From the IMG/VR virus record IMGVR_UViG_3300045988_097708, positions 1-64,000 of that record: 64,000 nt of DNA. One strand, written 5' to 3'. Positions 1 to 64,000 of this stretch are shown here, piece by piece. A program made the translations under genes and the position numbers. The stretch comes from a virus. The notes under the pieces were generated by a model. That model worked only from the letters and a program-made list of their open reading frames with translations. It was not told the DNA's origin and made no database searches. Positions within the stretch are counted from its first letter, which is position 1. Every line of letters starts with the position of its first letter.

Positions 1-362
1 AGGGCAACAAACTCCACGCGGAGAAGGTAGACGTGACCATGCCGGACGGGACACTGATGCACTTCGACAGCAAGCGGGAAGCGCGGCGGTACATGGATCT
101 GTGGCTGATGCAGCGTTCGGGAGAAATCACCAACCTGCGGACGCAGGTAAAGTACGAACTGCTACCGAAGCAGGCACACAAGGACGGCACGAAGGAACGC
201 GCCATAGACTATGTGGCGGACTTTGTGTACGAAAAGGACGGCGAAACGGTGGTGGAGGACAGCAAGGGCTTCCGCGATACCAGCAGCGCCGCATACAGAC
301 TATTTGTGATGAAAAGAAAACTGATGCTGTATTTCCACGGCATCACGGTGAGGGAGGTTTAA
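1..362 (+). CDS. DUF1064-like phage protein, 5' partial
   Basis: GNK..V..DG..FDSKREARRY motif. The frame is open from nt 3 to the GTG at 33, so the true start is probably upstream of the window. Confidence 0.7.
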   Translation, partial: GNKLHAEKVDVTMPDGTLMHFDSKREARRYMDLWLMQRSGEITNLRTQVKYELLPKQAHKDGTKERAIDYVADFVYEKDGETVVEDSKGFRDTSSAAYRLFVMKRKLMLYFHGITVREV

Positions 363-370
363 GGAACATT

Positions 371-694
371 ATGTACGCAATGCAGGGAACGATGAGCGTC
401 GGCGCATTTATGCGGAGCCTGAGCAGCGGCAAGGCACCGTGGCTGACGGTGGATGCCGCGGCGGAGAGTCGGCGGCAGGAACATTGCGGAGAGACAGGAC
501 GATTTTTGAGCGGCGCGGTGGAGGACAGCCAGCATGAGCCGCAGGAGCGCATAGACACGTGCATGAACTGCCCGTACCCGGAGTGCCGCAACTGCTGGGA
601 GCAGGCACGGGACCGGAAGCGCAAGCGGAAGCAGTCAGCTCGGGAGCTGGCAGACAGCCTGCGCCTGCGCCGGTGCGGGGAGGTGGCGGACTGA
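371..694 (+). CDS. hypothetical Cys-rich phage protein
   Basis: Internal ATG of ORF 101-694 just after the upstream stop; CxxC..CxxC near C-terminus; tight co-directional packing. Confidence 0.6.
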   Translation: MYAMQGTMSVGAFMRSLSSGKAPWLTVDAAAESRRQEHCGETGRFLSGAVEDSQHEPQERIDTCMNCPYPECRNCWEQARDRKRKRKQSARELADSLRLRRCGEVAD

Positions 695-969
695 TGGGCA
701 AGCAGCATTTGAGCCGGGACGACCGGATTTTCATGGACGGCAAGCGCAGAGGCACGCAGGAGTGCATGGACATGGTGGCGATGGCGTTGATCGACAAATG
801 CGGCTGGCACGTCTTAGAGGAGACATCGGACAGCCGGGACACCCACAGCATCGCGTATCTGTACGAGTGTCTGGAAAAGCTGGCGGAGGAGATAAACGAG
901 GGCCGCATCAAGCGGAAGCACATCAAGGACGTGCTGAAAGACGAGTGCGGCGTTGTGTTTGGAGATTAG
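694..969 (+). CDS. hypothetical phage protein
   Basis: ATG overlaps the upstream TGA (TGATG); internal start of ORF 559-969. Confidence 0.6.
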   Translation: MGKQHLSRDDRIFMDGKRRGTQECMDMVAMALIDKCGWHVLEETSDSRDTHSIAYLYECLEKLAEEINEGRIKRKHIKDVLKDECGVVFGD

Positions 970-981
970 GAGGTGATTTAG

Positions 982-2758
982 GTGAAACATTTAGGCGATA
1001 TTACGAAAATAAATGGGGCAGAGATTGAACCCGTTTGGTGTATTACAGGTGGTTCACCTTGTTAGACAGGATCTATCCATCGCCGGGAAACGCGCCGGTT
1101 TGGCGGGAGCGCGAAGCGGCCTGTTTATGAAGCAGGTGCGCATCGTAAAAGAAATGAGGGAGGCGGACAAAAGGAATGGACGGACAGGTGACATGGTTAG
1201 ACCTCGGTATCTCGTGTGGGAAAACGTGGTCGGCGCCTTTAGTAGCAACAAAGGAAAAGACTTCGCAGCCGTGCTCGAAGAGATCATCAAAATCGTCGAG
1301 CCGGAAGCCCCCGGTATTGAAGTGCCTGAAAAGGGTTGGCCTACCTGGGGAGGGTATCACGATGAAATGGGAGGACGATGGAGCGTGGTGTGGCGAACTC
1401 ACGACGCGCAATACTGGGGAGTGCCCCAACGCCGTCGTCGTATCTCGGTTGTCGCAGATTTTGGAGGAGACACCGCATCCGAAATACAATTTGACGGCGA
1501 AAGCGTGTCAGGGGATATTACGGCGAGCGGAGCGGCGGGGGAAGGACTTGCCGAAGCTGCTGAAAGAGGTTTTAATCCGGCAGGCGGGGACTGCATGACG
1601 GCTTGGGATTGCCAAAGCAAGCGCATTTTTGACACAAACGGAAAATCTCCCACACTGCAAGGCGGTGTTGGCGGTGGTGTGAACAATCCTGCCATATTTG
1701 CGGCTATTCCCATCAACGACAAAGCTACAAGATGGCAGGGCGGCGGAGAGAGCCGCAACCACGATGGCAGCGGCAACGGTCTTGGCATCGGCAAAGAGGG
1801 CGACCCATCCCCTACACTAACCGCCGGCGACCGCCACGGGGTAATGTGCATGACACCTTGGGACGCACAGAGCCAGCGCGTGTACGACGGAAACGGCGTT
1901 TCGCCTACGCTCAGCTCCCGTGAAAACAGAGGTCTGAACCGCGAGGCCGTACTGTGTGCCGGTTTTAAGCTGGGCAACAGTGAACAGGCGAGGAGCATCG
2001 GCTATCAAGAGGAACTGTCCCCTACACTGAACGCAGAGTGCGGAGGGAATAAGCCAACTGTGGTTGCACCAGCGGTGGCGCTGGACATGACACACGCCTG
2101 TGACGTCATCCGCGAGTGCGGGGAGCAAGTCCCGGCGTTGCAGGCTCGAATGGGGACAGGCGGCAATCAAGTGCCGCTGACATACGGCAGCGGCAACGGC
2201 CAAGCCAACGAAGCCAGCATTATGGCGGAGGAAGTCAGCCAAACGTTGAACACCATGCACGATGCTCAAGCAGTGATGTGTGAGGACGTGAGCCACGCGC
2301 TGCGGGCAAAGGCTGCCTGTGCGTACCGGGAGGACGCGGAGACATACCCGGTGCAGAACATGGTGGTGCGCCGATTGACACCGTTGGAATGCGAACGGCT
2401 GCAAGGATTCCCTGACCACTGGACGGACATCGGCGAATGGATAGACGAAAAGGGCAAGAAGCACAAGGACGCAGACAGCCCACGGTACAAGGCGCTGGGC
2501 AACTCCATCGCCCTGCCCTTCTGGGACTGGATGCTGCGGCGCATGGCGCGGTATCTGCCGGAGGGCGCGACGCTGGGGAGTTTGTTTGACGGCATTTCGG
2601 GGTTTAATGTCTGCTGGGCGAGAATACACGGAGCAGAGCACTGCCGGTGGAGTTCTGAAATTGAGCAATTCCCCATTGCCGTGACCAAAAAGCATTTCGG
2701 CGATGAGAAGTTAGGTGAGAAAGGCGACTGGGATATTTTTTCAGGAGGAATGACATGA
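982..2758 (+). pseudogene. DNA (cytosine-5) methyltransferase, motif order IV-VI-VIII-TRD-IX-X-I-II, interrupted by 4 nt inside motif IV
   Basis: GTG 982 frame gives GDITKI...GGSPC then TAG 1063-1065. The ORF 1013-2758 frame continues QDLSIAG, then LVWENV, QRRRR, LTPLECERLQGFPDHW, ALGNSIALPF, then SLFDGISGF and SEIEQFPIAV. Confidence 0.8.
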
Positions 2759-3081
2759 CAAGAGACGAGATCGTGACCGCGCTGCGGTGCTGCGAGCAGC
2801 ATAATAAATGCGAAGGAGCGTGTCCTCTGACTGCCGAGTTTGGATGTATCGAAAAAGCGATGGGATACGCTGCTGACCTGATCGAGAACCAGCAGAGGCA
2901 CATCGAGGCACTGTTGCAGGCCAACGCCGCCCTGCGGGATACCGTACTGCGGCGGGATGAGCAGATAGAAAAGCTGGCGGCAGATCGCAAGGCACTTATC
3001 AACGAGCTATGCCAATACTGCGGGAAGTACAAACACGCACACGAGGGCGCCTGTGACGGGTGCAAATGGAGGGAAATGTGA
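2755..3081 (+). CDS. hypothetical Cys-rich coiled-coil protein
   Basis: ATGA start/stop overlap with upstream gene; ORF track. Confidence 0.6.
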   Translation: MTRDEIVTALRCCEQHNKCEGACPLTAEFGCIEKAMGYAADLIENQQRHIEALLQANAALRDTVLRRDEQIEKLAADRKALINELCQYCGKYKHAHEGACDGCKWREM

Positions 3082-3413
3082 TGGATGCTATTGAATTTGT
3101 TAAGCAGTTGAGACGCATGGATGAAAAGGGAGTGCTGAAGAAGAGTTTCATTTATCTCCGTGCGGGCAGAGAGACGGATTCACCAGAGGACGTTGTTGCC
3201 GAAGTAGAGGAGTGGTCTGCCGCACACCCGCGCAAGACACGGCAGAGTGTGTTTCTGGACAACTATCCTTGTGCAAGGATTGACAGTCAGAGTGTATTGT
3301 ACGTCTGCCCAGCAGATGTCTATGGAAACAACGTATGCCCGAAGAAAAAAGATGCAGCTCCGATAATTTGCTACGACTGCCGCCGCGAGTTCTGGTCGCA
3401 GGAGGTGGAGTGA
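3081..3413 (+). CDS. hypothetical phage protein
   Basis: ATG overlaps upstream TGA; in frame with ORF 3060-3413. Confidence 0.6.
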   Translation: MDAIEFVKQLRRMDEKGVLKKSFIYLRAGRETDSPEDVVAEVEEWSAAHPRKTRQSVFLDNYPCARIDSQSVLYVCPADVYGNNVCPKKKDAAPIICYDCRREFWSQEVE

Positions 3414-3556
3414 TGGAAAATCTGTTGCAAAACTTCGCCAGCGGGCTGTGGATCGTGTTGGGCGTGTACTGTTTCTTCGGACTTAGAAAGTGGAACAAGC
3501 GGTTCAGTGAGCTGTATGACGAACTGAAACGGGAGGTGGAGCGATGGAACGGCTGA
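3413..3556 (+). CDS. small membrane protein (47 aa)
   Basis: TGATG overlap; hydrophobic segment GLWIVLGVYCFFGL. Confidence 0.5.
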   Translation: MENLLQNFASGLWIVLGVYCFFGLRKWNKRFSELYDELKREVERWNG

Positions 3557-4068
3557 CGAAACATAGTAAGCAAACATCGCACGAAAATGGTATCTGTTGC
3601 ACACATTTTTACGGCCCCGAATGCATCGAAGTTGGCGGGGACTGCTCCATGAATTGCAAGTGGGAAGAAGCGGCGTGGAGCCGCCTTGCTGCCTACGAGG
3701 ACAGCGAGCTTGAGCCGGAGGAAGTGTCTGCGCTGATTAAAGACTGGAGCGACCTTCGCACGACCATCGGAGAGTGCGGCGGCATCGACCGAGTAAAGGA
3801 GCTGGCCGAGGCCGACAAAGACGGTCGGCTGGTGGTGCTGCCGTCTAACAAAATGTTGACCAACGCAGACCGTATGAGGACTTCGACAAATCAGCAGTTG
3901 GCGAAGCAGCTTTACGATAACCAAAAAGAGCTTTGCAGAATGCTGTACAAAAAACTTGGGTTTGAAGATGAATTGAATTTTTCTGAGGATTACTCGGACA
4001 TCTTAGCTTGGTTAAACGCCCCATCGAAGGAGGCGGAGAAGGCATTGGAGGCGATGAAGGATGTTTGA
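3544..4068 (+). CDS. hypothetical Cys-rich phage protein
   Basis: ORF track; RLAAYEDSELEPEEV segment recalled from Clostridial phage proteins. Confidence 0.65.
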   Translation: MERLTKHSKQTSHENGICCTHFYGPECIEVGGDCSMNCKWEEAAWSRLAAYEDSELEPEEVSALIKDWSDLRTTIGECGGIDRVKELAEADKDGRLVVLPSNKMLTNADRMRTSTNQQLAKQLYDNQKELCRMLYKKLGFEDELNFSEDYSDILAWLNAPSKEAEKALEAMKDV

Positions 4069-4243
4069 GTTAAAACCTTGCCCGTTCTGCGGCTGTGACA
4101 AAATTTCAGTGCAGTATTTATACTTTAGGCCCTATGTCATTTGCGAGAAATGTCACGCGCAAATCCCTTGCTATAACACCTACGCAAAGGCGAAAGAAGC
4201 ATGGAACAGGAGGGCTTACAATGGCGACAAAGAGAGTGTGTGA
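4061..4243 (+). CDS. Lar-family restriction alleviation protein
   Basis: MFELKPCPFCG ... C..C ... EAWNRRA, the signature I recall for the Lar family. Confidence 0.7.
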   Translation: MFELKPCPFCGCDKISVQYLYFRPYVICEKCHAQIPCYNTYAKAKEAWNRRAYNGDKESV

Positions 4244-4400
4244 CCGCTGTGGCGCGGAGATCAACCCGTTCAACTCCGTCACCTATGCCGGTATGCGGCG
4301 AGTTAAGAACGACATAAACGACAACGACTACGAGCTGTGTGTTTCGTGCGCTCACGAACTACGGAGGTGGTTTAATGGGGAGGAGAAGGACAATGGCTGA
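4221..4400 (+). CDS. small zinc-ribbon protein
   Basis: CDRCG ... CVSC; internal ATG of ORF 4095-4400. Confidence 0.55.
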   Translation: MATKRVCDRCGAEINPFNSVTYAGMRRVKNDINDNDYELCVSCAHELRRWFNGEEKDNG

Positions 4401-4713
4401 ATACCTTGACAAGGAAGCGTTTAAGAAAAGCGTCGAGGAGCGTTATTGCAAGCCGTGCAAGGCGGAGGGAAAAGACCACAACGGATGCTGGTGTCGTGCC
4501 TGTTGGGTTGACGATATGCTCGACGAGGTAGAGTGTTTCCAGCCCGCTGATGTTGCCCCAGTGGTGCGCTGCAAGGACTGCAAGCACTGCGGGAAAGGAG
4601 AATGGGGTTTGTGGTGTACGATGCATGACGATGGATATGCGCGAGAGGACTATTTCTGCGCCGATGGAGAACGGATGGATGCAGGGCATGAGGATGTACT
4701 ACACCGTGTATGA
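4393..4713 (+). CDS. hypothetical Cys-rich phage protein (distant paralog of 62996-63268)
   Basis: MAEY start and ADVAPVV motif shared with 62996-63268. Confidence 0.6.
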   Translation: MAEYLDKEAFKKSVEERYCKPCKAEGKDHNGCWCRACWVDDMLDEVECFQPADVAPVVRCKDCKHCGKGEWGLWCTMHDDGYAREDYFCADGERMDAGHEDVLHRV

Positions 4714-4888
4714 TGCACGGACGGACGATGTGCTGGCATTCGGAAACGCCGCGCAGTGCGCCGTCATGCTGGGATGTGCAAGCTCCCAAACATTCCACTC
4801 CATCGTCAGCAAAGTGCAGCACGGGAAACATAAAAAATACAGCGTGGTCGTGGAGGATTTGGACAAGGAGGTGGAGGAACGCCCATGA
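4679..4888 (+). CDS. hypothetical protein
   Basis: GGAGA 8 nt upstream of ATG 4679; the start could also be 4688 or 4694. Confidence 0.5.
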   Translation: MQGMRMYYTVYDARTDDVLAFGNAAQCAVMLGCASSQTFHSIVSKVQHGKHKKYSVVVEDLDKEVEERP

Positions 4889-5391
4889 AGATTGAGCGTA
4901 TATGGGCGATGCCCAACAAGTGGACCTTTTCCATCAAGCCCATTGCCCAGCTGCTGCGGGAGGAGATGGGCGAGGGCGTTTGGGTTGACCCGTTCGCGGG
5001 GGAAAAATCACCGGCCGCGATCACCAACGACCTGAATCCGGAGCGGCACACGGATTACCACATGGACGCGCTGGCGTTTCTGAAAACCTTTGCAGATAAC
5101 TCTGTGGACGGTGTGCTGTATGACCCGCCGTATTCCCAACGGCAGGTCAAAGAGTGCTATGACGGCATACAGGGTGGCCTGAAATGGGACGGGAGAATGA
5201 CGTTTTGGAGCGAGACAAAGAACGAGGTGGCGCGAATCCTGAGACAGGGAGGAAAGGCCATCTGCTTTGGCTGGAACTCTATGGGGCTGGGAGCAAAGCG
5301 CGGGTTTGAAATGACGAGGATCCTGCTGGTGCCTCACGGTGGAAGCCGAAACGACACGATCTGTACGGTGGAGGTAAAAGAGAACGTATGA
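4885..5391 (+). CDS. DNA methyltransferase (amino-MTase, DPPY motif)
   Basis: VDPFAG (AdoMet loop-like) and LYDPPY catalytic motif; ATGA overlap with upstream gene. Confidence 0.75.
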   Translation: MKIERIWAMPNKWTFSIKPIAQLLREEMGEGVWVDPFAGEKSPAAITNDLNPERHTDYHMDALAFLKTFADNSVDGVLYDPPYSQRQVKECYDGIQGGLKWDGRMTFWSETKNEVARILRQGGKAICFGWNSMGLGAKRGFEMTRILLVPHGGSRNDTICTVEVKENV

Positions 5392-5579
5392 AGCGATACA
5401 TAGCTGTTTTTGGAGCACTGGCAGTGGCGCTGGGACTGCTGTCGGCGGCATTGCTGGTGTACGGCAGGGTATATGAAACGGTCATCGGATGCGTATGCTG
5501 CGGGGTGATCCTGTATCTGGCGGCGATTTCGGGATGGGTGGCATGGGAAGCGTGGCGAGAAGGGAGACAGAAAAAATGA
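5388..5579 (+). CDS. small membrane protein
   Basis: Two hydrophobic helices; ATGA overlap. Confidence 0.55.
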   Translation: MKRYIAVFGALAVALGLLSAALLVYGRVYETVIGCVCCGVILYLAAISGWVAWEAWREGRQKK

Positions 5580-5854
5580 ACGTTGGGAAGAATGCGGTGG
5601 TGGGCGCAAGGCCGTACAAGCCCAAGGTATCGTGCGACCTGTATGTGCCGGAAAAGGGAGAGTGCGCGGGGTTGAACCAGCTCCTCTGCGCGGAGAAAGG
5701 GAAGTGCGCGTTTTACAAGAGCAGAAAAAGGGCACGGGAGGATCGCCTTGCCAGCATTGTGGCGCGGCGTGACAGGGGGTGCCATATCAGCGATACGGAG
5801 GCACGGATGCTGTTGCAGGCGATGAAAAAGAAAACGGGGCTGGGAGGCAAGTGA
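5576..5854 (+). CDS. hypothetical protein
   Basis: ATGA overlap; internal start of ORF 5489-5854. Confidence 0.55.
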   Translation: MNVGKNAVVGARPYKPKVSCDLYVPEKGECAGLNQLLCAEKGKCAFYKSRKRAREDRLASIVARRDRGCHISDTEARMLLQAMKKKTGLGGK

Positions 5855-6072
5855 TGGCGGGAAATGAGATATTTGCCAAGCGGCTGCGGCAGCTGCGGGA
5901 GCGAAAGCACATGAAGCGCTGCGTGCTGGCGGAGCTGTGCGGCATGAACAAGAGCATGATAAGCCGCTACGAGCGAGGAGAGATGGAGCCGAAGGCCACG
6001 GCGTTGGCGGCGCTGGCGGATTTCTTCGGCGTGACCACCGACTACCTTTGGGGGAGAGATGAGGACACATGA
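5854..6072 (+). CDS. XRE-family helix-turn-helix regulator
   Basis: FAKRLRQLRERKHMKR..LAELCGMNKSMISRYERGE..P, a typical HTH_3 pattern. Confidence 0.8.
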   Translation: MAGNEIFAKRLRQLRERKHMKRCVLAELCGMNKSMISRYERGEMEPKATALAALADFFGVTTDYLWGRDEDT

Positions 6073-6105
6073 GCCTTTTCGCAAAATGAAAGAAAAAGTT
6101 CAAAA

Positions 6106-6192
6106 AGTTGCGTAAAAGGGAGTTGCACAAGTAAATATTTGAGAAAATGGTATGAGAAGAAATATATGTTTCTTTCTTGTACCATTTTTCTT
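6106..6192 (+). promoter_or_regulatory. early/late junction: two AGTTGC repeats and a long imperfect AT-rich hairpin
   Basis: AGTTGC at 6106 and 6121; hairpin arms 6141-6162 and 6169-6192; low-GC intergenic region upstream of the terminase operon. Confidence 0.4.
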
Positions 6193-6212
6193 TGTGCGGA
6201 AAGGGGACTGGA

Positions 6213-7232
6213 ATGGCCGAGCTTTTACCTATGGACGCGGAGCATCAGCAGGCGTATTACGAGTTGCTGGAAACGACGGTGGGGGAGAGCTTGGCTTATT
6301 TTTACGCCTGCATCCGCTTTGATAAACCTTTTGACATGAAAGCCCTGCCGGGGAACGGAACCAAGAGCAAGTGGACGGCGTACTGCAACAACCTGAAAAA
6401 GAAAAAACTGGACAGGACGTTGGGAGGCGGAGAGCTGGGCTTTCTCGACGGGCTGACGGACATCACCAAGATATTCGGAGAGGGGCTGGAGAACGGCAAC
6501 TTCACCAAGGCGGTGAGCGCGGAGAAAAGCGCACGGGATGGCAGGCAGGGCACCAAGCGGCAGGCCGCAGACTGGGGTGAGGGCACGGGGAAAGTGCCAT
6601 ACACCAGCGAGGACTACAACGAGTTTGACCGGATCTACAACGCGCTGTGCGCCGACTTCGGCGGAGAGCAGGCGGTGAGCGCCAAGCAGCAGCTGATCCT
6701 GCGGAACGTGGCAAAGTGGACAAAGCAGATGAACGACGCCGCGGAGATGGGCGCCATAGACAAGGCCAAGAAGCTATCCAGCATGATACAGGAGAACCTG
6801 GCGTCGGAAAACCTGCGGAAGAAGGACACAAAACCGGTGGAGGACCTGCGGCTGGACAACATGGTGGTGGCGCTGGAGCGGGCAGGACTGCTGAAAAACG
6901 GGAAGCCCTGCGAACCGGACGAGGCGTTCCGTATATTCTTCGGTCGGCCGTGCAAATACCCCTATACGCGGGATGCTGCCGACCAGATGATACTGATAAA
7001 CGAAAACCGGATGCGGCAGAACGACGGACTACCGGAGCTGACAGAGCTGCCGGACGAGATGCGGCTGGAGGACAATTTGGGTGAGTTTGCAGAGGAACCC
7101 AACGAGGCGGAGAAGGAAGCCTACGAAAAGCTGGGGCTGGTGCGGATGCGCCCGGTGAAAAAGAAGAAAAAGGCGGCCAAACTGAAAGCGGACGCAGAGG
7201 ATGTGAACACCGATGGCGAGGCGAACGGGTAA
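6213..7232 (+). CDS. putative terminase small subunit
   Basis: Called by position only: first gene of the late operon, overlapping the terminase large subunit; basic/acidic C-terminus. Confidence 0.45.
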   Translation: MAELLPMDAEHQQAYYELLETTVGESLAYFYACIRFDKPFDMKALPGNGTKSKWTAYCNNLKKKKLDRTLGGGELGFLDGLTDITKIFGEGLENGNFTKAVSAEKSARDGRQGTKRQAADWGEGTGKVPYTSEDYNEFDRIYNALCADFGGEQAVSAKQQLILRNVAKWTKQMNDAAEMGAIDKAKKLSSMIQENLASENLRKKDTKPVEDLRLDNMVVALERAGLLKNGKPCEPDEAFRIFFGRPCKYPYTRDAADQMILINENRMRQNDGLPELTELPDEMRLEDNLGEFAEEPNEAEKEAYEKLGLVRMRPVKKKKKAAKLKADAEDVNTDGEANG

Positions 7233-9069
7233 AGCGTATGTGGCCGGCCTGGGCTGGGTGACAAAAAAGCCCACGCAGGAGCGCAGCTACGAAAACTACG
7301 AGGACGCTTTTTGGGCATTTTTGGTGTGGATATTCCGATGGTACCCGGATAAGGCGTGCGATGTATTCAGAAGCGCGGAGGCGGACTATGGCAACGAAGA
7401 ACTGTTGCAGCGGGTAATGATGCGCGCATACGCCCGCAACGCTTCCGTGTCGTTTACCGGCACTCGCGGCATGACAAAGACCAACACAAAGCTCAAATAT
7501 GCGCTGGTAAACGGACTGGTGTGGCCCGGGACGCAGAGTGCCTATTATGGCCCGGCGTACCGCCAGATGGCGACCATAGGAAGCAAGACATTCAAGCAGA
7601 TCGAGCACGATTACCCGACGCTGGCAAAGCAGTGGCGGGTGACGGCGGACAGCAAGGACGACTTCAAGATAGAGACCGACTGCGGGAGCGCGTTTTACAT
7701 AGCCGCTATGCGAGGAGACAACCTGCATGATGTGACGGCGGAGGAGTACGCACAGGAGGAGAACCCGGCGTTTGACTTCAACGAGTATACCACGGTGGTA
7801 TTGCCGGCGGTGCGACTGACGCATAATGTGAACGGAAAGCCGGACCCCAACTACATCCCCTACAAAGACCACGCCATCACCAGCGCGGGACGGAAGCAAA
7901 ATCACGCTTACGAAACGCGGTGCGAGAACATGAAAGCCATGCTGGCGGGCGAGAGCGCCTTTGCCTATGACATTTCGTGGGAGTGCGTGGTGCTGCAGCA
8001 GATGCGGCCTTTCACATGGGCGCTGAAGTATAAGCGAAAATGCACGGCGGAAAAGTGGATGCGCGAGTTCGAAAGCCGGTACACCGGCGCGGACAGCAAT
8101 CCCATCGTGCGGGACGAGGTGCTGACGGAGTGCCGGAAACTGATGATCGCGGAGAACCGGCACTGCGCCTACGACATAGGCAACAAGTTGAAGCCGGAGG
8201 ACGTGATCTACATCGTGGGGTACGACGTATCCTACGCCGATGACAAGAAAAACGCGAAATGCGCCTGCGTGGTGCTGAAATGCACCCGTCAGACGGACTG
8301 GCTGAAGCGGGACAGGTACCTGAAGCAGGCGGTGTATGTGGACGTGTGGAACCCACCGGTAAAGAGCATGATGCAGGCACAGCGGATCAAGGACGTGTGG
8401 AGCCGCTTCTGCTGCGACGGAGGGGCCGCGACATACCTGGCAATAGACGCATGGCAGTACGGCACCAGCGTGGTGGAGAACCTGATGATGGACCTTGGCG
8501 ACGGCCTTGCGCCGCTGTGCGTGCGGAACCACGCCAGCTTTACGGAGCTGGAGCAGGAGAACGCCGTGCCGTGCCTGTACCCCATCAAGGCGGGCGGCGC
8601 GGGCGTGACGGATCCTGACGCGGAGATGGTGCGGTACGCGGAGCTGCAATTTGAGAACCGGAACGTGGAACTGCTGTGCTCTAACGTGAACGAGGGCGTG
8701 GAGAACTACAAGAAGTACCACCGGATCAAGGACGACAGCATGGATGCCATGCTGGCAGACCCCTACATAAAGACCCGGGAACTGGTGGGGCAGATACAGA
8801 ACCTGAAAAAAGTGGCCAGCGGCACGACCCAAAAGGAAGAACGCATTTCCAAGCACATACAGCGCGATATATGGTCGGCACTGAAATATGCGCTGCGGGT
8901 GGCGCAGATACTGGAGCGCGAGGAGCTGGCGCAGGCGGTGCGGCATAAGAGCGACTGGGACGCGGAGCTGGCAAAATACAAAAACCGCGCCGCGGCACCG
9001 CACAGAGCGGCGGCAGCCGGCGCGGGAGGCCGCACGGTGACGGCGCGGCGCGGCGGGAGGATATGCTGA
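7213..9069 (+). CDS. terminase large subunit
   Basis: 618 aa; Walker-A-like FTGTRGMTKT; acidic nuclease-type segment IVGYDVSYADD; sits before the portal. Confidence 0.8.
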   Translation: MARRTGKAYVAGLGWVTKKPTQERSYENYEDAFWAFLVWIFRWYPDKACDVFRSAEADYGNEELLQRVMMRAYARNASVSFTGTRGMTKTNTKLKYALVNGLVWPGTQSAYYGPAYRQMATIGSKTFKQIEHDYPTLAKQWRVTADSKDDFKIETDCGSAFYIAAMRGDNLHDVTAEEYAQEENPAFDFNEYTTVVLPAVRLTHNVNGKPDPNYIPYKDHAITSAGRKQNHAYETRCENMKAMLAGESAFAYDISWECVVLQQMRPFTWALKYKRKCTAEKWMREFESRYTGADSNPIVRDEVLTECRKLMIAENRHCAYDIGNKLKPEDVIYIVGYDVSYADDKKNAKCACVVLKCTRQTDWLKRDRYLKQAVYVDVWNPPVKSMMQAQRIKDVWSRFCCDGGAATYLAIDAWQYGTSVVENLMMDLGDGLAPLCVRNHASFTELEQENAVPCLYPIKAGGAGVTDPDAEMVRYAELQFENRNVELLCSNVNEGVENYKKYHRIKDDSMDAMLADPYIKTRELVGQIQNLKKVASGTTQKEERISKHIQRDIWSALKYALRVAQILEREELAQAVRHKSDWDAELAKYKNRAAAPHRAAAAGAGGRTVTARRGGRIC

Positions 9070-9070
9070 A

Positions 9071-9442
9071 ATGGCGGCAAGGAAGTACAGACTGTACGCG
9101 GCACGGGTGACAGGCGAAACGGTGGCGCTGGCGGAAAAGGAGCGCTTTGTGCGGATAACGGCGGGGTATATGCTGCTGTACCGCACTACGGCGCCGAAAA
9201 AAATGCAGACGGTGGAGATCAAAGGCGCGGATCTGAAACGCCTGACGGAGCGAGACCGGCTGTGGCTGGCGGACTGCATCGCGGCGGCGCTGGCGGACGG
9301 GGTGAAAAAGAACAGGGCTGACACGCAGAAGCGGCTGAACGAGCTGCTGGATGCGTGGGAGAGGGAGCTGGAAAAAGAGCGCTCCCGCATAGACGAGGAG
9401 GCGGCGCATGGAGCAGGAGAAGCGGAGGAATCTGACAAGTGA
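9071..9442 (+). CDS. hypothetical protein
   Basis: ORF track; lies between terminase and portal. Confidence 0.55.
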   Translation: MAARKYRLYAARVTGETVALAEKERFVRITAGYMLLYRTTAPKKMQTVEIKGADLKRLTERDRLWLADCIAAALADGVKKNRADTQKRLNELLDAWERELEKERSRIDEEAAHGAGEAEESDK

Positions 9443-11204
9443 ATTGCAGAGCGTAGCCTGCGGCACCTACCCGGAGATATTTCAGCGCTTCAACGCGCTG
9501 GCGGAGCAGTACGGCAATATGCCGGCAGGGGCGCTGGCCAGCGCCTTCAGCCGGGTGAGCATGAGCCAGTCGGCACGGGTGAACCCCTACATACAGAACC
9601 GAAGGGTGCAGGCTATCTCCTCGCTGCCGGAGGACTATACCAAGAATACGGTGGCAGAGATGCTGACCGCCCCGCTTGGCAACGAGCAGGGGCTGCGGCA
9701 GGTGGAGCACGGGCTGGAATTTACGGCCTATCCGCTTTTCCATACCCGGAAGATGTACCAGGATCTGCTGACGTATCACAGCTACATCGCCCCGGAGTTC
9801 ACCGATAAGGACACGGCGAAGAACGACGAGTTCTGGCGGGAGTGGAAGCTGCTGGAGAAGCTGCGGCGCAAGCTGGACGTAAAGACCACGGCCCACAAGC
9901 TGGCGGGGCAGGCGGTGCAGGAGGGCAAAGTATTCTACTACCCCCGCGTGAGCGTGGACAAGCCCCACAACAAGGTGAACTACGCTTTTATGCAGCAGCT
10001 GCCCAGCGACTGGATAAAGATCGTGGGGTTCAACAGCGTGTCGAAGTACACCGTGGCCTTTAACATGATGTATTTTCTGAAGCCTGGATGTGAGCCGGCG
10101 CAGTTCGGGGACCTGTTTAAGCCATACTGGGGCATATTCACCCAAGTGGCGGCGAGGCCGCCAAAGGGCGCGGGCACCCGGTATGTATACGCGGCGAAGA
10201 ACACCATCAATATGAACCGCTTTACCGAGCTGAAAACGGCAGCGGAGCAGGGAGGCGGCGTGCTGCCGGGAGACCCGGACGTATACTACCAGAACGGGAA
10301 GTGGTGCTACTGGGTGACGCTGCCGGTGGATGCCGTATATCCTTTCGAGATAGACGACGCGCAGACGGCGGTGGTATCACCGCTGACGGGACTTTTCCTA
10401 TCGTTTATACAGATCGCGCAGTACGAGCAGATACAGCTGGAGCTGGTACAGAACCCGCTGATCTCTCTGCTGACGGGCGAGATCGAATACGACGACAACA
10501 GCACGAGGCAGCAGTCGGACAGCTACAAGCTGAGCAACGCAGGGTGGGAGCTTTTCCGCACAAGGTTTTACAACGAACTGGCGGAGAACAACACCAGCGG
10601 CATAGGCTGGTACGCCGCGCCGCTGAAGAACATGGAGCTGCACCAGCTGGCCGAGGCGCCCAGCGCCACGAAGATAAGCTCCGCAGGGTACGGCTACACC
10701 ATGGCGAAGGCGGGCCTGAGCGCACTGATACCCACCAGCGACGAGCCGCGGGCGGGCGTGGCGAATATCAGCTTGCAGATAGAGAGCAAGTTTGCCGAGC
10801 AGATATACCGGTGCTATGAGCGCATGATGCAGGGCATCATGGACGGGCTGAACCTGAAGTATTCATGGAGATTTGAGTGTTTCGGGGACATTGCCACGGA
10901 CAATGATTTGAAAGAAAGCCTGAGAAAAGATATGACGCTGGGCATATTGCCGGCAACGCTGAAATATCTGGCTATGAACAATATGTCTCTGCTGGATGAT
11001 ATGTCCATAAGCCGAGCGATGCTGGAATCCGGCATTATGGATTTGAGGAAACCTCTCAGCTCCACGTTTACGGAAGCAAAAAACGGTGGCAATGGAAACC
11101 AGACCCCGGAAGCTAAAAGAGCAACCAATCCAGGAGGCAGACCGAAATCGGAGGGAAACCCAGCGACAGAGGGGCAGGAAGCGTCAGAGGATGCGGGAGG
11201 CTGA
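9408..11204 (+). CDS. portal protein
   Basis: 598 aa, directly downstream of the terminase, acidic C-terminus; assigned by position and size. Confidence 0.7.
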   Translation: MEQEKRRNLTSELQSVACGTYPEIFQRFNALAEQYGNMPAGALASAFSRVSMSQSARVNPYIQNRRVQAISSLPEDYTKNTVAEMLTAPLGNEQGLRQVEHGLEFTAYPLFHTRKMYQDLLTYHSYIAPEFTDKDTAKNDEFWREWKLLEKLRRKLDVKTTAHKLAGQAVQEGKVFYYPRVSVDKPHNKVNYAFMQQLPSDWIKIVGFNSVSKYTVAFNMMYFLKPGCEPAQFGDLFKPYWGIFTQVAARPPKGAGTRYVYAAKNTINMNRFTELKTAAEQGGGVLPGDPDVYYQNGKWCYWVTLPVDAVYPFEIDDAQTAVVSPLTGLFLSFIQIAQYEQIQLELVQNPLISLLTGEIEYDDNSTRQQSDSYKLSNAGWELFRTRFYNELAENNTSGIGWYAAPLKNMELHQLAEAPSATKISSAGYGYTMAKAGLSALIPTSDEPRAGVANISLQIESKFAEQIYRCYERMMQGIMDGLNLKYSWRFECFGDIATDNDLKESLRKDMTLGILPATLKYLAMNNMSLLDDMSISRAMLESGIMDLRKPLSSTFTEAKNGGNGNQTPEAKRATNPGGRPKSEGNPATEGQEASEDAGG

Positions 11205-11210
11205 GAAGAA

Positions 11211-11387
11211 ATGGGCATGATGGCGATACTGACGGCAGATGACCTGCCCGAGATCAACCGGGAGCTGGCCAGAGGAAACGACGTGGAGATACGCCGGACG
11301 GCGGACGGACTGGCCATAAAGGCACACACCGTACACACGGTGAAGAAAAAGAAAGGCACGGCACTGCCGATGCCGACAGACCGATAG
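11211..11387 (+). CDS. small hypothetical protein (58 aa)
   Basis: ATG 6 nt after the portal stop, preceded by GGAGG; too short for the ORF track. Confidence 0.4.
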   Translation: MGMMAILTADDLPEINRELARGNDVEIRRTADGLAIKAHTVHTVKKKKGTALPMPTDR

Positions 11388-11607
11388 GGCGGCGAGAGCC
11401 CCTGCGACAGTGGGGAACGAAAACAGAGAATGCGGCTGCTGTGACCGAAGGCTTGCGCGGAGGCGCGGGGTATTGAGGTAGGCGCAATGGCCGTGAAAAG
11501 TGGATAACCGCGGCAAAGGGGCTGCGGGGAAAGCCAAATGGGGCTGCGCCGGTGGAGAACACCGGCTGCGGTCTCATTTTCATTTTGCGGAGAGAGGGAG
11601 TGAGGAC

Positions 11608-12144
11608 ATGAGAGCACAGGAATACGCCAGCTGGGATAACCCCCGGTTCGCGCCTATGCGGGAGCCGATGCGCCGGGTGATGGAAGCATACGGCAATGCG
11701 GAAAAGTGGTTCGCGGACATCAAGGACCGGGTGCTGTGCGACATGGGTATGCCGTTTTTGTCGGATGCCATACACAAGCTGGAGCACAAGCAGCCTGAGC
11801 GGATAGACGAGTTTGCGGAGATACCCCACGACTACCACCTGCGGCTGATGTACCCGGGTACGCCGGAGCTGGACGAGGACTTTGACAACGACCTGGACCG
11901 GGTATTCGAGGTGTGCGTGGCCATTGTGGACGGTGTAAACGAGGCACTGGGCGGATTTATCCGCGCCACGGCGGATGGGGAGTTCAACGCGCTTTCCCTG
12001 AAGGCGGAGGAGCTGCAGATCGCCAACACCGACGACAGGCGCAAACTGCTGGATGCCTGGACTATGTGGGACCAGGGCGGTATGAGCCGCGCCACCTTTG
12101 ACAGCTGGTGCCGAAAACTGTTTGAAGGCGGTGAGGACGAATGA
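11608..12144 (+). CDS. hypothetical head-module protein
   Basis: GAGGGAGTGAGG RBS before ATG 11608; overlaps the next gene by ATGA. Confidence 0.6.
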   Translation: MRAQEYASWDNPRFAPMREPMRRVMEAYGNAEKWFADIKDRVLCDMGMPFLSDAIHKLEHKQPERIDEFAEIPHDYHLRLMYPGTPELDEDFDNDLDRVFEVCVAIVDGVNEALGGFIRATADGEFNALSLKAEELQIANTDDRRKLLDAWTMWDQGGMSRATFDSWCRKLFEGGEDE

Positions 12145-13535
12145 GCACGCTGAAAACCAAGGCGCTGCCCAAGAAGGTGAGCGCCAGCGGCACGCTGAAG
12201 GTGATGCAGAAACTCAACGAATACGAGTTTGGCGTTGAGATGTGGGTCCTGCGGGAGGGTGAAAACCGCAACAAGTGGGACTATCGAAACCTCGCGGAAT
12301 ACTACAAGACTTTTGTAGGACAGCCCATCCTGATCGCTTATGTGGGGCAGCAGGTGGGGGACGGACACAACATGAGCAAGCGCCGGGATCCCAAGACCGG
12401 GGAGGAGTACCAATCCTTCATGGAGGGGACGGCCGAGCGCATCGTGGGAACGCTGTCCGATGACGAAAAGGACTTTACCCTTGTGGAGAGGGGCGGTCAT
12501 ACATGGCTCAGAGCGAAGGGACGGCTATTTGCTTTTTACGCCCCGGAGCTGACGCGGAAGATCGTGGAACAGGGCACGATGGACGTTTCCGCCGAGACAA
12601 TGGTGTCGGAGAGCCACAAAGAAGGCGATGTGGACGTGTTTACCAAATGGTCGGGCATAGGCGTGACCATCCTGGGCGACAGGGTAAACCCGGCGATACC
12701 GGGTGCGAGCATCGCAAAGCTGGCGGCCATGCAGGAGGAATTTAAGGAATTGAAGCTGCGGGCCGCGTCGCTGCACACAGCCGCAGAGGGCAGCGACGGC
12801 AAGGAACCCGACAAAAACACAAAAAAAGGAGTGAAAAGCAACATGAACAAGAGAGCGATGGAGCAGATGCAGACCAAGTTCCCCAACCACAAGGTGCTCT
12901 CCATGAGCGAGGACGGGCTGAACGTGGCACTGCTGGACGCTTCCGGCAATCTTTTCGGCTACACCTTTAACGCTGACGACAACGGAGAGGTGATCGCCAG
13001 CAAGATCATGCCCTGCGCGGCGCACATCGTGCTGAGCGTGGGAGAGGTGGAGCTGAACGCCGACGTGGCGGACGTGGTGGACTACACCGTGGCCTCCGTG
13101 AAGGAGACCGACGGCGAGGTGAAAAGCCTGAACGCCAAACTGGAAGCCGCCAATGAGCAGATCAGCGCCATGCAGGAAGCGGAGAGCAAGCGCCGGCTGA
13201 GCGCCTGCAAGGCTTCCGCCAAGGCCACGCTGGAGGCTTTCAACGCCAACCGCGAGGAAAAGGTGGCGGAGGATGCCATCAAGGCCGTGAACGAGAATAT
13301 CGAGGCCGGGTTGTACGCCAACAGCTGCGACAAGGACGGTGCGTGGCTGGGAGAGAAGCTGGTGCGCGAGGCGGTGCTGGCCGTGTGCGGCGAGGCCGTG
13401 ATGGAGAGCGACAAACGCAGCGCACAGAAGCGCAAGACCACCTATGCCTGGGAGCACATCGCCGGAAACGGCGGCGAGGGAAGCGAGGGTGTGGACGCTC
13501 TGCTGAACAAGTGGGGCATCGACGCCGGCAAGTAA
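12141..13535 (+). CDS. scaffolding / prohead-maturation protein
   Basis: 464 aa with a coiled-coil Ala/Glu/Lys-rich C-terminal half, upstream of the capsid gene. Confidence 0.5.
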   Translation: MSTLKTKALPKKVSASGTLKVMQKLNEYEFGVEMWVLREGENRNKWDYRNLAEYYKTFVGQPILIAYVGQQVGDGHNMSKRRDPKTGEEYQSFMEGTAERIVGTLSDDEKDFTLVERGGHTWLRAKGRLFAFYAPELTRKIVEQGTMDVSAETMVSESHKEGDVDVFTKWSGIGVTILGDRVNPAIPGASIAKLAAMQEEFKELKLRAASLHTAAEGSDGKEPDKNTKKGVKSNMNKRAMEQMQTKFPNHKVLSMSEDGLNVALLDASGNLFGYTFNADDNGEVIASKIMPCAAHIVLSVGEVELNADVADVVDYTVASVKETDGEVKSLNAKLEAANEQISAMQEAESKRRLSACKASAKATLEAFNANREEKVAEDAIKAVNENIEAGLYANSCDKDGAWLGEKLVREAVLAVCGEAVMESDKRSAQKRKTTYAWEHIAGNGGEGSEGVDALLNKWGIDAGK

Positions 13536-13558
13536 AACGAAAAGGAGAGTGAACAAAC

Positions 13559-14152
13559 ATGGCATACATCGAGAAAACCGCGTTTGAGCCGCGGATCACC
13601 AACAACGAGTTCAACGAACTGTGCAACATCACGGGACGCTATCAGGTGTCCGATGCGGATGCGGACTGCTCCGCGGGCCTGCTGGTGGTGCGCGGCGAGC
13701 AGCTGCCCTGTGCGGGCTTCAAGGGCGTTAAGAACGAAAACGCCTTTTATATGACCGCTGCGGGCGCTGCCGCCAACGCCGACACCGGCGTGTACGCCTG
13801 CAACACCTACGAGTGGCCCACGCTGGGCGGACGCAACGGCAACAACTACGCCGTGGGCACCGCCACGCTGGGGCTTGGCGTTCCTGCGGGCCGGGACGGC
13901 ACCTTCACCGAGATCGTGTTTGACGGCAAGCACGCCTACCGCTTCGGCGAGGGCAACCTGAGCGCCGCCATCGGCGCGAACACCATCTTCACCATCGCCA
14001 ACGGTCTGCTGGTGCCCGCTGCTGCCGCCCCCACTACTACCGGCGCCATCTACTTCAAACTGAAGGGCACCGGCAACTTCACCGAGGGCGCAGGGCAGAG
14101 TTTCGTGTACTACGACGTGTGGGCCTGCAAGGTCAGCACCGTGACCGCGTGA
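13559..14152 (+). CDS. hypothetical head protein (possible decoration protein)
   Basis: GGAGAG RBS; lies between scaffold and major capsid. Confidence 0.5.
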   Translation: MAYIEKTAFEPRITNNEFNELCNITGRYQVSDADADCSAGLLVVRGEQLPCAGFKGVKNENAFYMTAAGAAANADTGVYACNTYEWPTLGGRNGNNYAVGTATLGLGVPAGRDGTFTEIVFDGKHAYRFGEGNLSAAIGANTIFTIANGLLVPAAAAPTTTGAIYFKLKGTGNFTEGAGQSFVYYDVWACKVSTVTA

Positions 14153-14175
14153 CAAGAGAGGAGAGTGAGTAAGAA

Positions 14176-15393
14176 ATGGCAAAGCTGAACCTGAACAGCG
14201 TTTCCAACGAGGTTTTCGCCATCAACGGAAACGACCAGCGCGAGGACATCGTGGCCAAGGGCCGCGTGCTGTTTTATGAACACGCCCTGAAGGGCAAGAT
14301 GGCCATTCTGAGCGCCAAAGGACAGAACACCACCGTGCAGCGCACCATGAACGACCGGGGCTACAAGCAGCTGAACGAGCAGTTCCAGCGGGAGAGCCTG
14401 CTGTACGCCGCCAAGCTGGCCTGCGCCAGCACCGGCAAGAAGGCCCCCGAGAGCTGGGAGGAGTTCAAGCGCAATGGCGGTGAGTATTACGGCAACGCCC
14501 GGTTCTACGCCGTGCTGCAGGGCATCTGGCAGGAGGTCATCATCCCCATTTTGCCCGCCGTGTACTCTGAGGCGCTGAGCGACTTCGCCGAGACCGTGGA
14601 GATCGAGCTGGGCCAGACCTACGCCATAAGCATCGGCAGCAACGACATCCCCGTTTTCCAGGACTCCAGCTGGGGCGCCAGCCGCAGCGTGCCGCGTAAC
14701 CGCTTCTATTCCCGCGATTACACGCTGAACCCCACCCCCAAGAGCTGCTGGATCACTGCCAAGTGGATGCAGCTGGTGGGCGCCAACATGGACTTCGGCG
14801 TTTTCTTCGCCAACATGGTGGCGGGTATGTACGCCAAGACCATGGGTATGTGGAATGAGGCCATGACCACCGCCACGGAGGACACCAGCCTGATCCCCAC
14901 CAACCTGAACTTCACCTTCAACAACCAGAACTGGGTGAAGGGCGCCAACAAGATCGCCGCGCTGAACAACACCACCATCTCCGACGTGTTTGCCACCGGC
15001 GGCGCCGTGGCTCTGAGCAAGGTGCTGCCCAACACCGTGACCGGCTCCACCAACGTGAACATGGACGCCGCTATCGCCACGCTGCTGGGCGCCGACTACA
15101 CCAAGGCCGGCTACCTGGGCCAGTTCATGGCGGTGCGCCTGATGCCCATGCGGGACGTTATCATCCCCGGCACCCAGAACACCACCGTGGAGACTATGCT
15201 CAGCGAGAATGATGTTTGGATGTTGGCCGGCAACGGCAGAAAGCCGCTGACCATCGGCTACACCAGCGGAACGCCCATCTCTATCGAGATGGATCCCACC
15301 CGCACCGGGGATTTCGAGATCGGCCTGAACCTGACCATCGCTCTGGACTCTGTGGCCACGTTCGCGTCCAAGATCGCGCACTTCACCGTGTAA
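14176..15393 (+). CDS. major capsid protein
   Basis: 405 aa, position after the scaffold, strong stem-loop downstream. Confidence 0.7.
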   Translation: MAKLNLNSVSNEVFAINGNDQREDIVAKGRVLFYEHALKGKMAILSAKGQNTTVQRTMNDRGYKQLNEQFQRESLLYAAKLACASTGKKAPESWEEFKRNGGEYYGNARFYAVLQGIWQEVIIPILPAVYSEALSDFAETVEIELGQTYAISIGSNDIPVFQDSSWGASRSVPRNRFYSRDYTLNPTPKSCWITAKWMQLVGANMDFGVFFANMVAGMYAKTMGMWNEAMTTATEDTSLIPTNLNFTFNNQNWVKGANKIAALNNTTISDVFATGGAVALSKVLPNTVTGSTNVNMDAAIATLLGADYTKAGYLGQFMAVRLMPMRDVIIPGTQNTTVETMLSENDVWMLAGNGRKPLTIGYTSGTPISIEMDPTRTGDFEIGLNLTIALDSVATFASKIAHFTV

Positions 15394-15406
15394 GGGAAAC
15401 CACACA

Positions 15407-15431
15407 GGGGAAGGGGCGAAAGCCCCTCCCC
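15407..15431 (+). terminator. GC-rich stem-loop after the capsid gene (GGGGAAGGGGC GAAA GCCCCTCCCC)
   Basis: Seen directly. There is no U-run, so it may be an attenuator or a processing site. Confidence 0.4.
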
Positions 15432-15437
15432 GGATAT

Positions 15438-15512
15438 GCGGATTTAGTTTAACCGGGAAAACGGCGGTCTCCAAAACCGCAGTTCGTGGTTCGAGTCCTC
15501 GCGTCCGTGCCA
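15438..15512 (+). tRNA. tRNA-Trp (anticodon CCA), CCA encoded
   Basis: Hand fold: acceptor GCGGATT/CGTCCGT (two G-U pairs, one mismatch), D stem GTTT/AAAC, anticodon stem GCGGT/ACCGC, loop CTCCAAA, T loop TTCGAGT. Confidence 0.7.
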
Positions 15513-15572
15513 GATGAAAACGTTGGATCGTTTTCGCCCGAAAGGGAGTTTATGGGGGCGAAAGCCCCATAC

Positions 15573-15648
15573 GGAAATGTAGCTCAGTTGGCAGAGCATC
15601 TGACTGTTAATCAGAGGGGCGCAGGTTCAAGCCCTGCCGTTTCCGCCA
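15573..15648 (+). tRNA. tRNA-Asn (anticodon GTT), CCA encoded
   Basis: Hand fold: acceptor GGAAATG/CGTTTCC, D arm GCTC AGTTGGCA GAGC, anticodon stem TCTGA/TCAGA, loop CTGTTAA, T arm GCAGG TTCAAGC CCTGC. Confidence 0.85.
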
Positions 15649-15780
15649 TAAGGCTGTGCGGCGAAGCCGCGGGTATGCAATGCGCCGACGTGTAAACGGG
15701 GCAGCGGTGGGAGCCTTGACGCATTGCGGAAAGCAAAAATCGACGCAAAAACGAAAAATAAAGCTGAGAGGAGCGAAGAC

Positions 15781-16608
15781 ATGGGTAGACCGAAGAAAAG
15801 CGGGAACCAGCTGGCATCCCAGATCGCGGCGGAGAGCGCCGAGGAGGATATGCTCACGGTGCCGGCCGAGGACGTGACCGCAGTGGGAGACGACAGCAGC
15901 GAGACGCCGCTGACGGAGCTGGAACCCACGCTGAAGGGTGAAACCGTGCAGGTGGAAAAGGACGCTGTGGTGCCCGCACCGGAAATGCCGGCGATGTATA
16001 CCGCGGAGCAGGTGCAGCAGATGATGAAGGAGGCTGCCGCTTCCGCTGTGGCGGAGGCACTGAAGAACATCCCCCAGCAGGTGGTCCCGCAGGTCGTACA
16101 GGTGAGCGCCAGCACGGAGCAGGTGCATTTCCTGTGGATGGCGCCGGTGGCAGATGACAACGTGATCCAGTTCGGCGACGGCGGGATGTACGGAAACATC
16201 GTGGGCAAAACCGGCAGCTTCTATGTGCCGAAGCCCGATCTGAGCCGCATCCTGACGGAGCAGAACCGGCGGTTCATGGAGGAGCGCTGGCTTATTGTGG
16301 TCAGCGGTCTGAACGAGGAGGAGCGCGAGGCGCTGGGCGTGAACTACCGCGAGGGCGAACTGCTGGACAAGCGGGCTTTTGCCAAAATGGTGGAGCTGGG
16401 CGACGGGCTGCTGGACATCTATCCCACGCTGTGCGAGGGACACAAGATGATGGTGGCGCAGCGGTACGCAGACGCTTATCGCGCCGGCAGCGCGTGGGTC
16501 ACCAGAGAGCGGACGGTGGCGCTGAACCAGATGAGCAAGCGCAAGGGCCACGAAAAGGGCGATTTTATCGTCATCATCGAGGACATGAACGCAGAGGACG
16601 CCCGATAA
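15781..16608 (+). CDS. hypothetical structural protein
   Basis: GAGGAG RBS before ATG 15781; internal start of ORF 15724-16608. Confidence 0.6.
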   Translation: MGRPKKSGNQLASQIAAESAEEDMLTVPAEDVTAVGDDSSETPLTELEPTLKGETVQVEKDAVVPAPEMPAMYTAEQVQQMMKEAAASAVAEALKNIPQQVVPQVVQVSASTEQVHFLWMAPVADDNVIQFGDGGMYGNIVGKTGSFYVPKPDLSRILTEQNRRFMEERWLIVVSGLNEEEREALGVNYREGELLDKRAFAKMVELGDGLLDIYPTLCEGHKMMVAQRYADAYRAGSAWVTRERTVALNQMSKRKGHEKGDFIVIIEDMNAEDAR

Positions 16609-16652
16609 AAAACGGTGTTTTTACGGCGGAGAGAAAAGACGGGAGGAAGCGC

Positions 16653-17378
16653 ATGGGTACGAAATGGAGCGAGATCGTAACGGACCACGCCATGCTGAAC
16701 ATAGACGACGTGCGCTTGCAGGAGGAGGCGGCCAACAGTCCCGCGGCATTTCTGCGGCGGATGAGCCTGTATCTGGCAGAGGCGATCCCGCTTTTTTCCC
16801 TGCCGACGCAGATGAGCGCCTTTTTGCAGGACGGTCTGGTGATGCCGCAGTACGGCGACGTGTACTGGGTCAGCACTGAGCAGAGCACGGGACAGGAGAC
16901 TGCGGTGGAAACGGGCATGGTCGGCTACGAACTGTTTTCCTGCACGGTAGTGGAGCAGGACGTGACCGGCGGCATGACCTCCACGCCCTATCGGGACGCC
17001 AGGTATGACGCAGAGACAGGCGTTGTGACCATGTCCGTGCAGGAGGCGGCTGGCGTTACCTATACGCTGGACTTCTACACGGACGGCACGTTTGCAAACG
17101 ACCTGACGCTGACGCAGAAGCGGCTGCTGGGGCTGTGCGTGGCAGAGGTGTGGGACACCCGCTTTTACGGCCACAACTGGCTCAACGATCAGATGAAGAT
17201 CAAGGACGCCAGCTTTGAGACGGCGAATGAGTCCACCTATATGAAAGAGAGCGCCGTCAAGCACGGAAAAAACTACGGGATGCTGATGGATCAGCTGTAC
17301 AAGTATGAACAGGACTGTACCTATCTGAATACAGTGCGGCGGGGGCGCGGCGGATACGGGCGGTATCAGTTCGTATGA
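16653..17378 (+). CDS. hypothetical head-tail connector/adaptor
   Basis: GGGAGGAAG RBS before ATG 16653; assigned by position. Confidence 0.5.
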   Translation: MGTKWSEIVTDHAMLNIDDVRLQEEAANSPAAFLRRMSLYLAEAIPLFSLPTQMSAFLQDGLVMPQYGDVYWVSTEQSTGQETAVETGMVGYELFSCTVVEQDVTGGMTSTPYRDARYDAETGVVTMSVQEAAGVTYTLDFYTDGTFANDLTLTQKRLLGLCVAEVWDTRFYGHNWLNDQMKIKDASFETANESTYMKESAVKHGKNYGMLMDQLYKYEQDCTYLNTVRRGRGGYGRYQFV

Positions 17379-17397
17379 AAGCGGGAGGTGAGCGACG

Positions 17398-18711
17398 GTG
17401 AACGATCCCCTCAGAAACGGACTGGGCAACGTTGCCGCGCTGGCGGACAAGCCCAAAAGGCCAAGTAACAGGCCAAAGCAGTACAACGACCGGCGCAACC
17501 CGTATTTCGGAGACGATACGGCGCGGTTTGTGGCTCAATACGCCAAATACGCCAGCGACTATACCGCCTGCCGCGTGCAGGGCCTTGACCCAGATCCTGA
17601 CCGCTTTTATGAGTGGGCGGAGCAGCTGATCCGAATGCCGGACGCGCGGAAAAAGGGCAATGCCATCGACAGACCCATCGACAACTACAAGGAATTTCTG
17701 ATGGTGGACCCCCGCATCGAATATGTGCCGGAGGGCGCCAAGCTGGAGGCGATGGGGTCCACATGGCTGGTGACGAATTCAGCCAATATCTCGTCCGCCG
17801 TGGGGAGCGGCATCATGCGGCGGTGCAACGCCACATGGAACCATCTGGACTGGTACGGCAACGTGCTGAAAGAGCCAATGGTGGTGGAGAGTGCCAAGCT
17901 GAACGCCAGCGCCAACGACTTTCAGGAAACCGTTTTGATGATGCAGGGCTACTTCAACATCATCATACAGCGGAACCCCGAGACGGAAAATCTGGACGTG
18001 AACAGCAGGATGATACTGGGGCGGATGGCCTATCAGATCACGGGCTATGCCGACGTGGCACAGGAGTTCACGGGGGACGAGGAGAGCGTCCGCCTGCTGC
18101 GGTTCACGGCGCGGATGACGGAGCCGGACAGGGAAAAAGACGACCTGAAAAACCGTGTGGCAAACGCCTATCCCTTTCAATGGGATGTGACGGTGACGGG
18201 ACAGCCGGTGCTGCGGGTGGGGGAGACGGCGGTGCTTGCCGCGTCTTCCCTGAGAAACGGCGAAGCGGCGGACGGCGACGGGGCGCATCCTGTTTCCTAT
18301 GAGTGGTCCAGCAGCGACAAGACGGTGTGCCGTGTGGACGCGAACGGCAAGATCACCGCCGTAGGGGCGGGAGAATGCACCGTTACGGCACGGCTTCTGC
18401 AAAACGCCGCATGGAGCGGCGGCTGTGCCGTGACAGTGACGGAGGAGACGGGCGGCATTTATTTCACCGCCGCGCCGCCGGCGAGAATGGCCCCCTACCA
18501 GACGGCGGAACTGACGGCGGTATACGACGAAGCGGACACGGAGCAGGTGCTATGGACCTTCGCAGGTGCGGAGGAGAGCGCCTACAGCGCCAAGGTGAGC
18601 GGGAACACCGTGACGCTGAAATGCTGGGGCAGCAGCGAAACACCGCTGACGGTGACGGCGCAGCATGGCAAAGAGAGCATACACGCGGTTATTACGCTGG
18701 AGGGCTGGTAA
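17398..18711 (+). CDS. structural protein with C-terminal Ig-like (Big_2-type) domains
   Basis: SSSDKTVCRVDANGKITAVGAGECTVTA pattern typical of bacterial Ig-like group 2 domains. Confidence 0.6.
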   Translation: MNDPLRNGLGNVAALADKPKRPSNRPKQYNDRRNPYFGDDTARFVAQYAKYASDYTACRVQGLDPDPDRFYEWAEQLIRMPDARKKGNAIDRPIDNYKEFLMVDPRIEYVPEGAKLEAMGSTWLVTNSANISSAVGSGIMRRCNATWNHLDWYGNVLKEPMVVESAKLNASANDFQETVLMMQGYFNIIIQRNPETENLDVNSRMILGRMAYQITGYADVAQEFTGDEESVRLLRFTARMTEPDREKDDLKNRVANAYPFQWDVTVTGQPVLRVGETAVLAASSLRNGEAADGDGAHPVSYEWSSSDKTVCRVDANGKITAVGAGECTVTARLLQNAAWSGGCAVTVTEETGGIYFTAAPPARMAPYQTAELTAVYDEADTEQVLWTFAGAEESAYSAKVSGNTVTLKCWGSSETPLTVTAQHGKESIHAVITLEGW

Positions 18712-18713
18712 AG

Positions 18714-18929
18714 ATGAGCAAACCTGTCTGTGAAAATGCCTACCGCAAGCGAGGAGAGATCACGCTGCGGTGCAGAAAGCAAAAGGGCAGTACCGATTTC
18801 TGCTGCTATCAGTACTACTGCCCCGACAGCTGCCGGTATGAGAACGCAGCGGAATGGCGGGGCTGCCGGATGCGGCAGGAACGACAGAGCATCGGAAAGG
18901 AGAAAAACGATGGGAAACAGCATCCGTGA
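18714..18929 (+). CDS. small Cys-rich protein (71 aa)
   Basis: ATG 18714 just after the upstream stop; 8 Cys. Confidence 0.45.
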   Translation: MSKPVCENAYRKRGEITLRCRKQKGSTDFCCYQYYCPDSCRYENAAEWRGCRMRQERQSIGKEKNDGKQHP

Positions 18930-19488
18930 GCGCAAGCCCAAGGACATGAAGGATGTGCTTAGCGCGGCAAACGCCTATCTGCCGCTGATGGAGAAGACGC
19001 AAATCGTGAGTCACTGCGCGGAGCGGTGCATCGACCGGGTGGTGGTGAACACCGGGGAGAAATTCCGGGGCGACACGCCTCCCATGTATCGGGAGAACGG
19101 CCAGCGGAAGCGCCGGTATCTCATGGGGATCCTTGCGCGGGCCTATCTGCGGCTGGACTTCGAGGGCTGCGGCGGCGATCGGTGGCTGATGAGCGCTGAC
19201 GACTACGACTGGGTGGGCGGCGTGCAGCTGATCAACCAGATCGACCGAATGAAGAAGCAGAGCGACGCGCTGCGGGACAAGGCGTATGACCTGCTGGCGG
19301 ACTACCGCGATCTGGAAAAGATGATGAACACGGAGATCGCCGCCAATCTGGATGTGATGAACGATGTGGTGGCCCGCATGACCATGAGCGCCGCCAGCGC
19401 CATGACGCCGGAGAGCATGAAGGAACTGTCGGAGATGGCGGAAACGCTGAAGGTCACGGCAAAAAATATCCAAAGAGAAACGAACTGA
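18910..19488 (+). CDS. hypothetical structural protein
   Basis: AAAGGAGAAAAA RBS before ATG 18910. Confidence 0.6.
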   Translation: MGNSIRERKPKDMKDVLSAANAYLPLMEKTQIVSHCAERCIDRVVVNTGEKFRGDTPPMYRENGQRKRRYLMGILARAYLRLDFEGCGGDRWLMSADDYDWVGGVQLINQIDRMKKQSDALRDKAYDLLADYRDLEKMMNTEIAANLDVMNDVVARMTMSAASAMTPESMKELSEMAETLKVTAKNIQRETN

Positions 19489-19522
19489 AAGTTCAGAAAA
19501 TACACAAAAACAAACGGAAATA

Positions 19523-19546
19523 GCACTGTTTCATGTGAAACAGTGC
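19523..19546. promoter_or_regulatory. perfect palindrome GCACTGTTTCA tg TGAAACAGTGC in an A-rich intergenic gap
   Basis: Seen directly; no U-run follows. Confidence 0.35.
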
Positions 19547-19571
19547 AAATAACGTAGACGGTGGTGAGAGA

Positions 19572-20267
19572 GTGAACGCAGAATTTGACAGCCCCTTCTA
19601 TCCCTTTTCGAAGGTGCAAAGCGGGTATTCCACCTATCACGGCGAGGAAAAACTGCCGAAAAAGATCGTGAATTTCCTGCTGGACCTGCCGGACCGGTGG
19701 GGATACGCGCCGGTGGATGACAACGCACGGCCAAGGGTGCGGCTGATGAAATATCTCTGCTATGACGGGGCGGAGCCGCTGGCGCAGGCGCTGCCGGGGA
19801 CGGAGGAGAAACTGAGCATTGTGTTTGACGGCGAAGCCCCCATCCTGGACACGGAGGAGCAGAAGAAAAAGCACCCTAAAGGGTACAGGCTCTATCCGCT
19901 GGAATACTGGGGGCAGGCGCAGACCATGGCGCAGACAGCGCTGAAGGTCTACATAGGCCGCGTGATCCCCCAGAGTGCGTTCACCGCTGCCATCGGGATC
20001 TATTTTGACATCCTGTGCAACTACGGCCATGAGACCACCACAAGGACCGACGATTACGCCAGAAGCCTCAACATTGAACAGTGTCTCATCGAGGCGCTGA
20101 ACGGCGTGAACATCGGCGGCGCGGGGGTGATGAGTTTTGACAGAAGCGCACACCCCGATAACGGCTCACGGGCCATTTATGACGAGGGGACCAACGTAGG
20201 GCGCAGGCTCCACATGAGCCTTGCGTGGGCGGACAGCGACGAGGACAGCGTCGTGACCGCATTTTAA
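19572..20267 (+). CDS. hypothetical structural protein
   Basis: GTG start with GGTGGTGAGAGA upstream; ORF track. Confidence 0.55.
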   Translation: MNAEFDSPFYPFSKVQSGYSTYHGEEKLPKKIVNFLLDLPDRWGYAPVDDNARPRVRLMKYLCYDGAEPLAQALPGTEEKLSIVFDGEAPILDTEEQKKKHPKGYRLYPLEYWGQAQTMAQTALKVYIGRVIPQSAFTAAIGIYFDILCNYGHETTTRTDDYARSLNIEQCLIEALNGVNIGGAGVMSFDRSAHPDNGSRAIYDEGTNVGRRLHMSLAWADSDEDSVVTAF

Positions 20268-20287
20268 GAGAACGGAGGACGGCGCGG

Positions 20288-20590
20288 ATGGATGAAGTGC
20301 AGATGGAGCACCGTCTGGCGGAGGTGGAGCAGCGAAGCAAAAGCAACACCCACCGCATCGACGAACTGGCGCAGGGGCAGAAAGCGCTGAATGAACTGGC
20401 CACCTCGGTGGCGCTGATGACGCAGGAGCAAAAAACCATTAAAGACGACATAAGCGAGGTAAAAAAAGATGTGAAGTCCCTGACAAATCTGCCGGCGAAG
20501 CGGTGGAACGACGTGATCGAAAAGATCGTATGGCTGGTGCTGGGCGGCGCGGTGGCCGCGCTGCTGGCGCAGGCGGGAATTCACGTTTGA
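20288..20590 (+). CDS. XhlA-like coiled-coil membrane protein
   Basis: N-terminal coiled coil (HRLAEVEQRSKSNTHRIDEL), KRWNDVI, single C-terminal TM helix. This architecture is as I recall it for the XhlA family. Confidence 0.5.
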   Translation: MDEVQMEHRLAEVEQRSKSNTHRIDELAQGQKALNELATSVALMTQEQKTIKDDISEVKKDVKSLTNLPAKRWNDVIEKIVWLVLGGAVAALLAQAGIHV

Positions 20591-20622
20591 GACAAGGGTT
20601 TTCGTGAGAAAGGAAAGAAGAT

Positions 20623-21426
20623 ATGGCAATCTCACAGACCATAAAAAGAGCCTGCCGCCGGTATGAGGAGATCGAGGCGGAGGGGCTGACACTGTATCCC
20701 ATTCTGGTGGAGGAGCTGGAAGAATTTGAAATGGCGAGGCCCAGCATTGACATTGTGCAGCAGAGTCTCCCTGTGACGTATGCGGCGATGCCCCTGCTTG
20801 CGGCATTTTACCGGATGGAATACGACGCCCTGTGCGGCGGCGAAGCAGGCATTGGCTTATTCTCACAGGCACTTTTGATGCTGGCGCTCTCCCTGCGGCT
20901 GGGGAGAGGGCTGACGCCAAAGCGCCGCGTGGGACTGTTTCGCTGCAAGGTGGACGCGGGGGATGCCGGGCGACTGAAAGCAGTGGTATTTACCGTGGAC
21001 GGAGAGGAATCGTTTGAGGTGACGCCGGTGCAATTCCAGCGGCTGCGGGAGATCATCGCCGCACAAAACGGCATTGAACTGGCGCCGCTGGAGGCAAACC
21101 CAGACCTGATCGAGGCGCAGAGGGAGTTGGCGCAGATGAACAGCGCGGCTCTCTCCGGCGACGTATGGGAGCGCGTGGCAACGCTGGCGGCGCTGGAACG
21201 GGTGGAGGAGTCCGAGGTGGATGAATGGCCCATTCTGAAGCTGCGGGATAAGACGAGGACATGGCAGCGCATCGTGGGCTATGCGGTGTGCGCCGCGGCG
21301 GAGGCACAGGGGACCAAATGGGAAAACGGAAATCCGTATCCCAGCCTGTTTTACGAGAAAGAGGATGCCGGCAATATCTGGCTGCGGCCCATGGAGCAGG
21401 CGACCCGCCATCTGGGACAGGTGTGA
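20623..21426 (+). CDS. hypothetical tail-module protein
   Basis: ORF track, RBS GAAAGGAAAG. Confidence 0.55.
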   Translation: MAISQTIKRACRRYEEIEAEGLTLYPILVEELEEFEMARPSIDIVQQSLPVTYAAMPLLAAFYRMEYDALCGGEAGIGLFSQALLMLALSLRLGRGLTPKRRVGLFRCKVDAGDAGRLKAVVFTVDGEESFEVTPVQFQRLREIIAAQNGIELAPLEANPDLIEAQRELAQMNSAALSGDVWERVATLAALERVEESEVDEWPILKLRDKTRTWQRIVGYAVCAAAEAQGTKWENGNPYPSLFYEKEDAGNIWLRPMEQATRHLGQV

Positions 21427-21462
21427 CAAGAAAAGACAGAAGAAAAGGAGCGTGAAAAACAC

Positions 21463-22581
21463 ATGATTCGTTTTACTGATCCGAATCTCTATACCCGGGG
21501 CATTTGCGCGGCACAGTTCGCGGACATGAACACCGGAGACATCTATTTCTCCAGCAACAAATTCCAGGAGGGCAACATCACCCCCAGCAGCAACAGCGAG
21601 CCCCTGCGGGCGGGCCTCGGAAACGGCATTGCCGCCATCGTGGAGAGCGATGCCGACATTCAGGTGAACTTCACCCAAGCCAACTTCGACCTGAAGACCA
21701 AACTGGCCGGTGTTGGCGCGGGCGTGACCTATAACGCCGTGGCGCCGGCGTGCCAGGTGGTGACGGCAAACAGCGCCGTGCTGAAGGTGGACGTGACGGA
21801 CGGTGCCCCTGCCGCCCAATACGGCATGAGCAAGGCGGTCTGCTATGTGCAGGAGGTGGAGTCCGCGTCCCTCATTGCGGCGGACGGCATTGCCCACGGC
21901 ATCGGGCAGGACGGCACTGTGACGGACTTTACCGCTGTCAGCGGTAAGCGGTACAAGGTGTGGTATTTCGTGAACAAGATCAGCGCGGCGGTGGGGCGGC
22001 TGTCTACGGCCATGAACGGCAAGGTGGGCCTGTTTACCGCCCAGCTGGCGGTTTACAGCAACGTGAACGCCAAGACCAACGAAGGCACGAAGTGGGGCTG
22101 GCTGTACATCCATGTGCCTCTGAAGCTGCAGGCTGATACCGGTGTTGTGACTGGCAGCCAGAGTAACTATGACACCACCGCCATCGTGGGCCGCGCCATC
22201 TCCGCCGACGAGCAGGTGGTCAGCGGCCAGTGCGAGGACTGCACCGGTTCCTCGCTGGGCTGGTATGTGCTGGTGCCGGACGGCGACGCGGATGTAGTCA
22301 CGGGATTGGTGGCGGCCATCGGCGGCGTGATCTCCGTGCCCAAGAGTGGCACGGCCCAGGTCCGTCCGCAGGCCGTGATGGCAAACGGACAGCTGGTGGC
22401 GCTGGATCCCACCAAGTGTACCTATGTGCTGACCGGCGCGCCCAGCGGCACCACCGTGGAGACCAACACCGGCGTCCTGACGGCCGGCGCTGCGGCAGGT
22501 GACTGTGATCTCGCCGTGACGTTCCCCTACGGCGGCAAGAACTTTACGGCTCAGTGCGCCGTGAGCGTAACGGAGTCCTGA
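21463..22581 (+). CDS. major tail (tube) protein with C-terminal Ig-like extension
   Basis: 372 aa upstream of the tape-measure region, followed by a strong stem-loop; AAAGGAG RBS. Confidence 0.6.
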   Translation: MIRFTDPNLYTRGICAAQFADMNTGDIYFSSNKFQEGNITPSSNSEPLRAGLGNGIAAIVESDADIQVNFTQANFDLKTKLAGVGAGVTYNAVAPACQVVTANSAVLKVDVTDGAPAAQYGMSKAVCYVQEVESASLIAADGIAHGIGQDGTVTDFTAVSGKRYKVWYFVNKISAAVGRLSTAMNGKVGLFTAQLAVYSNVNAKTNEGTKWGWLYIHVPLKLQADTGVVTGSQSNYDTTAIVGRAISADEQVVSGQCEDCTGSSLGWYVLVPDGDADVVTGLVAAIGGVISVPKSGTAQVRPQAVMANGQLVALDPTKCTYVLTGAPSGTTVETNTGVLTAGAAAGDCDLAVTFPYGGKNFTAQCAVSVTES

Positions 22582-22589
22582 CAAAGGAG

Positions 22590-22622
22590 CCCCCTCCTCC
22601 GTCCCGGCGGCGGGGGAGGGGG
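22590..22622 (+). terminator. stem-loop CCCCCTCC / GGAGGGGG after the tail tube gene
   Basis: Seen directly; no U-run. Confidence 0.35.
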
Positions 22623-22645
22623 ACAGACGCGAGGGCGCGGCGGAA

Positions 22646-23239
22646 ATGCGGTGCTTTGGCGTATGTAGACAGCAGAGGGGAGGCGGCGCGGCTGTGGCAA
22701 CAAAGATCGTGGGGAAATTCAGCGGCTTTGAGGCAGACCTCGCCGCGCTGGAGGCGCAGGTGAAAAGCGCCTTTCGCGCCTCTCGCAAGGCGCTGGCGGA
22801 CGATATGCGGCTGTGCTTGCAGGACCATGTGGAGGCGGACGTATACGACCGGTTTCAGCCCACGGAATATGTACGGCGGAGAGAGGATGGCGGTTTGGAC
22901 GATATGCAGGGCAGCGCCACGGTGTATTCCGATGAGCGGGACGGCGGCATGAACCTGACGCTTCTGTACCATCCCAGCGGCGCAACAGACGGCGAGGGAA
23001 ACGATGTGGATCCCCATGTGGACGGAGACGATCTCATTACGAGGATCGAGAAAAAAACCCCCGAGTATAACTGGCGGAGAAAACCGCCCAAAAGACCGTT
23101 TTTCAGTAATTTCGTACAGGAAATGGTGGACGGCGGCAGAGCGGAGGAGACGTTGGTACGAGCCATAAACGCAGCGGAGCCAACGCTGGGGATGGCGGAA
23201 GATGCCGGGATGATACGGGAAGAGGACGATTGGAGGTAG
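22646..23239 (+). CDS. hypothetical tail protein (occupies the chaperone position)
   Basis: ORF track; alternative GTG start at 22694 after GAGGGGAGG. Confidence 0.5.
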   Translation: MRCFGVCRQQRGGGAAVATKIVGKFSGFEADLAALEAQVKSAFRASRKALADDMRLCLQDHVEADVYDRFQPTEYVRRREDGGLDDMQGSATVYSDERDGGMNLTLLYHPSGATDGEGNDVDPHVDGDDLITRIEKKTPEYNWRRKPPKRPFFSNFVQEMVDGGRAEETLVRAINAAEPTLGMAEDAGMIREEDDWR

Positions 23240-23242
23240 CGT

Positions 23243-26200
23243 ATGGCGATTTTCAAAGTAACGGCTGTACCTGATTTTTCGCAGCTCAAGAGTGAAATTG
23301 CAAAGCTGCAAAGCAGCCCCGTGACTTTGGGCGTTGATACGCGGCAGGCCAACGTAAACATCAAGGCGACCACGCAAAACCTGAAAAAACTGACGGAAAC
23401 CTTTTCCCCGGATGGGGAACTGGTGCATTCCGTCTCCAATTACAGCAAACGGATCGGCGAGGTTGTAACGGTAACAAAGTCCCTCGACCGCGAAAGCGGC
23501 GAGATGGCCGTGACCAGCAAAAAGGTCACGCAGAACTTCGAGGCACAGGCAAAGGCGGCGCAAAAGGCGGCAAGGGAAGTACAGAGCGCAGAAGATGCCT
23601 ACCGCGCATACACGGCACAGCAGAATAAGGGGTATACGCCCACCGCCATGCAGCGGCGCATTGAGGGCGTGACCGGCATCAGCGGCGGCAACACAAAGAG
23701 CGCGGCGGAGAGCGCGAAGGTTTTTGAAAAAGCATGGCTGAACGCCAGCGGCAAGGTGCAGGACGGAGCGCAAAAGGCGGCAAGGGAAGTAAAAAACGTC
23801 GGAAAAGCCGCGAAGGAGACCTCCGGCTTTGCCGATTTGATGGGCAAGAGCTTCAGTCGGATAGTCCTGCAAATGGCGACATGGCAAATGCTGGGCAACG
23901 CCATCGCCGGTGTAAAGCGCAGTTTTGTCGAGGCGCTGGACACCATGAAGTCCGTGGACGACGAGATGGTGACGATCCGCAAAGTCACCGGTGCGACCAC
24001 GGCGGAGCTGAATAAGATCGAGAAACAGGCATACGACACCGCCAGCGCCTACGGTGTGGCGGCGGACGACTACCTGCAATTTGTGTCGGGCTTCAGCCGC
24101 GCCGGTTACGGCGAACAGGCATCCGCATTGGCGGAGCTGGCTGCCAAGACGCAGATCGTGGGCGACACCAACGCCGAAACGGCGCAGCAGTTCCTTTTGT
24201 CCGTGGACGCGGCGTACAAGTATCAGGGCAACATTGAAAAGCTCACCGCCGTGCTGGACGGAGCCAACGAGATCGACAACAGATACGCGACCTCCATCCA
24301 GAAGGTCGCCGAGGGCTTGGGCAAGGTGGCGCCTATCGCGGCGCAGGCCCATGTGGGCGTGGATGAGCTGACGGCGGCTATCGGTACGATCACCGCTGTG
24401 ACGCAGCGTAGCGGCACAGAGGCGTCCACCGCGCTGCGGGCGCTTTTCCTGAATATCATCGGCGATACCAAGACGGAAATCGACGAGGGTGTGACGTGGA
24501 CCACCGGCGAGATCGCCGGACTGCGGGATGTCATCAAACTCTATGCCAAGGACGCCTACGACGCGGCGCAGGCCACAGGCAGCGTGATAAATCCCATGAA
24601 AGCCATAGGCGGCCTTGCCCAGAGCATGAAGGACGGCGTGCTGACCGAGCAGAAGCTGATGGAGATGGTCAGCGACATCGGCGGAAAGCTGCGTACCTCC
24701 CAGCTGCTGGCGCTGATCCAGAACTGGGATATGTACCAGTCCATGCTGGGAGATTTTGCTGACGCGGCGGGCAGCGCGGACAAGGAAGTAGAAAACGCGC
24801 TGGATAGTTGGACACGCAAGACCGAGATCCTGCACAACAAGTGGACGCAGTTCGTCAGCAATCTGGTGGAGACGGATACCATCAAGAACGCGCTGGACGG
24901 CGTGATCGGGCTGGTGGAGCTGCTGGACAGCGAAGGCGGCCATTTGGTGATAACAGTCGGTTTGCTGACTGGTGCGGTGCTTCTTTTGGGTCACGCCAAA
25001 AAAGAACTGATGGCATCGGAGGCTGTCAAAGACATAAAGGCGGCAAGCGCGGCAACAAAAGAGCTGACGGCAAAGGTTATTGCGTATGCCGCGGCAAAAA
25101 AAGCGGCGGCAGCGGGCGATGGGGAGATGGCGCTACACGCCGCCGAACTAAAAGAAGACCTTGCTGGAGCGCTGGGAAAACTCAAGGTTTTCGGTATCGG
25201 AGCGGCGATTTTTGCGGCGCTGTCGCTGGCAATCAGCCTGAGCACGGAGAAAGCGCGGGCATACGAAAAGGCGCTGGAGGACGTGGAGACGGCGCAGAGT
25301 GCGCTGGACGAGACGAAAAGTGAATATGACGAGCTGATCAACAAGACCGGAGAACTGACAGACGCGGAGAAAAAGAGGCTGGAGGTTCTGAAGGAGATGC
25401 GCCAAGAGCAGGAAAAGCAACTGGAGGCTACGCAGAAATCCGCGTGGGAGGCGTGGGATGCTGCTCACGGAAGCGGCGCCAGCGTGGTGGTCAGCGGGGC
25501 CGAGGGCGTTGGCGGCGGTCTGGGCGTTGGCGCGGTAAAAACGGAGCGCATGGACATCGTGGCGCTGCGGAACTACCGGGAAGAACTGGCGGAGATCGCG
25601 GCGCAGTATCAGGACGGCGAAATGTCCGCGGGTGCGTACTATTCCGCGCTGGAGGATCTGAACGCCGCCCGCGAGGAAAGCGTGGAGACTATCCGTGCGG
25701 CGATACTGGCGGGTTATGAAGTTACTGATGAACAGCGGGAGCTGGTGGATGCCTACGACAGGGTGCAGCAGATATTGGGCGTTGCCAGCGATGCAACAGC
25801 GAAATATGTAAGCGGGCTGGTGGAGGAAGCGGCGCAGAGCGGAAAGACGGAAAAGGAGCTCTATAATCTGGTGGCGGCGCAAATCACCGCCAGCAACACG
25901 AAGCTGAATTTCAGCCAGCAGATCATGGCGCTGCAGCAGTTGGCGGTGCAGGCGGGCTATGCTGGAAATGCGCTGGCAAACACGTTCGCGTTGGCAGGGA
26001 TCAACGAGTCCAACGTCAAGAGGACGGCGGAAGGTCTGCTGTACACTGGGCAATACAGCAGCTATGAAGCGGCTTACGCCGAAGCTCTGCGCCGGGCGCA
26101 GCAGGCGATGCTGTACCAGTTTGGAAAACTGACGTCAACCGCGCCCTCCGGAGGAGGGGGCGGCTCGACCGGAGACGGGTTCTCCGGAAGCGGAGGCGGC

Positions 26201-27343
26201 AGCTCATCCGGCGAAAGTGCGCTGCGGAAGAAGGCACAGGCGGCCATCAAGGCGCTGGAAAAGGAACGGGATGCGGAGCTCCAGCCCATAGAAGCCCAGA
26301 TCGATGCCCTGAAAAAGCAGAACGAGGAGATCGAGCGGGGCGAAAAACTGGAGGAACTGAAGCTGACAGTCCTGAAAAAGCAGGACGCGCTGCTGAACGC
26401 CAGAAACGAGCGGACAGTGCGGCAGTACAACGCCGCAACCGGACAATGGGAATGGGTAGCGGATCCCCAGAAGGTCAAGGAAGCCGAGGAGGCGGTGGAG
26501 GACGCCAAGAAGGACCTGCGGGACTATGAGCGGGACGTGGAACTGGATCTCGCCGTGGAAGAGCTGGAGGCCCGCAGGGAGGCCATCAAGTCGGCGTATC
26601 AGATCAAGATCGACGCATGGCAGGATTATCTGGACGGGCTTTCCGGTGCGGTGGCCGCAGAGGGCGGATACATATCCCAGAGTGTACAGCAAAATCAGGA
26701 TGGAGCTGAGGAAGTAGCAAAGGCGTGGGAAGATGCTGCGGAACGCAGGAAAAAAGCGCTGGCGGCTATCAGCAGCGCGGTTTCCGGCGCGGCAGACATA
26801 CCGGCGGATACAAAACCCCCTGTCTCGGGCGCTATTGCTGGCGCGGTATCTGGCGCTTTGGCAGGAAATCGCAAGCCCGATCTCAGCGCGGGAATGGCGT
26901 CTAAAAAAGCAAACGATATTTTGCAGGGGAAAGCAGATCTTTTGCCAAAGAAAACACCGCAGAAGGGAACTATTTCCAGAGGTGCGGCGGGAAACAAGGT
27001 ATCCCGCTATGACAGCGGCGGCATCCTCAAGGGAATGGGCGGCATCAAGGCCACGGAGCGGGACGAGATGATCCTGCCGCCCGACATTACAGCGCAGATG
27101 ACCCGGCTGGCCAGCGGCGGCAACGTGCAGCAGCTTTTCAGCGGGATGCGGAGCGTGCTTTTTAATGGCGGCATTCCCTACGGCCAGAGCATGGCGGGAG
27201 CGACCACCAACAATGACCGGCATGACGTGACCTACAACACTTACAGCATGAACGGCGTGACACTCAGCCCGCAGGACGCAAACCGTTCGGTCCTGTCGGT
27301 GCTGCAAAGCGCCGCACACCACATGAAGGCATACGGCGCATAA
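23243..27343 (+). CDS. tail tape measure protein
   Basis: 1366 aa, long coiled coils, core segment FSRAGYGEQA...TQRSGTEASTALRALFLNI like TP901-type TMP cores, Gly-rich tract. Confidence 0.9.
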   Translation: MAIFKVTAVPDFSQLKSEIAKLQSSPVTLGVDTRQANVNIKATTQNLKKLTETFSPDGELVHSVSNYSKRIGEVVTVTKSLDRESGEMAVTSKKVTQNFEAQAKAAQKAAREVQSAEDAYRAYTAQQNKGYTPTAMQRRIEGVTGISGGNTKSAAESAKVFEKAWLNASGKVQDGAQKAAREVKNVGKAAKETSGFADLMGKSFSRIVLQMATWQMLGNAIAGVKRSFVEALDTMKSVDDEMVTIRKVTGATTAELNKIEKQAYDTASAYGVAADDYLQFVSGFSRAGYGEQASALAELAAKTQIVGDTNAETAQQFLLSVDAAYKYQGNIEKLTAVLDGANEIDNRYATSIQKVAEGLGKVAPIAAQAHVGVDELTAAIGTITAVTQRSGTEASTALRALFLNIIGDTKTEIDEGVTWTTGEIAGLRDVIKLYAKDAYDAAQATGSVINPMKAIGGLAQSMKDGVLTEQKLMEMVSDIGGKLRTSQLLALIQNWDMYQSMLGDFADAAGSADKEVENALDSWTRKTEILHNKWTQFVSNLVETDTIKNALDGVIGLVELLDSEGGHLVITVGLLTGAVLLLGHAKKELMASEAVKDIKAASAATKELTAKVIAYAAAKKAAAAGDGEMALHAAELKEDLAGALGKLKVFGIGAAIFAALSLAISLSTEKARAYEKALEDVETAQSALDETKSEYDELINKTGELTDAEKKRLEVLKEMRQEQEKQLEATQKSAWEAWDAAHGSGASVVVSGAEGVGGGLGVGAVKTERMDIVALRNYREELAEIAAQYQDGEMSAGAYYSALEDLNAAREESVETIRAAILAGYEVTDEQRELVDAYDRVQQILGVASDATAKYVSGLVEEAAQSGKTEKELYNLVAAQITASNTKLNFSQQIMALQQLAVQAGYAGNALANTFALAGINESNVKRTAEGLLYTGQYSSYEAAYAEALRRAQQAMLYQFGKLTSTAPSGGGGGSTGDGFSGSGGGSSSGESALRKKAQAAIKALEKERDAELQPIEAQIDALKKQNEEIERGEKLEELKLTVLKKQDALLNARNERTVRQYNAATGQWEWVADPQKVKEAEEAVEDAKKDLRDYERDVELDLAVEELEARREAIKSAYQIKIDAWQDYLDGLSGAVAAEGGYISQSVQQNQDGAEEVAKAWEDAAERRKKALAAISSAVSGAADIPADTKPPVSGAIAGAVSGALAGNRKPDLSAGMASKKANDILQGKADLLPKKTPQKGTISRGAAGNKVSRYDSGGILKGMGGIKATERDEMILPPDITAQMTRLASGGNVQQLFSGMRSVLFNGGIPYGQSMAGATTNNDRHDVTYNTYSMNGVTLSPQDANRSVLSVLQSAAHHMKAYGA

Positions 27344-27353
27344 GGAGAAGAAA

Positions 27354-27659
27354 ATGTCCAATAACGGAAAGGAAATGCTGAATCTGGCAAGGGAACTGTG
27401 GCGAAATTTTCTGGAGAAGCGGGTAGCGGAGACCCAGAAAAGCGTGGTGCGCTATTACAGGGCCGAGGTGGTGGCGCCAGCGGAAAACGGTACGATCACC
27501 GTGCAGCGCCCCTTTGAGGAAAAGACGCTGACGCTTTCCTATGTGAGCAGCATGGCGGCGGCCAAGGCGGGCGAACAGGTGGTGGTGCTGGTATTCGGAA
27601 ACGGGAAAAACCTCGCCAACCATAAAATTTTCATGTATCCAGACGGGCGGAACTTGTGA
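27354..27659 (+). CDS. hypothetical tail protein
   Basis: ORF track, AAGGAGAAG RBS. Confidence 0.55.
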   Translation: MSNNGKEMLNLARELWRNFLEKRVAETQKSVVRYYRAEVVAPAENGTITVQRPFEEKTLTLSYVSSMAAAKAGEQVVVLVFGNGKNLANHKIFMYPDGRNL

Positions 27660-27672
27660 GAGGAGAGATGGC

Positions 27673-27876
27673 ATGAGCAGCAAAAAAAGACACATCCTGG
27701 TATTCAAGGACGGCAGAGAGATCCCTGTTACGGGGATCACGGGCCGTTACTATGTGACAAGGGAGAGCCAGTGGTGCAAGAATAATCCCGCCATCAAGGG
27801 CCTGCGTCCCGCCACGGAGGAGGAATGCGATGCTATGACGGCGCGGGAGGACCGGAAAAAGCGCGGAAGCCGATAG
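27673..27876 (+). CDS. hypothetical protein
   Basis: ORF track, GAGGAGAG RBS. Confidence 0.5.
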   Translation: MSSKKRHILVFKDGREIPVTGITGRYYVTRESQWCKNNPAIKGLRPATEEECDAMTAREDRKKRGSR

Positions 27877-27890
27877 GCAGAGGAGCAACT

Positions 27891-29156
27891 ATGACCCAGC
27901 AGGAAAAATATCTCGCCTATCTGGAGGCGCTAAAAAAGCCGTTTCAAAAGCGGTGCAGGCTTCGCTTTCTCAACCCCGACGGCAGCACGGCATTTTTCGT
28001 GGATGATTCCCCCACAAATCCACAAAGCGGTGCTTTCATCGAAAGCGGCACGCTGACGGTAAATTTGCAGAACGGAGTGCGGCGGACAGCGGAGGTGACG
28101 CTGGCTAACGCAGACGGTGCTTTCGATTACAACGTAAATCACCTGTGGTTCGGGCAGGAGGTGGCGCTGGACGAGGGGCTGGTGCTGCCAAGCGGAGAAG
28201 ACTACTACATCCAGCAGGGCGTTTTTTTGCTGGAAAAGCCGGTGGAGACGGTGAAGCCAGGGGAACGCACCATCTCCTACAGCCTGACGGACAAGTGGGC
28301 CAATCTGGACGGGACGTTGTGGGGGAATCTGGACGGCGTTTACCGGGGACAACTGAACGTGAACATCTTTCAGCAGATCACGGCGCTTTTGTCCCACGAC
28401 AGGGGAAACGGGCAGAAGGTGGACCCCATACCGCCGGTATATACCGATTTTTATGTGAGGCTCACGCAGACGCTGCCGGATGGTACGACAGTCCCAATCC
28501 TGAACGCACCTTATACGCTGGAGGTGGAGCCCGGGAGCGGGACCTACGCCGGCGTGATACTGGGGTTTGCCGAGATGCTGAATGCGTGGGTGGGCTACGA
28601 TGCCACGGGACGCCTGCGCCTCGACCCCAGTCAGGCCGATCTGCTGGACAGCGAGAAGGCAGTGAGTTATTCCTTCTCCATGAACGAGACGGAGCTGCTG
28701 GGCATGACATACACCATTGAAAATACAGAGGTGTACAACGACTACATCGTGATGGGCGCGGCGCTGGACGACAACAGCCAGCCAGGGGCGCGAGCCACCA
28801 ATGAGGACCCCATGAGCAGCACGAATGTGAAGATCATCGGTAGGAAGACCATCTGGACGGATGAGGACGGGTACGCTACCCAGACCCAGTGCGCCGACAG
28901 GGCGGAGTGGGAGCTGAAGCGGGCCACGGTCCTGCAAAAGAGCGTGGACGTTTCCTGCTCGCAGATATTCCATTTGGAGGAGAATACTCTAATTGAGCTG
29001 GTGCGAAGCGACAAGGAGGGTTCCCCCACGGAGCGGCATCTGGTAATGGGGTTCAGTCGCCCGCTGGCATCCACGGGGGCTATGACCGTATCGGCGGTAA
29101 GCGTGGCGGATTTCCCCATTGCCACGGTGACGGTGTGGCCGCTGAAAAACAGCTGA
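27891..29156 (+). CDS. distal tail / baseplate protein
   Basis: First large ORF after the TMP; GGCAGAGGAG RBS; assigned by position. Confidence 0.55.
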   Translation: MTQQEKYLAYLEALKKPFQKRCRLRFLNPDGSTAFFVDDSPTNPQSGAFIESGTLTVNLQNGVRRTAEVTLANADGAFDYNVNHLWFGQEVALDEGLVLPSGEDYYIQQGVFLLEKPVETVKPGERTISYSLTDKWANLDGTLWGNLDGVYRGQLNVNIFQQITALLSHDRGNGQKVDPIPPVYTDFYVRLTQTLPDGTTVPILNAPYTLEVEPGSGTYAGVILGFAEMLNAWVGYDATGRLRLDPSQADLLDSEKAVSYSFSMNETELLGMTYTIENTEVYNDYIVMGAALDDNSQPGARATNEDPMSSTNVKIIGRKTIWTDEDGYATQTQCADRAEWELKRATVLQKSVDVSCSQIFHLEENTLIELVRSDKEGSPTERHLVMGFSRPLASTGAMTVSAVSVADFPIATVTVWPLKNS

Positions 29157-29174
29157 GAGAGGAGGGAGAAGACG

Positions 29175-31880
29175 ATGGCACTTTTTTTGCCGTCCAACAT
29201 CACGCCGTCTACGCTGGGACCGCTGGGAAACGGAACGGTGGACGCGCGGTTCGATTTGAAGGTCTCGTGGCAGGTCAACGGGCAGAGCGCCATGACAAAG
29301 TACCAGATCGACATTCTGGGAATGAACACGGGAACCTATGTGTTGCTGAGCAGTGGGGTCCGGACAGATAACTGTCCCTTTTACGGGAAGGACGAAAACG
29401 GAAACATTCAATTCTTCTCCTACACATTTGAAAAGGATTTGCTGCTATCAGCTGGCATTATCAACGGCGGGACGTATAAACTGCGTATTACCTCGTGGTG
29501 GTCGGAGACGGACAGCATCGTGCAGTGGTCTCCTGTGGTGTTTTTCTGCAAGGATGCGCCGGAACTGACGATCAACGAGTTTCCTGAAATCATTCGGGAG
29601 AAAACGTACCGATGGACGGCGACCTATAACCAGGCGCAGGGGGATACCGTCATGTGGGTGCGGTGGATGCTGGCACAGGACGGAAATTTCGACACGCCGG
29701 TTTACGATTCCGGCGAGATCGTCACGGCGCAGCTGGCACTGGACTACAACGGCCTTTTTGACGGCGCTGCCTACGCGGTGCGGTGCATGGTGGAGACGGA
29801 AAGCGGCGTCAAGGCAGATACCGGCTGGAAGGAATTTACCGTGCAGTACGACACAACGGCTTATGACGGGCTGGCCAGCGCCGCGGTGGACAAAAAGAAC
29901 AGCGCCGTGCTGGTCCGGTGGCCGGCGGCGGTGGAAATACAGGGAAAGGCAAGCGGGCCTTACACCATCCAGGAGGAAACGCTGTATCTGCCGCAGGGGT
30001 CCGGCGTTTTGTGGGATTCCAGAGACGGTGCTGCCGGTGGGCTTGGCCTTACGCCCACATGGGCGGTGACGTGGCGGGGCAATGTCAGCGGTGAAAACTG
30101 GTCGCCGGTGCAGGTCTCCGGAAAAAACGGGAGGAAACAAAGCATTACATTCTCCCTGACGATACCGGAGGAGGCGAGAGCGTATACCGCATACGAGGGA
30201 GCACAATTCACGATTTCCCACGCGGTATACGGAACCGATGCTTCGGAAACAAAGGGGAGCGTCACCTATCAGGACAGCGACGGCACGGAAAGGACCTATG
30301 TATGGGGCGCATATACGCCGCCCAGTAGTCCGCCGAGGTATCTGAACGTGACGCTTGTGGACTCGGTATCGCTGGTGGGCGCTCAGACGTGCCGTTACCT
30401 GTGGGTCACAAACGGAATCCCAGACAGCTTCGACCAGCCGCAGTTCGGAGAGAACACCTATCTGTTGGCTAATTTCCGCAGCGGTTTGGGCGCAGGAACC
30501 ATTGAAACCTCCGTGGCGGTGGAGAGCTGGGAGATTTATCGCAGGGACACCGAGACGGAGGAATATCGCAAGGTAGCGGCGGTGCCGGCGGAAGAACTGC
30601 GGTTCTGGGATTGCAGCGCCGTTTCGCAGGCCAACTATATCTACTACGTTTTCGGCGTGGGAGAAAATGTGTTTGCCACGTCCCCCATGCTCTCCAACGA
30701 GGTGAAGGTGTGCCTGTGGGACTGGACGATCCTCTCCTGCACGGCGGAGGAAAACGGCTACGCCGTGCAGGATATCTTCCGCTTTGGGCTGAACGTGTCC
30801 AGCGGCGGCGTGGAGAACAACAATGAGCCGAGTATCCTGAAGAATTTCACCCGCTATCCCACGGTACAGCTGGCACCGCAGAACTACCGGAGCGGCACGC
30901 TGTCGGCGTACATCGGGAAGATTAACGCAGCCTACGACTATGAGGATTCGCGGAAGGTGCGGGATGCGATCTACGCACTGAGCACCACGAAAAACACGCT
31001 GTTTTTGAAAAACCGAAAGGGCGATCTGATGCGTGTGCGGATCGCGGGACCGATCACCATGACCACCAAAGACAATACCAGGGAGCAGGCGCAGGTGGCG
31101 TCTGTGCCGTGGATCGAGGTGGGCGGAACAGACCGCGAGCCCATCATCATGCGAACCTCTGCGGAGGACGATGACGACGATGAGCAGGGGCATGGGGAAG
31201 CCTATGAACTGCTGACGCTAACGCAGAGTGCTAAGGGCATCGCGGCGGATGCCGCGGCGGGCATCGCGGCGAAGCAGATCGTGGTGCAGTCCTTGGCGGA
31301 GGGGATCGCCAGAGACGTTGGCGTGGGACAGGGAGACGGTGCGCTGGCGTTTCATACGTCGGCGGAGGGCAAGGCCATCATCGTGGAGAAGAATCTGATC
31401 TCCGAGCTGCTGACGCTGACATCCTCCGGAAACGCCGTACCGGTGGACGGCGGCGCATCCAAGGCGGGCGAGGCTCTGACGCTGACGCAGAATGCCGACG
31501 GCGTGGGCGCTGCCGCCGTACCGGACGCAGGCGGCGAAAAACTGACAGTGACCCAGAGCGGCGAGGGTATCGCGGTGGGGATTGTACCGGCGGAGGGCGG
31601 CGGAGAGGCCAGCTTTGCAGGCACCGGCGAGGGCGTTTCTGCCGCTGCGGGATACGGTGCAGCCGCGGAGCCGCTGGTACTGGAAAACAGAGCGGCACCG
31701 GCGGCGGCGACGCTGGAAGACGGTCTGGCGGCGATGGGGCTTCAGCTGGCGAGCCGTGCAGAGGCGGGGGCTTATTCGGGGCCTTCCGAGTGGGAATCCC
31801 CCGCGCAAAAGAATAACCTTCTGGATGTCAAGCAGGTGTACAGCGCCATACTAAACGGTGGGCTTTTGGAGGTGGAATGA
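29175..31880 (+). CDS. large tail-associated (baseplate hub/fibre) protein
   Basis: 901 aa, second gene after the TMP region; acidic run DDDDDE then Ala/Gly-rich LTLTQ repeats. Confidence 0.6.
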   Translation: MALFLPSNITPSTLGPLGNGTVDARFDLKVSWQVNGQSAMTKYQIDILGMNTGTYVLLSSGVRTDNCPFYGKDENGNIQFFSYTFEKDLLLSAGIINGGTYKLRITSWWSETDSIVQWSPVVFFCKDAPELTINEFPEIIREKTYRWTATYNQAQGDTVMWVRWMLAQDGNFDTPVYDSGEIVTAQLALDYNGLFDGAAYAVRCMVETESGVKADTGWKEFTVQYDTTAYDGLASAAVDKKNSAVLVRWPAAVEIQGKASGPYTIQEETLYLPQGSGVLWDSRDGAAGGLGLTPTWAVTWRGNVSGENWSPVQVSGKNGRKQSITFSLTIPEEARAYTAYEGAQFTISHAVYGTDASETKGSVTYQDSDGTERTYVWGAYTPPSSPPRYLNVTLVDSVSLVGAQTCRYLWVTNGIPDSFDQPQFGENTYLLANFRSGLGAGTIETSVAVESWEIYRRDTETEEYRKVAAVPAEELRFWDCSAVSQANYIYYVFGVGENVFATSPMLSNEVKVCLWDWTILSCTAEENGYAVQDIFRFGLNVSSGGVENNNEPSILKNFTRYPTVQLAPQNYRSGTLSAYIGKINAAYDYEDSRKVRDAIYALSTTKNTLFLKNRKGDLMRVRIAGPITMTTKDNTREQAQVASVPWIEVGGTDREPIIMRTSAEDDDDDEQGHGEAYELLTLTQSAKGIAADAAAGIAAKQIVVQSLAEGIARDVGVGQGDGALAFHTSAEGKAIIVEKNLISELLTLTSSGNAVPVDGGASKAGEALTLTQNADGVGAAAVPDAGGEKLTVTQSGEGIAVGIVPAEGGGEASFAGTGEGVSAAAGYGAAAEPLVLENRAAPAAATLEDGLAAMGLQLASRAEAGAYSGPSEWESPAQKNNLLDVKQVYSAILNGGLLEVE

Positions 31881-32564
31881 ATGAGTCTTGGAAGCAGCAT
31901 TGCGCTGAAAAACGAAAACGGTGTGGTGTATTACTATGAAAACGTCGGTATCATCCGGGTGCCGAACGCGATTTCTATCTCGCAGGGGCATCCCGAGTGG
32001 GGCACCAGATTTTACAACATCGGCGCAGGACAGGGCATCATTATCACCGTTTTTGGACGTCAGACGGAGAAGCCCTACGTAGACCCGCCTGTCCAGCCGG
32101 AGCCGGGGCCTGATTTTTTGTTTTTCAATGGCGTCGCAACGCAAGTAGTCAATCCGAGTTCATACGCTCCCACCGTTGTCAATATTTCGGATGATGTTAC
32201 CGCTGCGGGACGTGCTCTGGCAAAAAGCATGACGTATGAGAACGGTGTTTTGTCCTGGGATGGATTCTCTCAAAACGTTGACGGGACCTATTACTCCGCC
32301 CCGTACACGGTGGAGCTGGAAAACCATGCGGAAACGGAGAAAACCGTCAGCTTTTCGTGGTCCATCGAAGAAACAAACGGCGCTGGCGGCTATTTGCAGA
32401 TCAACGGCAAGAATATCGCGGCGGCGGGCGTCCTGAGCGGTACTTACAGCAAGGCGCTGGCGGCGGGGGAGATCCTCTATGTGACGGCGGTGACGGGGTA
32501 CGGCGGCCTGACAGGAGACCAGTCGGAAATTACCGTATCTCTGACGGATTTCGTGGTGACGTAA
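31881..32564 (+). CDS. hypothetical tail fibre-module protein
   Basis: ATG directly after the upstream stop. Confidence 0.55.
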   Translation: MSLGSSIALKNENGVVYYYENVGIIRVPNAISISQGHPEWGTRFYNIGAGQGIIITVFGRQTEKPYVDPPVQPEPGPDFLFFNGVATQVVNPSSYAPTVVNISDDVTAAGRALAKSMTYENGVLSWDGFSQNVDGTYYSAPYTVELENHAETEKTVSFSWSIEETNGAGGYLQINGKNIAAAGVLSGTYSKALAAGEILYVTAVTGYGGLTGDQSEITVSLTDFVVT

Positions 32565-32592
32565 AGCGCATAAGCGCAGAAAGGAGAAAAAC

Positions 32593-32928
32593 ATGAATGT
32601 GACACAGGACAAGGTATTTCTGAACACCGATGCGGCGGCAAAAAGCGAGGCTGTGTCGCTGGTGAGCGAGAGCGAACTGCTTCTCAACGTGCAGGGAACG
32701 GCAACTGCATTTTCGATGCAGGTGATGGGTGCAAACATCGCACCGAAGGTGGCGGACGCAAGCGGAACGGCGCTGGCGGTCATCAACATGACGGACTTTT
32801 CTGTGACGGATACCATCACAAAGCAGGGCCTCTACGCAGTTGCGCTGGACGGCGTACAAAGAGTTTGGCTCTCGCTGGATGGCGTGTCCGGCGGAAATGT
32901 GATTGCATACGGAAGGATGGGTGGCTGA
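32593..32928 (+). CDS. hypothetical protein
   Basis: AAAGGAGAAAAAC RBS. Confidence 0.55.
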   Translation: MNVTQDKVFLNTDAAAKSEAVSLVSESELLLNVQGTATAFSMQVMGANIAPKVADASGTALAVINMTDFSVTDTITKQGLYAVALDGVQRVWLSLDGVSGGNVIAYGRMGG

Positions 32929-32929
32929 A

Positions 32930-34213
32930 ATGAGCGTGGATATGATCGCCAGAGGGATGGCCGCCGCGGCGGCGAAAAGCGGAGGTGGGTCGCAGCTTCC
33001 CCCCTCCACCGCCGCTGACAACGGCAAGTTCCTGCTGGTGGACGATAGCGGAAACCCTGCGTGGGAGACGGTAAACGTAGCAGAGAAGTTCATCGTGAAC
33101 GTTACTGGTTCTGTTGAGACAGGTACACTTACATCTGACCATACATTTTCGGAGGTCGTTACGGCATATGAAAACGGAGCAGAAATCGAGTGCAGGGGAA
33201 CCTTTAATGAGTTTGCAGGAATAACTGCTATTTGTACACCGGTAGCCTATGTGGCGCAGACGGCCATTTTACTCAGTAGTGCGCTTGATTTTGGGCCGAT
33301 GGGAACAGACGGACTTTATCAGTTTACTATAACTGCAACAGCAGCGAACGAATGGACGCTAACAGTAAATAGGCTTGGACTCCAATCCGAAGTAACTTCC
33401 TTAGCAAACGAGGTAAGTGAGCTTAAAACTTCTGTTAAAGCGCTCACCAACAATTCCCAATCGTTGCAGACCCAGATATATTCAATTTTAGCAATGCTTG
33501 ACGCGACTATCGGCCACCAAATGGACGATAAGTACATCAAATTCAGTTCAGATACGCCGTTTACCATAAAAATAAGATACCTTCAATTATGGGATGGAAT
33601 CATGCAGACAAAAGCAGACAACTCTATTTCAAACTGGTACAGTTGGTCGGGGGAAGAGGTTCAGGCAGGAAATGTTGACGGAAAGTATATTTTGTATCTT
33701 AGAGGATTTGGCAATACTATCGGTTGCAATTATTTGGCAATTACAGGTTCAAACGTAGCGTGTTCAGGTAACGTAGAGACATTGCTTGATTATCTTGTAG
33801 TATATAATGGGGGCCACCCCATCATGGGAAGAAATGCATTCTCCAACTTGTTCTCTGAAAATGACGCTCTTGTTGCAGCCCCAGAACTTCCCGCAGTTAC
33901 GTTGTCAGAATGGTGCTATTCGGCTATGTTTAGTGATTGTCCAAAACTTACTACTCTTCCAGAACTTCCTGCAACTACATTGGCGGACCATTGTTATTCC
34001 TATATGTTCTCGGGTTGTTCGCTAATTAAACTATCCACAGTGCAAACAGATGCTTACAAAAATGCATATAGAATCCCTGCGAGCGGACTTGGAACGAGTG
34101 CTTCGGGTTGGAATTCCGATATGTTCGGAAACACTGGTGGCACATTTACTGGTGCCCCGAGTCTCAACACTACCTACTATACTTCCAACGAAATCGTAGG
34201 AGGAAATACATGA
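32930..34213 (+). CDS. receptor-binding tail fibre with C-terminal BspA-like leucine-rich repeats
   Basis: GC-rich N-terminus, then a low-GC body; repeats ELPAVTLSEWCYSAMFSDCPKLTTLPELPATTLADHCYSYMFSGCSLIKL. Confidence 0.6.
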   Translation: MSVDMIARGMAAAAAKSGGGSQLPPSTAADNGKFLLVDDSGNPAWETVNVAEKFIVNVTGSVETGTLTSDHTFSEVVTAYENGAEIECRGTFNEFAGITAICTPVAYVAQTAILLSSALDFGPMGTDGLYQFTITATAANEWTLTVNRLGLQSEVTSLANEVSELKTSVKALTNNSQSLQTQIYSILAMLDATIGHQMDDKYIKFSSDTPFTIKIRYLQLWDGIMQTKADNSISNWYSWSGEEVQAGNVDGKYILYLRGFGNTIGCNYLAITGSNVACSGNVETLLDYLVVYNGGHPIMGRNAFSNLFSENDALVAAPELPAVTLSEWCYSAMFSDCPKLTTLPELPATTLADHCYSYMFSGCSLIKLSTVQTDAYKNAYRIPASGLGTSASGWNSDMFGNTGGTFTGAPSLNTTYYTSNEIVGGNT

Positions 34214-34644
34214 GACGATTTTGCATCATTTTCGCCATCCTGTTGACCGTGGCGCTGCTGGCGTATAAGGTGCAGGAGCTGGCGACGCCGGTGACGCTGT
34301 CCGTGCCGTCCTGCGGCATCGAGGTGGAATGCGAGTATGTGGCGGGGAACAGCTCCGAGCGCTTGCAGGCGGTGGTGGACAAGCCACACACGGCGGCATG
34401 GCGGCCACCCTACCTCATGGATCATGCGGGGCAGGACTTCCGCGGTCTGTGGGACATCGCCGTGGGCGACGCGGTGGTGTTCGGCGACGTGCAGTATCGG
34501 TGCGCCTTCATCACCACGGGCTTCAGCGACAGGGGCATCTACACCGAAAGCGGCGAATTGCCGGAGGCGGATCTGTATCTGTGTACCTGCGTTCCCGATG
34601 GGCGGGAATGCGAAATTTATATCGTGGGCATCCACAAAACGTGA
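34210..34644 (+). CDS. membrane-anchored sortase-like protein
   Basis: N-terminal TM helix; DHAGQDFRGLWDIAVGDAVVF (His region), LYLCTC (resembles TLxTC), downstream Arg (GRECEIYIV). Confidence 0.45.
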   Translation: MRRFCIIFAILLTVALLAYKVQELATPVTLSVPSCGIEVECEYVAGNSSERLQAVVDKPHTAAWRPPYLMDHAGQDFRGLWDIAVGDAVVFGDVQYRCAFITTGFSDRGIYTESGELPEADLYLCTCVPDGRECEIYIVGIHKT

Positions 34645-34661
34645 AATGGAGGTAAATCAAA

Positions 34662-35135
34662 ATGTTGAGTACCAATGTGAGAAACCACATTCTGGAAGCA
34701 ATTTACGGTCGTTTCGGGGAAAGTGGCCGTGTCATCATCTCGACCAGCGACCGATGTTATTTGGGATTTTCCACAGCAACACCAACCATCAGTGCGGAGG
34801 GAGAGTGTACGGCGTTCCCCGAGCCCGCGGCCAGCACCGGCTATGTGCGGCTGGAGCTGCGAAACCCTGGCCTGCCTGACGCCTCCGCCGTTATGCCGGC
34901 GGCGGTGGACGGTGAGATCAAGAACAGCACCGCCAACCTGACCTTTGATGCACCCAACGACGGGCAAAGCTACGGCAAGGCTACTCACATCGGCATATTT
35001 GCGGAAAAGACAGGCGGCTTGCCCATCATGACCATTCAGCTGACCACCGAAGTGACGCTGGGGCTGAAGGCCACGCTGGTGCTGGAAAAAAACAAGCTGA
35101 CCACCGCTTTGACGGCGACGGACGCCACTGTGTGA
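34662..35135 (+). CDS. hypothetical tail fibre-associated protein
   Basis: ORF track; GGAGG RBS. Confidence 0.55.
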   Translation: MLSTNVRNHILEAIYGRFGESGRVIISTSDRCYLGFSTATPTISAEGECTAFPEPAASTGYVRLELRNPGLPDASAVMPAAVDGEIKNSTANLTFDAPNDGQSYGKATHIGIFAEKTGGLPIMTIQLTTEVTLGLKATLVLEKNKLTTALTATDATV

Positions 35136-36016
35136 AGCCTATGAGCAGCGTAGATCTTGGCAGAGTGGTGGGCGAGAGTGCCTATGAAACGGCGGTAAAG
35201 GCGGGGTACAGCGGGACAGAGGCGGCATTCGGCGCGGCGCTGACCGTGCCGCCGTGTAACCGAAACCTGCTGGACAACTGGTATTTTCTGCATCCGGTGA
35301 ATCCACGGGGTGTGCAGGGCACCATCATCCCCGGGGGACTGGCGGGCACACCGGTCATTTTCATCGACCGATGGAGACTCATCGGCTCGGCAGCTGTGAC
35401 GGAGGGCGGCGTGTCGCTGAACGGTACGCTGACCCAGACGCTGGAGCAGGCGGTGGGACAGGCCGTGACGGCCACGGTGCTGACGGAAAGCGGCATCGAC
35501 GAGCTCGTGCCGGTGTACGACGACAGCACGAGGACGCTGACCATCACCGCCACGGGGCAGACCATCCGCGCGGTGAAACTGGAGCTGGGGAGCGTGCAGA
35601 CGCTGGCCCATCAGGACGCAAGCGGCGCTTGGGTGCTGAACGAGATCCCCGACTACGGGCAGGAGCTGGCGCGGTGCCAGCGGTTCCGGTGCCTGTACAG
35701 GGCGCAGGGCGGCAGCGGCGTGACCAACAACGTGCTGCTGGGCGCGGGACTGGCCGTGACGAACACCACGGCCCGCGTGGTGCTGCACACTCCTGTGCCG
35801 CTGCGGGCGAAGCCCACCGTCCGCATGGCGGGGCTGGGCATCTGGTGCGGTGGACGGCACACGGCGGTGACGGCGGCGGAGGTGCTGTGGGGCGCGGCGG
35901 GGAACTGCGTGGCCTTGCAACTGACCTGCGAGAGCGGGGCGTTTATGCCGCAGACCCCCTGTATGCTGGAGTTCCTGACCGCTGACGGATGGCTGGACCT
36001 GTCGGCGGAGCTGTAA
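35132..36016 (+). CDS. tail fibre-like protein
   Basis: ORF track; start GTG 35132 or ATG 35141. Confidence 0.55.
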   Translation: MKPMSSVDLGRVVGESAYETAVKAGYSGTEAAFGAALTVPPCNRNLLDNWYFLHPVNPRGVQGTIIPGGLAGTPVIFIDRWRLIGSAAVTEGGVSLNGTLTQTLEQAVGQAVTATVLTESGIDELVPVYDDSTRTLTITATGQTIRAVKLELGSVQTLAHQDASGAWVLNEIPDYGQELARCQRFRCLYRAQGGSGVTNNVLLGAGLAVTNTTARVVLHTPVPLRAKPTVRMAGLGIWCGGRHTAVTAAEVLWGAAGNCVALQLTCESGAFMPQTPCMLEFLTADGWLDLSAEL

Positions 36017-36061
36017 GAACACACAAACGGACAGGCTCACTGAGCCGGAAAGGACAAGAAC

Positions 36062-36277
36062 ATGAAGCTGAACAACAAAGTCTATGACATCCTGAAGTGG
36101 ATCGTGATGATCGTGCTGCCCGCCATCAGCGCCCTGTATGTGGGGCTGGGCAGCATCTGGGGCTGGCCGTACATCGAGCAGGTGGCCGGCAGCATCTCCT
36201 GCGTCACGGTGTTCCTTGGCGCGCTGCTGGGCATCTCCACGGCCCAGTACAACAGGGGTGTGAAAGGCAATGGCTAA
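36062..36277 (+). CDS. holin (Dp-1-type)
   Basis: MKLNNKVYDILKWIVMIVLPAISALY...FLGALLGISTAQYN resembles the Dp-1 holin as I recall it; two TM helices; directly upstream of the endolysin. Confidence 0.75.
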   Translation: MKLNNKVYDILKWIVMIVLPAISALYVGLGSIWGWPYIEQVAGSISCVTVFLGALLGISTAQYNRGVKGNG

Positions 36278-37067
36278 GCGGGTATATCTGTCCCCCAGCG
36301 ACCAGCGCAGAAACACATACGCTGTTGGGGGCACCACAGAGGACGTGCAGTGCGGGCGCATCGCGGCGGCCTGCAAGGCGGCGCTGGAGCGCTCCGGCGT
36401 GGAGGTGATGGTCGGGCAGTACGACACCATGGCAAACCGCGTGGCCGAATCCAACCGGTTCAAGGCCGATCTGCACGTCCCCATCCACACCAATGCGGCC
36501 AACGGAAATGCCAGCGGCACACGGGTCTTCTGCTACAAAGAAGATCCAGCCAGCGCAGGCTACAGGGCCTGCAAGGCGGTTCTGGATATGCTGGGGCCTG
36601 TGACGCTCGGTGCGCCGGATCTGGTTCGCGCGAATCCCAGCCTGTTTGAGGTGAAGTACCCCGTCGCGCCGACGGTATATATCGAAGTGGATTTTCACGA
36701 TGTACCCCGTATCGCAGAGTGGATCATCGCCAACACAGTCCTCATCGGAGAGACCATCGCCGAGGGCCTGTGCAATGCGCTGGGCGTGGCGTTCGTCAGA
36801 GGCGAGCATACCCCCGAGCCTACGCCTGTGCAGGAGGAGACTGTGACGAAAGCAGTGCGGGTGCTGCGGCGCGGCATGGAGGGCGCGGACGTGAAGACCT
36901 TGCAGGCGGCGCTCATCGCCTATGGCTTTTCCTGCGGCGCGGCCGGTGCGGACGGAGACTTCGGCAGCGGCACCGAGGCGGCGCTGAAAAAGTTCCAGAC
37001 CAAGTACAATCTTGGGGCCGACGGTATCGCGGGCAACGGGACGTGGGGCAAACTGCTGGGCAAGTAA
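36270..37067 (+). CDS. endolysin: N-acetylmuramoyl-L-alanine amidase + PG_binding_1 domain
   Basis: Amidase_3-like N-terminus (YLSPSDQ..N, HVPIHTNA, E in YIEVDFHD); C-terminal GADVKTLQAALIAYGF..DGDFGSGTEAALKKFQ. Confidence 0.85.
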   Translation: MAKRVYLSPSDQRRNTYAVGGTTEDVQCGRIAAACKAALERSGVEVMVGQYDTMANRVAESNRFKADLHVPIHTNAANGNASGTRVFCYKEDPASAGYRACKAVLDMLGPVTLGAPDLVRANPSLFEVKYPVAPTVYIEVDFHDVPRIAEWIIANTVLIGETIAEGLCNALGVAFVRGEHTPEPTPVQEETVTKAVRVLRRGMEGADVKTLQAALIAYGFSCGAAGADGDFGSGTEAALKKFQTKYNLGADGIAGNGTWGKLLGK

Positions 37068-37076
37068 CGGATAAAA

Positions 37077-37107
37077 AAGGACACTCCCTTTCGCGGGGAG
37101 TGTCCTT
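37077..37107. terminator. bidirectional hairpin between endolysin and integrase (AAGGACACTCCC / GGGAGTGTCCTT)
   Basis: 12-bp perfect stem, A-run before and T-rich after; convergent genes on either side. Confidence 0.7.
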
Positions 37108-37108
37108 C

Positions 37109-43904: not shown

Positions 43905-43965
43905 GAGAAATTTCCTCCTATTGTATAAATGGTGTATGATGTGAATGCGGGTATACGGGGTGTAA

Positions 43966-44769
43966 TCAATGCATACGGGAGGCGACAAGCTTGGCGCGGT
44001 AGGCGCGGACGATTCCCTCGTAAAACCAGCGCAGTTTCTTTTCCTGCGAGATGACGTGAAGTTTGCTTATACGGCGGCATTCGGCCACGGTAGCACCGCC
44101 GCGACGTATACGCGCTTGCAGATTTTTCTGCCGGACGCTGAGGTTGACACCACCCAGTTTTTCCAATTCGGCGTACATCTCACCGATGGTGGTATGGTAG
44201 TTGAGACCGTATTCCTCACACATCTGACGGATGGTGTGGTTGATGTCCTCTTTCCATTCCTCTGCATCGGAGGTAGAGGGACGGGTGATAGCAGAAAGTG
44301 TCTGGTTCACCATCGTGCGTGTTTCCTGCTGCTGGGTGGTCAGTTCAGCGATCTGCTTTGCCTGCTGCTTTTGCTGAAGCTCCATCTTGATGATGGCACG
44401 GGCCTCGTAGGACAGGGCGGAGAAGTCTGCCTCGGTCAGGCCCTGCTGCTGGGAGCGCAATTCCTGCTCCATGGCATTAAAGGCGTTGATGTACTTCATC
44501 TTCCACGTCAACGCTTCCTTGCCGGTAAAGCCCATAGCGAGGAGGGTGAAGCCGTCGCGGTTCATAAGGTACATGGGGTACTCCTGCCCATTCTGCGGGT
44601 GGATGTAGGTGGTTTTGAAGAACATGGGGGTATGCTCAAAATTGGGCAGACCCCCAATCAGATTCTCGATGTCACGTAGGACGTTCTTGTGTTCCTTGCC
44701 GAAGTGCTCCGCAATGTCGCGGCTGCTGGCAGTGGGCTGGCCGTTGCTGATGGTCAATAACTCATTCAT
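43966..44769 (-). CDS. Rha-family phage regulatory protein, copy 2
   Basis: MNELLTISNGQPTASSRDIAEHFGKEHKNVL; C-terminal half diverged from copy 1. Confidence 0.8.
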   Translation of the reverse strand: MNELLTISNGQPTASSRDIAEHFGKEHKNVLRDIENLIGGLPNFEHTPMFFKTTYIHPQNGQEYPMYLMNRDGFTLLAMGFTGKEALTWKMKYINAFNAMEQELRSQQQGLTEADFSALSYEARAIIKMELQQKQQAKQIAELTTQQQETRTMVNQTLSAITRPSTSDAEEWKEDINHTIRQMCEEYGLNYHTTIGEMYAELEKLGGVNLSVRQKNLQARIRRGGATVAECRRISKLHVISQEKKLRWFYEGIVRAYRAKLVASRMH

Positions 44770-44808
44770 GGTGTTTCTCCTTTCGGTTTATCTTTGGTAG
44801 TCAGCATA

Positions 44809-44835
44809 CTATACGCCGTGTCAAGGGATTCCGAG
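44809..44835 (-). promoter_or_regulatory. CCCTTGACACGG motif copy b, upstream of Rha copy 2
   Basis: Minus strand aatCCCTTGACACGGCGtatagt, about 45 nt upstream of the start codon. Confidence 0.5.
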
Positions 44836-44880
44836 GGTGGATTTCCAAAAATGGGTGCAAAAATCCCCTGCGGAAAGCTG

Positions 44881-44909
44881 TTGACTTTCGCAGGGGCGGC
44901 GTCTATAAT
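44881..44909 (+). promoter_or_regulatory. sigma-70 promoter TTGACT-17-TATAAT
   Basis: Seen directly; no ORF with an RBS downstream. Confidence 0.65.
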
Positions 44910-44915
44910 GAGATT

Positions 44916-44990
44916 TAGACGGCACCCGTGCGGTGCTGGCGGAAAGCGGAGCGCTGATCTTTGGTCGGATGGAGCGCTCTGCTTTTTATT
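44916..44990 (+). ncRNA. candidate about 75-nt sRNA (promoter + intrinsic terminator, no ORF)
   Basis: Starts about 7 nt after the -10; internal hairpin GGCACC/GGTGCT; terminator GAGCGC...GCGCTC + TGCTTTTTATTT; 3' end overlaps the stop of the convergent RHH gene. Confidence 0.5.
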
Positions 44991-45153
44991 TACCCGGAAG
45001 CAGCATGATGCCGTCGCGTATGCCCTCCGTGCGCTTCTTGCCGGTACGCTTGCAGTATTCGTCCAGAATTGCCAGCGTTTTATCGTCAAGGCGGACGTGG
45101 AGGGGGTTTGACTTCGGATTTTCGGCTTTCGGGCGTCCTGTGCGTGGACTCAA
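44986..45153 (-). CDS. ribbon-helix-helix (CopG-like) regulator, 55 aa
   Basis: TTG start after GAGGTGA; GRPKAENPKSNPLHVRLDDKTLAILDEYCKRTGKKRTEGIRDGI, a typical RHH pattern. Confidence 0.65.
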   Translation of the reverse strand: MSPRTGRPKAENPKSNPLHVRLDDKTLAILDEYCKRTGKKRTEGIRDGIMLLPGK

Positions 45154-45167
45154 ATTATTCACCTCAC

Positions 45168-45216
45168 TTTATGTAGCCCATAAACTAATTATAATTTATG
45201 TAGCCCAAAATGTCAA
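45168..45216 (-). promoter_or_regulatory. consensus promoter TTGACA-17-TATAAT flanked by two direct GGGCTACATAAA repeats
   Basis: -35 at 45211-45216, -10 at 45188-45193, repeats at 45168-45179 and 45195-45206 (plus-strand coordinates). Confidence 0.75.
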
Positions 45217-45255
45217 GAGAGATTTTCAAAAATTCAATGAAAGGGTGGAGTTTTG

Positions 45256-45489
45256 ATGTACAGGCCATTCTCGTTTGGATTCAGAAACCGCGCAAATCCA
45301 GCCAAAAGGGGGCAGCAGACCTGCAAGATGTGCGCCAGAAATGAATATTGCACCTATAACAGACGCGGAAATCATAGCAACTGCTTTGTCCCGATTGGGG
45401 GTCGGCCGTCTGGTTGCATGGTGCCGGTCATCTTGGCAATCTCGATTCCAACTGTTGCTGCCGCCGCTGTAAAATGGATGTTCCTATGA
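45256..45489 (+). CDS. hypothetical small protein with C-terminal TM helix
   Basis: AAGGGTGGAG RBS; CxxC; hydrophobic C-terminus; followed by a terminator. Confidence 0.45.
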   Translation: MYRPFSFGFRNRANPAKRGQQTCKMCARNEYCTYNRRGNHSNCFVPIGGRPSGCMVPVILAISIPTVAAAAVKWMFL

Positions 45490-45494
45490 AGCAA

Positions 45495-45524
45495 AACCCG
45501 CGCGGCTGAGGTTGCGCGGGCTTT
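45495..45524. terminator. bidirectional terminator CCCGCGC / GCGCGGG
   Basis: Seen directly; U-run on the minus-strand side. Confidence 0.65.
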
Positions 45525-45527
45525 ATG

Positions 45528-46658
45528 TTAGTCATCGTCTACCCACATCCAGTCCCAGGTGCCGGTTTCGGAATTGTATTGGCAAACATACTTTTGCTTC
45601 TTTTTGGGTGTTGAGTCCTTCTCCTGCGTTTGCTCACCGCCGGAGGGTGCGGCCCATTCCCACTGACCTGTTTCGGAGTTGTAAATGCGAACTGTTCGCT
45701 CCTGATCCTTAGAATCGACCGTGGTGTCATCAGAGACATCCCCGCCGATGTCATCGGGGGTAATGTCGGTGTAGGTATCGTCTGGAAGCGAGATACTTTC
45801 GGGATATACAGTGTCTGGAATCGTGTAGGTAGTTTTGGCGGTTGAAGATGTGGTGGCATTCCGTATGCGGACCTCAGTAGAGGAAAGCACTTTCCCTGCG
45901 TGAGAAAATGTAATGGTGATCCACCCATATCTTAATGTGCCGATACCGGATTCCCAACAAACATAAGCAGATTCGCCGTCTTTCAACTTGTAAGGAAGTG
46001 TTTCGTAGTCAGAATCCCACGGAAATCCTGCCTGCTTGGTATTCGCTGAAACATAATAATCAACGCGATACTGAATGTCTATTTCTTCATCCGGTTTTCC
46101 ACCGCTTACCTCTATGTAAAAATACAGAGGGTCATCTGTCCGGAAGTCCGTCGTACTTGGATAGCCGTTTTCACAGCGTGTCGCATAAGAAACGCCGGTC
46201 CACTTGTAGACCTCATCGGAGAGCAAGCTGCTGTTTGGATAGTCTGCCTCGATCAGGCACTCGAGATATTCCAATGTGGTTGGATTGCGCCTGTCTCGGT
46301 TTTTATCGGCGTATTGATACCGCGCATCCAATGCTTTCTGCACAGAGTCTTTATAGTTTCCCAGTTCGTCAAAGGCCAGTACAGCTTGCGGATAGTACCC
46401 TTTATCGAAAAGGGCTTTGGCAGCATTGTAAGACTTCAATTTCAGAAAATAGGGAATAAAGATCGCACATAGGACAATGAAAATGGCTATGACAGAGATC
46501 CCCGCGATTCGTATGGCGTTCTTTCTCTTCTTTTGTTGCTGGGAAGCCATTTGCTCCAGTTCTGCATCGGTATAACGAGGATCCTTGCCGCACTGGGGGC
46601 ATAATGTGGCCTGATTGCTGACGCTGTGGCCACAGTGAGGGCAAGCCTTGAGGGCCAT
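45528..46658 (-). CDS. zinc-ribbon membrane protein with TPR-like segment and C-terminal TMP-like repeats
   Basis: CPHCG..CPQCG, one TM helix, low-GC codon usage; C-terminal ERTVRIYNSETGQWEW and QYNSETGTWDW. Confidence 0.75.
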   Translation of the reverse strand: MALKACPHCGHSVSNQATLCPQCGKDPRYTDAELEQMASQQQKKRKNAIRIAGISVIAIFIVLCAIFIPYFLKLKSYNAAKALFDKGYYPQAVLAFDELGNYKDSVQKALDARYQYADKNRDRRNPTTLEYLECLIEADYPNSSLLSDEVYKWTGVSYATRCENGYPSTTDFRTDDPLYFYIEVSGGKPDEEIDIQYRVDYYVSANTKQAGFPWDSDYETLPYKLKDGESAYVCWESGIGTLRYGWITITFSHAGKVLSSTEVRIRNATTSSTAKTTYTIPDTVYPESISLPDDTYTDITPDDIGGDVSDDTTVDSKDQERTVRIYNSETGQWEWAAPSGGEQTQEKDSTPKKKQKYVCQYNSETGTWDWMWVDDD

Positions 46659-47332
46659 TACTGCTGCGCCTCCTTCTTTTCGCTGAGCTGTTCCAGATTT
46701 ACGCGGACCGCATGGAGATCAAGCAGCAGTTTGGATGCGGCGTAAAACATAGCACCGGAGACAAAGCAGCTGACCGCCGCGATAGCGAAGGTAACGAAAT
46801 TGAAATAGGACTCTGTGTAGGTGTAATAATACCCCACTGTATGGGTTTGGATGGACAGGAGGATAGAGCCGATGCCGCCGGCTATCCAGATGATCCACGC
46901 GAAGACGTCCATCAGTTTAGAAGCGGTGGTCTTGTAACGGTCATCAGGAGTCTTGGGGAGCGCCGCAGCCGCTGCGGCTTCCTTGGCAAGATTTTCCTTG
47001 CGCTCCTGGTCCTCCTGTTCCCGCTTGGCACCGTAGATCGTGGCAGCTGGGCAGCCGCAGCTGGGACACATTCCTTTGGCGGTGATCTGCGGGGACGTTA
47101 TCGCTGCGCCGCATTCAGGACAGGTGTAGGTTTCCGCGCCTGCCGCTGCTGTCGGCTCCGGCTTTGCTTTTTGCGGAGGAGAGGAATCCTTCGTAGGTGC
47201 TTTCTTTGCCTCCGGTTCCGCTGTTCCCAACACTTCACTTGCCGGAAGGCCGCAATAGGGACACGCATTGCGCCTTTTGACAAATTCATCCTGTACGCTG
47301 TTGCCGCATTTAGGACAGGTGACGATCTTCAT
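46658..47332 (-). CDS. double zinc-ribbon membrane protein
   Basis: CPKCG..CPYCG and CPECG..CPSCGC, two C-terminal TM helices; start/stop overlap with the downstream gene. Confidence 0.7.
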   Translation of the reverse strand: MKIVTCPKCGNSVQDEFVKRRNACPYCGLPASEVLGTAEPEAKKAPTKDSSPPQKAKPEPTAAAGAETYTCPECGAAITSPQITAKGMCPSCGCPAATIYGAKREQEDQERKENLAKEAAAAAALPKTPDDRYKTTASKLMDVFAWIIWIAGGIGSILLSIQTHTVGYYYTYTESYFNFVTFAIAAVSCFVSGAMFYAASKLLLDLHAVRVNLEQLSEKKEAQQ

Positions 47333-47383
47333 TTTGCTCTCCTTTCCGTTTTTTGTGGGATTTTCAATGTGCGCCGTTCGCGC

Positions 47384-47441
47384 AAAAAAGGGGAAACGCG
47401 CCCACGCTCGGCGGGTGGTAGTATTTGTCGAGCGTGGGCGC
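47384..47441 (-). terminator. strong intrinsic terminator (13-bp stem GCGCCCACGCTCG + U-run)
   Basis: Seen directly on the minus strand, upstream of the moron. Confidence 0.8.
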
Positions 47442-47474
47442 GGGGTGCGCGTGTCGATGGGGCTGCTGTTCGGG

Positions 47475-48011
47475 TCAATCCCAGAGGTGGGATTCGCAGT
47501 AAGCCGCCCACTCGCTTTTCATGGTGTGGATGGCCTGTTCGTGGTTTTCACCGTTGATGATCGCCTCCAGCGCTTTCATGCCGGCTGCGGATTTTGCATC
47601 GTTTTCGGACGCCGCGAAATCCTGCGCGTCCAGATACGCCTTGGCGCGGGGGTATTGGGCGTACATGGCGTCCATGTCGTACTTCGGCTTTGGGCAGACA
47701 CCCACGCCGCCGCCGTTCTCGCCGTCGAAGCTGGCATCAAATTCCAGTTTCCAATTTACCAGATCGGCGCGGGCGGCTTCGATCTCCCGCAGTCCGGGAA
47801 TGGCGTCGATTTTTGCCTGCCGTTCCTGTTCGGCGCGGAGGCCAGCTTCGCGCTGCGCCAGCAGGTCGGAGACGATCTCCGGCTTTGCGGCTTTGATGGC
47901 GGCAAGAGCCGCTTTGTCGGCGCGGTACACAACCAGATTCCCAGTGGGTTGGCCGTGCTCGTCGATTTTCAGGGCAATTTTGTATCGCTGGATCAGATCC
48001 TGCGTGTTCAC
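47475..48011 (-). CDS. hypothetical protein (178 aa)
   Basis: GTG 48011 after GAGAGGAGGTG, overlapping the upstream stop (GTGA); the longer ORF-track form is Arg-rich junk. Confidence 0.6.
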   Translation of the reverse strand: MNTQDLIQRYKIALKIDEHGQPTGNLVVYRADKAALAAIKAAKPEIVSDLLAQREAGLRAEQERQAKIDAIPGLREIEAARADLVNWKLEFDASFDGENGGGVGVCPKPKYDMDAMYAQYPRAKAYLDAQDFAASENDAKSAAGMKALEAIINGENHEQAIHTMKSEWAAYCESHLWD

Positions 48012-48328
48012 GCTTGCACACCTCCTCTCAAATATGCGGCGTTCTCGCGCTCGTTCCGCTCGTCCTCCGTCAGGGTGTTGTCGATCATGTCCGCGATCTG
48101 CTGCGGGGTCTTGAAGCGGGTGGCGAGGCCGACCTTGGTAACGTCCTCGTCGTGATAGACTGTCCACTCCTCACGGTCCCAGTGATACTTACACCAGGCA
48201 TCGCCGGTGTACTTGTCATAAAAGATTTCCACATACTCCCCCGTGCGGGAGCCGAGACCCTTGGTGGAGTCGGAGGCGTTGGCCAACGTTTCCAAATTGA
48301 TGTTCCGCCCGTGGGTGTTGATGTCCAT
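48008..48328 (-). CDS. hypothetical protein
   Basis: GAGGAGGAA RBS; promoter 48363-48391. Confidence 0.65.
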   Translation of the reverse strand: MDINTHGRNINLETLANASDSTKGLGSRTGEYVEIFYDKYTGDAWCKYHWDREEWTVYHDEDVTKVGLATRFKTPQQIADMIDNTLTEDERNERENAAYLRGGVQA

Positions 48329-48362
48329 GTTCTGTTCCTCCTCAAAAATTTACTTTTGCTTA

Positions 48363-48391
48363 ATTTTATCACGGTTTTGCCGGGGGTGCAA
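48363..48391 (-). promoter_or_regulatory. promoter TTGCAC-17-TAAAAT
   Basis: Seen directly on the minus strand. Confidence 0.6.
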
Positions 48392-48414
48392 CGGGGAGTT
48401 TCCAGCGGCGGGTG

Positions 48415-48603
48415 TCAGATAGCACCGGATTGCTCCAACTTCGCCTTTAGTTCTGCATTTTCTGCACGCAGGGATTCTATGCAGACGGTCTTGCGGTCGA
48501 TCTTGCGGGCAAGGCCATCAAAGGCCTGTGCAAATGCACAAGGGAGTTCGCCGTAGCAGTTGTCGCGGCAGGTCTTTTTGTAGGGGCAGAATTTGTTTTT
48601 CAT
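48415..48603 (-). CDS. small Cys-rich coiled-coil protein
   Basis: ORF track; overlaps the upstream gene by ATGA. Confidence 0.55.
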   Translation of the reverse strand: MKNKFCPYKKTCRDNCYGELPCAFAQAFDGLARKIDRKTVCIESLRAENAELKAKLEQSGAI

Positions 48604-49346
48604 TCCTGTTCCTCCTGTTCGTCGGTGTTGCGGCGGTGTACTTGCTGGATGGGCATGATGAGTGCGTCACCGTCCGGGCTGTGGAAATAGACTAAGGACC
48701 GCTCACCGGGGCGGCAGGCGGCGGTGCAGCCCGGAAGCGCCTCCAGAATGTCCAGCAGATAAAGTGCGTTGACCATTGGCAGGCCGTCGCCCCAGCTGAA
48801 GCAGGTGGAAAGCGTGTCCCCTGCGGGGTGGGACTCGGCCTTGTATTTTGCCCGGTCGCTGGCGATCTTGGCGCGTACCTCGGCGGCAGTTGGTAGGTTG
48901 AGGGTGATGGTGGTGCCGTCGCTGTTCAGCAGCTCCGGTATGGTGTCGTAGACGTGAGGGTCGTTGGGCGGCGGCGCCCATTGCAGCGCGGTGGAGGGCG
49001 TGTTCAAGCGCAGGAGGGTAAAGCCGTCCGTGATGCACTGGCGGCCCTGTTCGTCCAGAAACGCGCCGGCGAAATGGGGACGGATCCATCCCTGCTTGGA
49101 AACAGAGGCGTTGTACAGGCACCGCAAGGCGGCGTCTCTGGTGCGGCGCTTGTTGTCCCGCTTGTATTGCTGGGCCATGTCGGTACGGATGGCGCGGATC
49201 AGGAGCGCCAGCTGGTGGCCGGCGTTGATCTCGCCGTGGGTGTTCGGGTCGATGGCGGGTTCCATGGCGCAGAAAAAGCGGCGTTCCTGTTCCGGGAGGG
49301 AATAGGCTATGGCGTAGAGGTTTTCCAAAAGCTTTTCGGGGGTCAT
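48600..49346 (-). CDS. hypothetical protein
   Basis: ORF track, AAAGGAG RBS. Confidence 0.6.
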   Translation of the reverse strand: MTPEKLLENLYAIAYSLPEQERRFFCAMEPAIDPNTHGEINAGHQLALLIRAIRTDMAQQYKRDNKRRTRDAALRCLYNASVSKQGWIRPHFAGAFLDEQGRQCITDGFTLLRLNTPSTALQWAPPPNDPHVYDTIPELLNSDGTTITLNLPTAAEVRAKIASDRAKYKAESHPAGDTLSTCFSWGDGLPMVNALYLLDILEALPGCTAACRPGERSLVYFHSPDGDALIMPIQQVHRRNTDEQEEQE

Positions 49347-49376
49347 GGTGTGGTGCTCCTTTCGTGTGGTGTTCGC

Positions 49377-51275
49377 TCACATTCCGGGCAGCGCCATGAG
49401 GGCGCTGCCGGAGGTGATGAGCATGGACGGGTCGGCGATGGTCTTTTCGTAGCTGTCCGCACCCTGGAAGTCGTCAATGACGGCCTGTTCTTCGGTGGTC
49501 ATGTCGGCGTAGTGCTTTTTGCCGTAGGTGGGCGGCAGCCAGTTCTTTTTCTGACCGGCAAAGATGTTCAGACGGTCGATGATGCGGGACGCCTCCGGCT
49601 TAAATTTGATGTGGCAGGTGCCCTTTTTGTAGAAGGTGCAGGTAAAGTAGGTGAAATCCGCCTTGTTGGTGTAGTCGGCGTTGGCGATGCGGATGGCGTT
49701 GCCTATGGGCGTGTGGAACGAGGTTTCGCCTCTGTCCAGATAGTTCATAGCGCGTTCCAGATCGGAGATCAGGCTGTTCACCCGGTAGCTGTCCAGCTTT
49801 TCTCGGCCCCAGCTGGCGTGGCAGCCGTTGGAGGGGATGATGACCTTCATGCCCACCTTGTGGGCCTTGTTCGTCGCCCAGCCGTTGTAGTAATGGATGT
49901 TGTTGGCGCACTCCGGGTACCAGGAGTGCTTGGCGGAGAAGGTGTCAAACAGATCAAGGATGGAATCCTCGACGCCGCGGGAGAGCTGGTGGGCGATCTC
50001 CCGCATGACGGTTTCGATGTTGTACCGGGAGAAATCGTACTCGGAAAGAGAATCGACCTTGCTGGAATAGTCCTGCTGCATGGCAGAGGTCATTTTGTCG
50101 GTGAGTTCCGGGCGGCGCAGGAGATTGCTCCAATACTTGGCGCGGAGACCGAAAAGGTAGCTGTTCAGGATAGTGGCGTTGTTGCCGGGGTTCTTGACGC
50201 CGACCTCCAGCGACAAAAGGGGCTTTGAGTATTTTTCGCCACTTTCAAAAAAGGGGCGCAGGGCGTTAAATTCGCCTATGAGCTTTTCACCCAATTTTGC
50301 TTCAAATTCAAAGCCATCGATCATGTTCTGCAGCCAGTCGGCGGAGGCAAGGTCGGTGGTCTGTTCGCTGCTTGAAGTGCTCTTTTCGTGGGCGCGGCGG
50401 AGGGAGGAAAGAATGTCGCTGGGGATTTCTTTTTTCGGTATGTTCACATAGACCAGCGCGATCTCTACGTCGGTGGGGCGCTGGGCATGGACAAATGCAT
50501 TTTCGATAAATTCAATGCGGGCGTTGTGTTCGTGCAGTTTCTGCACAAGCACTTTTCGCCGATTGGTGTAGGGATTGCGGATGGTTTCCGCGTTCAGCAG
50601 ACACACGATCTGACCGCCGCGCTCCATGAGGGAGAGGGCGTGCAAAAGGTGTTCGTCGCCGCTGTCAAAAGGCGGATTCATGATGCAGAGGTCGTACTGC
50701 TTGAAGCTGCGGAAGGTGAGAAAATCATCGTGGACCACGTGCAGCCCCTTGCCGCGCAGGAGGGCGGCAAGGTCGCTGTCGCGCTCGATGCAGTCTATGT
50801 AGGTGTCGTTCTCGTTGAAGGATATACGGTGGCCGTTCCTGTAGTTGCGGGCGAAAGCGGTAACGGCATCGGCAAGGTCGCCTTTACCGGCGGAGGGTTC
50901 GAGGATAGAAAAAACATTTTTCCAGTCCACGCAGGAGAGCATTTTCCCAGCCAGCTTGGAGGGCGTGGGGTAAAAGCCGCTGTTGTCGAAGGACGGCAGG
51001 CGGCGGAGATCGGCGGCGCGGCTGTTCGCTGCTGAGGCGGCTACGGCGGCGCTGTGGTCGCTGTACCAGTCGCGGATCTTCTTTTTCGCCCCGGCGATGG
51101 TGGAGGCGCGCCCCAGGTAGTCGCCGCGGTCGTCATCTCCGATGGTGGAGCTGACAATATATTCCGTGTTGCCGTAGTAAGAACTGGCCTTGATGGTGGC
51201 GATCTCGGCGTCGTGGGCGGAAACGGCAATGTGTTCATCTCCATAACGGTTTTTCTTGGTGGCGTAGGTAAACAT
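49377..51275 (-). CDS. N6-adenine DNA methyltransferase with large C-terminal domain
   Basis: ILEPSAGKGDL (AdoMet motif I) and CIMNPPF (motif IV NPPF); 632 aa. Confidence 0.8.
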   Translation of the reverse strand: MFTYATKKNRYGDEHIAVSAHDAEIATIKASSYYGNTEYIVSSTIGDDDRGDYLGRASTIAGAKKKIRDWYSDHSAAVAASAANSRAADLRRLPSFDNSGFYPTPSKLAGKMLSCVDWKNVFSILEPSAGKGDLADAVTAFARNYRNGHRISFNENDTYIDCIERDSDLAALLRGKGLHVVHDDFLTFRSFKQYDLCIMNPPFDSGDEHLLHALSLMERGGQIVCLLNAETIRNPYTNRRKVLVQKLHEHNARIEFIENAFVHAQRPTDVEIALVYVNIPKKEIPSDILSSLRRAHEKSTSSSEQTTDLASADWLQNMIDGFEFEAKLGEKLIGEFNALRPFFESGEKYSKPLLSLEVGVKNPGNNATILNSYLFGLRAKYWSNLLRRPELTDKMTSAMQQDYSSKVDSLSEYDFSRYNIETVMREIAHQLSRGVEDSILDLFDTFSAKHSWYPECANNIHYYNGWATNKAHKVGMKVIIPSNGCHASWGREKLDSYRVNSLISDLERAMNYLDRGETSFHTPIGNAIRIANADYTNKADFTYFTCTFYKKGTCHIKFKPEASRIIDRLNIFAGQKKNWLPPTYGKKHYADMTTEEQAVIDDFQGADSYEKTIADPSMLITSGSALMALPGM

Positions 51276-51311
51276 GGGCGGTGGCCTCCTTGTGAATTTT
51301 TGGTTTGGTGT

Positions 51312-51533
51312 TCAGGCGGTGAGGGCGTCGCGCTGGGCGATGAGCGCGGCCAGCTCGGCGGTGTGGAGGGTGCGGCGGTGCTGTTCAATACAGTTGTTCG
51401 CCGCCTGACAGACGCGCTTTCGCTGTTCGGCGTTGAGGTACGGCGCGGCGGTGCGGAGGGCGGCAGCGGCGGAGAGGAGCTGCTGGCGCTCCTGCTCCGT
51501 GGCCGCGGTGTGGGTCTTGATCCGTGTGGGCAT
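51312..51533 (-). CDS. hypothetical 73-aa protein
   Basis: GAAAGGAG RBS before the internal ATG of ORF 51312-51680. Confidence 0.55.
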   Translation of the reverse strand: MPTRIKTHTAATEQERQQLLSAAAALRTAAPYLNAEQRKRVCQAANNCIEQHRRTLHTAELAALIAQRDALTA

Positions 51534-51550
51534 GGGGGCTCCTTTCTTCG

Positions 51551-52381
51551 TCAGGTGCGCCGCTGGGGCGCGGTGCGGTAGGCGGTGCCGTTCTTGGTCT
51601 CGCCCTGGTCGATCTTGCCGGTGTTCACAAGAGCGGTGAACATTTGGCGGATCACCTGCTCGGTGATGTCGCCGGTGCAATGGCCGTTCTGGCCGTCCAG
51701 GCGCTGGACGTGGAATTTGCTGATGACCACGGGCAGGGCGTTGTAGTCGAATTTATAGAGGTTGCGCCGGGGCGTTTTGAACGCTTCCAGCAGGGCGGCG
51801 TTGATGTCGCCGCGCTTGCTGTTCAGATAGCCCCGGTACTGCTGCGCCGTCCAGTTGTAGGCGGTCTCGTAGATGTCGGTGGCGTAGTGCTGGAAAGTGC
51901 AGCCGTGTTCCAGCGCGGCGGAAACGGCAGGGATCAATTCCTCGGTGACGTAGCCGCTGACCTCCTGCGGGTGGATATAAAGGGAGCTGTTCCCGTTGGC
52001 GACGGTGGCACCGTTGCCGTTCCGGTACGGCTGGGTGATGGTCCAGCCCTCGGCGGCGAACAGACCCAGAATGTCGCTGTAGAAATTCTCGGTCTTGTCC
52101 TGGTCCATTCCCTTACCCCATACATAACCGGAGTTCAGGCGGAAATAGACGTGCTTATAGGGGGTATCGTCGCGCTGTTCGCTGTTTTCCTGGCGGCGCT
52201 GTTCGGCGTAGGCTTCCAGCTCGTCCAGGCTGTGGCGGATGGCGGAAAGGGCGTTGGTAGCGGTGTCGCTGGTGGGGTCGCCGGTGATAACGTCTTTCAA
52301 AACGGCGGCATTGGCGGCGATGGCGTCGCAGTGGGTGCGGGCGGCGGCCGCCTCCGGGATGGGATACTTGATGGTGGACAT
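51551..52381 (-). CDS. hypothetical protein
   Basis: ORF track, AAGGAGAAA RBS. Confidence 0.6.
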   Translation of the reverse strand: MSTIKYPIPEAAAARTHCDAIAANAAVLKDVITGDPTSDTATNALSAIRHSLDELEAYAEQRRQENSEQRDDTPYKHVYFRLNSGYVWGKGMDQDKTENFYSDILGLFAAEGWTITQPYRNGNGATVANGNSSLYIHPQEVSGYVTEELIPAVSAALEHGCTFQHYATDIYETAYNWTAQQYRGYLNSKRGDINAALLEAFKTPRRNLYKFDYNALPVVISKFHVQRLDGQNGHCTGDITEQVIRQMFTALVNTGKIDQGETKNGTAYRTAPQRRT

Positions 52382-52444
52382 GGTGATTTCTCCTTTCTTG
52401 GTGTTCGGTTTGTGGAGGGGCGGCGTGGCCGCCCCTGTGCGGTT

Positions 52445-52678
52445 TTAGTAGATGGCTTTCCAGTTTGGATCGTGTTCAATGCGGGCAATCATTTCCAGAT
52501 TTTGCCCCTGCTCGTCCAGCTCGGCATCATCCGGGGAATTACTCATATCAAGGTCGATCACGTCAAAATTGACGGTTACGCCGTGAGCGTTTGTATAGGC
52601 GCTCTGCACCAGCCCGCCCTTGATGCAGACGATCACATTTACAACGGGCTGTGCGGTGCTTCTGTTCTGGCTGTTCAT
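52445..52678 (-). CDS. hypothetical protein
   Basis: ORF track, GAGGAGGAAA RBS. Confidence 0.6.
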   Translation of the reverse strand: MNSQNRSTAQPVVNVIVCIKGGLVQSAYTNAHGVTVNFDVIDLDMSNSPDDAELDEQGQNLEMIARIEHDPNWKAIY

Positions 52679-52700
52679 GCGGTTTCCTCCTCACCGTGGT

Positions 52701-53051
52701 TTAGTCGTGCTGTTCAGTCACGGGGTGTTCCCATGTGCTGTCGTGGTGAAAGACGAAATACAGGTGTTCGCCGTAGTTCTGGATGGTGTCCGGGGTGCGG
52801 GTCAGACCGTGGCGGGCGGCGGTGTCGATCACGCCCTGGCGCAGGGCGCGAAGGTCGCGGTAATAGTTCTCGTTCACAACGGGGATATCGAATTTCACCA
52901 GCAGGATCACCTGCTCCATGTGGTCATAAAATCCATCGAGATCAAATTCCACCTTGACGGCGCCGGGGAGGGTCAGCAGGTCGCGCTGCAGCGCGGCGCA
53001 CTGTTCAGAGATGCCGAAGCGGGCGGCGGTGGCGGCGGTGCGGTCGTTCAT
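52701..53051 (-). CDS. hypothetical protein
   Basis: ORF track. Confidence 0.6.
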   Translation of the reverse strand: MNDRTAATAARFGISEQCAALQRDLLTLPGAVKVEFDLDGFYDHMEQVILLVKFDIPVVNENYYRDLRALRQGVIDTAARHGLTRTPDTIQNYGEHLYFVFHHDSTWEHPVTEQHD

Positions 53052-53114
53052 TTTGTTTCCTTTCTGCCCTCGTGACCTCCGGGGCGGGCTGTTCGTGGTG
53101 GGGATGTGGATTTT

Positions 53115-54395
53115 TTAGTCGGGCTGTTCGGGATTTTCACCGCGCTTCCAGCGGCGGAACACCGCCAGGGCGTTTGCCTCGTCGCGGCGGTGCAGCTCCT
53201 GAAGGAAGAAGCGGGCCACGTCGATTTTCTCTTTATCGGTGGGGCTGATGGCGAAAACAGCTCGTTCAAGCTGTTCATCCGTCAGCATTTGCACCGATTC
53301 CAGAATGTCGGCGAAGTCCTGGCGGGCCTGTTCCTGCTCCTGCTGTGCCTGTTCAGCCTTGCGGCGCTTGTATTCTTCCAGCCAGGGCGCGGGCATGACG
53401 GAGACCACGCGCCCGCCCTCGGTGTACTGTTCCAGCAGGTCGGCCACAGCGACGATGGCCGCGCCGGTCTCCTTGTCCTCGTCGGTGGGCTTGCCGCTGC
53501 CAAAATTGCCCTTGTCGCGCAGGAACGCGCCAAAGCTGCGAATGTGGGCGATGAGTCCGCCCTCGTTGTCGCCCAGGTCATAGCGGCCTTTATATGTGTC
53601 CTGCTCGCCGTCGGCGTCGGTGTAGGTGATGGAAAAGCTGGTTTTGTCATAGCCGCGTTCCTGGCCGCTGGCGATTTTCTCATCAAGAGTCTTGAAAATG
53701 ATCTCGGCGGCGGCGACGGAGAATTTCATACCATCATCAAAAGCGCCGTTTTCGCTCCATTCCACGGTGACGACCGGGGCGCCGTCCTTGATGGGGTGCG
53801 CGGCGGCGGTCTGTTCGATGAAAGCGCGGTTTTCGTTGCGGGTGCGGATGGTCTTTTCCCGGCGTTCCAGCTGTTCGGCGTGTTCACGCGCCAGCCGCGC
53901 CGACTCGGCGGCGGTGTTCATCTCGTGGACGGCTTCCACGTCGGCGGCGGTGGGGTGGCCTTTGGGCAGGGTGGCCAGCTCGGCGGCGTTGCGGTCAAGC
54001 TGTGCCTGCCGTCGGTCGATCTCGGCGCGGATGTCCTCCGGCTTGCGCCAGTGGTAGCGGCCCGGCTGCTTGGCGTCCTGCTCATCCTGTTCCAGTTTGG
54101 CGATATACTCAGGCTCGCCGCGCATGGCGGATTTGAGCGCGGCGGCGCGGGCGTACTTATAGAGGGGGTGCGCCGGGGTCAGGGTGGCGCTATCACTATC
54201 AAAATAGTCGGTGTAAAGGTCGGTTTCGTTCTTGACGGTGAACAGGTCGCGGGGGAGGTGGTCATAATCGCGGGCGCTGATGGTCACGCTGTCGCTGCGG
54301 CTGTCGGTGAAGTAGTAACAGCGGATCAGCTTTCCGCCGTTTACCTTGATTCCGTTCCAGAAAAAGCGGATGGATTCGGTTTTGTTGGTGTTCAT
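53115..54395 (-). CDS. large hypothetical protein resembling polyvalent-protein domains of conjugative elements
   Basis: 426 aa; segment VTVEWSENGAFDDGMKFS... recalled as LPD-like; motif copy c lies upstream. Confidence 0.55.
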   Translation of the reverse strand: MNTNKTESIRFFWNGIKVNGGKLIRCYYFTDSRSDSVTISARDYDHLPRDLFTVKNETDLYTDYFDSDSATLTPAHPLYKYARAAALKSAMRGEPEYIAKLEQDEQDAKQPGRYHWRKPEDIRAEIDRRQAQLDRNAAELATLPKGHPTAADVEAVHEMNTAAESARLAREHAEQLERREKTIRTRNENRAFIEQTAAAHPIKDGAPVVTVEWSENGAFDDGMKFSVAAAEIIFKTLDEKIASGQERGYDKTSFSITYTDADGEQDTYKGRYDLGDNEGGLIAHIRSFGAFLRDKGNFGSGKPTDEDKETGAAIVAVADLLEQYTEGGRVVSVMPAPWLEEYKRRKAEQAQQEQEQARQDFADILESVQMLTDEQLERAVFAISPTDKEKIDVARFFLQELHRRDEANALAVFRRWKRGENPEQPD

Positions 54396-54419
54396 TTTGT
54401 GTCCCTCCTGTTGTGTAGT

Positions 54420-54447
54420 CTGTTCCCCGTGTCAAGGGAACAAATTT
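54420..54447 (-). promoter_or_regulatory. CCCTTGACACGG motif copy c
   Basis: Minus strand gttCCCTTGACACGGGGaacagacTACACA, about 30 nt upstream of ATG 54395. Confidence 0.5.
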
Positions 54448-54504
54448 ACTTTTCTCGATGGGGTGGAGCTGGTGCGCCCAACTCCCCAGAGGCGGCGCGG
54501 CTGT

Positions 54505-54606
54505 TCAGCGTTTGCGGGGCTGGTCGATCCGGTCCAGCAGGCGAACAAAAAGCGCCGCCAGGGTGGCGGCGCCGGTGGCGGTGACGATGTAGGAAAAGAC
54601 GGTCAT
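54505..54606 (-). CDS. 33-aa hydrophobic peptide
   Basis: GAAAGGAGG RBS; MTVFSYIVTATGAATLAALFVRLL... Confidence 0.45.
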   Translation of the reverse strand: MTVFSYIVTATGAATLAALFVRLLDRIDQPRKR

Positions 54607-55028
54607 AGGGCGGCGGCCTCCTTTCTGTAGATTTTCCAGTTTTCGCAAGTGGTCATTGTGCGGCTGCCCGGTAAAACGGTATCGCAATATAGGCCGGTTT
54701 CGACCGTGCGAAACTCGCAGCGATCCAGATATAAGAGGCTGTTTTCGTTGGCCTGTTCTTCTGTGAGGGTGTAGGGACGCAGACAGCAGACAACGGCGCC
54801 GGAGTGGGTGAAATACTCGCCGGGGGTGGCGTTCTCGGCGGTCAGCTCCGGCAGCACGTCCGCACAGGTCGCGCCGCGCAGAAAATGCGCCTCGATGTAT
54901 GCGGGGCGCTGGGCCTCCGGGATGGCGGGCAGGTTGTGCAAGTGGTGGCGGGCAAGCTGGGCGGCCTGCTCCTTTGTGGCCTCGTGCCAGGGGGTGAAAC
55001 GTCCCTGGATTTCGATTTTCTCTTGCAT
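54603..55028 (-). CDS. hypothetical protein
   Basis: GAAAGGAAAA RBS before the internal ATG of ORF 54603-55058. Confidence 0.6.
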   Translation of the reverse strand: MQEKIEIQGRFTPWHEATKEQAAQLARHHLHNLPAIPEAQRPAYIEAHFLRGATCADVLPELTAENATPGEYFTHSGAVVCCLRPYTLTEEQANENSLLYLDRCEFRTVETGLYCDTVLPGSRTMTTCENWKIYRKEAAAL

Positions 55029-55130
55029 TATGTTTTCCTTTCTGCCCTGTTCGGGCATGAAAAAAGCGCTCCCGGAAAATCTCCGGGGGCGCTGTTCGTG
55101 TTTTGCCCCGCATTTTTCCGGGGCTGCTGT

Positions 55131-55394
55131 TCAGGTGGTGGGGGTGATCTGCTCCGACTGTTCCGCCGGGGCGGGCTGTTCCGCGGTCATCGTCTGGCCG
55201 TCCGGCAGGTGGAAGGACACCGAGAAGCCACAGCCCAGGGCGGCGGCGATGGCGGCCAAGGATGAAACATACCAATTGTCATTGTTGATTTTTTGGTTGA
55301 TGTTCTGCGGGGTGGTGCCCATGCGCCGCGCTAATTCGCTTCCGCTGATATTGTACTCCAGCAGGAGACGCCGCACGAGTTTAGAAACCTGCAT
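55131..55394 (-). CDS. XRE-family repressor (CI-like)
   Basis: LVRRLLLEYNISGSELARRMGTTPQNINQKINN HTH; first gene leftward of the divergent promoter region. Confidence 0.8.
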   Translation of the reverse strand: MQVSKLVRRLLLEYNISGSELARRMGTTPQNINQKINNDNWYVSSLAAIAAALGCGFSVSFHLPDGQTMTAEQPAPAEQSEQITPTT

Positions 55395-55457
55395 TTTGTA
55401 TCACCTCTTTCCGGGCGGCCTGCTTATAGTCTACCGGTAAAGCCGCTTTTTGTGCAT

Positions 55458-55486
55458 AGCTTACAACGATTTGTTTAATTTGTCAA
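55458..55486 (-). promoter_or_regulatory. leftward promoter TTGACA-17-TAAGCT
   Basis: Seen directly. Confidence 0.55.
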
Positions 55487-55527
55487 GTTGCACATTTCCA
55501 ATTGAAATAATTTGTTGAAAGTGACAG

Positions 55528-55556
55528 TTGCAAATTGAAAGTAATTCCTTTATAAT
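55528..55556 (+). promoter_or_regulatory. rightward promoter TTGCAA-17-TATAAT with repeated AGTTGCA(C/A)..TTGAAA operator-like elements
   Basis: Repeats at 55485-55507 and 55525-55541. Confidence 0.65.
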
Positions 55557-55600
55557 ATCAAGTAGAAACATTCAATAAATATTTTTTGGAGGTCGACAAC

Positions 55601-56056
55601 ATGAAAAAGTATTTCAATGTAAGTTTCCAGTACAGCGAAAGCGTTTACTGTGCCAACATCGCACACGCCGAGAGCGCCGAGGCCGTGGAGGCGCACTATT
55701 CCGCAAAATATGAATGGTGCAAGGTCTCCGAGGCCACCGCCGCCGACGTGGAGGAAGCCAAGCGGAAAGGAAAGCCGATTGTTGAAATCGAGCCCGCGCC
55801 GAAAATGCCCATTTTGACGATCAACCAGCAGGAGCGCGAAGCCCTGGAGAAGTCTGGCGAGTGGTGCCCCGCGATGGCCCGGGAGTGCATGAACCGAAAC
55901 GGCATCAATTTTGACGACATCGAGGACATCAATAACCACTACGAGACGCACCGATGGGGCAGCGACGCCGACAGGCGTTACCGCAAAAGCGCAGTTGCAA
56001 AGGCCGTTGCAAAGGTGGCCGCGAATCCGCGGGACTATATCAGGCGGACCGCCTGA
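55601..56056 (+). CDS. hypothetical early protein
   Basis: GGAGG 8 nt before ATG 55601. Confidence 0.65.
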   Translation: MKKYFNVSFQYSESVYCANIAHAESAEAVEAHYSAKYEWCKVSEATAADVEEAKRKGKPIVEIEPAPKMPILTINQQEREALEKSGEWCPAMARECMNRNGINFDDIEDINNHYETHRWGSDADRRYRKSAVAKAVAKVAANPRDYIRRTA

Positions 56057-56124
56057 CGTTTCCGGAGGGGTTGAGCGTATCAGCCCCGCCCCATAACTAC
56101 TATTTACAAGGAGGACGACAGACA

Positions 56125-56730
56125 ATGAACGAGAACACCAAGACCGCCCGCGCCGAGTGGGAGAGCATGAGCGGGGAACAGCAGTACAAGGCGCTTGTGG
56201 CGATGGCCTGGACCGTGCGCCGGAAGGCAGAGGCCCGCAACCAGACCGGCGCCGCGTGGATCGAGACCGAGGACGACGCGCAGACCGTAGCCGCCGACGC
56301 CTGGACTCGGATGGGCGCCGCGCTGGATCGTAACGAGGCCCAGGACGCGCCCGCGCCGCTGGCGGTGATCCTGTACCGGGCAGCAGCCCAGGCCGCGCAC
56401 AGCATAAGCAGGGCCGAGCAGAGACACGCCCGCGCCATATCTGCCACCATTGACGACGACGGCGCCGAGCGCTGGCAGATCGACACCGAGGCCGGGACGG
56501 ACTGCGACGCGATAGCACCCAGCCCGGAGGCCGCCGCGATCCTGCGCGAGAGCGTGGAGAGCGTCGCCCGGGATCAGGTGGACCGCGTAGCGCTGACCAT
56601 GACCGCCCGCGGGTACACTACGGCGGAGATAGCCGCCGCGCTGATGGTTGACCGGTCCACCATTTCCCGCCGCCTGTACGCCATGCGGGACCGCTACCAC
56701 GCGCAGCAGGGAGAGGAGGCGGAGGCATGA
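56125..56730 (+). CDS. sigma-70-family-like transcription factor (region 4 HTH)
   Basis: AAGGAGGA RBS; C-terminal LTMTARGYTTAEIAAALMVDRSTISRRLYAMR. Confidence 0.6.
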   Translation: MNENTKTARAEWESMSGEQQYKALVAMAWTVRRKAEARNQTGAAWIETEDDAQTVAADAWTRMGAALDRNEAQDAPAPLAVILYRAAAQAAHSISRAEQRHARAISATIDDDGAERWQIDTEAGTDCDAIAPSPEAAAILRESVESVARDQVDRVALTMTARGYTTAEIAAALMVDRSTISRRLYAMRDRYHAQQGEEAEA

Positions 56731-56987
56731 GCAGGACGGAGCAGAAGCAGGCAGAAGGGCGCTTTTTGGAGTTCCGCGACCTGGAAGAGCTGGCCGAGCA
56801 TATCGGCTTATACTACCCGGAGGAAATCCACGTTTTCGCCGCCGTGGAACACTGGTACACCGAGGACGACCAAGGGGATCCGCACCTTGACCGGGACGAG
56901 CTGAACGACTTTTTAAGGCGCTACGGCGCGGGCATCGTATGCCAGAGCCTGGCCGGCGGCATCTATTGCGAGATCATAGAGGACTAA
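56727..56987 (+). CDS. hypothetical protein
   Basis: ATGA overlap. Confidence 0.6.
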   Translation: MSRTEQKQAEGRFLEFRDLEELAEHIGLYYPEEIHVFAAVEHWYTEDDQGDPHLDRDELNDFLRRYGAGIVCQSLAGGIYCEIIED

Positions 56988-57030
56988 CCACGGACGCGCC
57001 CAGCAGGGCGCAGGAAGGAGACAAGGCACC

Positions 57031-57129
57031 ATGACGACCAACAACACCACCAGCCCGGGAACCCTGTACAACATCGCCCCAGAGGGCAAAGCGCAGCTAT
57101 ACACCGCCGCGGAGATCGTCACCGCCTGA
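57031..57129 (+). CDS. possible 32-aa peptide
   Basis: AGGAAGGAGA RBS 10 nt upstream; hand translation MTTNNTTSPGTLYNIAPEGKAQLYTAAEIVTA. Confidence 0.35.
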   Translation: MTTNNTTSPGTLYNIAPEGKAQLYTAAEIVTA

Positions 57130-57718
57130 CCCAGAACAGACAACCGAAGAAGAGCAAACCAGCACCGCCAGGACGGAACCAAAACCGCCCCAGCGGTGCT
57201 AATTTTATGCCCGTGTAGATTTTTGACAATGCCCCCGCAAATATAGAAATCGAACAGAAACGCCCCGCCACGCTTTCCTGTAGTTGAGGGAACGCCCCGA
57301 CACCGACCCCCAGAGAAAAACGCCGTCAGCAGCCCCGCAGAGGGCAAAGAAGCGGGAAAGAGCAGCAGCCCCTCACGCGTGCGCGCGCGTTTATTCCGGG
57401 CGCGGTTGAATAAAGAAAGAATATATCCCCGTATATAACCACCCCAGCGGAACAGAAACGAGCGCCAAAGCCCCCAGCAGGACATACGAAGCAGGAGAAC
57501 AACGGAGAAAAACGGAGACCACCAGCGGGGAGCGCTGACCAGAAGAAAAGAGCAGCGGAGAGGGGAGGGGAGAGGAGTCGCCCAGCGACCTATGTTCCAG
57601 GCCGAACGGCGGGCAGACGGTGACCGGCAGCGGCGGCGGCTGCCCCTGCTCCCAACGGCAAACATCAGGCAAGCACAGCCCACCACTAGCGAAGGGCGGC
57701 AAAACTGGCAAAATTTCC

Positions 57719-57846
57719 GCGCAAGAAACGAAATGCAAGATAACTTGCAAGAAAAAACACATTCGTTTGCATTATATATAGTAATACAAACGAAAGACTG
57801 CACCAGCGGCGCGCTTTTCTTGCAAAATCGCCGCAAAAATGCAAGA
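57719..57846. repeat. iteron-like TGCAAGA repeats flanking an AT-centred palindrome
   Basis: GCAAGA 57721, TGCAAGA 57734, 57746, 57840, inverted TCTTGCA 57818; palindrome TCGTTTG(57763)...CAAACGA(57793). Confidence 0.6.
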
Positions 57847-58069
57847 AGCCCCGCCGATGGGCGGCAGGCTCCGCGAAATGCTGACCACCGAGGGGCCCAG
57901 AGGGGGGCAGGTTTACAATTCGGAAGGCGCGCAACTTTCTCTCGTGCCCCGCAACTCTCCTTCCCGTCTCCATGTTCCTTTTCAAGGCCCTTATACGGTA
58001 ATTAAAACAATAAACGGTGCTTTGGCAAGTTACCGGCAGGTTAGGGGTAGGGGGGTGGTTTTGAAACCG

Positions 58070-58106
58070 GGTCGAAAAAACAAAACGGTCAAAAGGTCGA
58101 GGTCGA
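58070..58106. repeat. GGTCGA/GGTCAA repeats with A-tracts
   Basis: Copies at 58070, 58087, 58095, 58101. Confidence 0.5.
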
Positions 58107-58197
58107 AAAATAAAAATTTCGGCGGGCGCAAGCGCCATATATGTGAGGGGAAGGTACGGCCTTTGTGCGGCGGTGGTGCAAGGGTGGCGGCATGGTG

Positions 58198-58252
58198 TTG
58201 ACACGGATGTTGCGTTGTGGTGAAAAAAGTTTTTCTGTTTCCCTTGACACGG
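58198..58252 (+). promoter_or_regulatory. TTGACACGG motif copies e and d (tandem), upstream of the 58320 operon
   Basis: TTGACACGG at 58198; tttCCCTTGACACGGCG at 58238-58254. Confidence 0.5.
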
Positions 58253-58319
58253 CGATTAAACTACCGGTTGCCAAAGGGCTGGGAACAAGTGGTCGGCAAG
58301 TTAGAGGAGGTGGGGCTAA

Positions 58320-58739
58320 ATGCTTCTAGTCGAGATTGCGGCGCAATACGCAGAGAGCGCCGAGAGAGTGCGGATGCAGATACAACGGCTACGGTGGGCA
58401 GAGGCACCATCCCCGTACATAGAAAATAGGCTGCGCGAGGTGTATCGCGAGCTGCGGCGTGCGGAGAAAGCCTGCCGGTCATATTACGAGAGGGGGTATT
58501 GGCTCGATGAGGAGTTCAGAGCCGACTATGCCGCGAGAAACTGTTATGGAAAACCTGTTGGGCGCACAAAGGTTTCGGGACGAGAGGGCAGAGGACAACG
58601 CAGAAAGGCTTCTTCGGCTGAAAAGAAAACTGCCGGCGGCGCTGTCCAAGTTGCCGGAGAAACAGCGGATGTACTTATTGGCGTACTATTCGGAGCACCT
58701 GACAATGGAGCAGCTGGCAGAGCGGTTCGGGGTAAATAA
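58320..58739 (+). CDS. hypothetical protein; 3' extent uncertain (overlaps the next gene by about 210 nt)
   Basis: GAGGAGGTGGGG RBS. The first about 70 aa look coding; the remainder is Gly/Arg/Ala-rich. Confidence 0.4.
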   Translation: MLLVEIAAQYAESAERVRMQIQRLRWAEAPSPYIENRLREVYRELRRAEKACRSYYERGYWLDEEFRADYAARNCYGKPVGRTKVSGREGRGQRRKASSAEKKTAGGAVQVAGETADVLIGVLFGAPDNGAAGRAVRGK

Positions 58740-58809
58740 ATCGACGGTGAGCCGAAGCGTGAACCGTGCGAAAAAAACTTTGCAGGACTATCTACAGTTC
58801 TGCCTGTGA
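58528..58809 (+). CDS. sigma-70 region-4-like HTH protein
   Basis: LPEKQRMYLLAYYSEHLTMEQLAERFGVNKSTVSRSVNRAKKTL. Confidence 0.65.
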   Translation: MPRETVMENLLGAQRFRDERAEDNAERLLRLKRKLPAALSKLPEKQRMYLLAYYSEHLTMEQLAERFGVNKSTVSRSVNRAKKTLQDYLQFCL

Positions 58810-59903
58810 TGGAAGTGGGAACGAGATACATGGGACGGATAAACCAGCCGCTGACGAATGAGGCGGCAAGGAAACTGATGGCGCTGGACGTGCAGGACAA
58901 GGAGATACTGACCTACGAAAAGCTGGACGAGTGGTACACCGCATGGGGCGGGCAGTGTTATGTCAGTTTCTCCGGCGGCAAGGACAGCACGGTGCTGGCG
59001 TATCTGGCGGCGCGGTACCTGTCGAGCTTCAGGACACCGCCGTGGGAGCTGAACTTGGTGTTTGTGAACACTGGGCTGGAGTACCCAGAGATACAGAAGT
59101 TTGTCAACGAGTACGCCGACTGGCTGCGGAGGGAGTTCCCCCGCGTGACCGTAAACCTTCACCGTCTACGCCCGAAGATGAACATTCGGCAGGTGGTGAC
59201 GAAGTACGGGTATAGCGTCATAGGAAAAGATGTGGCGCACCGGATAGAAACAGCGCGGCGATCACCGGAGAGCCGAAGTATGAAGCTATTGCGTGGGGAA
59301 GTCTTACGCGCCGATGGGGAAAAGAGTATGTACAACTGTGAAAAGTGGGAGTATTTGCTTTCGGCTCCATTTCTCATATCAGACAGGTGCTGTGGAATTA
59401 TGAAAAAGTCCCCGTCAAAGAGCTATGAGCACCGAGCGAATGTCAAACCCACGACGGCAACAATGGCAGAGGAAAGTCTGCTGCGTATGCAAAAATGGCG
59501 CGAAACCGGCTGCAACGCTTTTGAGGGAAAGCGTCCCTTATCTAAGCCCATGAGCTTTTGGACGGAGCAGGATGTGCTGCGCTTCATCATAGACCGCCAG
59601 CTTCCCTACGCCAGCGTGTACGGCGACATCGTAGCCAGCGACGGCGAGAACGACTACGATGCGACGCTGGTGGACTGCAATCTGCACTGCACGGGATGCC
59701 AGAGGACGGGATGTATGTTTTGCGCGTTCGGGGCGCACCTCGAAAAGGGCGTCAACCGCTTTGAACGCATGAAACTGACGCACCCGAAGCACTACCAATT
59801 CTGCATCGGCGGCGGCGCATTTGACATGGACGGGCTGTGGAAGCCCACGAAAGACGGCCTCGGTTATGCGCGGGTGCTAGACTACATCGGAGTGAGGTAT
59901 TGA
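58809..59903 (+). CDS. PAPS-reductase-family PP-loop protein (DndC/TtcA-like) with C-terminal Cys cluster
   Basis: VSFSGGKDST PP-loop; CTGCQRTGCMFC cluster. Confidence 0.75.
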   Translation: MEVGTRYMGRINQPLTNEAARKLMALDVQDKEILTYEKLDEWYTAWGGQCYVSFSGGKDSTVLAYLAARYLSSFRTPPWELNLVFVNTGLEYPEIQKFVNEYADWLRREFPRVTVNLHRLRPKMNIRQVVTKYGYSVIGKDVAHRIETARRSPESRSMKLLRGEVLRADGEKSMYNCEKWEYLLSAPFLISDRCCGIMKKSPSKSYEHRANVKPTTATMAEESLLRMQKWRETGCNAFEGKRPLSKPMSFWTEQDVLRFIIDRQLPYASVYGDIVASDGENDYDATLVDCNLHCTGCQRTGCMFCAFGAHLEKGVNRFERMKLTHPKHYQFCIGGGAFDMDGLWKPTKDGLGYARVLDYIGVRY

Positions 59904-59904
59904 G

Positions 59905-60264
59905 ATGAGCATTGGATATGCGGAGAAGAGTGCGCTTTTCAATGAAGTTCAAAAGGCACTGAAAGCACTCAATCTAAGGGCGAAGCAGTACGGCGTTGAC
60001 GAGGTTTATAACTGGTGCAAGTTCGTCCTGGGCGCGAAGCCGGGGAGCTTTACCGAGGGACAGCAGATCGCGGCGGCGTTCTTCATGCAGACCGTACACA
60101 AGTTCCTTGATGGTCTTGCAGATGTGGGCGATATAGGCAGGGCAGAACCCCGGCCGACATTTATGGAGTTCAAGCCGAAGGTGACATACCGCCTTGACGA
60201 ACAGATCTGGTGGAAGTTGCTTCAGGCGCGAGCACTTGGAGGTGAGATGATATGTCATCTATAA
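59905..60264 (+). CDS. hypothetical protein
   Basis: ORF track. Confidence 0.6.
   Translation: MSIGYAEKSALFNEVQKALKALNLRAKQYGVDEVYNWCKFVLGAKPGSFTEGQQIAAAFFMQTVHKFLDGLADVGDIGRAEPRPTFMEFKPKVTYRLDEQIWWKLLQARALGGEMICHL

Positions 60265-64000: not shown

What the first reader, a model, noticed from the sequence alone, without database searches (positions are those of the whole stretch)
1045..1100. C5 methyltransferase interrupted by 4 nt exactly between the catalytic Cys and the Gln of motif IV
Seen in sequence: the frame from GTG 982 reads VKHLGDITKINGAEIEPVWCITGGSPC and then hits TAG (1063-1065). The +1 frame continues from 1067 with QDLSIAGKRAGLAGARSGLF. Removing the four bases taga (1063-1066) restores GGSPCQDLSIAG, the canonical PCQ motif IV. 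Established knowledge: the Cys of PCQ is the nucleophile of C5 cytosine methyltransferases. Inference: there are three possibilities. The gene may be freshly inactivated, the 4 nt may be an assembly indel, or a Cys-less protein made from ATG 1013 could still bind DNA and AdoMet without methylating. A lesion at the single most critical dipeptide is striking in either biological case.
Basis: partly seen in the sequence, partly recalled or inferred. Interest (0 to 1): 0.6.

Follow-up and report, generated by a model that had tools for sequence, protein, structure and literature searches.

The report
Conserved stop-plus-one-base break in phage methyltransferase
A gut-phage DNA cytosine methyltransferase gene is cut right after its catalytic cysteine codon by the four bases TAG+A, and the same cut is kept under selection in over a hundred related phages, so ribosomes probably have to skip or shift over it rather than the gene being dead.

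Summary
GTG 982 opens a 27-codon ORF ending ...GGSPC-TAG (1063-1065), and QDLSIAGKR... continues in the +1 frame from 1067. Intact relatives read TGY-CAG with nothing in between.

- The break is not an assembly error. TGT-TAG-[A/C/T] sits at this position in more than 117 IMG/VR contigs from at least 22 datasets, in GenBank viromes and in Oscillospiraceae prophages.
- It is not fresh decay. Among interrupted alleles, dN/dS is 0.27 for the 27 codons upstream and 0.08 just downstream, each in its own frame, with synonymous sites saturated.
- It is not a Cys-less protein from ATG 1013. That frame carries stops in 71% of relatives.

Interrupted alleles share nucleotide-level constraints that intact alleles lack:
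- a GTG start;
- GGT GGT TCA CCT TGT before the stop;
- TAG always, never TAA or TGA;
- a fourth base A or C far more often than T, and never G.

No sense-codon insert exists at the site.

Best reading, about 0.6: a programmed recoding site at UGU_UAG_H, either a 4-nt bypass restoring PCQ or a +1 shift adding Arg/Ser, which throttles expression. Rivals are a two-piece enzyme made by termination-reinitiation, and a spreading null allele.

The scan had noted the same feature on other DNA.

The parts
968..976 (+). Shine-Dalgarno AGGAGGTGA of the 27-codon ORF. It overlaps the TAG stop (967-969) of the upstream gene.
   Evidence: Every interrupted allele has G-rich GGxGGTGAT 5-8 nt before the GTG start.
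980..986 (+). AGGUGAA, which includes the GUG start (982-984). It is the possible 5' strand of a long-range helix with 1053-1059.
   Evidence: RNAalifold consensus of 30 diverse alleles. The pairs are 96% compatible but mostly invariant. G981 and GTG are 100% conserved in interrupted alleles and variable in intact ones.
982..1065 (+). ORF1: 27 codons (motif III GDI, strand beta-4, GGSPC with the catalytic Cys at TGT 1060-1062), ended by TAG 1063-1065.
   Evidence: dN/dS is 0.27 in this frame among interrupted alleles, and the other two frames are mostly closed.
1048..1062 (+). GGT GGT TCA CCT TGT, a block constrained at nucleotide level just 5' of the stop. It holds an SD-like GGUGG, a possible GGUG/CACC hairpin, UUCACCU (1053-1059), and a GTG (1049-1051) in the +1 frame.
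   Evidence: In 96 distinct interrupted contexts the third codon positions are T 96%, T 92%, A 98%, T 93% and T 100%. In intact alleles they are C 86%, C 62%, C 65%, G 78% and T 51%. Neighbouring third positions are free.
1063..1066 (+). The 4-nt insert TAGA: stop codon UAG plus one base.
   Evidence: absent in intact relatives. Distinct contexts: TAGA 65, TAGC 27, TAGT 4, TAGG 0. No TAA or TGA version exists in IMG/VR.
1067..2758 (+). Rest of the methyltransferase in the +1 frame. It reads QDLSIAG (motif IV, second half), ENV 1220-1228, QRRRR 1427-1441, a multi-TRD region, motif IX 2369-2416, GNS 2498-2506, then motif I SLFDGISGF 2579-2605 and motif II SEIE 2654-2665. The stop is at 2756-2758.
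   Evidence: dN/dS is 0.08 for the first 20 codons among interrupted alleles.
1013..1066 (+). The +1-frame stretch from ATG 1013 (MGQRLNPFGVLQVVHLVR). This is an accidental open frame, not a conserved coding start.
   Evidence: The +1 frame has stops in 71% of distinct upstream sequences. The ATG is absent in several clades.

Best explanation
The TAGA is a conserved, selected recoding site, not damage. Ribosomes start at GTG 982 behind a strong SD and make the 27-residue N-terminus ending in the catalytic Cys. They then meet UAG with peptidyl-tRNA-Cys on UGU (a G:U wobble pair) in the P site. Most terminate. A fraction move forward and resume at CAG 1067, giving the full circularly permuted C5 methyltransferase.

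Two outcomes are possible. One is a 4-nt bypass that restores ...GGSPC-QDLS.... The other is a +1 shift that reads AGA and gives ...GGSPC-R-QDLS.... I lean towards the bypass. The 15 nt before the stop (SD-like GGUGG, UUCACCU) and perhaps a helix that sequesters the GUG start are part of the signal.

The likely biological effect is to keep production of a multispecific phage methyltransferase low, or dependent on RF1.

Shown here: the insert, its conservation, selection on both sides, and the nucleotide constraints. Inferred: that ribosomes cross the gap, how they do it, and why.
For: (1) Recurrence. 35 of 78 scorable close IMG/VR relatives carry the insert. Seven prophage copies lie in Oscillospiraceae genomes, including the isolate Oscillibacter sp. 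1-3.
(2) Selection on both sides in different frames. dN/dS is 0.27 upstream (dS 1.39) and 0.08 downstream (dS 1.17). Wrong frames give about 1-2 or are full of stops. In 33 of 38 interrupted genes the downstream frame runs to motifs I-II despite extensive TRD reshuffling.
(3) Hallmarks of a site that competes with termination, from whole-collection scans. UGU-UAG is found in over 117 contigs against 2 for UGC-UAG. There are no TAA or TGA 4-nt inserts. The fourth base is A 65, C 27, T 4, G 0, the reverse of the known termination-strength order U>G>A~C (Poole, Brown and Tate 1995, from my own knowledge).
(4) Synonymous sites are frozen only in the 5 codons before the stop, and only in interrupted alleles.
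(5) No one-codon sense insert (PC-X-Q) exists in IMG/VR. This argues that the canonical PCQ is what is wanted.
(6) Rare variants at the same site fit re-pairing of tRNA-Cys just 5' of CAR. UGU-UAG-A-UGU-CAG occurs in two diverged non-permuted alleles. UGU-U-UGC-CAA also occurs. In UGU-UAG-AUGA-CAG the +1 frame is blocked by UGA. In-frame TGC-TGA-CAG and TGT-TAG-GGT-CAA also occur. The triplet before CAR is always NGN.
(7) The phage uses TAG as an ordinary stop (11 of 77 ORFs) and has no suppressor tRNA.
(8) There is a precedent: the 10-nt inserts in the phiHau3 terminase gene start with a slow codon, have a 5' SD and stem-loop, and were shown by mass spectrometry to be bypassed (PMC10732093).
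Against: - There is no protein, ribosome-profiling or methylation data.
- In the main class the would-be landing triplet AGA/AGC/AGU matches the tRNA-Cys anticodon poorly. UGU cannot re-pair at +1 (GUU) as in prfB.
- The SD-like block lies 7 nt from the shift codon, not the 3 nt typical of +1 sites (PMC5009743).
- The rare variants are singletons or pairs and may be dead.
- Interrupted and intact 5' modules recombine onto near-identical downstream genes. Part of the downstream 'selection' could therefore be imported from intact alleles.
- The helix shows little covariation (1 pair; 15 of 500 shuffles reach the score) and the fold z-score is only -1.55.
- 96% of alleles keep a GTG in the downstream frame 14 nt before the stop, which also suits the reinitiation rival.
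Confidence: 0.6

Rival explanations
1. Two-piece enzyme by termination-reinitiation. The ribosome releases the 27-residue peptide ending in Cys at UAG. It then slides back 14 nt and restarts at GUG 1049-1051 in the +1 frame, giving MVHLVR-QDLS.... The peptide and the large chain then assemble non-covalently, as naturally or artificially split C5 methyltransferases do.
For: GTG at -14 in the downstream frame is present in 96% of interrupted alleles. Of the four distinct alleles that lack it, two (L163, L204) have a broken downstream frame, and L119 and L197 keep it open through motif VIII. L119 has a TTG further upstream. The same gene family tolerates overlapping ORFs and splitting after motif VIII. 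Fragment complementation of C5 methyltransferases, including class B permutants, is documented (PMC5944983).
Against: There is no SD in front of that GTG. The model gives no reason for UGU over UGC, for UAG over UAA or UGA, or for avoiding strong fourth bases. It would prefer efficient termination, which is the opposite of what is seen. The peptide would have to supply two core strands and the nucleophile with a free carboxylate next to the catalytic loop. The variants L212, L213 and L228 leave no room for a start codon.
Confidence: 0.2
2. Selected or hitch-hiking null allele. The 5' module carrying TAGA switches the methyltransferase off, for example to avoid methylation-dependent restriction. 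It spreads by recombination onto functional downstream genes, which therefore still look intact.
For: Interrupted and intact alleles interleave on the tree of the first 167 residues, with the breakpoint at the insert. Prophage copies in bacterial genomes often carry extra damage. About 8-19% of interrupted alleles have further frame problems, against about 2% of the differently sampled intact set.
Against: The 27 codons upstream keep methyltransferase residues (H3, GDI, GGSPC) with dN/dS 0.27 across deeply diverged interrupted modules. A silenced gene would not do this. A simple knock-out would not keep a universal GTG start, frozen synonymous sites, UAG only and a biased fourth base. Random knock-outs would also be scattered across the gene, not confined to one position.
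Confidence: 0.1
3. One reading: an assembly or sequencing indel in this contig, a very recent private mutation, or a Cys-less DNA/AdoMet-binding protein started at ATG 1013.
For: None beyond the bare sequence. ATG 1013 does open a 581-aa frame in this window.
Against: An identical insert occurs in over 117 contigs from at least 22 IMG datasets, three GenBank virome scaffolds from another study, and bacterial genomes. The ATG and the +1 frame upstream of Gln are not conserved. There is no SD before ATG 1013.
Confidence: 0.02

Closest known systems
Short-gap translational bypassing in the Streptomyces phage phiHau3 terminase gene (Antonov et al. 2023, PMC10732093)
   Same: It is a phage gene. 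A short frame-breaking insert sits between residues that are adjacent and highly conserved in relatives without the insert. The insert begins with a slow-to-decode A-site codon. The proposed 5' stimulators are an internal SD and a stem-loop lying before a short gap. A one-base shift would add residues inside a conserved junction.
   Different: There the gap is 10 nt (7 in one prophage) and starts with the rare sense codon UUA. Only 3 genes are known, and it was tested by mass spectrometry in E. coli. Here the gap is 4 nt and starts with the stop UAG. It lies inside an active-site motif, occurs in over 100 contigs, has a poorly matched landing triplet in the main class, and is untested.
T4 gene 60 bypass (50 nt)
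   Same: The take-off codon is immediately followed by UAG. The nascent peptide and mRNA structure are implicated. The product joins two ORFs.
   Different: Gene 60 has a long gap, matched GGA take-off and landing codons, and a take-off stem-loop that includes the stop. Here the gap is 4 nt and matched UGU...UGU is seen only in the rare TAGATGT variant.
prfB (RF2) +1 frameshift, CUU_UGA_C, and other 'shifty stop' sites
   Same: A short ORF1 ends at a stop in a weak context. The rest of the protein is in +1. There is an SD-like element upstream. The site is conserved across many genomes. Efficiency could report release-factor level; no UAG/RF1 counterpart is described in the 2016 review (PMC5009743).
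   Different: prfB needs CUU to UUU re-pairing and an SD 3 nt upstream. Here UGU cannot re-pair at +1 and the SD-like block is 7 nt away. A +1 product would also carry an extra residue in the PCQ motif.
Circularly permuted and split C5 methyltransferases (M.BssHII, M.Alw26I and others; M.AquI; engineered class B cp62M.MpeI and cp58M.SssI, PMC5944983)
   Same: The fold and motifs are the same. The new N-terminus between motifs II and III is exactly the engineered class B topology, which was the most active permutant. Splitting after motif VIII is tolerated.
   Different: The natural permutants described so far start in the variable region (IX-X before I-VIII). No described natural or engineered enzyme is broken between the Cys and Gln of motif IV.

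Membership tests
C5 cytosine DNA methyltransferase (Pfam PF00145) | Profile match above the curated cut-off | tested here: met
   1.5e-22, 80.9 bits against a cut-off of 22 for the 581-aa frame. 7e-29 for the joined reading. Profile hits to M.HhaI and M.HaeIII in the PDB.
C5 cytosine DNA methyltransferase (Pfam PF00145) | Contiguous motif IV Pro-Cys-Gln in one reading frame | tested here: not met
   PC ends ORF1 at 1062 and Q starts at 1067 in the +1 frame, separated by TAGA. The motif is contiguous only if 4 nt are skipped.
C5 cytosine DNA methyltransferase (Pfam PF00145) | Motifs VI (ENV), VIII (QxRxR), IX, X (GN) and I (FxGxG) all present | tested here: met
   ENV 1220-1228, QRRRR 1427-1441, RRLTPLECERLQGFPD 2369-2416, GNS 2498-2506, SLFDGISGF 2579-2605.
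C5 cytosine DNA methyltransferase (Pfam PF00145) | Canonical motif order I to X | tested here: not met
   The order is III-IV-VI-VIII-TRD-IX-X-I-II, also in intact relatives. M.HhaI segments align in the order 59-112, 146-169, 268-315, 15-56.
C5 cytosine DNA methyltransferase (Pfam PF00145) | Transfers methyl to cytosine C5 | not testable with these tools
   Needs expression and a methylation assay.
Programmed +1 frameshift of the prfB type | P-site codon whose tRNA can re-pair in the +1 frame | tested here: not met
   UGU to GUU offers no pairing for anticodon GCA (sequence). Only a Ty3-like shift without re-pairing is possible.
Programmed +1 frameshift of the prfB type | Stop codon in the A site in a weak context, conserved across relatives | tested here: met
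   UAG always. Fourth base A 65, C 27, T 4, G 0. No TAA or TGA.
Programmed +1 frameshift of the prfB type | SD-like element 3 nt 5' of the shift codon | tested here: not met
   GGUGG(U) ends 6-7 nt before UGU. The spacing rule is from PMC5009743.
Translational bypassing (gene 60 / phiHau3 type) | Take-off codon followed by a stop or slow codon, with flanks adjacent in relatives lacking the insert | tested here: met
   UGU-UAG here, TGY-CAR directly joined in 43 intact relatives.
Translational bypassing (gene 60 / phiHau3 type) | Landing codon matching the take-off codon | tested here: inconclusive
   The main class has AGA/AGC/AGU (1-2 of 3 positions pair). UGU...UGU is matched in L219 and L224, and UGU...UGC in L214 and L215. 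The triplet is NGN in all variants.
Translational bypassing (gene 60 / phiHau3 type) | Stimulatory mRNA structure, SD or nascent peptide | tested here: inconclusive
   There is a nucleotide-level constraint on the 15 nt 5' of the stop. The candidate helices are compatible but barely covary.
Translational bypassing (gene 60 / phiHau3 type) | Junction peptide demonstrated | not testable with these tools
   Needs mass spectrometry.
Naturally split C5 methyltransferase (M.AquI type) | Each piece has its own start codon and ribosome-binding site | tested here: inconclusive
   An in-frame GTG at 1049-1051 is present in 96% of alleles, but there is no SD. Some variants leave no room for a start.

The most novel reading that the evidence does not exclude
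A natural, widespread 4-nt translational bypass. Peptidyl-tRNA-Cys takes off from UGU when the RF1-only stop UAG is in the A site, and translation resumes at the Gln codon. This rebuilds the PCQ active-site motif, so the amount of phage methyltransferase is set by competition with RF1. It would be the shortest programmed bypass known. It would also be the first recoding signal placed inside a catalytic motif and the first UAG/RF1-sensing counterpart of prfB, with over 100 natural sequence variants available for dissecting the signal.
Probability: 0.3. Interest if true: 0.85.

Novelty: new variant of a known kind. Interest (0 to 1): 0.75.

Why it matters
If ribosomes do cross this gap, it adds a new and abundant class of recoding signal (UGU_UAG_H with a 15-nt 5' element) in human-gut Oscillospiraceae phages. 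These gut anaerobes are a group in which I found no described recoding site.

Annotation pipelines currently call these genes pseudogenes or two fragments. Phage methylation capacity, and hence anti-restriction potential, is therefore under-counted.

The natural series of variants gives a ready-made mutational series for testing how short bypasses or shifty stops work. It runs from intact alleles through TAGA, TAGC and TAGT to TAGATGT and TGA. The site could also serve as a compact RF1-dependent translational attenuator.

Even if the two-piece reading is right, an enzyme nicked between its nucleophile and the catalytic loop would be unprecedented.

Tried and rejected
- **Alternative genetic code (TAG=Q).** It restores 'PCQ' but the frame is then wrong. 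The phage uses TAG as a normal stop, reading TAG as sense adds little coverage, and there is no suppressor tRNA.
- **AlphaFold2 of the joined product with 34 intact relatives.** The mean pLDDT was 42 and the TRD region about 25, too poor for a fold search, so none was run.
- **Downstream stimulatory structure.** Synonymous sites 3' of the insert are free.
- **Long-range helix AGGUGAA:UUCACCU.** It is compatible in 96% of cells but nearly invariant, with only modest covariation and a z-score of -1.55. I keep it as a possibility only.
- **Monophyly of interrupted alleles.** This is rejected for the downstream 140 residues because of recombination.
- **A tRNA-Gln near-cognate reading of UAG followed by a hop to CAR.** It does not fit the TGA and TTGC variants, nor CAA landing for anticodon CUG.
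- **Literature searches.** Searches for a frameshift or bypass in a DNA methyltransferase found nothing.
- **Pfam, PHROGs and PDB searches of the overlapping 'LSQILE' peptide.** No hit.
Full report
**Observation**

The window is bases 1-64000 of a 78,497-bp IMG/VR virus record. At 982 a GTG, preceded by AGGAGGTGA (968-976), opens VKHLGDITKINGAEIEPVWCITGGSPC. That ORF stops at TAG 1063-1065. From CAG 1067 the +1 frame reads QDLSIAGKRAGLAGARSGLF... and stays open to 2758.

Pfam PF00145 matches at 1.5e-22. A profile of the family aligns residues 5-58 with M.HhaI 59-112, which includes Pro80-Cys81-Gln82. An intact relative (MT835513) reads TGT-CAGGAT where the window reads TGT-TAGA-CAGGAT. The description is therefore exact: four extra bases lie between the catalytic Cys and the Gln.

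**Context: the gene is circularly permuted**

The motifs run III-IV-VI-VIII-TRDs-IX-X-I-II, in intact relatives as well. M.HhaI segments align in the order 59-112, 146-169, 268-315, 15-56. The 27-codon ORF is therefore the real N-terminus. It carries the GDI of motif III, strand beta-4 and the nucleophile.

The natural permutants described so far begin in the variable region. A start between motifs II and III is known only from engineered class B permutants, which were the most active ones made (PMC5944983).

**The interruption is widespread**

- Among the 80 best IMG/VR relatives, 35 of 78 scorable loci carry TAGA or TAGC at exactly this place, and 43 are intact.
The contigs come from at least 22 IMG datasets.
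- They give 96 distinct 261-nt contexts and more than 50 distinct N-peptides, for example VKHYGSICEIDGSKIEPVSCITGGSPC and VEHLGDITKLNGYELPAVDVVIGGSPC.
- Three GenBank scaffolds from a Mexican faecal virome study include two interrupted alleles and one intact.
- Seven copies sit in Oscillospiraceae or Clostridia genomes, including the isolate Oscillibacter sp. 1-3.

An assembly artefact is excluded.

**Both halves are under purifying selection, each in its own frame**

All values below are among interrupted alleles only.

| Segment and frame | dN/dS | dS |
|---|---|---|
| Codons 2-22 of ORF1, frame 0 | 0.27 | 1.39 |
| First 20 codons after the insert, Gln frame | 0.08 | 1.17 |
| Downstream segment, shifted frames | about 2 | |
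| Intact alleles, same two segments | 0.18 and 0.05 | |

The +1 frame of the upstream segment has stops in 71% of the distinct sequences. In 33 of 38 interrupted genes the downstream frame runs through to motifs I-II, although the TRD region is heavily reshuffled and ranges from 464 to 692 aa.

In one large clade the +1 frame upstream of Gln is open for only six codons (TGA TAG GTG GTT CAC CTT GTT AGA CAG). ATG 1013 is absent from several clades. Fresh decay and the Cys-less protein from ATG 1013 are therefore both rejected.

**Nucleotide-level signature specific to interrupted alleles**

- All 70-96 distinct interrupted contexts start with GTG preceded by G. Intact alleles use ATG in 81% of cases.
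- The third positions of the five codons before the stop are frozen at GGT GGT TCA CCT TGT (T 96%, T 92%, A 98%, T 93%, T 100%). In intact alleles they are C, C, C, G and T (51%).
- Third positions further upstream and everything downstream vary freely, at 1.3-1.8 bits.

Scans of the whole collection gave these counts.

| Sequence at the site | Contigs in IMG/VR |
|---|---|
| TGC-TAG-N | 2 |
| TGT-TAG-G | 0 |
| 4-nt insert starting TAA or TGA | 0 |
| One-codon sense insert between Cys and Gln | 0 |

The fourth base is A 65, C 27, T 4 and G 0 in distinct contexts. This is the reverse of the termination-strength order U>G>A~C established in E. coli (Poole, Brown and Tate 1995, from my own knowledge).

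A wobble-paired P-site codon, an RF1-only stop and a weak fourth base are what a site that competes with termination would be expected to have. A knock-out would not need them, and neither would a site that relies on efficient termination.

**RNA elements**

The frozen block contains an SD-like GGUGG. It also contains UUCACCU (1053-1059), which can pair with the adjacent GGUG or with AGGUGAA (980-986), the region that includes the GUG start. RNAalifold on 30 diverse alleles predicts the long-range helix, and 96% of cells can pair.

Most pairs never vary. Only one pair shows double changes, 15 of 500 shuffles reach the covariation score, and the window's fold z-score is -1.55. I treat the helix as plausible and unproven. 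It would explain the universal GTG and G981.

**Rare variants at the same position**

| Insert | Length (nt) | Locus | Note |
|---|---|---|---|
| TGA | 3 | L212 | in frame |
| TAGGGT | 6 | L213 | in frame |
| TAGGT | 5 | L218 | |
| TGACCGC | 7 | L217 | |
| TTGC | 4 | L214, L215 | reads UGU-U-UGC-CAA |
| TAGATGA | 7 | L228 | the +1 frame hits UGA just before CAG |
| TAGATGT | 7 | L219, L224 | two diverged alleles with canonical motif order, UGU-UAG-A-UGU-CAG; downstream differences are almost all synonymous |

In every variant the triplet just 5' of CAR is NGN, and usually NGY. That fits peptidyl-tRNA-Cys re-pairing next to the resume codon.

No single one-base shift explains gaps of 3 to 8 nt. 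These alleles are few, however, and may not be functional.

**Mechanism**

The phage reads TAG as an ordinary stop (11 of 77 ORFs; the upstream gene ends in TAG at 967-969). It has no suppressor tRNA among its six tRNAs. Getting from frame 0 to +1 therefore needs a non-standard event.

I favour programmed recoding at UGU_UAG_H, at about 0.6. The outcome would be either a 4-nt bypass restoring PCQ or a +1 shift that inserts Arg or Ser. The absence of any PC-X-Q allele and the rare variants tilt me towards bypass. Against it, AGA/AGC/AGU match the tRNA-Cys anticodon poorly. Against a prfB-like shift, UGU cannot re-pair at +1 and the SD-like block is 7 nt away rather than 3 (PMC5009743).

The closest precedent is the 10-nt inserts in the phiHau3 terminase gene. 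They start with a slow codon, have a 5' SD and stem-loop before a short gap, and break a conserved junction. Mass spectrometry showed that they are bypassed (PMC10732093).

**Rivals**

- **Termination-reinitiation at GTG 1049-1051, giving a two-piece enzyme (about 0.2).** That GTG is present in 96% of alleles. Of the four distinct alleles that lack it, two are broken and two keep the downstream frame open through motif VIII. The family also tolerates overlapping ORFs. However, there is no SD, and the UGU, UAG and fourth-base biases point the wrong way.
- **A spreading null 5' module (about 0.1).** Interrupted and intact modules do recombine onto near-identical downstream genes, with at least 5 well-supported switches on the tree. 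This does not explain selection on the N-peptide or the frozen signal.

**Likely role**

The likely role is to keep a multispecific methyltransferase, with about five or six 'SPTL'-type TRDs, at a low or RF1-dependent level. In keeping with this, about a fifth of the intact alleles have ATA or ATT instead of a canonical start at the conserved position. This step is inference.

**Earlier notes and literature**

An earlier follow-up in this scan, on another genome (e1-3635351), reached the same reading of a conserved stop-plus-one-base insert after the catalytic Cys in a permuted phage methyltransferase. My tests here are independent of it.

I found no paper describing such a site. The 2016 recoding review contains no DNA methyltransferase case and states that no UAG/RF1 counterpart of prfB is known.

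Noticed in passing
window 982-2758: The methyltransferase family is circularly permuted (III-IV-VI-VIII-TRD-IX-X-I-II), in intact relatives too. This matches the engineered 'class B' topology, not the natural M.BssHII type.
   Followed up: partly
window 1176-1598 (conserved part about 1445-1595), + strand, +1 relative to the gene frame: A second conserved reading frame overlaps motif VIII and the linker...SRLSQILEETPHPKYNLTAKACQGILRRAERRGKDLPKLLKEVLIRQAGTA*. It is present in the +1 frame at 167 of 197 PQRRRR motifs in the fetched loci. Over the 50 overlapping codons dN/dS is 0.25 in this frame and 1.5 in the gene frame, and both frames stay open. No Pfam, PHROG or PDB match was found.
   Followed up: partly
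window 1595-1598: The stop of the LSQILE frame overlaps an in-gene-frame ATG (ATGA, GCATGACGG). This is the classic coupling arrangement and suggests a possible separate start of the TRD-to-C-terminal part (MTAWDCQSK...).
   Followed up: no
L004, L049, L053, L054; L086 (Faecalibacterium phage FP_Toutatis gp14/gp15); L227, L098, L101: Relatives differ in which frames are joined. In some the LSQILE frame runs on into the TRDs and motifs IX-X-I-II while the catalytic frame stops, giving a bisected enzyme. In FP_Toutatis and others motifs IV-VI are in frame with LSQILE and motif VIII is in another frame, with the switch near a G-rich run (GCGGGGGGAGG in FP_Toutatis). This may be slippage, phase variation or sequencing error.
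   Followed up: partly
L206 (Oscillibacter sp. 1-3) and L137: The downstream frame leaves the family sequence right after motif VI (MVWEN|VPYALKHIRYVMNRKQLC...). This looks like an inserted element or intron-like sequence inside the ENV motif.
   Followed up: no
L011, L015, L032, L034, L044, L046, L059, L078, L080 (intact relatives): The conserved start position carries ATA, or has ATT nearby, behind a good SD, with no canonical start in frame. This is another apparent way of damping expression of the same gene.
   Followed up: no
window about 1600-2330: The variable region holds five or six repeats of a TRD-like unit (KSPTLQGG, DPSPTLTAGDRHG, VSPTLSSRENRG, LSPTLNAECGGNKP, QVPALQARMGTGGNQ, VSQTLNTMHD). 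The number and order of these units vary between relatives, as in multispecific phage methyltransferases.
   Followed up: no
window 42178-42254 and 42840-42921, - strand: ARAGORN calls two tRNA-Gly genes (TCC, CCC) with the anticodon at position 36. One of them is 82 nt long, which is unusual for tRNA-Gly.
   Followed up: no
window 1-500 and L220 end (record 78497): IMG/VR classes the record as having direct terminal repeats. However, the first and last 50-500 bases are not identical in my check, so any repeat is shorter than 50 nt or inexact.
   Followed up: no

Follow-up and report, generated by a model that had tools for sequence, protein, structure and literature searches.

A DNA cytosine methyltransferase is encoded at positions 982 to 2758 of the forward strand of the window (the whole 64,000-nucleotide stretch of viral DNA analyzed here), with blocks I and II moved to the end of the protein. 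Judged from its sequence, the gene is a circularly permuted C5 methyltransferase (C5-MTase) whose break point lies between motifs II and III, and the permutation is a trait of the family, not a local accident. It is probably an early-region DNA methyltransferase of a Clostridia (Oscillospiraceae-type) prophage and a member of a large gut-phage family of C5-cytosine enzymes naturally permuted between II and III, represented in the window by an allele with an inserted TAG-N (a stop codon plus one base) that is either gated or off. A scan of genome contigs recovered seven loci, all in Clostridia/Oscillospiraceae MAGs, one of them labelled Staphylococcaceae, so this host range is rough.

The order of motifs along the gene is III-IV-V-VI-VIII-TRDs-IX-X-I-II (all coordinates refer to the forward strand). 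A Shine-Dalgarno (SD) sequence, GGAGGTGA (969 to 976), lies 5 nt upstream of a GTG at 982, and this region is kept as GG(A/G)GGTGAT..TAG-GTG in the alleles with the insertion. The GTG opens a 27-codon N-terminal frame (982 to 1062; VKHLGDITKINGAEIEPVWCITGGSPC) that comprises motif III (LGDI, 991 to 1002), the strand before motif IV, and the first half of motif IV (GGSPC, 1048 to 1062), including the catalytic Cys codon (1060 to 1062). The main methyltransferase frame (1067 to 2758), recognized by sequence, Pfam and BLASTP, holds the second half of motif IV (QDLS, 1067 to 1078), motif V (1112 to 1156), motif VI with the ENV block (1205 to 1246), motif VIII with the PQRRRR block (1400 to 1468), an F-x-F element (1478 to 1495), several TRD modules (about 1586 to 2275), motif IX (RRLTPLECERLQGFP, 2363 to 2434), and motif X (YKALGNSIALPF) plus linker (2477 to 2557). 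These are followed by motif I (TLGSLFDGISGF, with LFDGISGF, the AdoMet loop; 2567 to 2626), motif II (SSEIEQFPIAV, 2642 to 2707), a C-terminal extension (2708 to 2755) and the stop codon (2756 to 2758). Motifs VI (ENV), VIII (Q-x-R-x-R), IX and X (GN) are all present, and their residues are invariant or nearly so in an alignment of 110 sequences. The TRD region of the window carries an SPTL-type module repeated four times; such modules are gained and lost between alleles, which range from 484 to 734 aa.

A preliminary description of this locus had quoted most of these motifs, and the coordinates (991 to 2758) bear out their place and order. Its series, IV-VI-VIII-TRD-IX-X-I-II, captured a real permutation but started the protein one motif too late, at IV instead of III. 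It was also right that the upstream gene (694 to 969, 91 aa in the ORF listing) carries no methyltransferase motif: this gene, which also precedes intact alleles, had no Pfam match. Gene callers report an ORF of 581 aa (1013 to 2758; P0001/P0002), the first 18 codons of which (MGQRLNPFGVLQVVHLVR) are the N-terminal peptide read out of frame. The ATG at 1013 has no SD in front of it, and a TAA lies just upstream in the same frame.

Profile searches and pairwise alignments both place the C-terminal tail at the front of a canonical enzyme. PF00145 matched the window protein with 109.7 bits (cut-off, 22), the N-terminus covering profile positions 46 to 131 and the isolated C-tail positions 4 to 50, whereas TIGR00675 gave 97.3, just under the threshold of 100.65, its match being split by the permutation. 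De-permuting the sequence raised the Pfam score from 104.3 to 121.1 bits (+17) and produced a single colinear stretch (4 to 131). The de-permuted window protein aligned by BLASTP with the canonical relative P0201 at 57% identity (residues 2 to 218; E = 2e−80), straight across the junction, with the C-terminal motifs I and II falling on residues 2 to 45. M.HhaI and M.HaeIII align from motif III on, and the peptide encoded by 982 to 1062 corresponds to residues 59 to 85 of the former and 48 to 74 of the latter. The start at V/M-K-H-L-G-D-I matches the internal Met of the canonical HFP[DGN]M.HLGDI, and the frame is continuous from X through I-II (2477 to 2707). The assignment of the C-terminal segment to motifs I and II, proposed from inspection of the sequence, was thus upheld by the profile positions and by P0201.

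The permuted order was found in all of the 120 best clusters at 90% identity and in at least 114 of the 150 best cluster representatives at 50% identity, which provides the homologues of identical order that the preliminary description had called for. Canonical and M.BssHII-like (Type H) relatives occur within the same family, and the Type-H-like ones (P0127, P0160, P0210, P0258 and P0267) are separate genes that share the X-I linker of the window gene. This linker, common to Type-B and Type-H-like relatives, is better evidence for permutation by duplication than the argument made earlier, that KHLGDI and KKHFGDE are the two ends of one duplicated segment. The latter fails, since the two peptides are adjacent and do not overlap: VTRERFPD|MTHLGDV in P0201 aligns with VTKKHFGDE|VKHLGDI in the window. 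That the permutation is an artefact (a mis-assembled tandem repeat, two adjoining truncated genes, or a C-tail merely resembling motifs I and II) is extremely improbable in spite of the weak match of the isolated C-tail to Pfam (E of 0.03 to 0.05), being refuted by the gain in Pfam score upon de-permutation, the colinear P0201 alignment and the survey of clusters, with the same architecture in hundreds of independent assemblies (JGI, ENA, Logan and GenBank) and X through I-II lying in one frame between unrelated genes.

The protein would begin at the Met or Val before H-L-G-D-I in motif III, run through IV to VIII, tandem TRDs, IX and X, and then continue, after a linker about 20 residues long, with motif I, motif II and the chain end. 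Since the motif X helix lies against strand 1 of the canonical fold, the fused chain could rebuild a normal AdoMet pocket. An AF2 model of the intact homologue P0006 (90% identical; pTM of 0.60) suggests, by its pLDDT and pTM, that the pocket may be rebuilt in this family: residues 1 to 175 and 455 to 570 had pLDDT values above 90, and the C-tail, also above 90, was modelled as strand-helix-strand-helix. The TRD region of the model had low confidence. The top Foldseek matches were M.HhaI structures (rmsd of 2.5 Å over 155 columns), with alignments of 155 to 167 columns that were sequential only.

A break between II and III differs from those of the natural permutants in the literature (M.BssHII, M.Alw26I, M2.Eco31I, M.Esp3I, M2.BsaI and 22 REBASE entries), as the preliminary description had supposed with respect to M.BssHII. 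These Type H enzymes belong to the same class and have X before I in one chain, but their break lies in the variable region (TRD/IX-X-I..VIII) and leaves both domains intact, whereas in the window gene III-VIII precede the TRDs and the break splits the large domain after strand 2. The closest counterpart is the Class B topology engineered by Kiss and co-workers in 2018, which was the most active of their engineered topologies and showed that a normal AdoMet pocket can be rebuilt (PMC5944983). This type was not found in REBASE by the same study, which asked why nature seems not to use the II/III break and suggested a cost in AdoMet affinity (PMC5944983). The window family resembles these constructs in having a new N-terminus between II and III and the native C-terminus (the X helix) fused to the native N-terminus (I). 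The Class B permutants are laboratory constructs of CG-specific, monospecific enzymes, in contrast to a natural and abundant phage family, known here from its sequences, with several TRD modules, a linker of its own of about 20 residues and often a C-terminal extension. The later literature in the library searched, which does not cover REBASE, contained no natural II/III permutants and no ORF inside dmt, which is absence of evidence only.

The window copy is interrupted at its catalytic site. The preliminary description had read GGSPC/QDLS as one motif of a single open chain, but the two halves lie in different frames, and the slash hid a stop and a frameshift at the catalytic dipeptide. Alignment with intact alleles reveals a 4-nt insert, TAGA (1063 to 1066), composed of an in-frame TAG and one base, between the Cys and Gln codons of PCQ. 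The window thus reads TGT-TAGA-CAG (1060 to 1069): the frame opened by the GTG at 982 ends at the TAG (1063 to 1065), with the rest of the gene in the +1 frame, and standard decoding stops right after the catalytic Cys because the TAG and one base follow its codon. Pro-Cys-Gln is intact in 82 of the 120 closest clusters. Three gut-phage contigs from GenBank share the insert, as do more than 150 viral contigs of IMG/VR whose flanks are very diverged; the recurrence of the insert in many independent data sets excludes a sequencing or assembly error as its source.

Directly 5′ of the stop lies a frozen patch of 15 nt (GGTGGTTCACCTTGT, 1048 to 1062), which stood out in synonymous diversity and in a contig scan. 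Its synonymous codon diversity was 0.00 to 0.16, against 0.3 to 0.7 in the flanks and 0.37 to 0.71 at these codons when the allele is intact. Synonymous sites are saturated in the flanks (pS of 0.79 and 0.76), compared with a pS of 0.18 in the patch. A scan that left the patch positions free found it exact in 106 of 119 contigs. An SD-like GG[TA]GG within the patch is present in 118 of 119 insertion contigs versus 7 of 41 intact alleles. The four bases after the patch were TAGA in 105 contigs, TAGC in 38 and TAGT in 3, with no TAGG; no stop codon other than TAG is used, and the fourth position is filled by A, C or T, never by G. All 93 unique haplotypes start with GTG. In a set of 14 diverged insertion alleles, codons 2 to 22 of the N-peptide had a pN/pS of 0.37 in their own frame and above 1 in the other two. 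Conservation of an in-frame stop and of an adjoining cis element over diverged homologues is a feature shared with programmed frameshift sites.

We favour, at somewhat short of an even chance, the reading of the TAG-N insert as a selected translational gate, that is, a recoding or gating element. A minority of ribosomes pausing on UGU_UAG_A would enter the +1 frame, either in a no-slip +1 event or by bypassing a few nucleotides, the latter giving the junction peptide GGSPCQDLSIAGK and the +1 shift giving GGSPC[R]QDLSIAGK. Gating would restrict the amount of a multispecific methylase that may be harmful, or make it conditional; failing that, the allele would be an off state of long standing. 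The likeness to prfB (RF2), antizyme and Ty3-type shifts consists of an early in-frame stop (codon 28 in the window, codon 26 in Escherichia coli prfB), a conserved element 5′ of it whose core is SD-like, and a fourth-base bias toward weak termination contexts. Other features set the site apart from prfB or count against the gate. The tRNA-Cys cannot re-pair in the +1 frame (UGU to GUU), the GGUGG core ends 7 nt before the P-site UGU (3 nt in prfB), and the stop is UAG instead of UGA. A simple +1 shift would yield PC[R/S]Q, with one extra residue in the catalytic loop, and IMG/VR alleles contained no in-frame one-codon insertion in the PCQ motif except one TGA variant. The local hairpin is no better than shuffled sequences. 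The window offers a candidate site with a predicted product.

It is also possible, though we lean against it, that the window copy and all TAG-N alleles are null: the 4-nt insertion would have arisen once and persisted as loss of the methylase is neutral or advantageous (e.g., in hosts with methylation-dependent restriction), while frequent recombination keeps joining it to fresh, still-intact flanks. A stop directly after the catalytic Cys with no plausible slippery codon and the lack of an in-frame PC-X-Q allele are what one would expect of a null, and the downstream sequence can equal that of intact alleles, which points to recombination. Additional frame breaks occur in about half of the alleles, irrespective of the insert, and the family as a whole may thus often be silenced. 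In the two variants with an in-frame stop, L280 and L298, the ORF downstream is truncated or decayed. Yet a neutral lesion leaves unexplained the sharply bounded, one-sided frozen patch, the invariant GTG start, the exclusive use of TAG with no G at the fourth base, and purifying selection on the N-peptide across saturated synonymous divergence. No excess of downstream decay was found in insertion alleles, the downstream ORF being intact in 49 of 100 of them versus 18 of 32 uninterrupted ones (Fisher test; P = 0.54). Selection for loss of function should give many different lesions, not one, and moving 19 to 27 nt into backgrounds that differ right up to the patch needs many very short double crossovers.

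Other origins or uses of the insert were rejected. Reading of TAG as Gln (code 15) is contradicted by the lack of a suppressor tRNA in the window and by intact long phage ORFs, and the frame would stay wrong. Reinitiation at a +1-frame GTG within GGT GGT is incompatible with the GGA GGC and GGC GGT variants, which lack this GTG; variants of the patch are non-conservative in the +1 frame, and no SD is conserved before the GTG. A stimulatory hairpin (GGUG-GUU-CACC) was no better than shuffled sequence (z = −0.23), with one compensatory and four disruptive variants. Homing-endonuclease co-conversion or short-patch gene conversion does not fit a conservation that is one-sided and sharply bounded, and both allele types have the same flanking genes.

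The gene also contains an overlapping ORF of 140 aa (1176 to 1598) in the +1 frame relative to the methyltransferase, covering motifs VI to VIII and the linker. Sequence comparisons indicate that this ORF is under purifying selection. In codons 23 to 40 after PQRR, selection switches frame, with a pN/pS of 1.7 to 2.6 in the methyltransferase frame and of 0.17 to 0.20 in the +1 frame, and all 59 unique single-ORF alleles keep the ORF open. Its conserved parts are SRLSQILEE (1443 to 1469) and KYNLTAKACQGILRRAERRGKDLPKLLKEVL (1482 to 1574). The peptide is kept in P1 dmt and in phages of Vibrio, Mycobacterium, Streptococcus and Akkermansia. AF2 reached moderate confidence only for the last 50 residues of the product. 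At the junction of the linker and the first TRD lies a GGGG run (1586 to 1589), and with one more G, by inference for the window, the +1 ORF would be joined to TRD-IX-X-I-II. In sister alleles, longer runs of G at the corresponding junction switch between single-ORF and two-ORF states (L187 versus L278/P0164), and ORF ends such as ..RIRGGL* and ..CSPHQGGL* recur in the family.

The conserved +1 ORF may mean that the enzyme is not functional as a single chain. The working enzyme would then be a two-chain assembly like M.AquI, a catalytic III-VIII piece with a +1-frame piece bearing LSQILE..KY.LS.KAC.GILRR..RGK.LP; in many sister alleles this second piece would carry TRD-IX-X-I-II as well, and the long frame of the window would be one state of a switchable junction. 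We consider this unlikely, both for the assembly and for the switchable state. The passage of selection to the +1 frame immediately behind VIII, seen also in single-ORF alleles, where that frame is always open, speaks for it, as does conservation of the peptide in P1 dmt and four other distant phages. In alleles of the L001, L278 and P0128/P0164 type the +1 frame extends into TRD-IX-X-I-II, with the length of the G run deciding which frame is fused, and complementation between C5-MTase fragments is documented (PMC5944983). In the window, on the other hand, TRD-IX-X-I-II is in frame with III-VIII and the +1 ORF ends at 1598, and single-frame genes are the majority (114 of the 150 best representatives). 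No selection is seen over the initial 90 residues of the +1 product, a stretch predicted to be disordered, no conserved start signal was found for the ORF, and the peptide had no sequence match in Pfam, NCBIfam or PDB. Two chains would change their number but not the permuted order, I-II still following X.

Comparison with other C5-MTases places these features in context. M.AquI is a heterodimeric enzyme with overlapping alpha and beta ORFs. The sister alleles L001 and L278 resemble it in having two overlapping ORFs split after VIII; the window gene differs, with a frame that is continuous after TAGA (1067 to 2758). The second piece here would also carry I-II, and the overlap in the window family is long (more than 100 codons) and partly dual-coding. 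The multispecific enzymes of the Bacillus phages SPR, phi3T, rho11s and H2 are likewise phage-borne orphan C5-MTases with several tandem recognition modules between VIII and IX. Their motifs follow the canonical I-X order, and the element after VIII (RLKDLLEE..KYYL in SPR) is in frame, whereas multispecificity in the window is only putative. P1 Dmt shares the subfamily core (a QRRRR motif VIII, then LFE.EG) and the conserved +1-frame peptide over VIII and the linker, but it has the canonical order in its C5 part, a fused Dam-like domain and no TAG-N cassette. The +1-frame peptide of P1 dmt reads, for example, SLPPLLQMALQSVAK.

A bolder proposal, which we offer as speculative, is that all three frames of the gene are read, and by design. 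The TGT-TAG-N-CAR cassette, together with the frozen patch and the GTG start, would be a new programmed recoding site that gates the permuted methyltransferase through a no-slip +1 event or a 4-nt bypass at UAG, and a genuine overlapping ORF, conserved from phages of gut Clostridia to P1 dmt and mycobacteriophages, would supply or regulate part of the enzyme.

II/III permutants are used by nature extensively among human-gut phages. One clade unites canonical, Type-B and Type-H genes with a single shared X-I linker, which makes it a natural test bed for the model of permutation by duplication. Profile thresholds can miss such enzymes, as with the TIGR00675 score just below its cut-off, and gene callers give an N-terminally wrong protein of 581 aa for the interrupted alleles. 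Should the TAG-N cassette act as a recoding signal, the signal would be of a new type and would link the control of translation to anti-restriction methylation. P1 dmt, a textbook phage gene, would hold an unannotated overlapping coding sequence, provided that the +1 ORF is real.

The methyltransferase gene (982-2758, +) has the motif order III-IV-V-VI-VIII-TRDs-IX-X-I-II. The motifs quoted in the preliminary description were all found, in the order stated there, except for a TAGA break near the N-terminus, where motif III (LGDI) is additionally present. Against the Pfam profile PF00145, the N-terminus matched positions 46-131 and the isolated C-terminal tail positions 4-50; moving the tail before the N-terminus gave a single colinear match (4-131) that scored 121.1 bits, up from 104.3. 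This de-permuted sequence aligned with residues 2-218 of the canonical relative P0201 without rearrangement (57% identity, E 2e-80). The C-terminal segment thus corresponds to motifs I and II, as proposed. In the same alignment, the junction of VTKKHFGDE with VKHLGDITKING in the window lies opposite that of VTRERFPD with MTHLGDVTRIDG in P0201, so that KHLGDI and KKHFGDE, earlier read as the two ends of one duplicated segment, are neighbouring segments, and the argument from a duplication remnant fails. Motif III of M.HhaI and M.HaeIII (residues 59 and 48, respectively) aligns with residue 4-5 of the permuted protein. These alignments place the break between motifs II and III (Type B), at a methionine that canonical relatives carry internally (HFP[DGN]M.HLGDI). 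The central interpretation was upheld: the observation is real and the natural break point is new.

Structure prediction with AF2 was done on P0006, an intact homologue 90% identical to the window protein, with the help of 109 family members. The pLDDT was above 90 at residues 1-175 and 455-570, and the TRD region was poorly modelled. In the model, the C-terminal tail forms a strand (528-531), a helix (537-546), a strand (551-555), and a helix (559-568), which is the class I fold's beta1-alphaA-beta2-alphaB unit. The tail presumably docks beside motifs III and X. The best PDB matches by Foldseek, which aligns sequentially, were M.HhaI entries (rmsd 2.5 A, 155 columns).

Among the permutants of M.MpeI and M.SssI built by Kiss and co-workers, those of Class B, which start between motifs II and III, far exceeded all others in activity; their scan of REBASE gave 27 natural permutants, every one broken in the variable region (PMC5944983). 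The window gene shares its break with the engineered Class B enzymes but is natural, and it differs in this break from all 27 natural permutants. Within the searchable literature, no later report of natural II/III permutants was found.

The permuted order is a family trait. A search for homologues recovered it in all of the 120 best clusters at 90% identity. At 50% identity, where three thousand representatives scored below 1e-30, the best 150 included 114 clearly Type-B permuted proteins, 6 canonical ones, and 4-5 resembling the M.BssHII type (Type H; TRD-IX-X-I...VIII). The Type-H-like relatives are P0127, P0160, P0210, P0258, and P0267 (locus L299, 1637-3259), and canonical I-X relatives in the same phage family include P0201, P0226, P0227, P0240, and P0252. 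P0127 is encoded by a stand-alone gene on a phage-like contig. The Type-H-like genes, P0127 among them, have the X-to-I linker of the Type-B proteins (ALPFW.WM..RMA.YLPE.A.LGSLFDGIGGF), which suggests that both kinds of genes go back to a single fused tandem duplicate whose ends were trimmed differently. In one permuted homologue (P0119, 927 aa), an intein with the Pfam domains Hint and LAGLIDADG is inserted just past the ENV of motif VI. P0006 scored 97.3 bits against TIGR00675, just below the NCBIfam cut-off of 100.65, so automatic naming may miss the permuted family.

The window is a prophage, with DUF1064 and tape-measure genes, and related prophages are hosted by Clostridia and Oscillospiraceae MAGs. 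Host-type genes (class V aminotransferase and DUF4942, about 40100-41150 onward, -) appear from about 40 kb on, and the end of the prophage or its attachment site is expected in that vicinity. Immediately after the methyltransferase come several small Cys-rich ORFs (2755-4713, +) that contain CxxC pairs, as is typical of phage early regions. A 168-aa ORF (4885-5391, +) has a DPPY motif as in amino-methyltransferases and no Pfam match at E 0.001. Related phages with intact alleles have an N6_N4_Mtase gene, which stands two genes before the C5 gene (L094).

Upstream of GTG 982 lies a strong Shine-Dalgarno sequence, GGAGGTGA (969-976, +). The frame that GTG 982 opens reads VKHLGDITKINGAEIEPVWCITGGSPC and runs to TAG 1063-1065 (+). 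QDLS at 1067 and all that follows of the methyltransferase, up to the stop codon (2756-2758, +), stand in the +1 frame relative to it. In an alignment with an uninterrupted relative, the cause proved to be a 4-nt insert, TAGA (1063-1066, +), that separates the Cys codon from the Gln codon in the catalytic PCQ motif. Because the motif parts on either side stand in different frames, ORF finding and the gene calls in public databases give a 581-aa protein starting at ATG 1013, in which the 18 N-terminal residues come from reading the N-peptide DNA out of frame. Interrupted alleles are deposited with this kind of wrong N-terminus (MGQRLNPFGVLQVVHLVRQDLS). The preliminary description overlooked this conserved stop-containing cassette in the window copy.

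The insert is not a private lesion of the window: it occurs in 3 GenBank gut-phage contigs, about one third of the closest protein clusters, and >150 IMG/VR contigs. The insertion alleles are highly diverse, with N-peptides differing at up to half of their residues and synonymous sites saturated (pS of 0.79 in codons 2-22 and 0.76 in the 75 codons after the insert). The pN/pS of the N-peptide is 0.37 in its own frame versus 1.2-1.3 in the others, indicating purifying selection, and the start is GTG in all 93 unique haplotypes. The five codons before the stop (GGT GGT TCA CCT TGT) are nearly invariant (synonymous diversity 0.00-0.16, pS 0.18). This 15-nt patch was exact in 106 of 119 contigs when its positions were left free in the scan, and its SD-like core GG[TA]GG was kept in 118. 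In uninterrupted permuted alleles the same codons vary freely (diversity 0.37-0.71) and never take this form. The patch has a sharp 5' boundary; no conserved stretch follows on the 3' side. The gap after it was TAGA in 105 contigs, TAGC in 38, TAGT in 3, and TAGG in none. Two singletons behind the same frozen patch depart from the 4-nt gap, and both genes are truncated downstream: TGC-TGA-CAG (3 nt; L298, 7686-7726), whose frame stops 155 codons past the site, near the contig end, and TGT-TAG-GGT-CAA (6 nt; L280, at the patch, reverse strand), broken by several further frameshifts.

The frozen patch, the GTG start, TAG-N, and the selected N-peptide are predicted by a cis-acting element and not by a neutral or tolerated lesion. 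The cassette could thus be a programmed recoding site or translational gate, at somewhat short of an even chance. The TAG-N alleles might instead be a long-lived null allele, a possible and somewhat less likely reading, which does not predict patch conservation, the GTG start, the TAG-N bias, or N-peptide selection, nor that the downstream frame is intact as often with the insert (49 of 100 unique alleles) as without it (18 of 32; p 0.54). As for recoding, the SD-like core lies 7 nt from the P-site codon, and the +1 frame offers no codon with which tRNA-Cys could re-pair. The product of a simple +1 shift would read PC[R/S]Q, which no IMG/VR allele encodes in frame. A small hairpin at the cassette was not significant, and none of the six tRNA genes of the window (15438-15648, +, and 41672-43248, -) is a suppressor: Trp(CCA) and Asn(GTT) lie within the phage region, and the other four, Ile(TAT), Gly(TCC), Gly(CCC) (82 nt), and Thr(CGT), are close to where prophage and host DNA presumably meet.

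A further ORF (1176-1598, +; 140 aa) is shifted by +1 against the methyltransferase frame and covers motifs VI-VIII together with the linker after them. Frame-wise comparison of 13 diverse single-ORF permuted alleles showed that the methyltransferase frame is selected up to PQRRRRI (pN/pS 0.15-0.18), that both frames are frozen over the SVVADFGG / RLSQILEE stretch, and that, 23 to 40 codons past PQRR, selection acts on the +1 frame (0.17-0.20; TAKACQGILRRAERRGK), with junk-like values in the methyltransferase frame (1.7-2.6). The ORF is open in all 59 unique single-ORF alleles. Purifying selection acts on its C-terminal half (SRLSQILE..KY.LS.KAC.GILRR.E.RGK.LP..L..AL), and 135 annotated phage genomes have tblastn matches to this conserved half. 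In the five genomes checked (L301-L305), namely P1 (dmt; L301, 2222-2713), Vibrio phage 1.171.O, mycobacteriophage Lucky2013, Streptococcus phage Javan105, and Akkermansia phage Chantilly, the match was always +1 relative to the annotated methyltransferase CDS, whose own linker is not conserved, and the ORF was unannotated in all five records. The peptide has no match in Pfam, NCBIfam, or PDB sequences; AF2 predicts three helices with moderate confidence in its last 50 residues. As a lead, we take it to resemble the RLKDLLEE..KYYL element after motif VIII in the SPR enzyme.

In the sister alleles L001 and L278, the +1 frame continues into TRD-IX-X-I-II, giving two ORFs in an M.AquI-like layout. 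Which frame is fused at the linker/first-TRD junction is set in such alleles by the length of a G run; the window's junction reads GGCGGGGAC (1584-1592, +; G run at 1586-1589). Alleles differ by one G in the runs at ..RIRGG/CDGGGKG.. and WGG/YHDE (L187 versus L278; L001, 4089-5946). Such differences toggle the layout from one ORF to two overlapping ones and back, which could be phase variation or transcriptional slippage. Roughly half of the alleles are "disrupted" in this manner. The permuted order is unaffected, since motifs I-II still follow X in the two-ORF reading, but the enzyme possibly does not work as a single chain. As a natural permutation with a new break point, the gene should clearly interest specialists in methyltransferases. 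The more surprising features are the cassette and the overlapping frame.

Follow-up and report, generated by a model that had tools for sequence, protein, structure and literature searches.

The window, a stretch of 64,000 nucleotides from the IMG/VR virus record IMGVR_UViG_3300045988_097708, encodes a predicted membrane protein whose C-terminal tail carries two short, Trp-rich beta-hairpins, the first of which closely resembles a peptide of the tape measure protein (TMP) encoded in the same window. As judged by sequence comparison, this peptide is genuinely shared and the match is specific. The gene of the membrane protein (hereafter the target) is best explained as the second gene of a moron-like two-gene cassette in a temperate-type siphophage of gut Clostridia (Oscillospiraceae). 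We tentatively consider interference with phage DNA entry, mediated by the TMP-like hairpins, as its candidate function. The passage of siphophage TMPs across the Gram-positive envelope is poorly understood, and we know of no experimental model among the phages of gut Clostridia.

A peptide shared by the tape measure protein and a membrane protein

The similarity involves three segments of the window:

26408-26467, plus strand: hairpin peptide of the TMP, reading ERTVRQYNAATGQWEWVADP
45642-45701, minus strand: hairpin 1 of the target (aa 320-339), the TMP-like copy, reading ERTVRIYNSETGQWEWAAPS
45531..45593, minus strand: hairpin 2 of the target (aa 356-376), at the extreme C-terminus, reading KYVCQYNSETGTWDWMWVDDD

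An earlier, sequence-only reading of this DNA had reported three peptide strings, among them QYNSETGTWDW (45549-45581, minus strand), which lies within hairpin 2; re-translation returned all three, with their coordinates, exactly. Its count of 14 identical residues out of 20 between the TMP hairpin and hairpin 1 is likewise reproduced by the alignment. Pairwise BLASTP of the TMP against the target finds both hairpins, hairpin 1 with E=1e-6 and hairpin 2 with E=0.002. In a search with the 66-aa tail of the target through the 689 ORFs that the six frames of the window contain (86,721 aa), the TMP is the sole match (E=1.1e-6), with the runner-up at E=0.74, and a degenerate DNA pattern for YNxxTGxW[ED]W is found three times in the window versus zero times in 100 shuffles. 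Hairpin 1 and the TMP element have a signature of 17-20 residues in common, and their identity spans both strands as well as the flanks (ERTVR...TGQWEWV), beyond the portion that is generic for hairpins of this kind. At the nucleotide level, hairpin 1 and the TMP copy agree at 42 of 60 positions. Seven of the 14 identical residues are encoded by different synonymous codons, and a recent DNA duplication is therefore excluded, as had been argued before.

Architecture and topology of the target

The target gene and the parts that precede the hairpins are located as follows:

45528..46658, minus strand: target gene, an ORF encoding a 376-aa type II membrane protein (AF2 mean pLDDT 76.6; 36 homologues)
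46581..46649, minus strand: N-terminal zinc ribbon, aa 4-26, CPHC...CPQC (PF13248 Zn_ribbon_3), predicted to be cytoplasmic
46443..46508, minus strand: the only transmembrane helix, aa 51-72 (hydropathy highest, 2.86, over aa 51-69)
45861..46442, minus strand: ectodomain, comprised of a helical region (aa 89-150) and a beta-sandwich (aa 154-266), AF2 pLDDT >90
45702..45860, minus strand: disordered, acidic linker rich in Thr, Asp, Ser and Pro, aa 267-319, AF2 pLDDT <50

The order of parts is thus cytoplasmic zinc ribbon, transmembrane helix, Ig-like ectodomain, acidic disordered linker, hairpin 1, spacer and hairpin 2. The zinc ribbon scores 27.6 bits against the PF13248 cutoff of 27 (E=1.8e-6), and its cysteines are almost invariant in the alignment of homologues (alignment A1). 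A Foldseek search of the full target model against the PDB returned only generic Ig/FnIII-like sandwich matches for the target. The linker contains 12 Thr, 11 Asp, 6 Ser and 4 Pro among its 53 residues. Within this disordered stretch of the protein, AF2 places isolated two-stranded hairpins, with strands at aa 323-327 and 332-336 (hairpin 1) and at aa 355-362 and 367-374 (hairpin 2, pLDDT 66-77).

The topology follows from several features that point in the same direction. The N-terminus (MALKACPHCGH) is the zinc ribbon itself, no signal peptide is present, and the sole hydrophobic segment is found at aa 51-69. The transmembrane helix, which AF2 models within a continuous helix (aa 31-85), is preceded by the basic stretch KKRKNAIR, and the net charge is +4 for the N-terminus versus -21 for the ectodomain. 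Whether the C-terminus lies outside the cell had been posed as a question by the sequence-only reading; the absence of a signal peptide, the charge distribution and the composition of the linker together predict that it does. We therefore describe the target as a predicted N-in/C-out protein, whose hairpins would face outward on a flexible acidic stalk of the wall-spanning type.

The hairpin element of the tape measure protein

The counterpart of hairpin 1 resides in the following gene:

23243..27343, plus strand: TMP, 1366 aa (PF10145 PhageMin_Tail, E=8e-16)
26333..26629, plus strand: helix/beta-hairpin/helix element of the TMP, aa 1031-1129 (single-sequence AF2, pLDDT 91)

The assignment as TMP is supported by a PF10145 score of 58.9 bits against a cutoff of 33.2, by the length of the protein and by a phrog_1887 tail protein encoded downstream. 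The TMP has TM-like segments at aa 565-583 and 644-667, and the hairpin is located about 390 aa C-terminal to them. The AF2 model of the element consists of a helix (1031-1055), two strands (1059-1063 and 1068-1072) and a second helix (1075-1129).

The hairpin element is kept in 77 of the 80 close relatives of this TMP. Matches of a strict pattern in IMG/VR fall within TMP-sized ORFs in 76 of 77 cases, in the same coiled-coil context. A profile compared with 1.84 billion representatives recovers about 90 TMP clusters from phages of gut Clostridia/Oscillospiraceae among its best 150 matches, and PF10145 was detected in every TMP cluster examined for it. As far as these sequences tell, the element is strongly constrained and near-invariant in this phage lineage, and therefore a sensible target for mimicry. 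A tblastn search of INPHARED with the TMP motif retrieved two unannotated human-faecal phage contigs besides noise, and no cultured phage that carries the motif. Foldseek returned nothing significant for the element; its weak match to prefoldin beta (1fxk_B, E=1.3, prob 0.63) is a lead only. A search of the literature by peptide string found no description of the helix/hairpin/helix element.

Conservation among homologues of the target

Judged from the alignments, the hairpins are the best-conserved part of the target. In homologues with an unrelated ectodomain, hairpin 1 retains an identity of 84-89%, and the identity of hairpin 2 across homologues amounts to 57-90%. Elsewhere the values are about 42% for the zinc ribbon and transmembrane helix, about 22% for the helical region, and about 10% for the ectodomain, where it is not replaced altogether: in homologues P0016-P0036 a Cys/His-rich domain takes its place. 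About a fifth of the homologues (7 of 36) have no tail, and such tail-less proteins also occur in phages with a motif-bearing TMP. All tail-bearing homologues contain hairpin 2, the less TMP-like copy, which is the only hairpin in the group P0013-P0015, where the TMP-like hairpin 1 is absent. A DNA pattern for the hairpin-2 tail, searched in IMG/VR and JGI metagenomes, matches the zinc-ribbon family only, and no other protein architecture with this tail was found there, apart from a few short or unrelated, chance-like ORFs. In all nine contigs that could be checked, a tail-bearing homologue co-occurs with a motif-bearing TMP; this co-occurrence is uninformative, however, because nearly every TMP of the lineage carries the motif.

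Genomic context

Two further features frame the target gene:

46658..47332, minus strand: partner gene, an ORF upstream of the target, 224 aa with two zinc ribbons and two C-terminal TM segments (aa 143-161 and 179-197)
45497..45520, minus strand: intrinsic terminator just after the target stop codon, read from the sequence as CCCGCGC...GCGCGGG followed by TTTTGCTT

The stop codon of the partner gene overlaps the start codon of the target gene, and homologues of the partner (42-50% identity) are also found directly upstream of target homologues in the loci L155 and L158. A terminator scan flagged the identical stem at 45497..45520, assigning it to the plus strand instead. The promoter scan assigned a separate consensus promoter to the next gene and detected none in front of the two-gene cassette. 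The GC content of the target gene region is 0.46-0.51, compared to 0.55-0.63 in the flanks. This dip and the terminator of its own are in partial agreement with the earlier description of the target as a moron. The cassette is an accessory one: target homologues were detected in 13 IMG/VR contigs, whereas 80 contigs encode a close relative of the TMP, and within the group of at least 88% TMP identity they are present in at least nine of about 28 contigs (about a third). The slot of the cassette is conserved on the integrase side, among genes for Rha, Ant and repressor-like proteins. We note that an integrated prophage state, and with it expression of the target in lysogens, is an assumption, because the integrase gene directly adjoins the endolysin gene.

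Similar hairpins in other proteins

The sequence-only reading had considered that the motif might turn out to be a common, low-information repeat. This holds for a part of the hairpin. The first strand and turn (RTVRxYNxxTGQ) constitute a generic hairpin signature common to WD40 and PQQ repeats, and a strand/turn of the form [DE]-[KR]-T-V-R-I-[WY]-N-x-E-T-G-Q is shared with the propeller blade hairpins of P0037, P0050 and P0054. The core, Y[ND]xxTGxW[ED]W, also occurs in small high-GC phage proteins, in XkdF-like proteins of 444 aa and in giant virion proteins, and is present in unrelated bacterial proteins as well. The full signature, on the other hand, is restricted to TMPs, the zinc-ribbon family of the target and the family of P0068, and is not spread over the surface proteins of the host clade.

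Multi-copy profile matches proved to be propellers of the WD40 and PQQ types. Propeller matches cover approximately positions 6-19 of the profile only, whereas matches to TMPs and to the target cover positions 3-28. The target itself is not a member of either propeller group: it has no corresponding Pfam match at E up to 1, and WD40 and PQQ propellers consist of arrays of 40-residue, four-stranded blades, whereas the hairpins of the target are isolated, two-stranded and have a distinct second strand (QWEWV). None of the 20 Pfam families listed at E up to 1 is a wall-binding repeat (CW_binding_1, GW, WxL, SH3b, LysM), and readings of the hairpin as a choline/cell-wall-binding repeat, an RHS/YD repeat or a WW domain found no Pfam support at the same threshold.

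Two exported proteins contain similar hairpins in more than one copy. The protein P0068 (locus L241), encoded in an Oscillospiraceae MAG, has a signal peptide and is unrelated to the target. It carries two TMP-like helix/hairpin/helix copies, with E=3e-7 over 84 aa against the TMP of the window, and is by sequence an independent recurrence of TMP-like copies in an exported protein. The second protein, P0069, has five KYNPxTGxW units downstream of a signal peptide.

Possible functions of the displayed hairpins

The proposal of the sequence-only reading, namely a membrane-anchored decoy of the TMP, is supported in part, namely by the specificity of the TMP-like peptide, the strong conservation of the hairpins in both the TMPs and the target family, the predicted outward orientation of the tail and the moron-like traits of the gene. 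It gains nothing from similarity to known systems: the target has no match to a Sie or defence family in PADLOC, PHROG or Pfam. Against PADLOC-DB 2.0 the target matches zero families and the partner reaches noise level only, PADLOC applied to the surrounding block returned nothing but methyltransferases, and a literature search for TMP decoys or mimics retrieved no precedent for TMP mimicry.

If the resident phage expresses the target, the tethered hairpins would be present at high local concentration at the outside of the membrane or in the wall. There they could act in either of two ways: (a) the displayed hairpins would occupy an envelope partner that the hairpin of an incoming TMP needs, in which case both proteins would bind a common partner, or (b) their pairing with the TMP element would disrupt the assembly of that element into a conduit. 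In either case the entry of phage DNA might be blocked, which would serve superinfection exclusion or, alternatively, the protection of progeny from abortive ejection. A broader version of this proposal, to which we assign a rather low probability, is that the phage-encoded zinc-ribbon family and the P0068 family from the Oscillospiraceae genome represent an unrecognised class of TMP-mimicking entry blockers, whose displayed hairpins would act on the engagement of the TMP hairpin with its partner, either by competing for this step or by poisoning it.

An explanation that we regard as unlikely, yet worth weighing, is that the Trp-rich hairpin is a shared envelope-binding module, a small unit that attaches non-covalently to a component of the cell wall or the membrane surface, with which the TMP grips the envelope during penetration and the target anchors or positions its ectodomain in the wall. 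The target would then have no role in exclusion, and its real function might, for example, be that of the Ig-like or Cys-rich domain or of the partner protein. The long linker of Thr, Asp, Ser and Pro that the hairpins terminate, of a kind typical of wall-spanning stalks, their aromatic-rich faces and the existence of secreted tandem-hairpin proteins such as P0069 are compatible with such a module, and the retention of the tail while ectodomains are swapped is what an anchor with an exchangeable payload would be expected to show. Yet no CW_binding, GW, WxL, SH3b or LysM match emerged from Pfam, the full signature would be expected more widely on the surface proteins of the host clade than it is found, and the tail-less homologues indicate that anchoring is dispensable.

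It is less probable still that the hairpins serve self-association, oligomerising the target alone or with its partner, while the TMP hairpin separately serves trimerisation of the TMP or tail assembly within the phage-producing cell; the resemblance would then be due to common descent or to convergence on a hairpin of high stability. The confidently predicted helix/hairpin/helix fold fits this explanation, as does the fact that the strand/turn signature recurs in unrelated phage proteins as well as in the blades of WD40 and PQQ propellers. The hairpins of prefoldin beta form an oligomerisation barrel, and the weak Foldseek match of the TMP element to this protein may be read in the same sense. 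However, the identity between TMP and target extends over both strands and flanks and hence beyond the generic part, and a structural role alone leaves unexplained why the hairpins are conserved far above the folded domains. Mere coincidence, a low-information beta-hairpin resemblance of no biological meaning, is highly improbable: the core does recur in several unrelated phage families and bacterial proteins, but the window-wide search gave no competing match, the target holds two copies, conservation is extreme in both protein families, and another family of exported proteins shows homology to the TMP along 84 aa.

Entry interference remains our tentative preference. What makes the case of interest is a short, near-invariant element in a large TMP lineage, together with two unrelated exported families that copy it. 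If the broader proposal is true, the hairpin would also be a functional element that the TMPs of siphophages of gut Clostridia cannot dispense with and that had not been described before. If the copies are decoys, they would represent the first exclusion mechanism that operates by mimicry of the TMP instead of binding to it, and would provide a defined peptide for probing the partner of the TMP. If they are not, the hairpin remains useful as a marker of this TMP lineage and deserves characterisation as a portable extracellular module.

Comparison with known systems

A close parallel is Ltp of the Streptococcus thermophilus phage TP-J34, a Sie lipoprotein that targets the TMP, according to Bebeacua et al. 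2013 as reported in PMC3952083. Both proteins are phage-encoded, and the site and step proposed for the target are those of Ltp: the outward side of the membrane in a Gram-positive cell and TMP-dependent DNA entry. Ltp, however, is a lipoprotein whose helix-turn-helix-like repeat domains bind the TMP, whereas the target is similar to the TMP itself and not to a protein that binds it, has a zinc ribbon and a TM anchor in place of a lipobox or signal peptide, and shows no sequence similarity to Ltp. Membership of the target among Ltp-type Sie lipoproteins was accordingly rejected, given the lack of a lipobox signal peptide, of any relevant Pfam, PHROG or PADLOC match, and of Foldseek matches other than generic Ig/FnIII folds.

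CwpV of Clostridioides difficile is a surface protein whose C-terminal repeats confer phage resistance, in a paper that covers DNA injection and superinfection exclusion (PMC4737114). It resembles the target in being a cell-surface protein of a member of the Clostridia, and is set apart by its description as a host protein of the S-layer family with long repeats of a different kind. To our knowledge, CwpV has no resemblance to a TMP.

A further parallel is the moron-encoded Sie membrane protein gp15 of phage HK97, which reportedly blocks genome entry at the TMP/membrane step, in a pathway that involves the TMP, PtsG and FkpA (Cumby et al. 2012 and 2015, as listed in the references of PMC13190303). 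The target gene shows some traits of a moron, namely a GC dip and a terminator of its own. In contrast to the target, gp15 comes from a phage with a Gram-negative host, is small, resides in the inner membrane and has no reported TMP-like motif; the two proteins are not homologous.

SNIPE has a different architecture, being a cytoplasm-facing nuclease (DUF4041 and GIY-YIG), whereas the target has no enzymatic domain and is predicted to present its TMP-like parts outward. SNIPE associates with the TMP during injection, and some SNIPE homologues have N-terminal regions with homology to a phage penetration protein, the tail needle of P22 (PMC13190303). It thereby provides a precedent for a defence protein that copies parts of the injection machinery.

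Hairpin element of the tape measure protein

The 1366-aa product of ORF 23243..27343(+) is the tape measure protein (TMP) of this phage; it carries a PF10145 PhageMin_Tail domain (E=8e-16) and is followed by tail genes. Its residues 1030-1130 are predicted from the single sequence by AF2 (pLDDT 91) to form a helix (1031-1055), a hairpin (strands 1059-1063 and 1068-1072) and a long helix (1075-1129). A comparison of this model with solved structures returned nothing significant, with prefoldin beta, another helix/hairpin/helix protein, as a weak lead.

The hairpin is a near-constant feature of related TMPs. On IMG/VR, YNxxTGQWEW written as a degenerate DNA pattern of 40 bits matched 77 contigs, in 76 of which the motif lies within an ORF of up to ~2070 aa, many of the ORFs being cut by the locus end. 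Complete ORFs carry the motif 120-550 residues before the C-terminus, in the kept context L.NA..ERTVR.YNA.TGQWEWVAD...V..A.E. A motif-independent search of IMG/VR, using the N-terminal domain of the window TMP alone as query, found the element in 77 of the 80 closest TMP relatives, with variants including NERTVRMYNAESGQWEWIADP and KERTVRVFNAATGQWEWEANA; the longest ORFs of the remaining three are shorter or atypical. A 31-position hairpin profile, searched against 1.84 billion representative proteins, gave 275 matches at E<=1e-3. Among the best 150 of these, about 90 consist of one full-length match located C-terminally in proteins of 1100-2200 aa or in fragments of these, and PF10145 is present in those of the long proteins that were checked. 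Among species-representative genomes, the MAGs with TMP-context matches bear the labels Oscillospiraceae, Clostridia, Clostridiales or Eubacteriales and derive from human, rumen, yak and rabbit gut. The motif is absent from the cultured phages in INPHARED, and its peptide strings do not occur in the searchable literature.

Copies in a zinc-ribbon membrane protein

Translation of the window bears out the three peptide strings of the sequence-only reading: one in the TMP (26408-26467) and two in the tail of the 376-aa zinc-ribbon membrane protein encoded at 45528..46658(-), namely hairpin 1 (45642-45701) and, within hairpin 2, QYNSETGTWDW (45549-45581). In pairwise BLASTP, hairpin 1 aligns with TMP residues 1056-1090 at E=1e-6 and hairpin 2 matches the TMP at E=0.002. 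Of the 689 six-frame ORFs in the window, all compared with the 66-aa tail, only the TMP gives a real match (E=1.1e-6; next-best ORF, E=0.74). A degenerate DNA pattern of the hairpin core has three occurrences in the window, against none in 100 shuffles. The hairpin DNA of the two genes agrees at 42 of 60 bases, with different codons at 7 of the 14 conserved residues, and the earlier view that the peptide is conserved, with no recent DNA duplication, stands on these counts.

Specificity of the motif

The suspicion that the motif is a common low-information repeat holds in part: the first strand and turn are generic and the core recurs in unrelated phage proteins, whereas matches spanning both strands and flanks are confined. 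The best-scoring multi-copy profile matches are eukaryote-type WD40 proteins (e.g. SGSxDKTVRIWNAETGQQVGEPL) and PQQ/BamB-like propellers (e.g. FIVRAYNSKTGELVWED), all of which cover profile positions ~6-19 only, i.e. the first strand and turn. This half of the motif is a generic beta-hairpin signature.

With a relaxed DNA pattern, the 10-residue core is also found in unrelated phage proteins. It occurs in small proteins of high-GC phages (GRGDYDAATGLWEWYE), in 444-450-aa phage proteins (context EGNFYNPDTGSWEWGYN) and at the N-termini of giant proteins of >4361 aa. The small IMG/VR phage proteins (~90-240 aa, translated from ORFs that look high-GC) keep GRG[DE]YDxxTGLW[ED]WYE (loci L091, L096, L099, L102, L106, L108-L116, L122, L127, L130, L132-L150, L153) and are a separate family around the same hairpin core. 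The 444-450-aa proteins keep EGNFYNP[DE]TGxWEWGYN mid-protein (loci L093-L095, L103, L107, L115, L118, L121, L125, L151, L154); their N-terminal part resembles, and may be, an XkdF-type prohead protease/scaffold. Two giant ORFs cut by the locus end, L043 1066-14149(+) and one in L097, start with the core (MWQYNQQTGQWEWVEKP, MWKYNEATGKWEWIGQE) and continue into hydrophobic Gly/Ala-rich segments.

Profile positions 3-28, comprising both strands and flanks, are matched only in TMPs, in the family of the membrane protein and in one further family. The latter, with exported proteins of ~300 aa (P0068 and P0184), is represented by P0068 (293 aa) and by a homologue (~7000-7965(+)) in locus L241, an Oscillospiraceae MAG from sheep rumen (JAFXXH010000058), where it adjoins a subtilisin-like peptidase and an ATPase-like gene. 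P0068 and the L241 protein each have a signal-like N-terminus and two copies of the helix/hairpin/helix unit, RSVRTYSNGSWVWVADSKKVEAAQ and ERTTRVYNSSTGQWEWTNPKAD, and end in a beta domain. The alignment of P0068 to the TMP of the window spans 84 residues (E=3e-7) and takes in the helical flanks. The family is very rare (2 clusters). An exported protein has thus acquired a copy of this TMP element more than once. A further small secreted protein, P0069 (142 aa), has a signal-like sequence followed by five tandem KYNPxTGxWxxxAPD units, showing that extracellular repeat arrays can be built from such hairpins.

Architecture, topology and conservation

The N-terminal zinc ribbon of the membrane protein matches PF13248 (aa 4-26, E=1.8e-6).

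Layout of the membrane protein in an AF2 model built with 27 homologues (mean pLDDT 76.6)
N-terminus: zinc ribbon
aa 51-69: transmembrane segment, within a long helix
aa 89-150: helical region
aa 154-266: beta-sandwich (pLDDT >90)
aa 269-322: disordered segment
aa 323-327 and 332-336: strands of hairpin 1, followed by a disordered spacer
aa 355-362 and 367-374: strands of hairpin 2, at the extreme C-terminus

Foldseek returned only generic Ig/FnIII-like sandwiches for this model. No signal peptide was found in the sequence; net charge is +4 in the N-terminal 50 residues and -21 in the remainder, and Thr, Asp, Ser and Pro abound in the linker. Two arguments, the positive-inside rule and the need of a zinc ribbon to fold on the cytoplasmic side, predict an N-in/C-out protein with its hairpins outside the membrane.

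The family is small and modular, with 36 clusters at 90% identity, and its tail-bearing members form 3 clusters at 50% identity. The beta-sandwich of the window type is common to one group of homologues and is replaced by an unrelated Cys/His-rich domain in another (P0016-P0036). Repeated C..GC...H..C patterns are seen in this segment (alignment A1, columns ~190-280), which is predicted to be extracellular, unusual for zinc-knuckle-like sequence. Seven homologues end before the linker, and the P0013-P0015 group keeps hairpin 2 without hairpin 1. Between the window protein and P0016-P0036, identity is ~42% in the zinc ribbon and transmembrane segment, 22% in the helical region, 10% in the sandwich, 20% in the linker, 84-89% in hairpin 1, ~20% in the spacer and 57-90% in hairpin 2; constraint within the protein is thus strongest on the hairpins. 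A DNA pattern written for the hairpin-2 tail and run on IMG/VR and on JGI metagenomes matches, among real proteins, this family only.

Genomic setting

The window resembles the genome of a temperate-type siphophage. Portal, TMP and tail genes lie on the plus strand; beyond the integrase follows a minus-strand block of ~20 kb, unusually long, with Rha/Ant-type regulators, a small RHH repressor-like gene, methyltransferases and the membrane protein.

Features of the window
36270-37067: endolysin
37109-38137: integrase, convergent with the endolysin
38409-39215(-) and 43966-44769(-): two Rha/anti-repressor paralogues
44986-45162: 58-aa RHH repressor-like gene
46658-47332(-): 224-aa partner protein with two zinc ribbons and two C-terminal transmembrane segments
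1013-2758, 49377-51275 and 60646-61233: DNA methyltransferase-like genes (at least three in the window)

The stop codon of the partner gene overlaps the start codon of the membrane protein gene. In L155 and L158, two divergent relatives, partner homologues (42-50% identity) lie directly upstream of homologues of the membrane protein; the pair is thus a two-gene cassette. The syntenic slot reads partner, membrane protein, RHH, Rha ... HU ... Ant, integrase, then convergent endolysin. The membrane protein gene has a GC content of 0.46-0.51, against 0.55-0.63 in its surroundings, and directly 3' of it, on the same strand, lies a GC-rich stem-loop with a T-run. A perfect sigma-70 consensus promoter (TTGACA-17-TATAAT, 45216-45188) precedes the next gene. 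These features are moron-like, although a search for a consensus promoter upstream of the two-gene cassette found none. The gene behind the 45216-45188(-) promoter is the RHH repressor-like gene, and two 13-bp direct repeats TGGGCTACATAAA flanking the promoter (~45207-45195 and 45180-45168) are plausible candidate operators for autoregulation.

A search of IMG/VR found homologues of the membrane protein in 13 contigs, all from a sub-lineage whose TMP N-domain is at least 88% identical to that of the window; about one third of the contigs in that sub-lineage carry one. Integrase and endolysin adjoin each other in each of the three genomes examined, their convergent gene ends lying 33-143 bp apart (window 36270-38137, L155 18217-20587, L158 17302-19202). 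Either, therefore, these assemblies show the non-integrated arrangement, circular or episomal, or the 3' end of the integrase is overlapped by attP.

Proposed function

The membrane protein may use a flexible tether to present hairpins of the TMP type outside the membrane. We favour this because a copy of an invariant TMP element is here predicted to be outward-facing, and is tethered, duplicated and extremely conserved, and because its gene belongs to an accessory cassette within the phage's regulatory arm. By analogy with Ltp, HK97 gp15 and SNIPE, the last a TMP-associated defence, the most likely function would be to interfere with genome entry that depends on the TMP, a tentative assignment: the hairpins might compete with the TMP hairpin for its envelope partner, or might pair with the TMP element itself. 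The tail-less homologues, the partly generic motif and the position of the integrase against the endolysin in the three genomes weaken this assignment. The main rival takes the hairpin as a shared envelope-binding unit that is a mere anchor in the membrane protein, which we consider doubtful. A self-association element without cross-talk to the TMP is unlikely, and pure coincidence very unlikely.

The literature searched describes neither the TMP element nor any exclusion protein that mimics the TMP. If interference with genome entry is the correct explanation, the membrane protein would be a further form of membrane-level superinfection exclusion, and mimicry would be a new mechanism.
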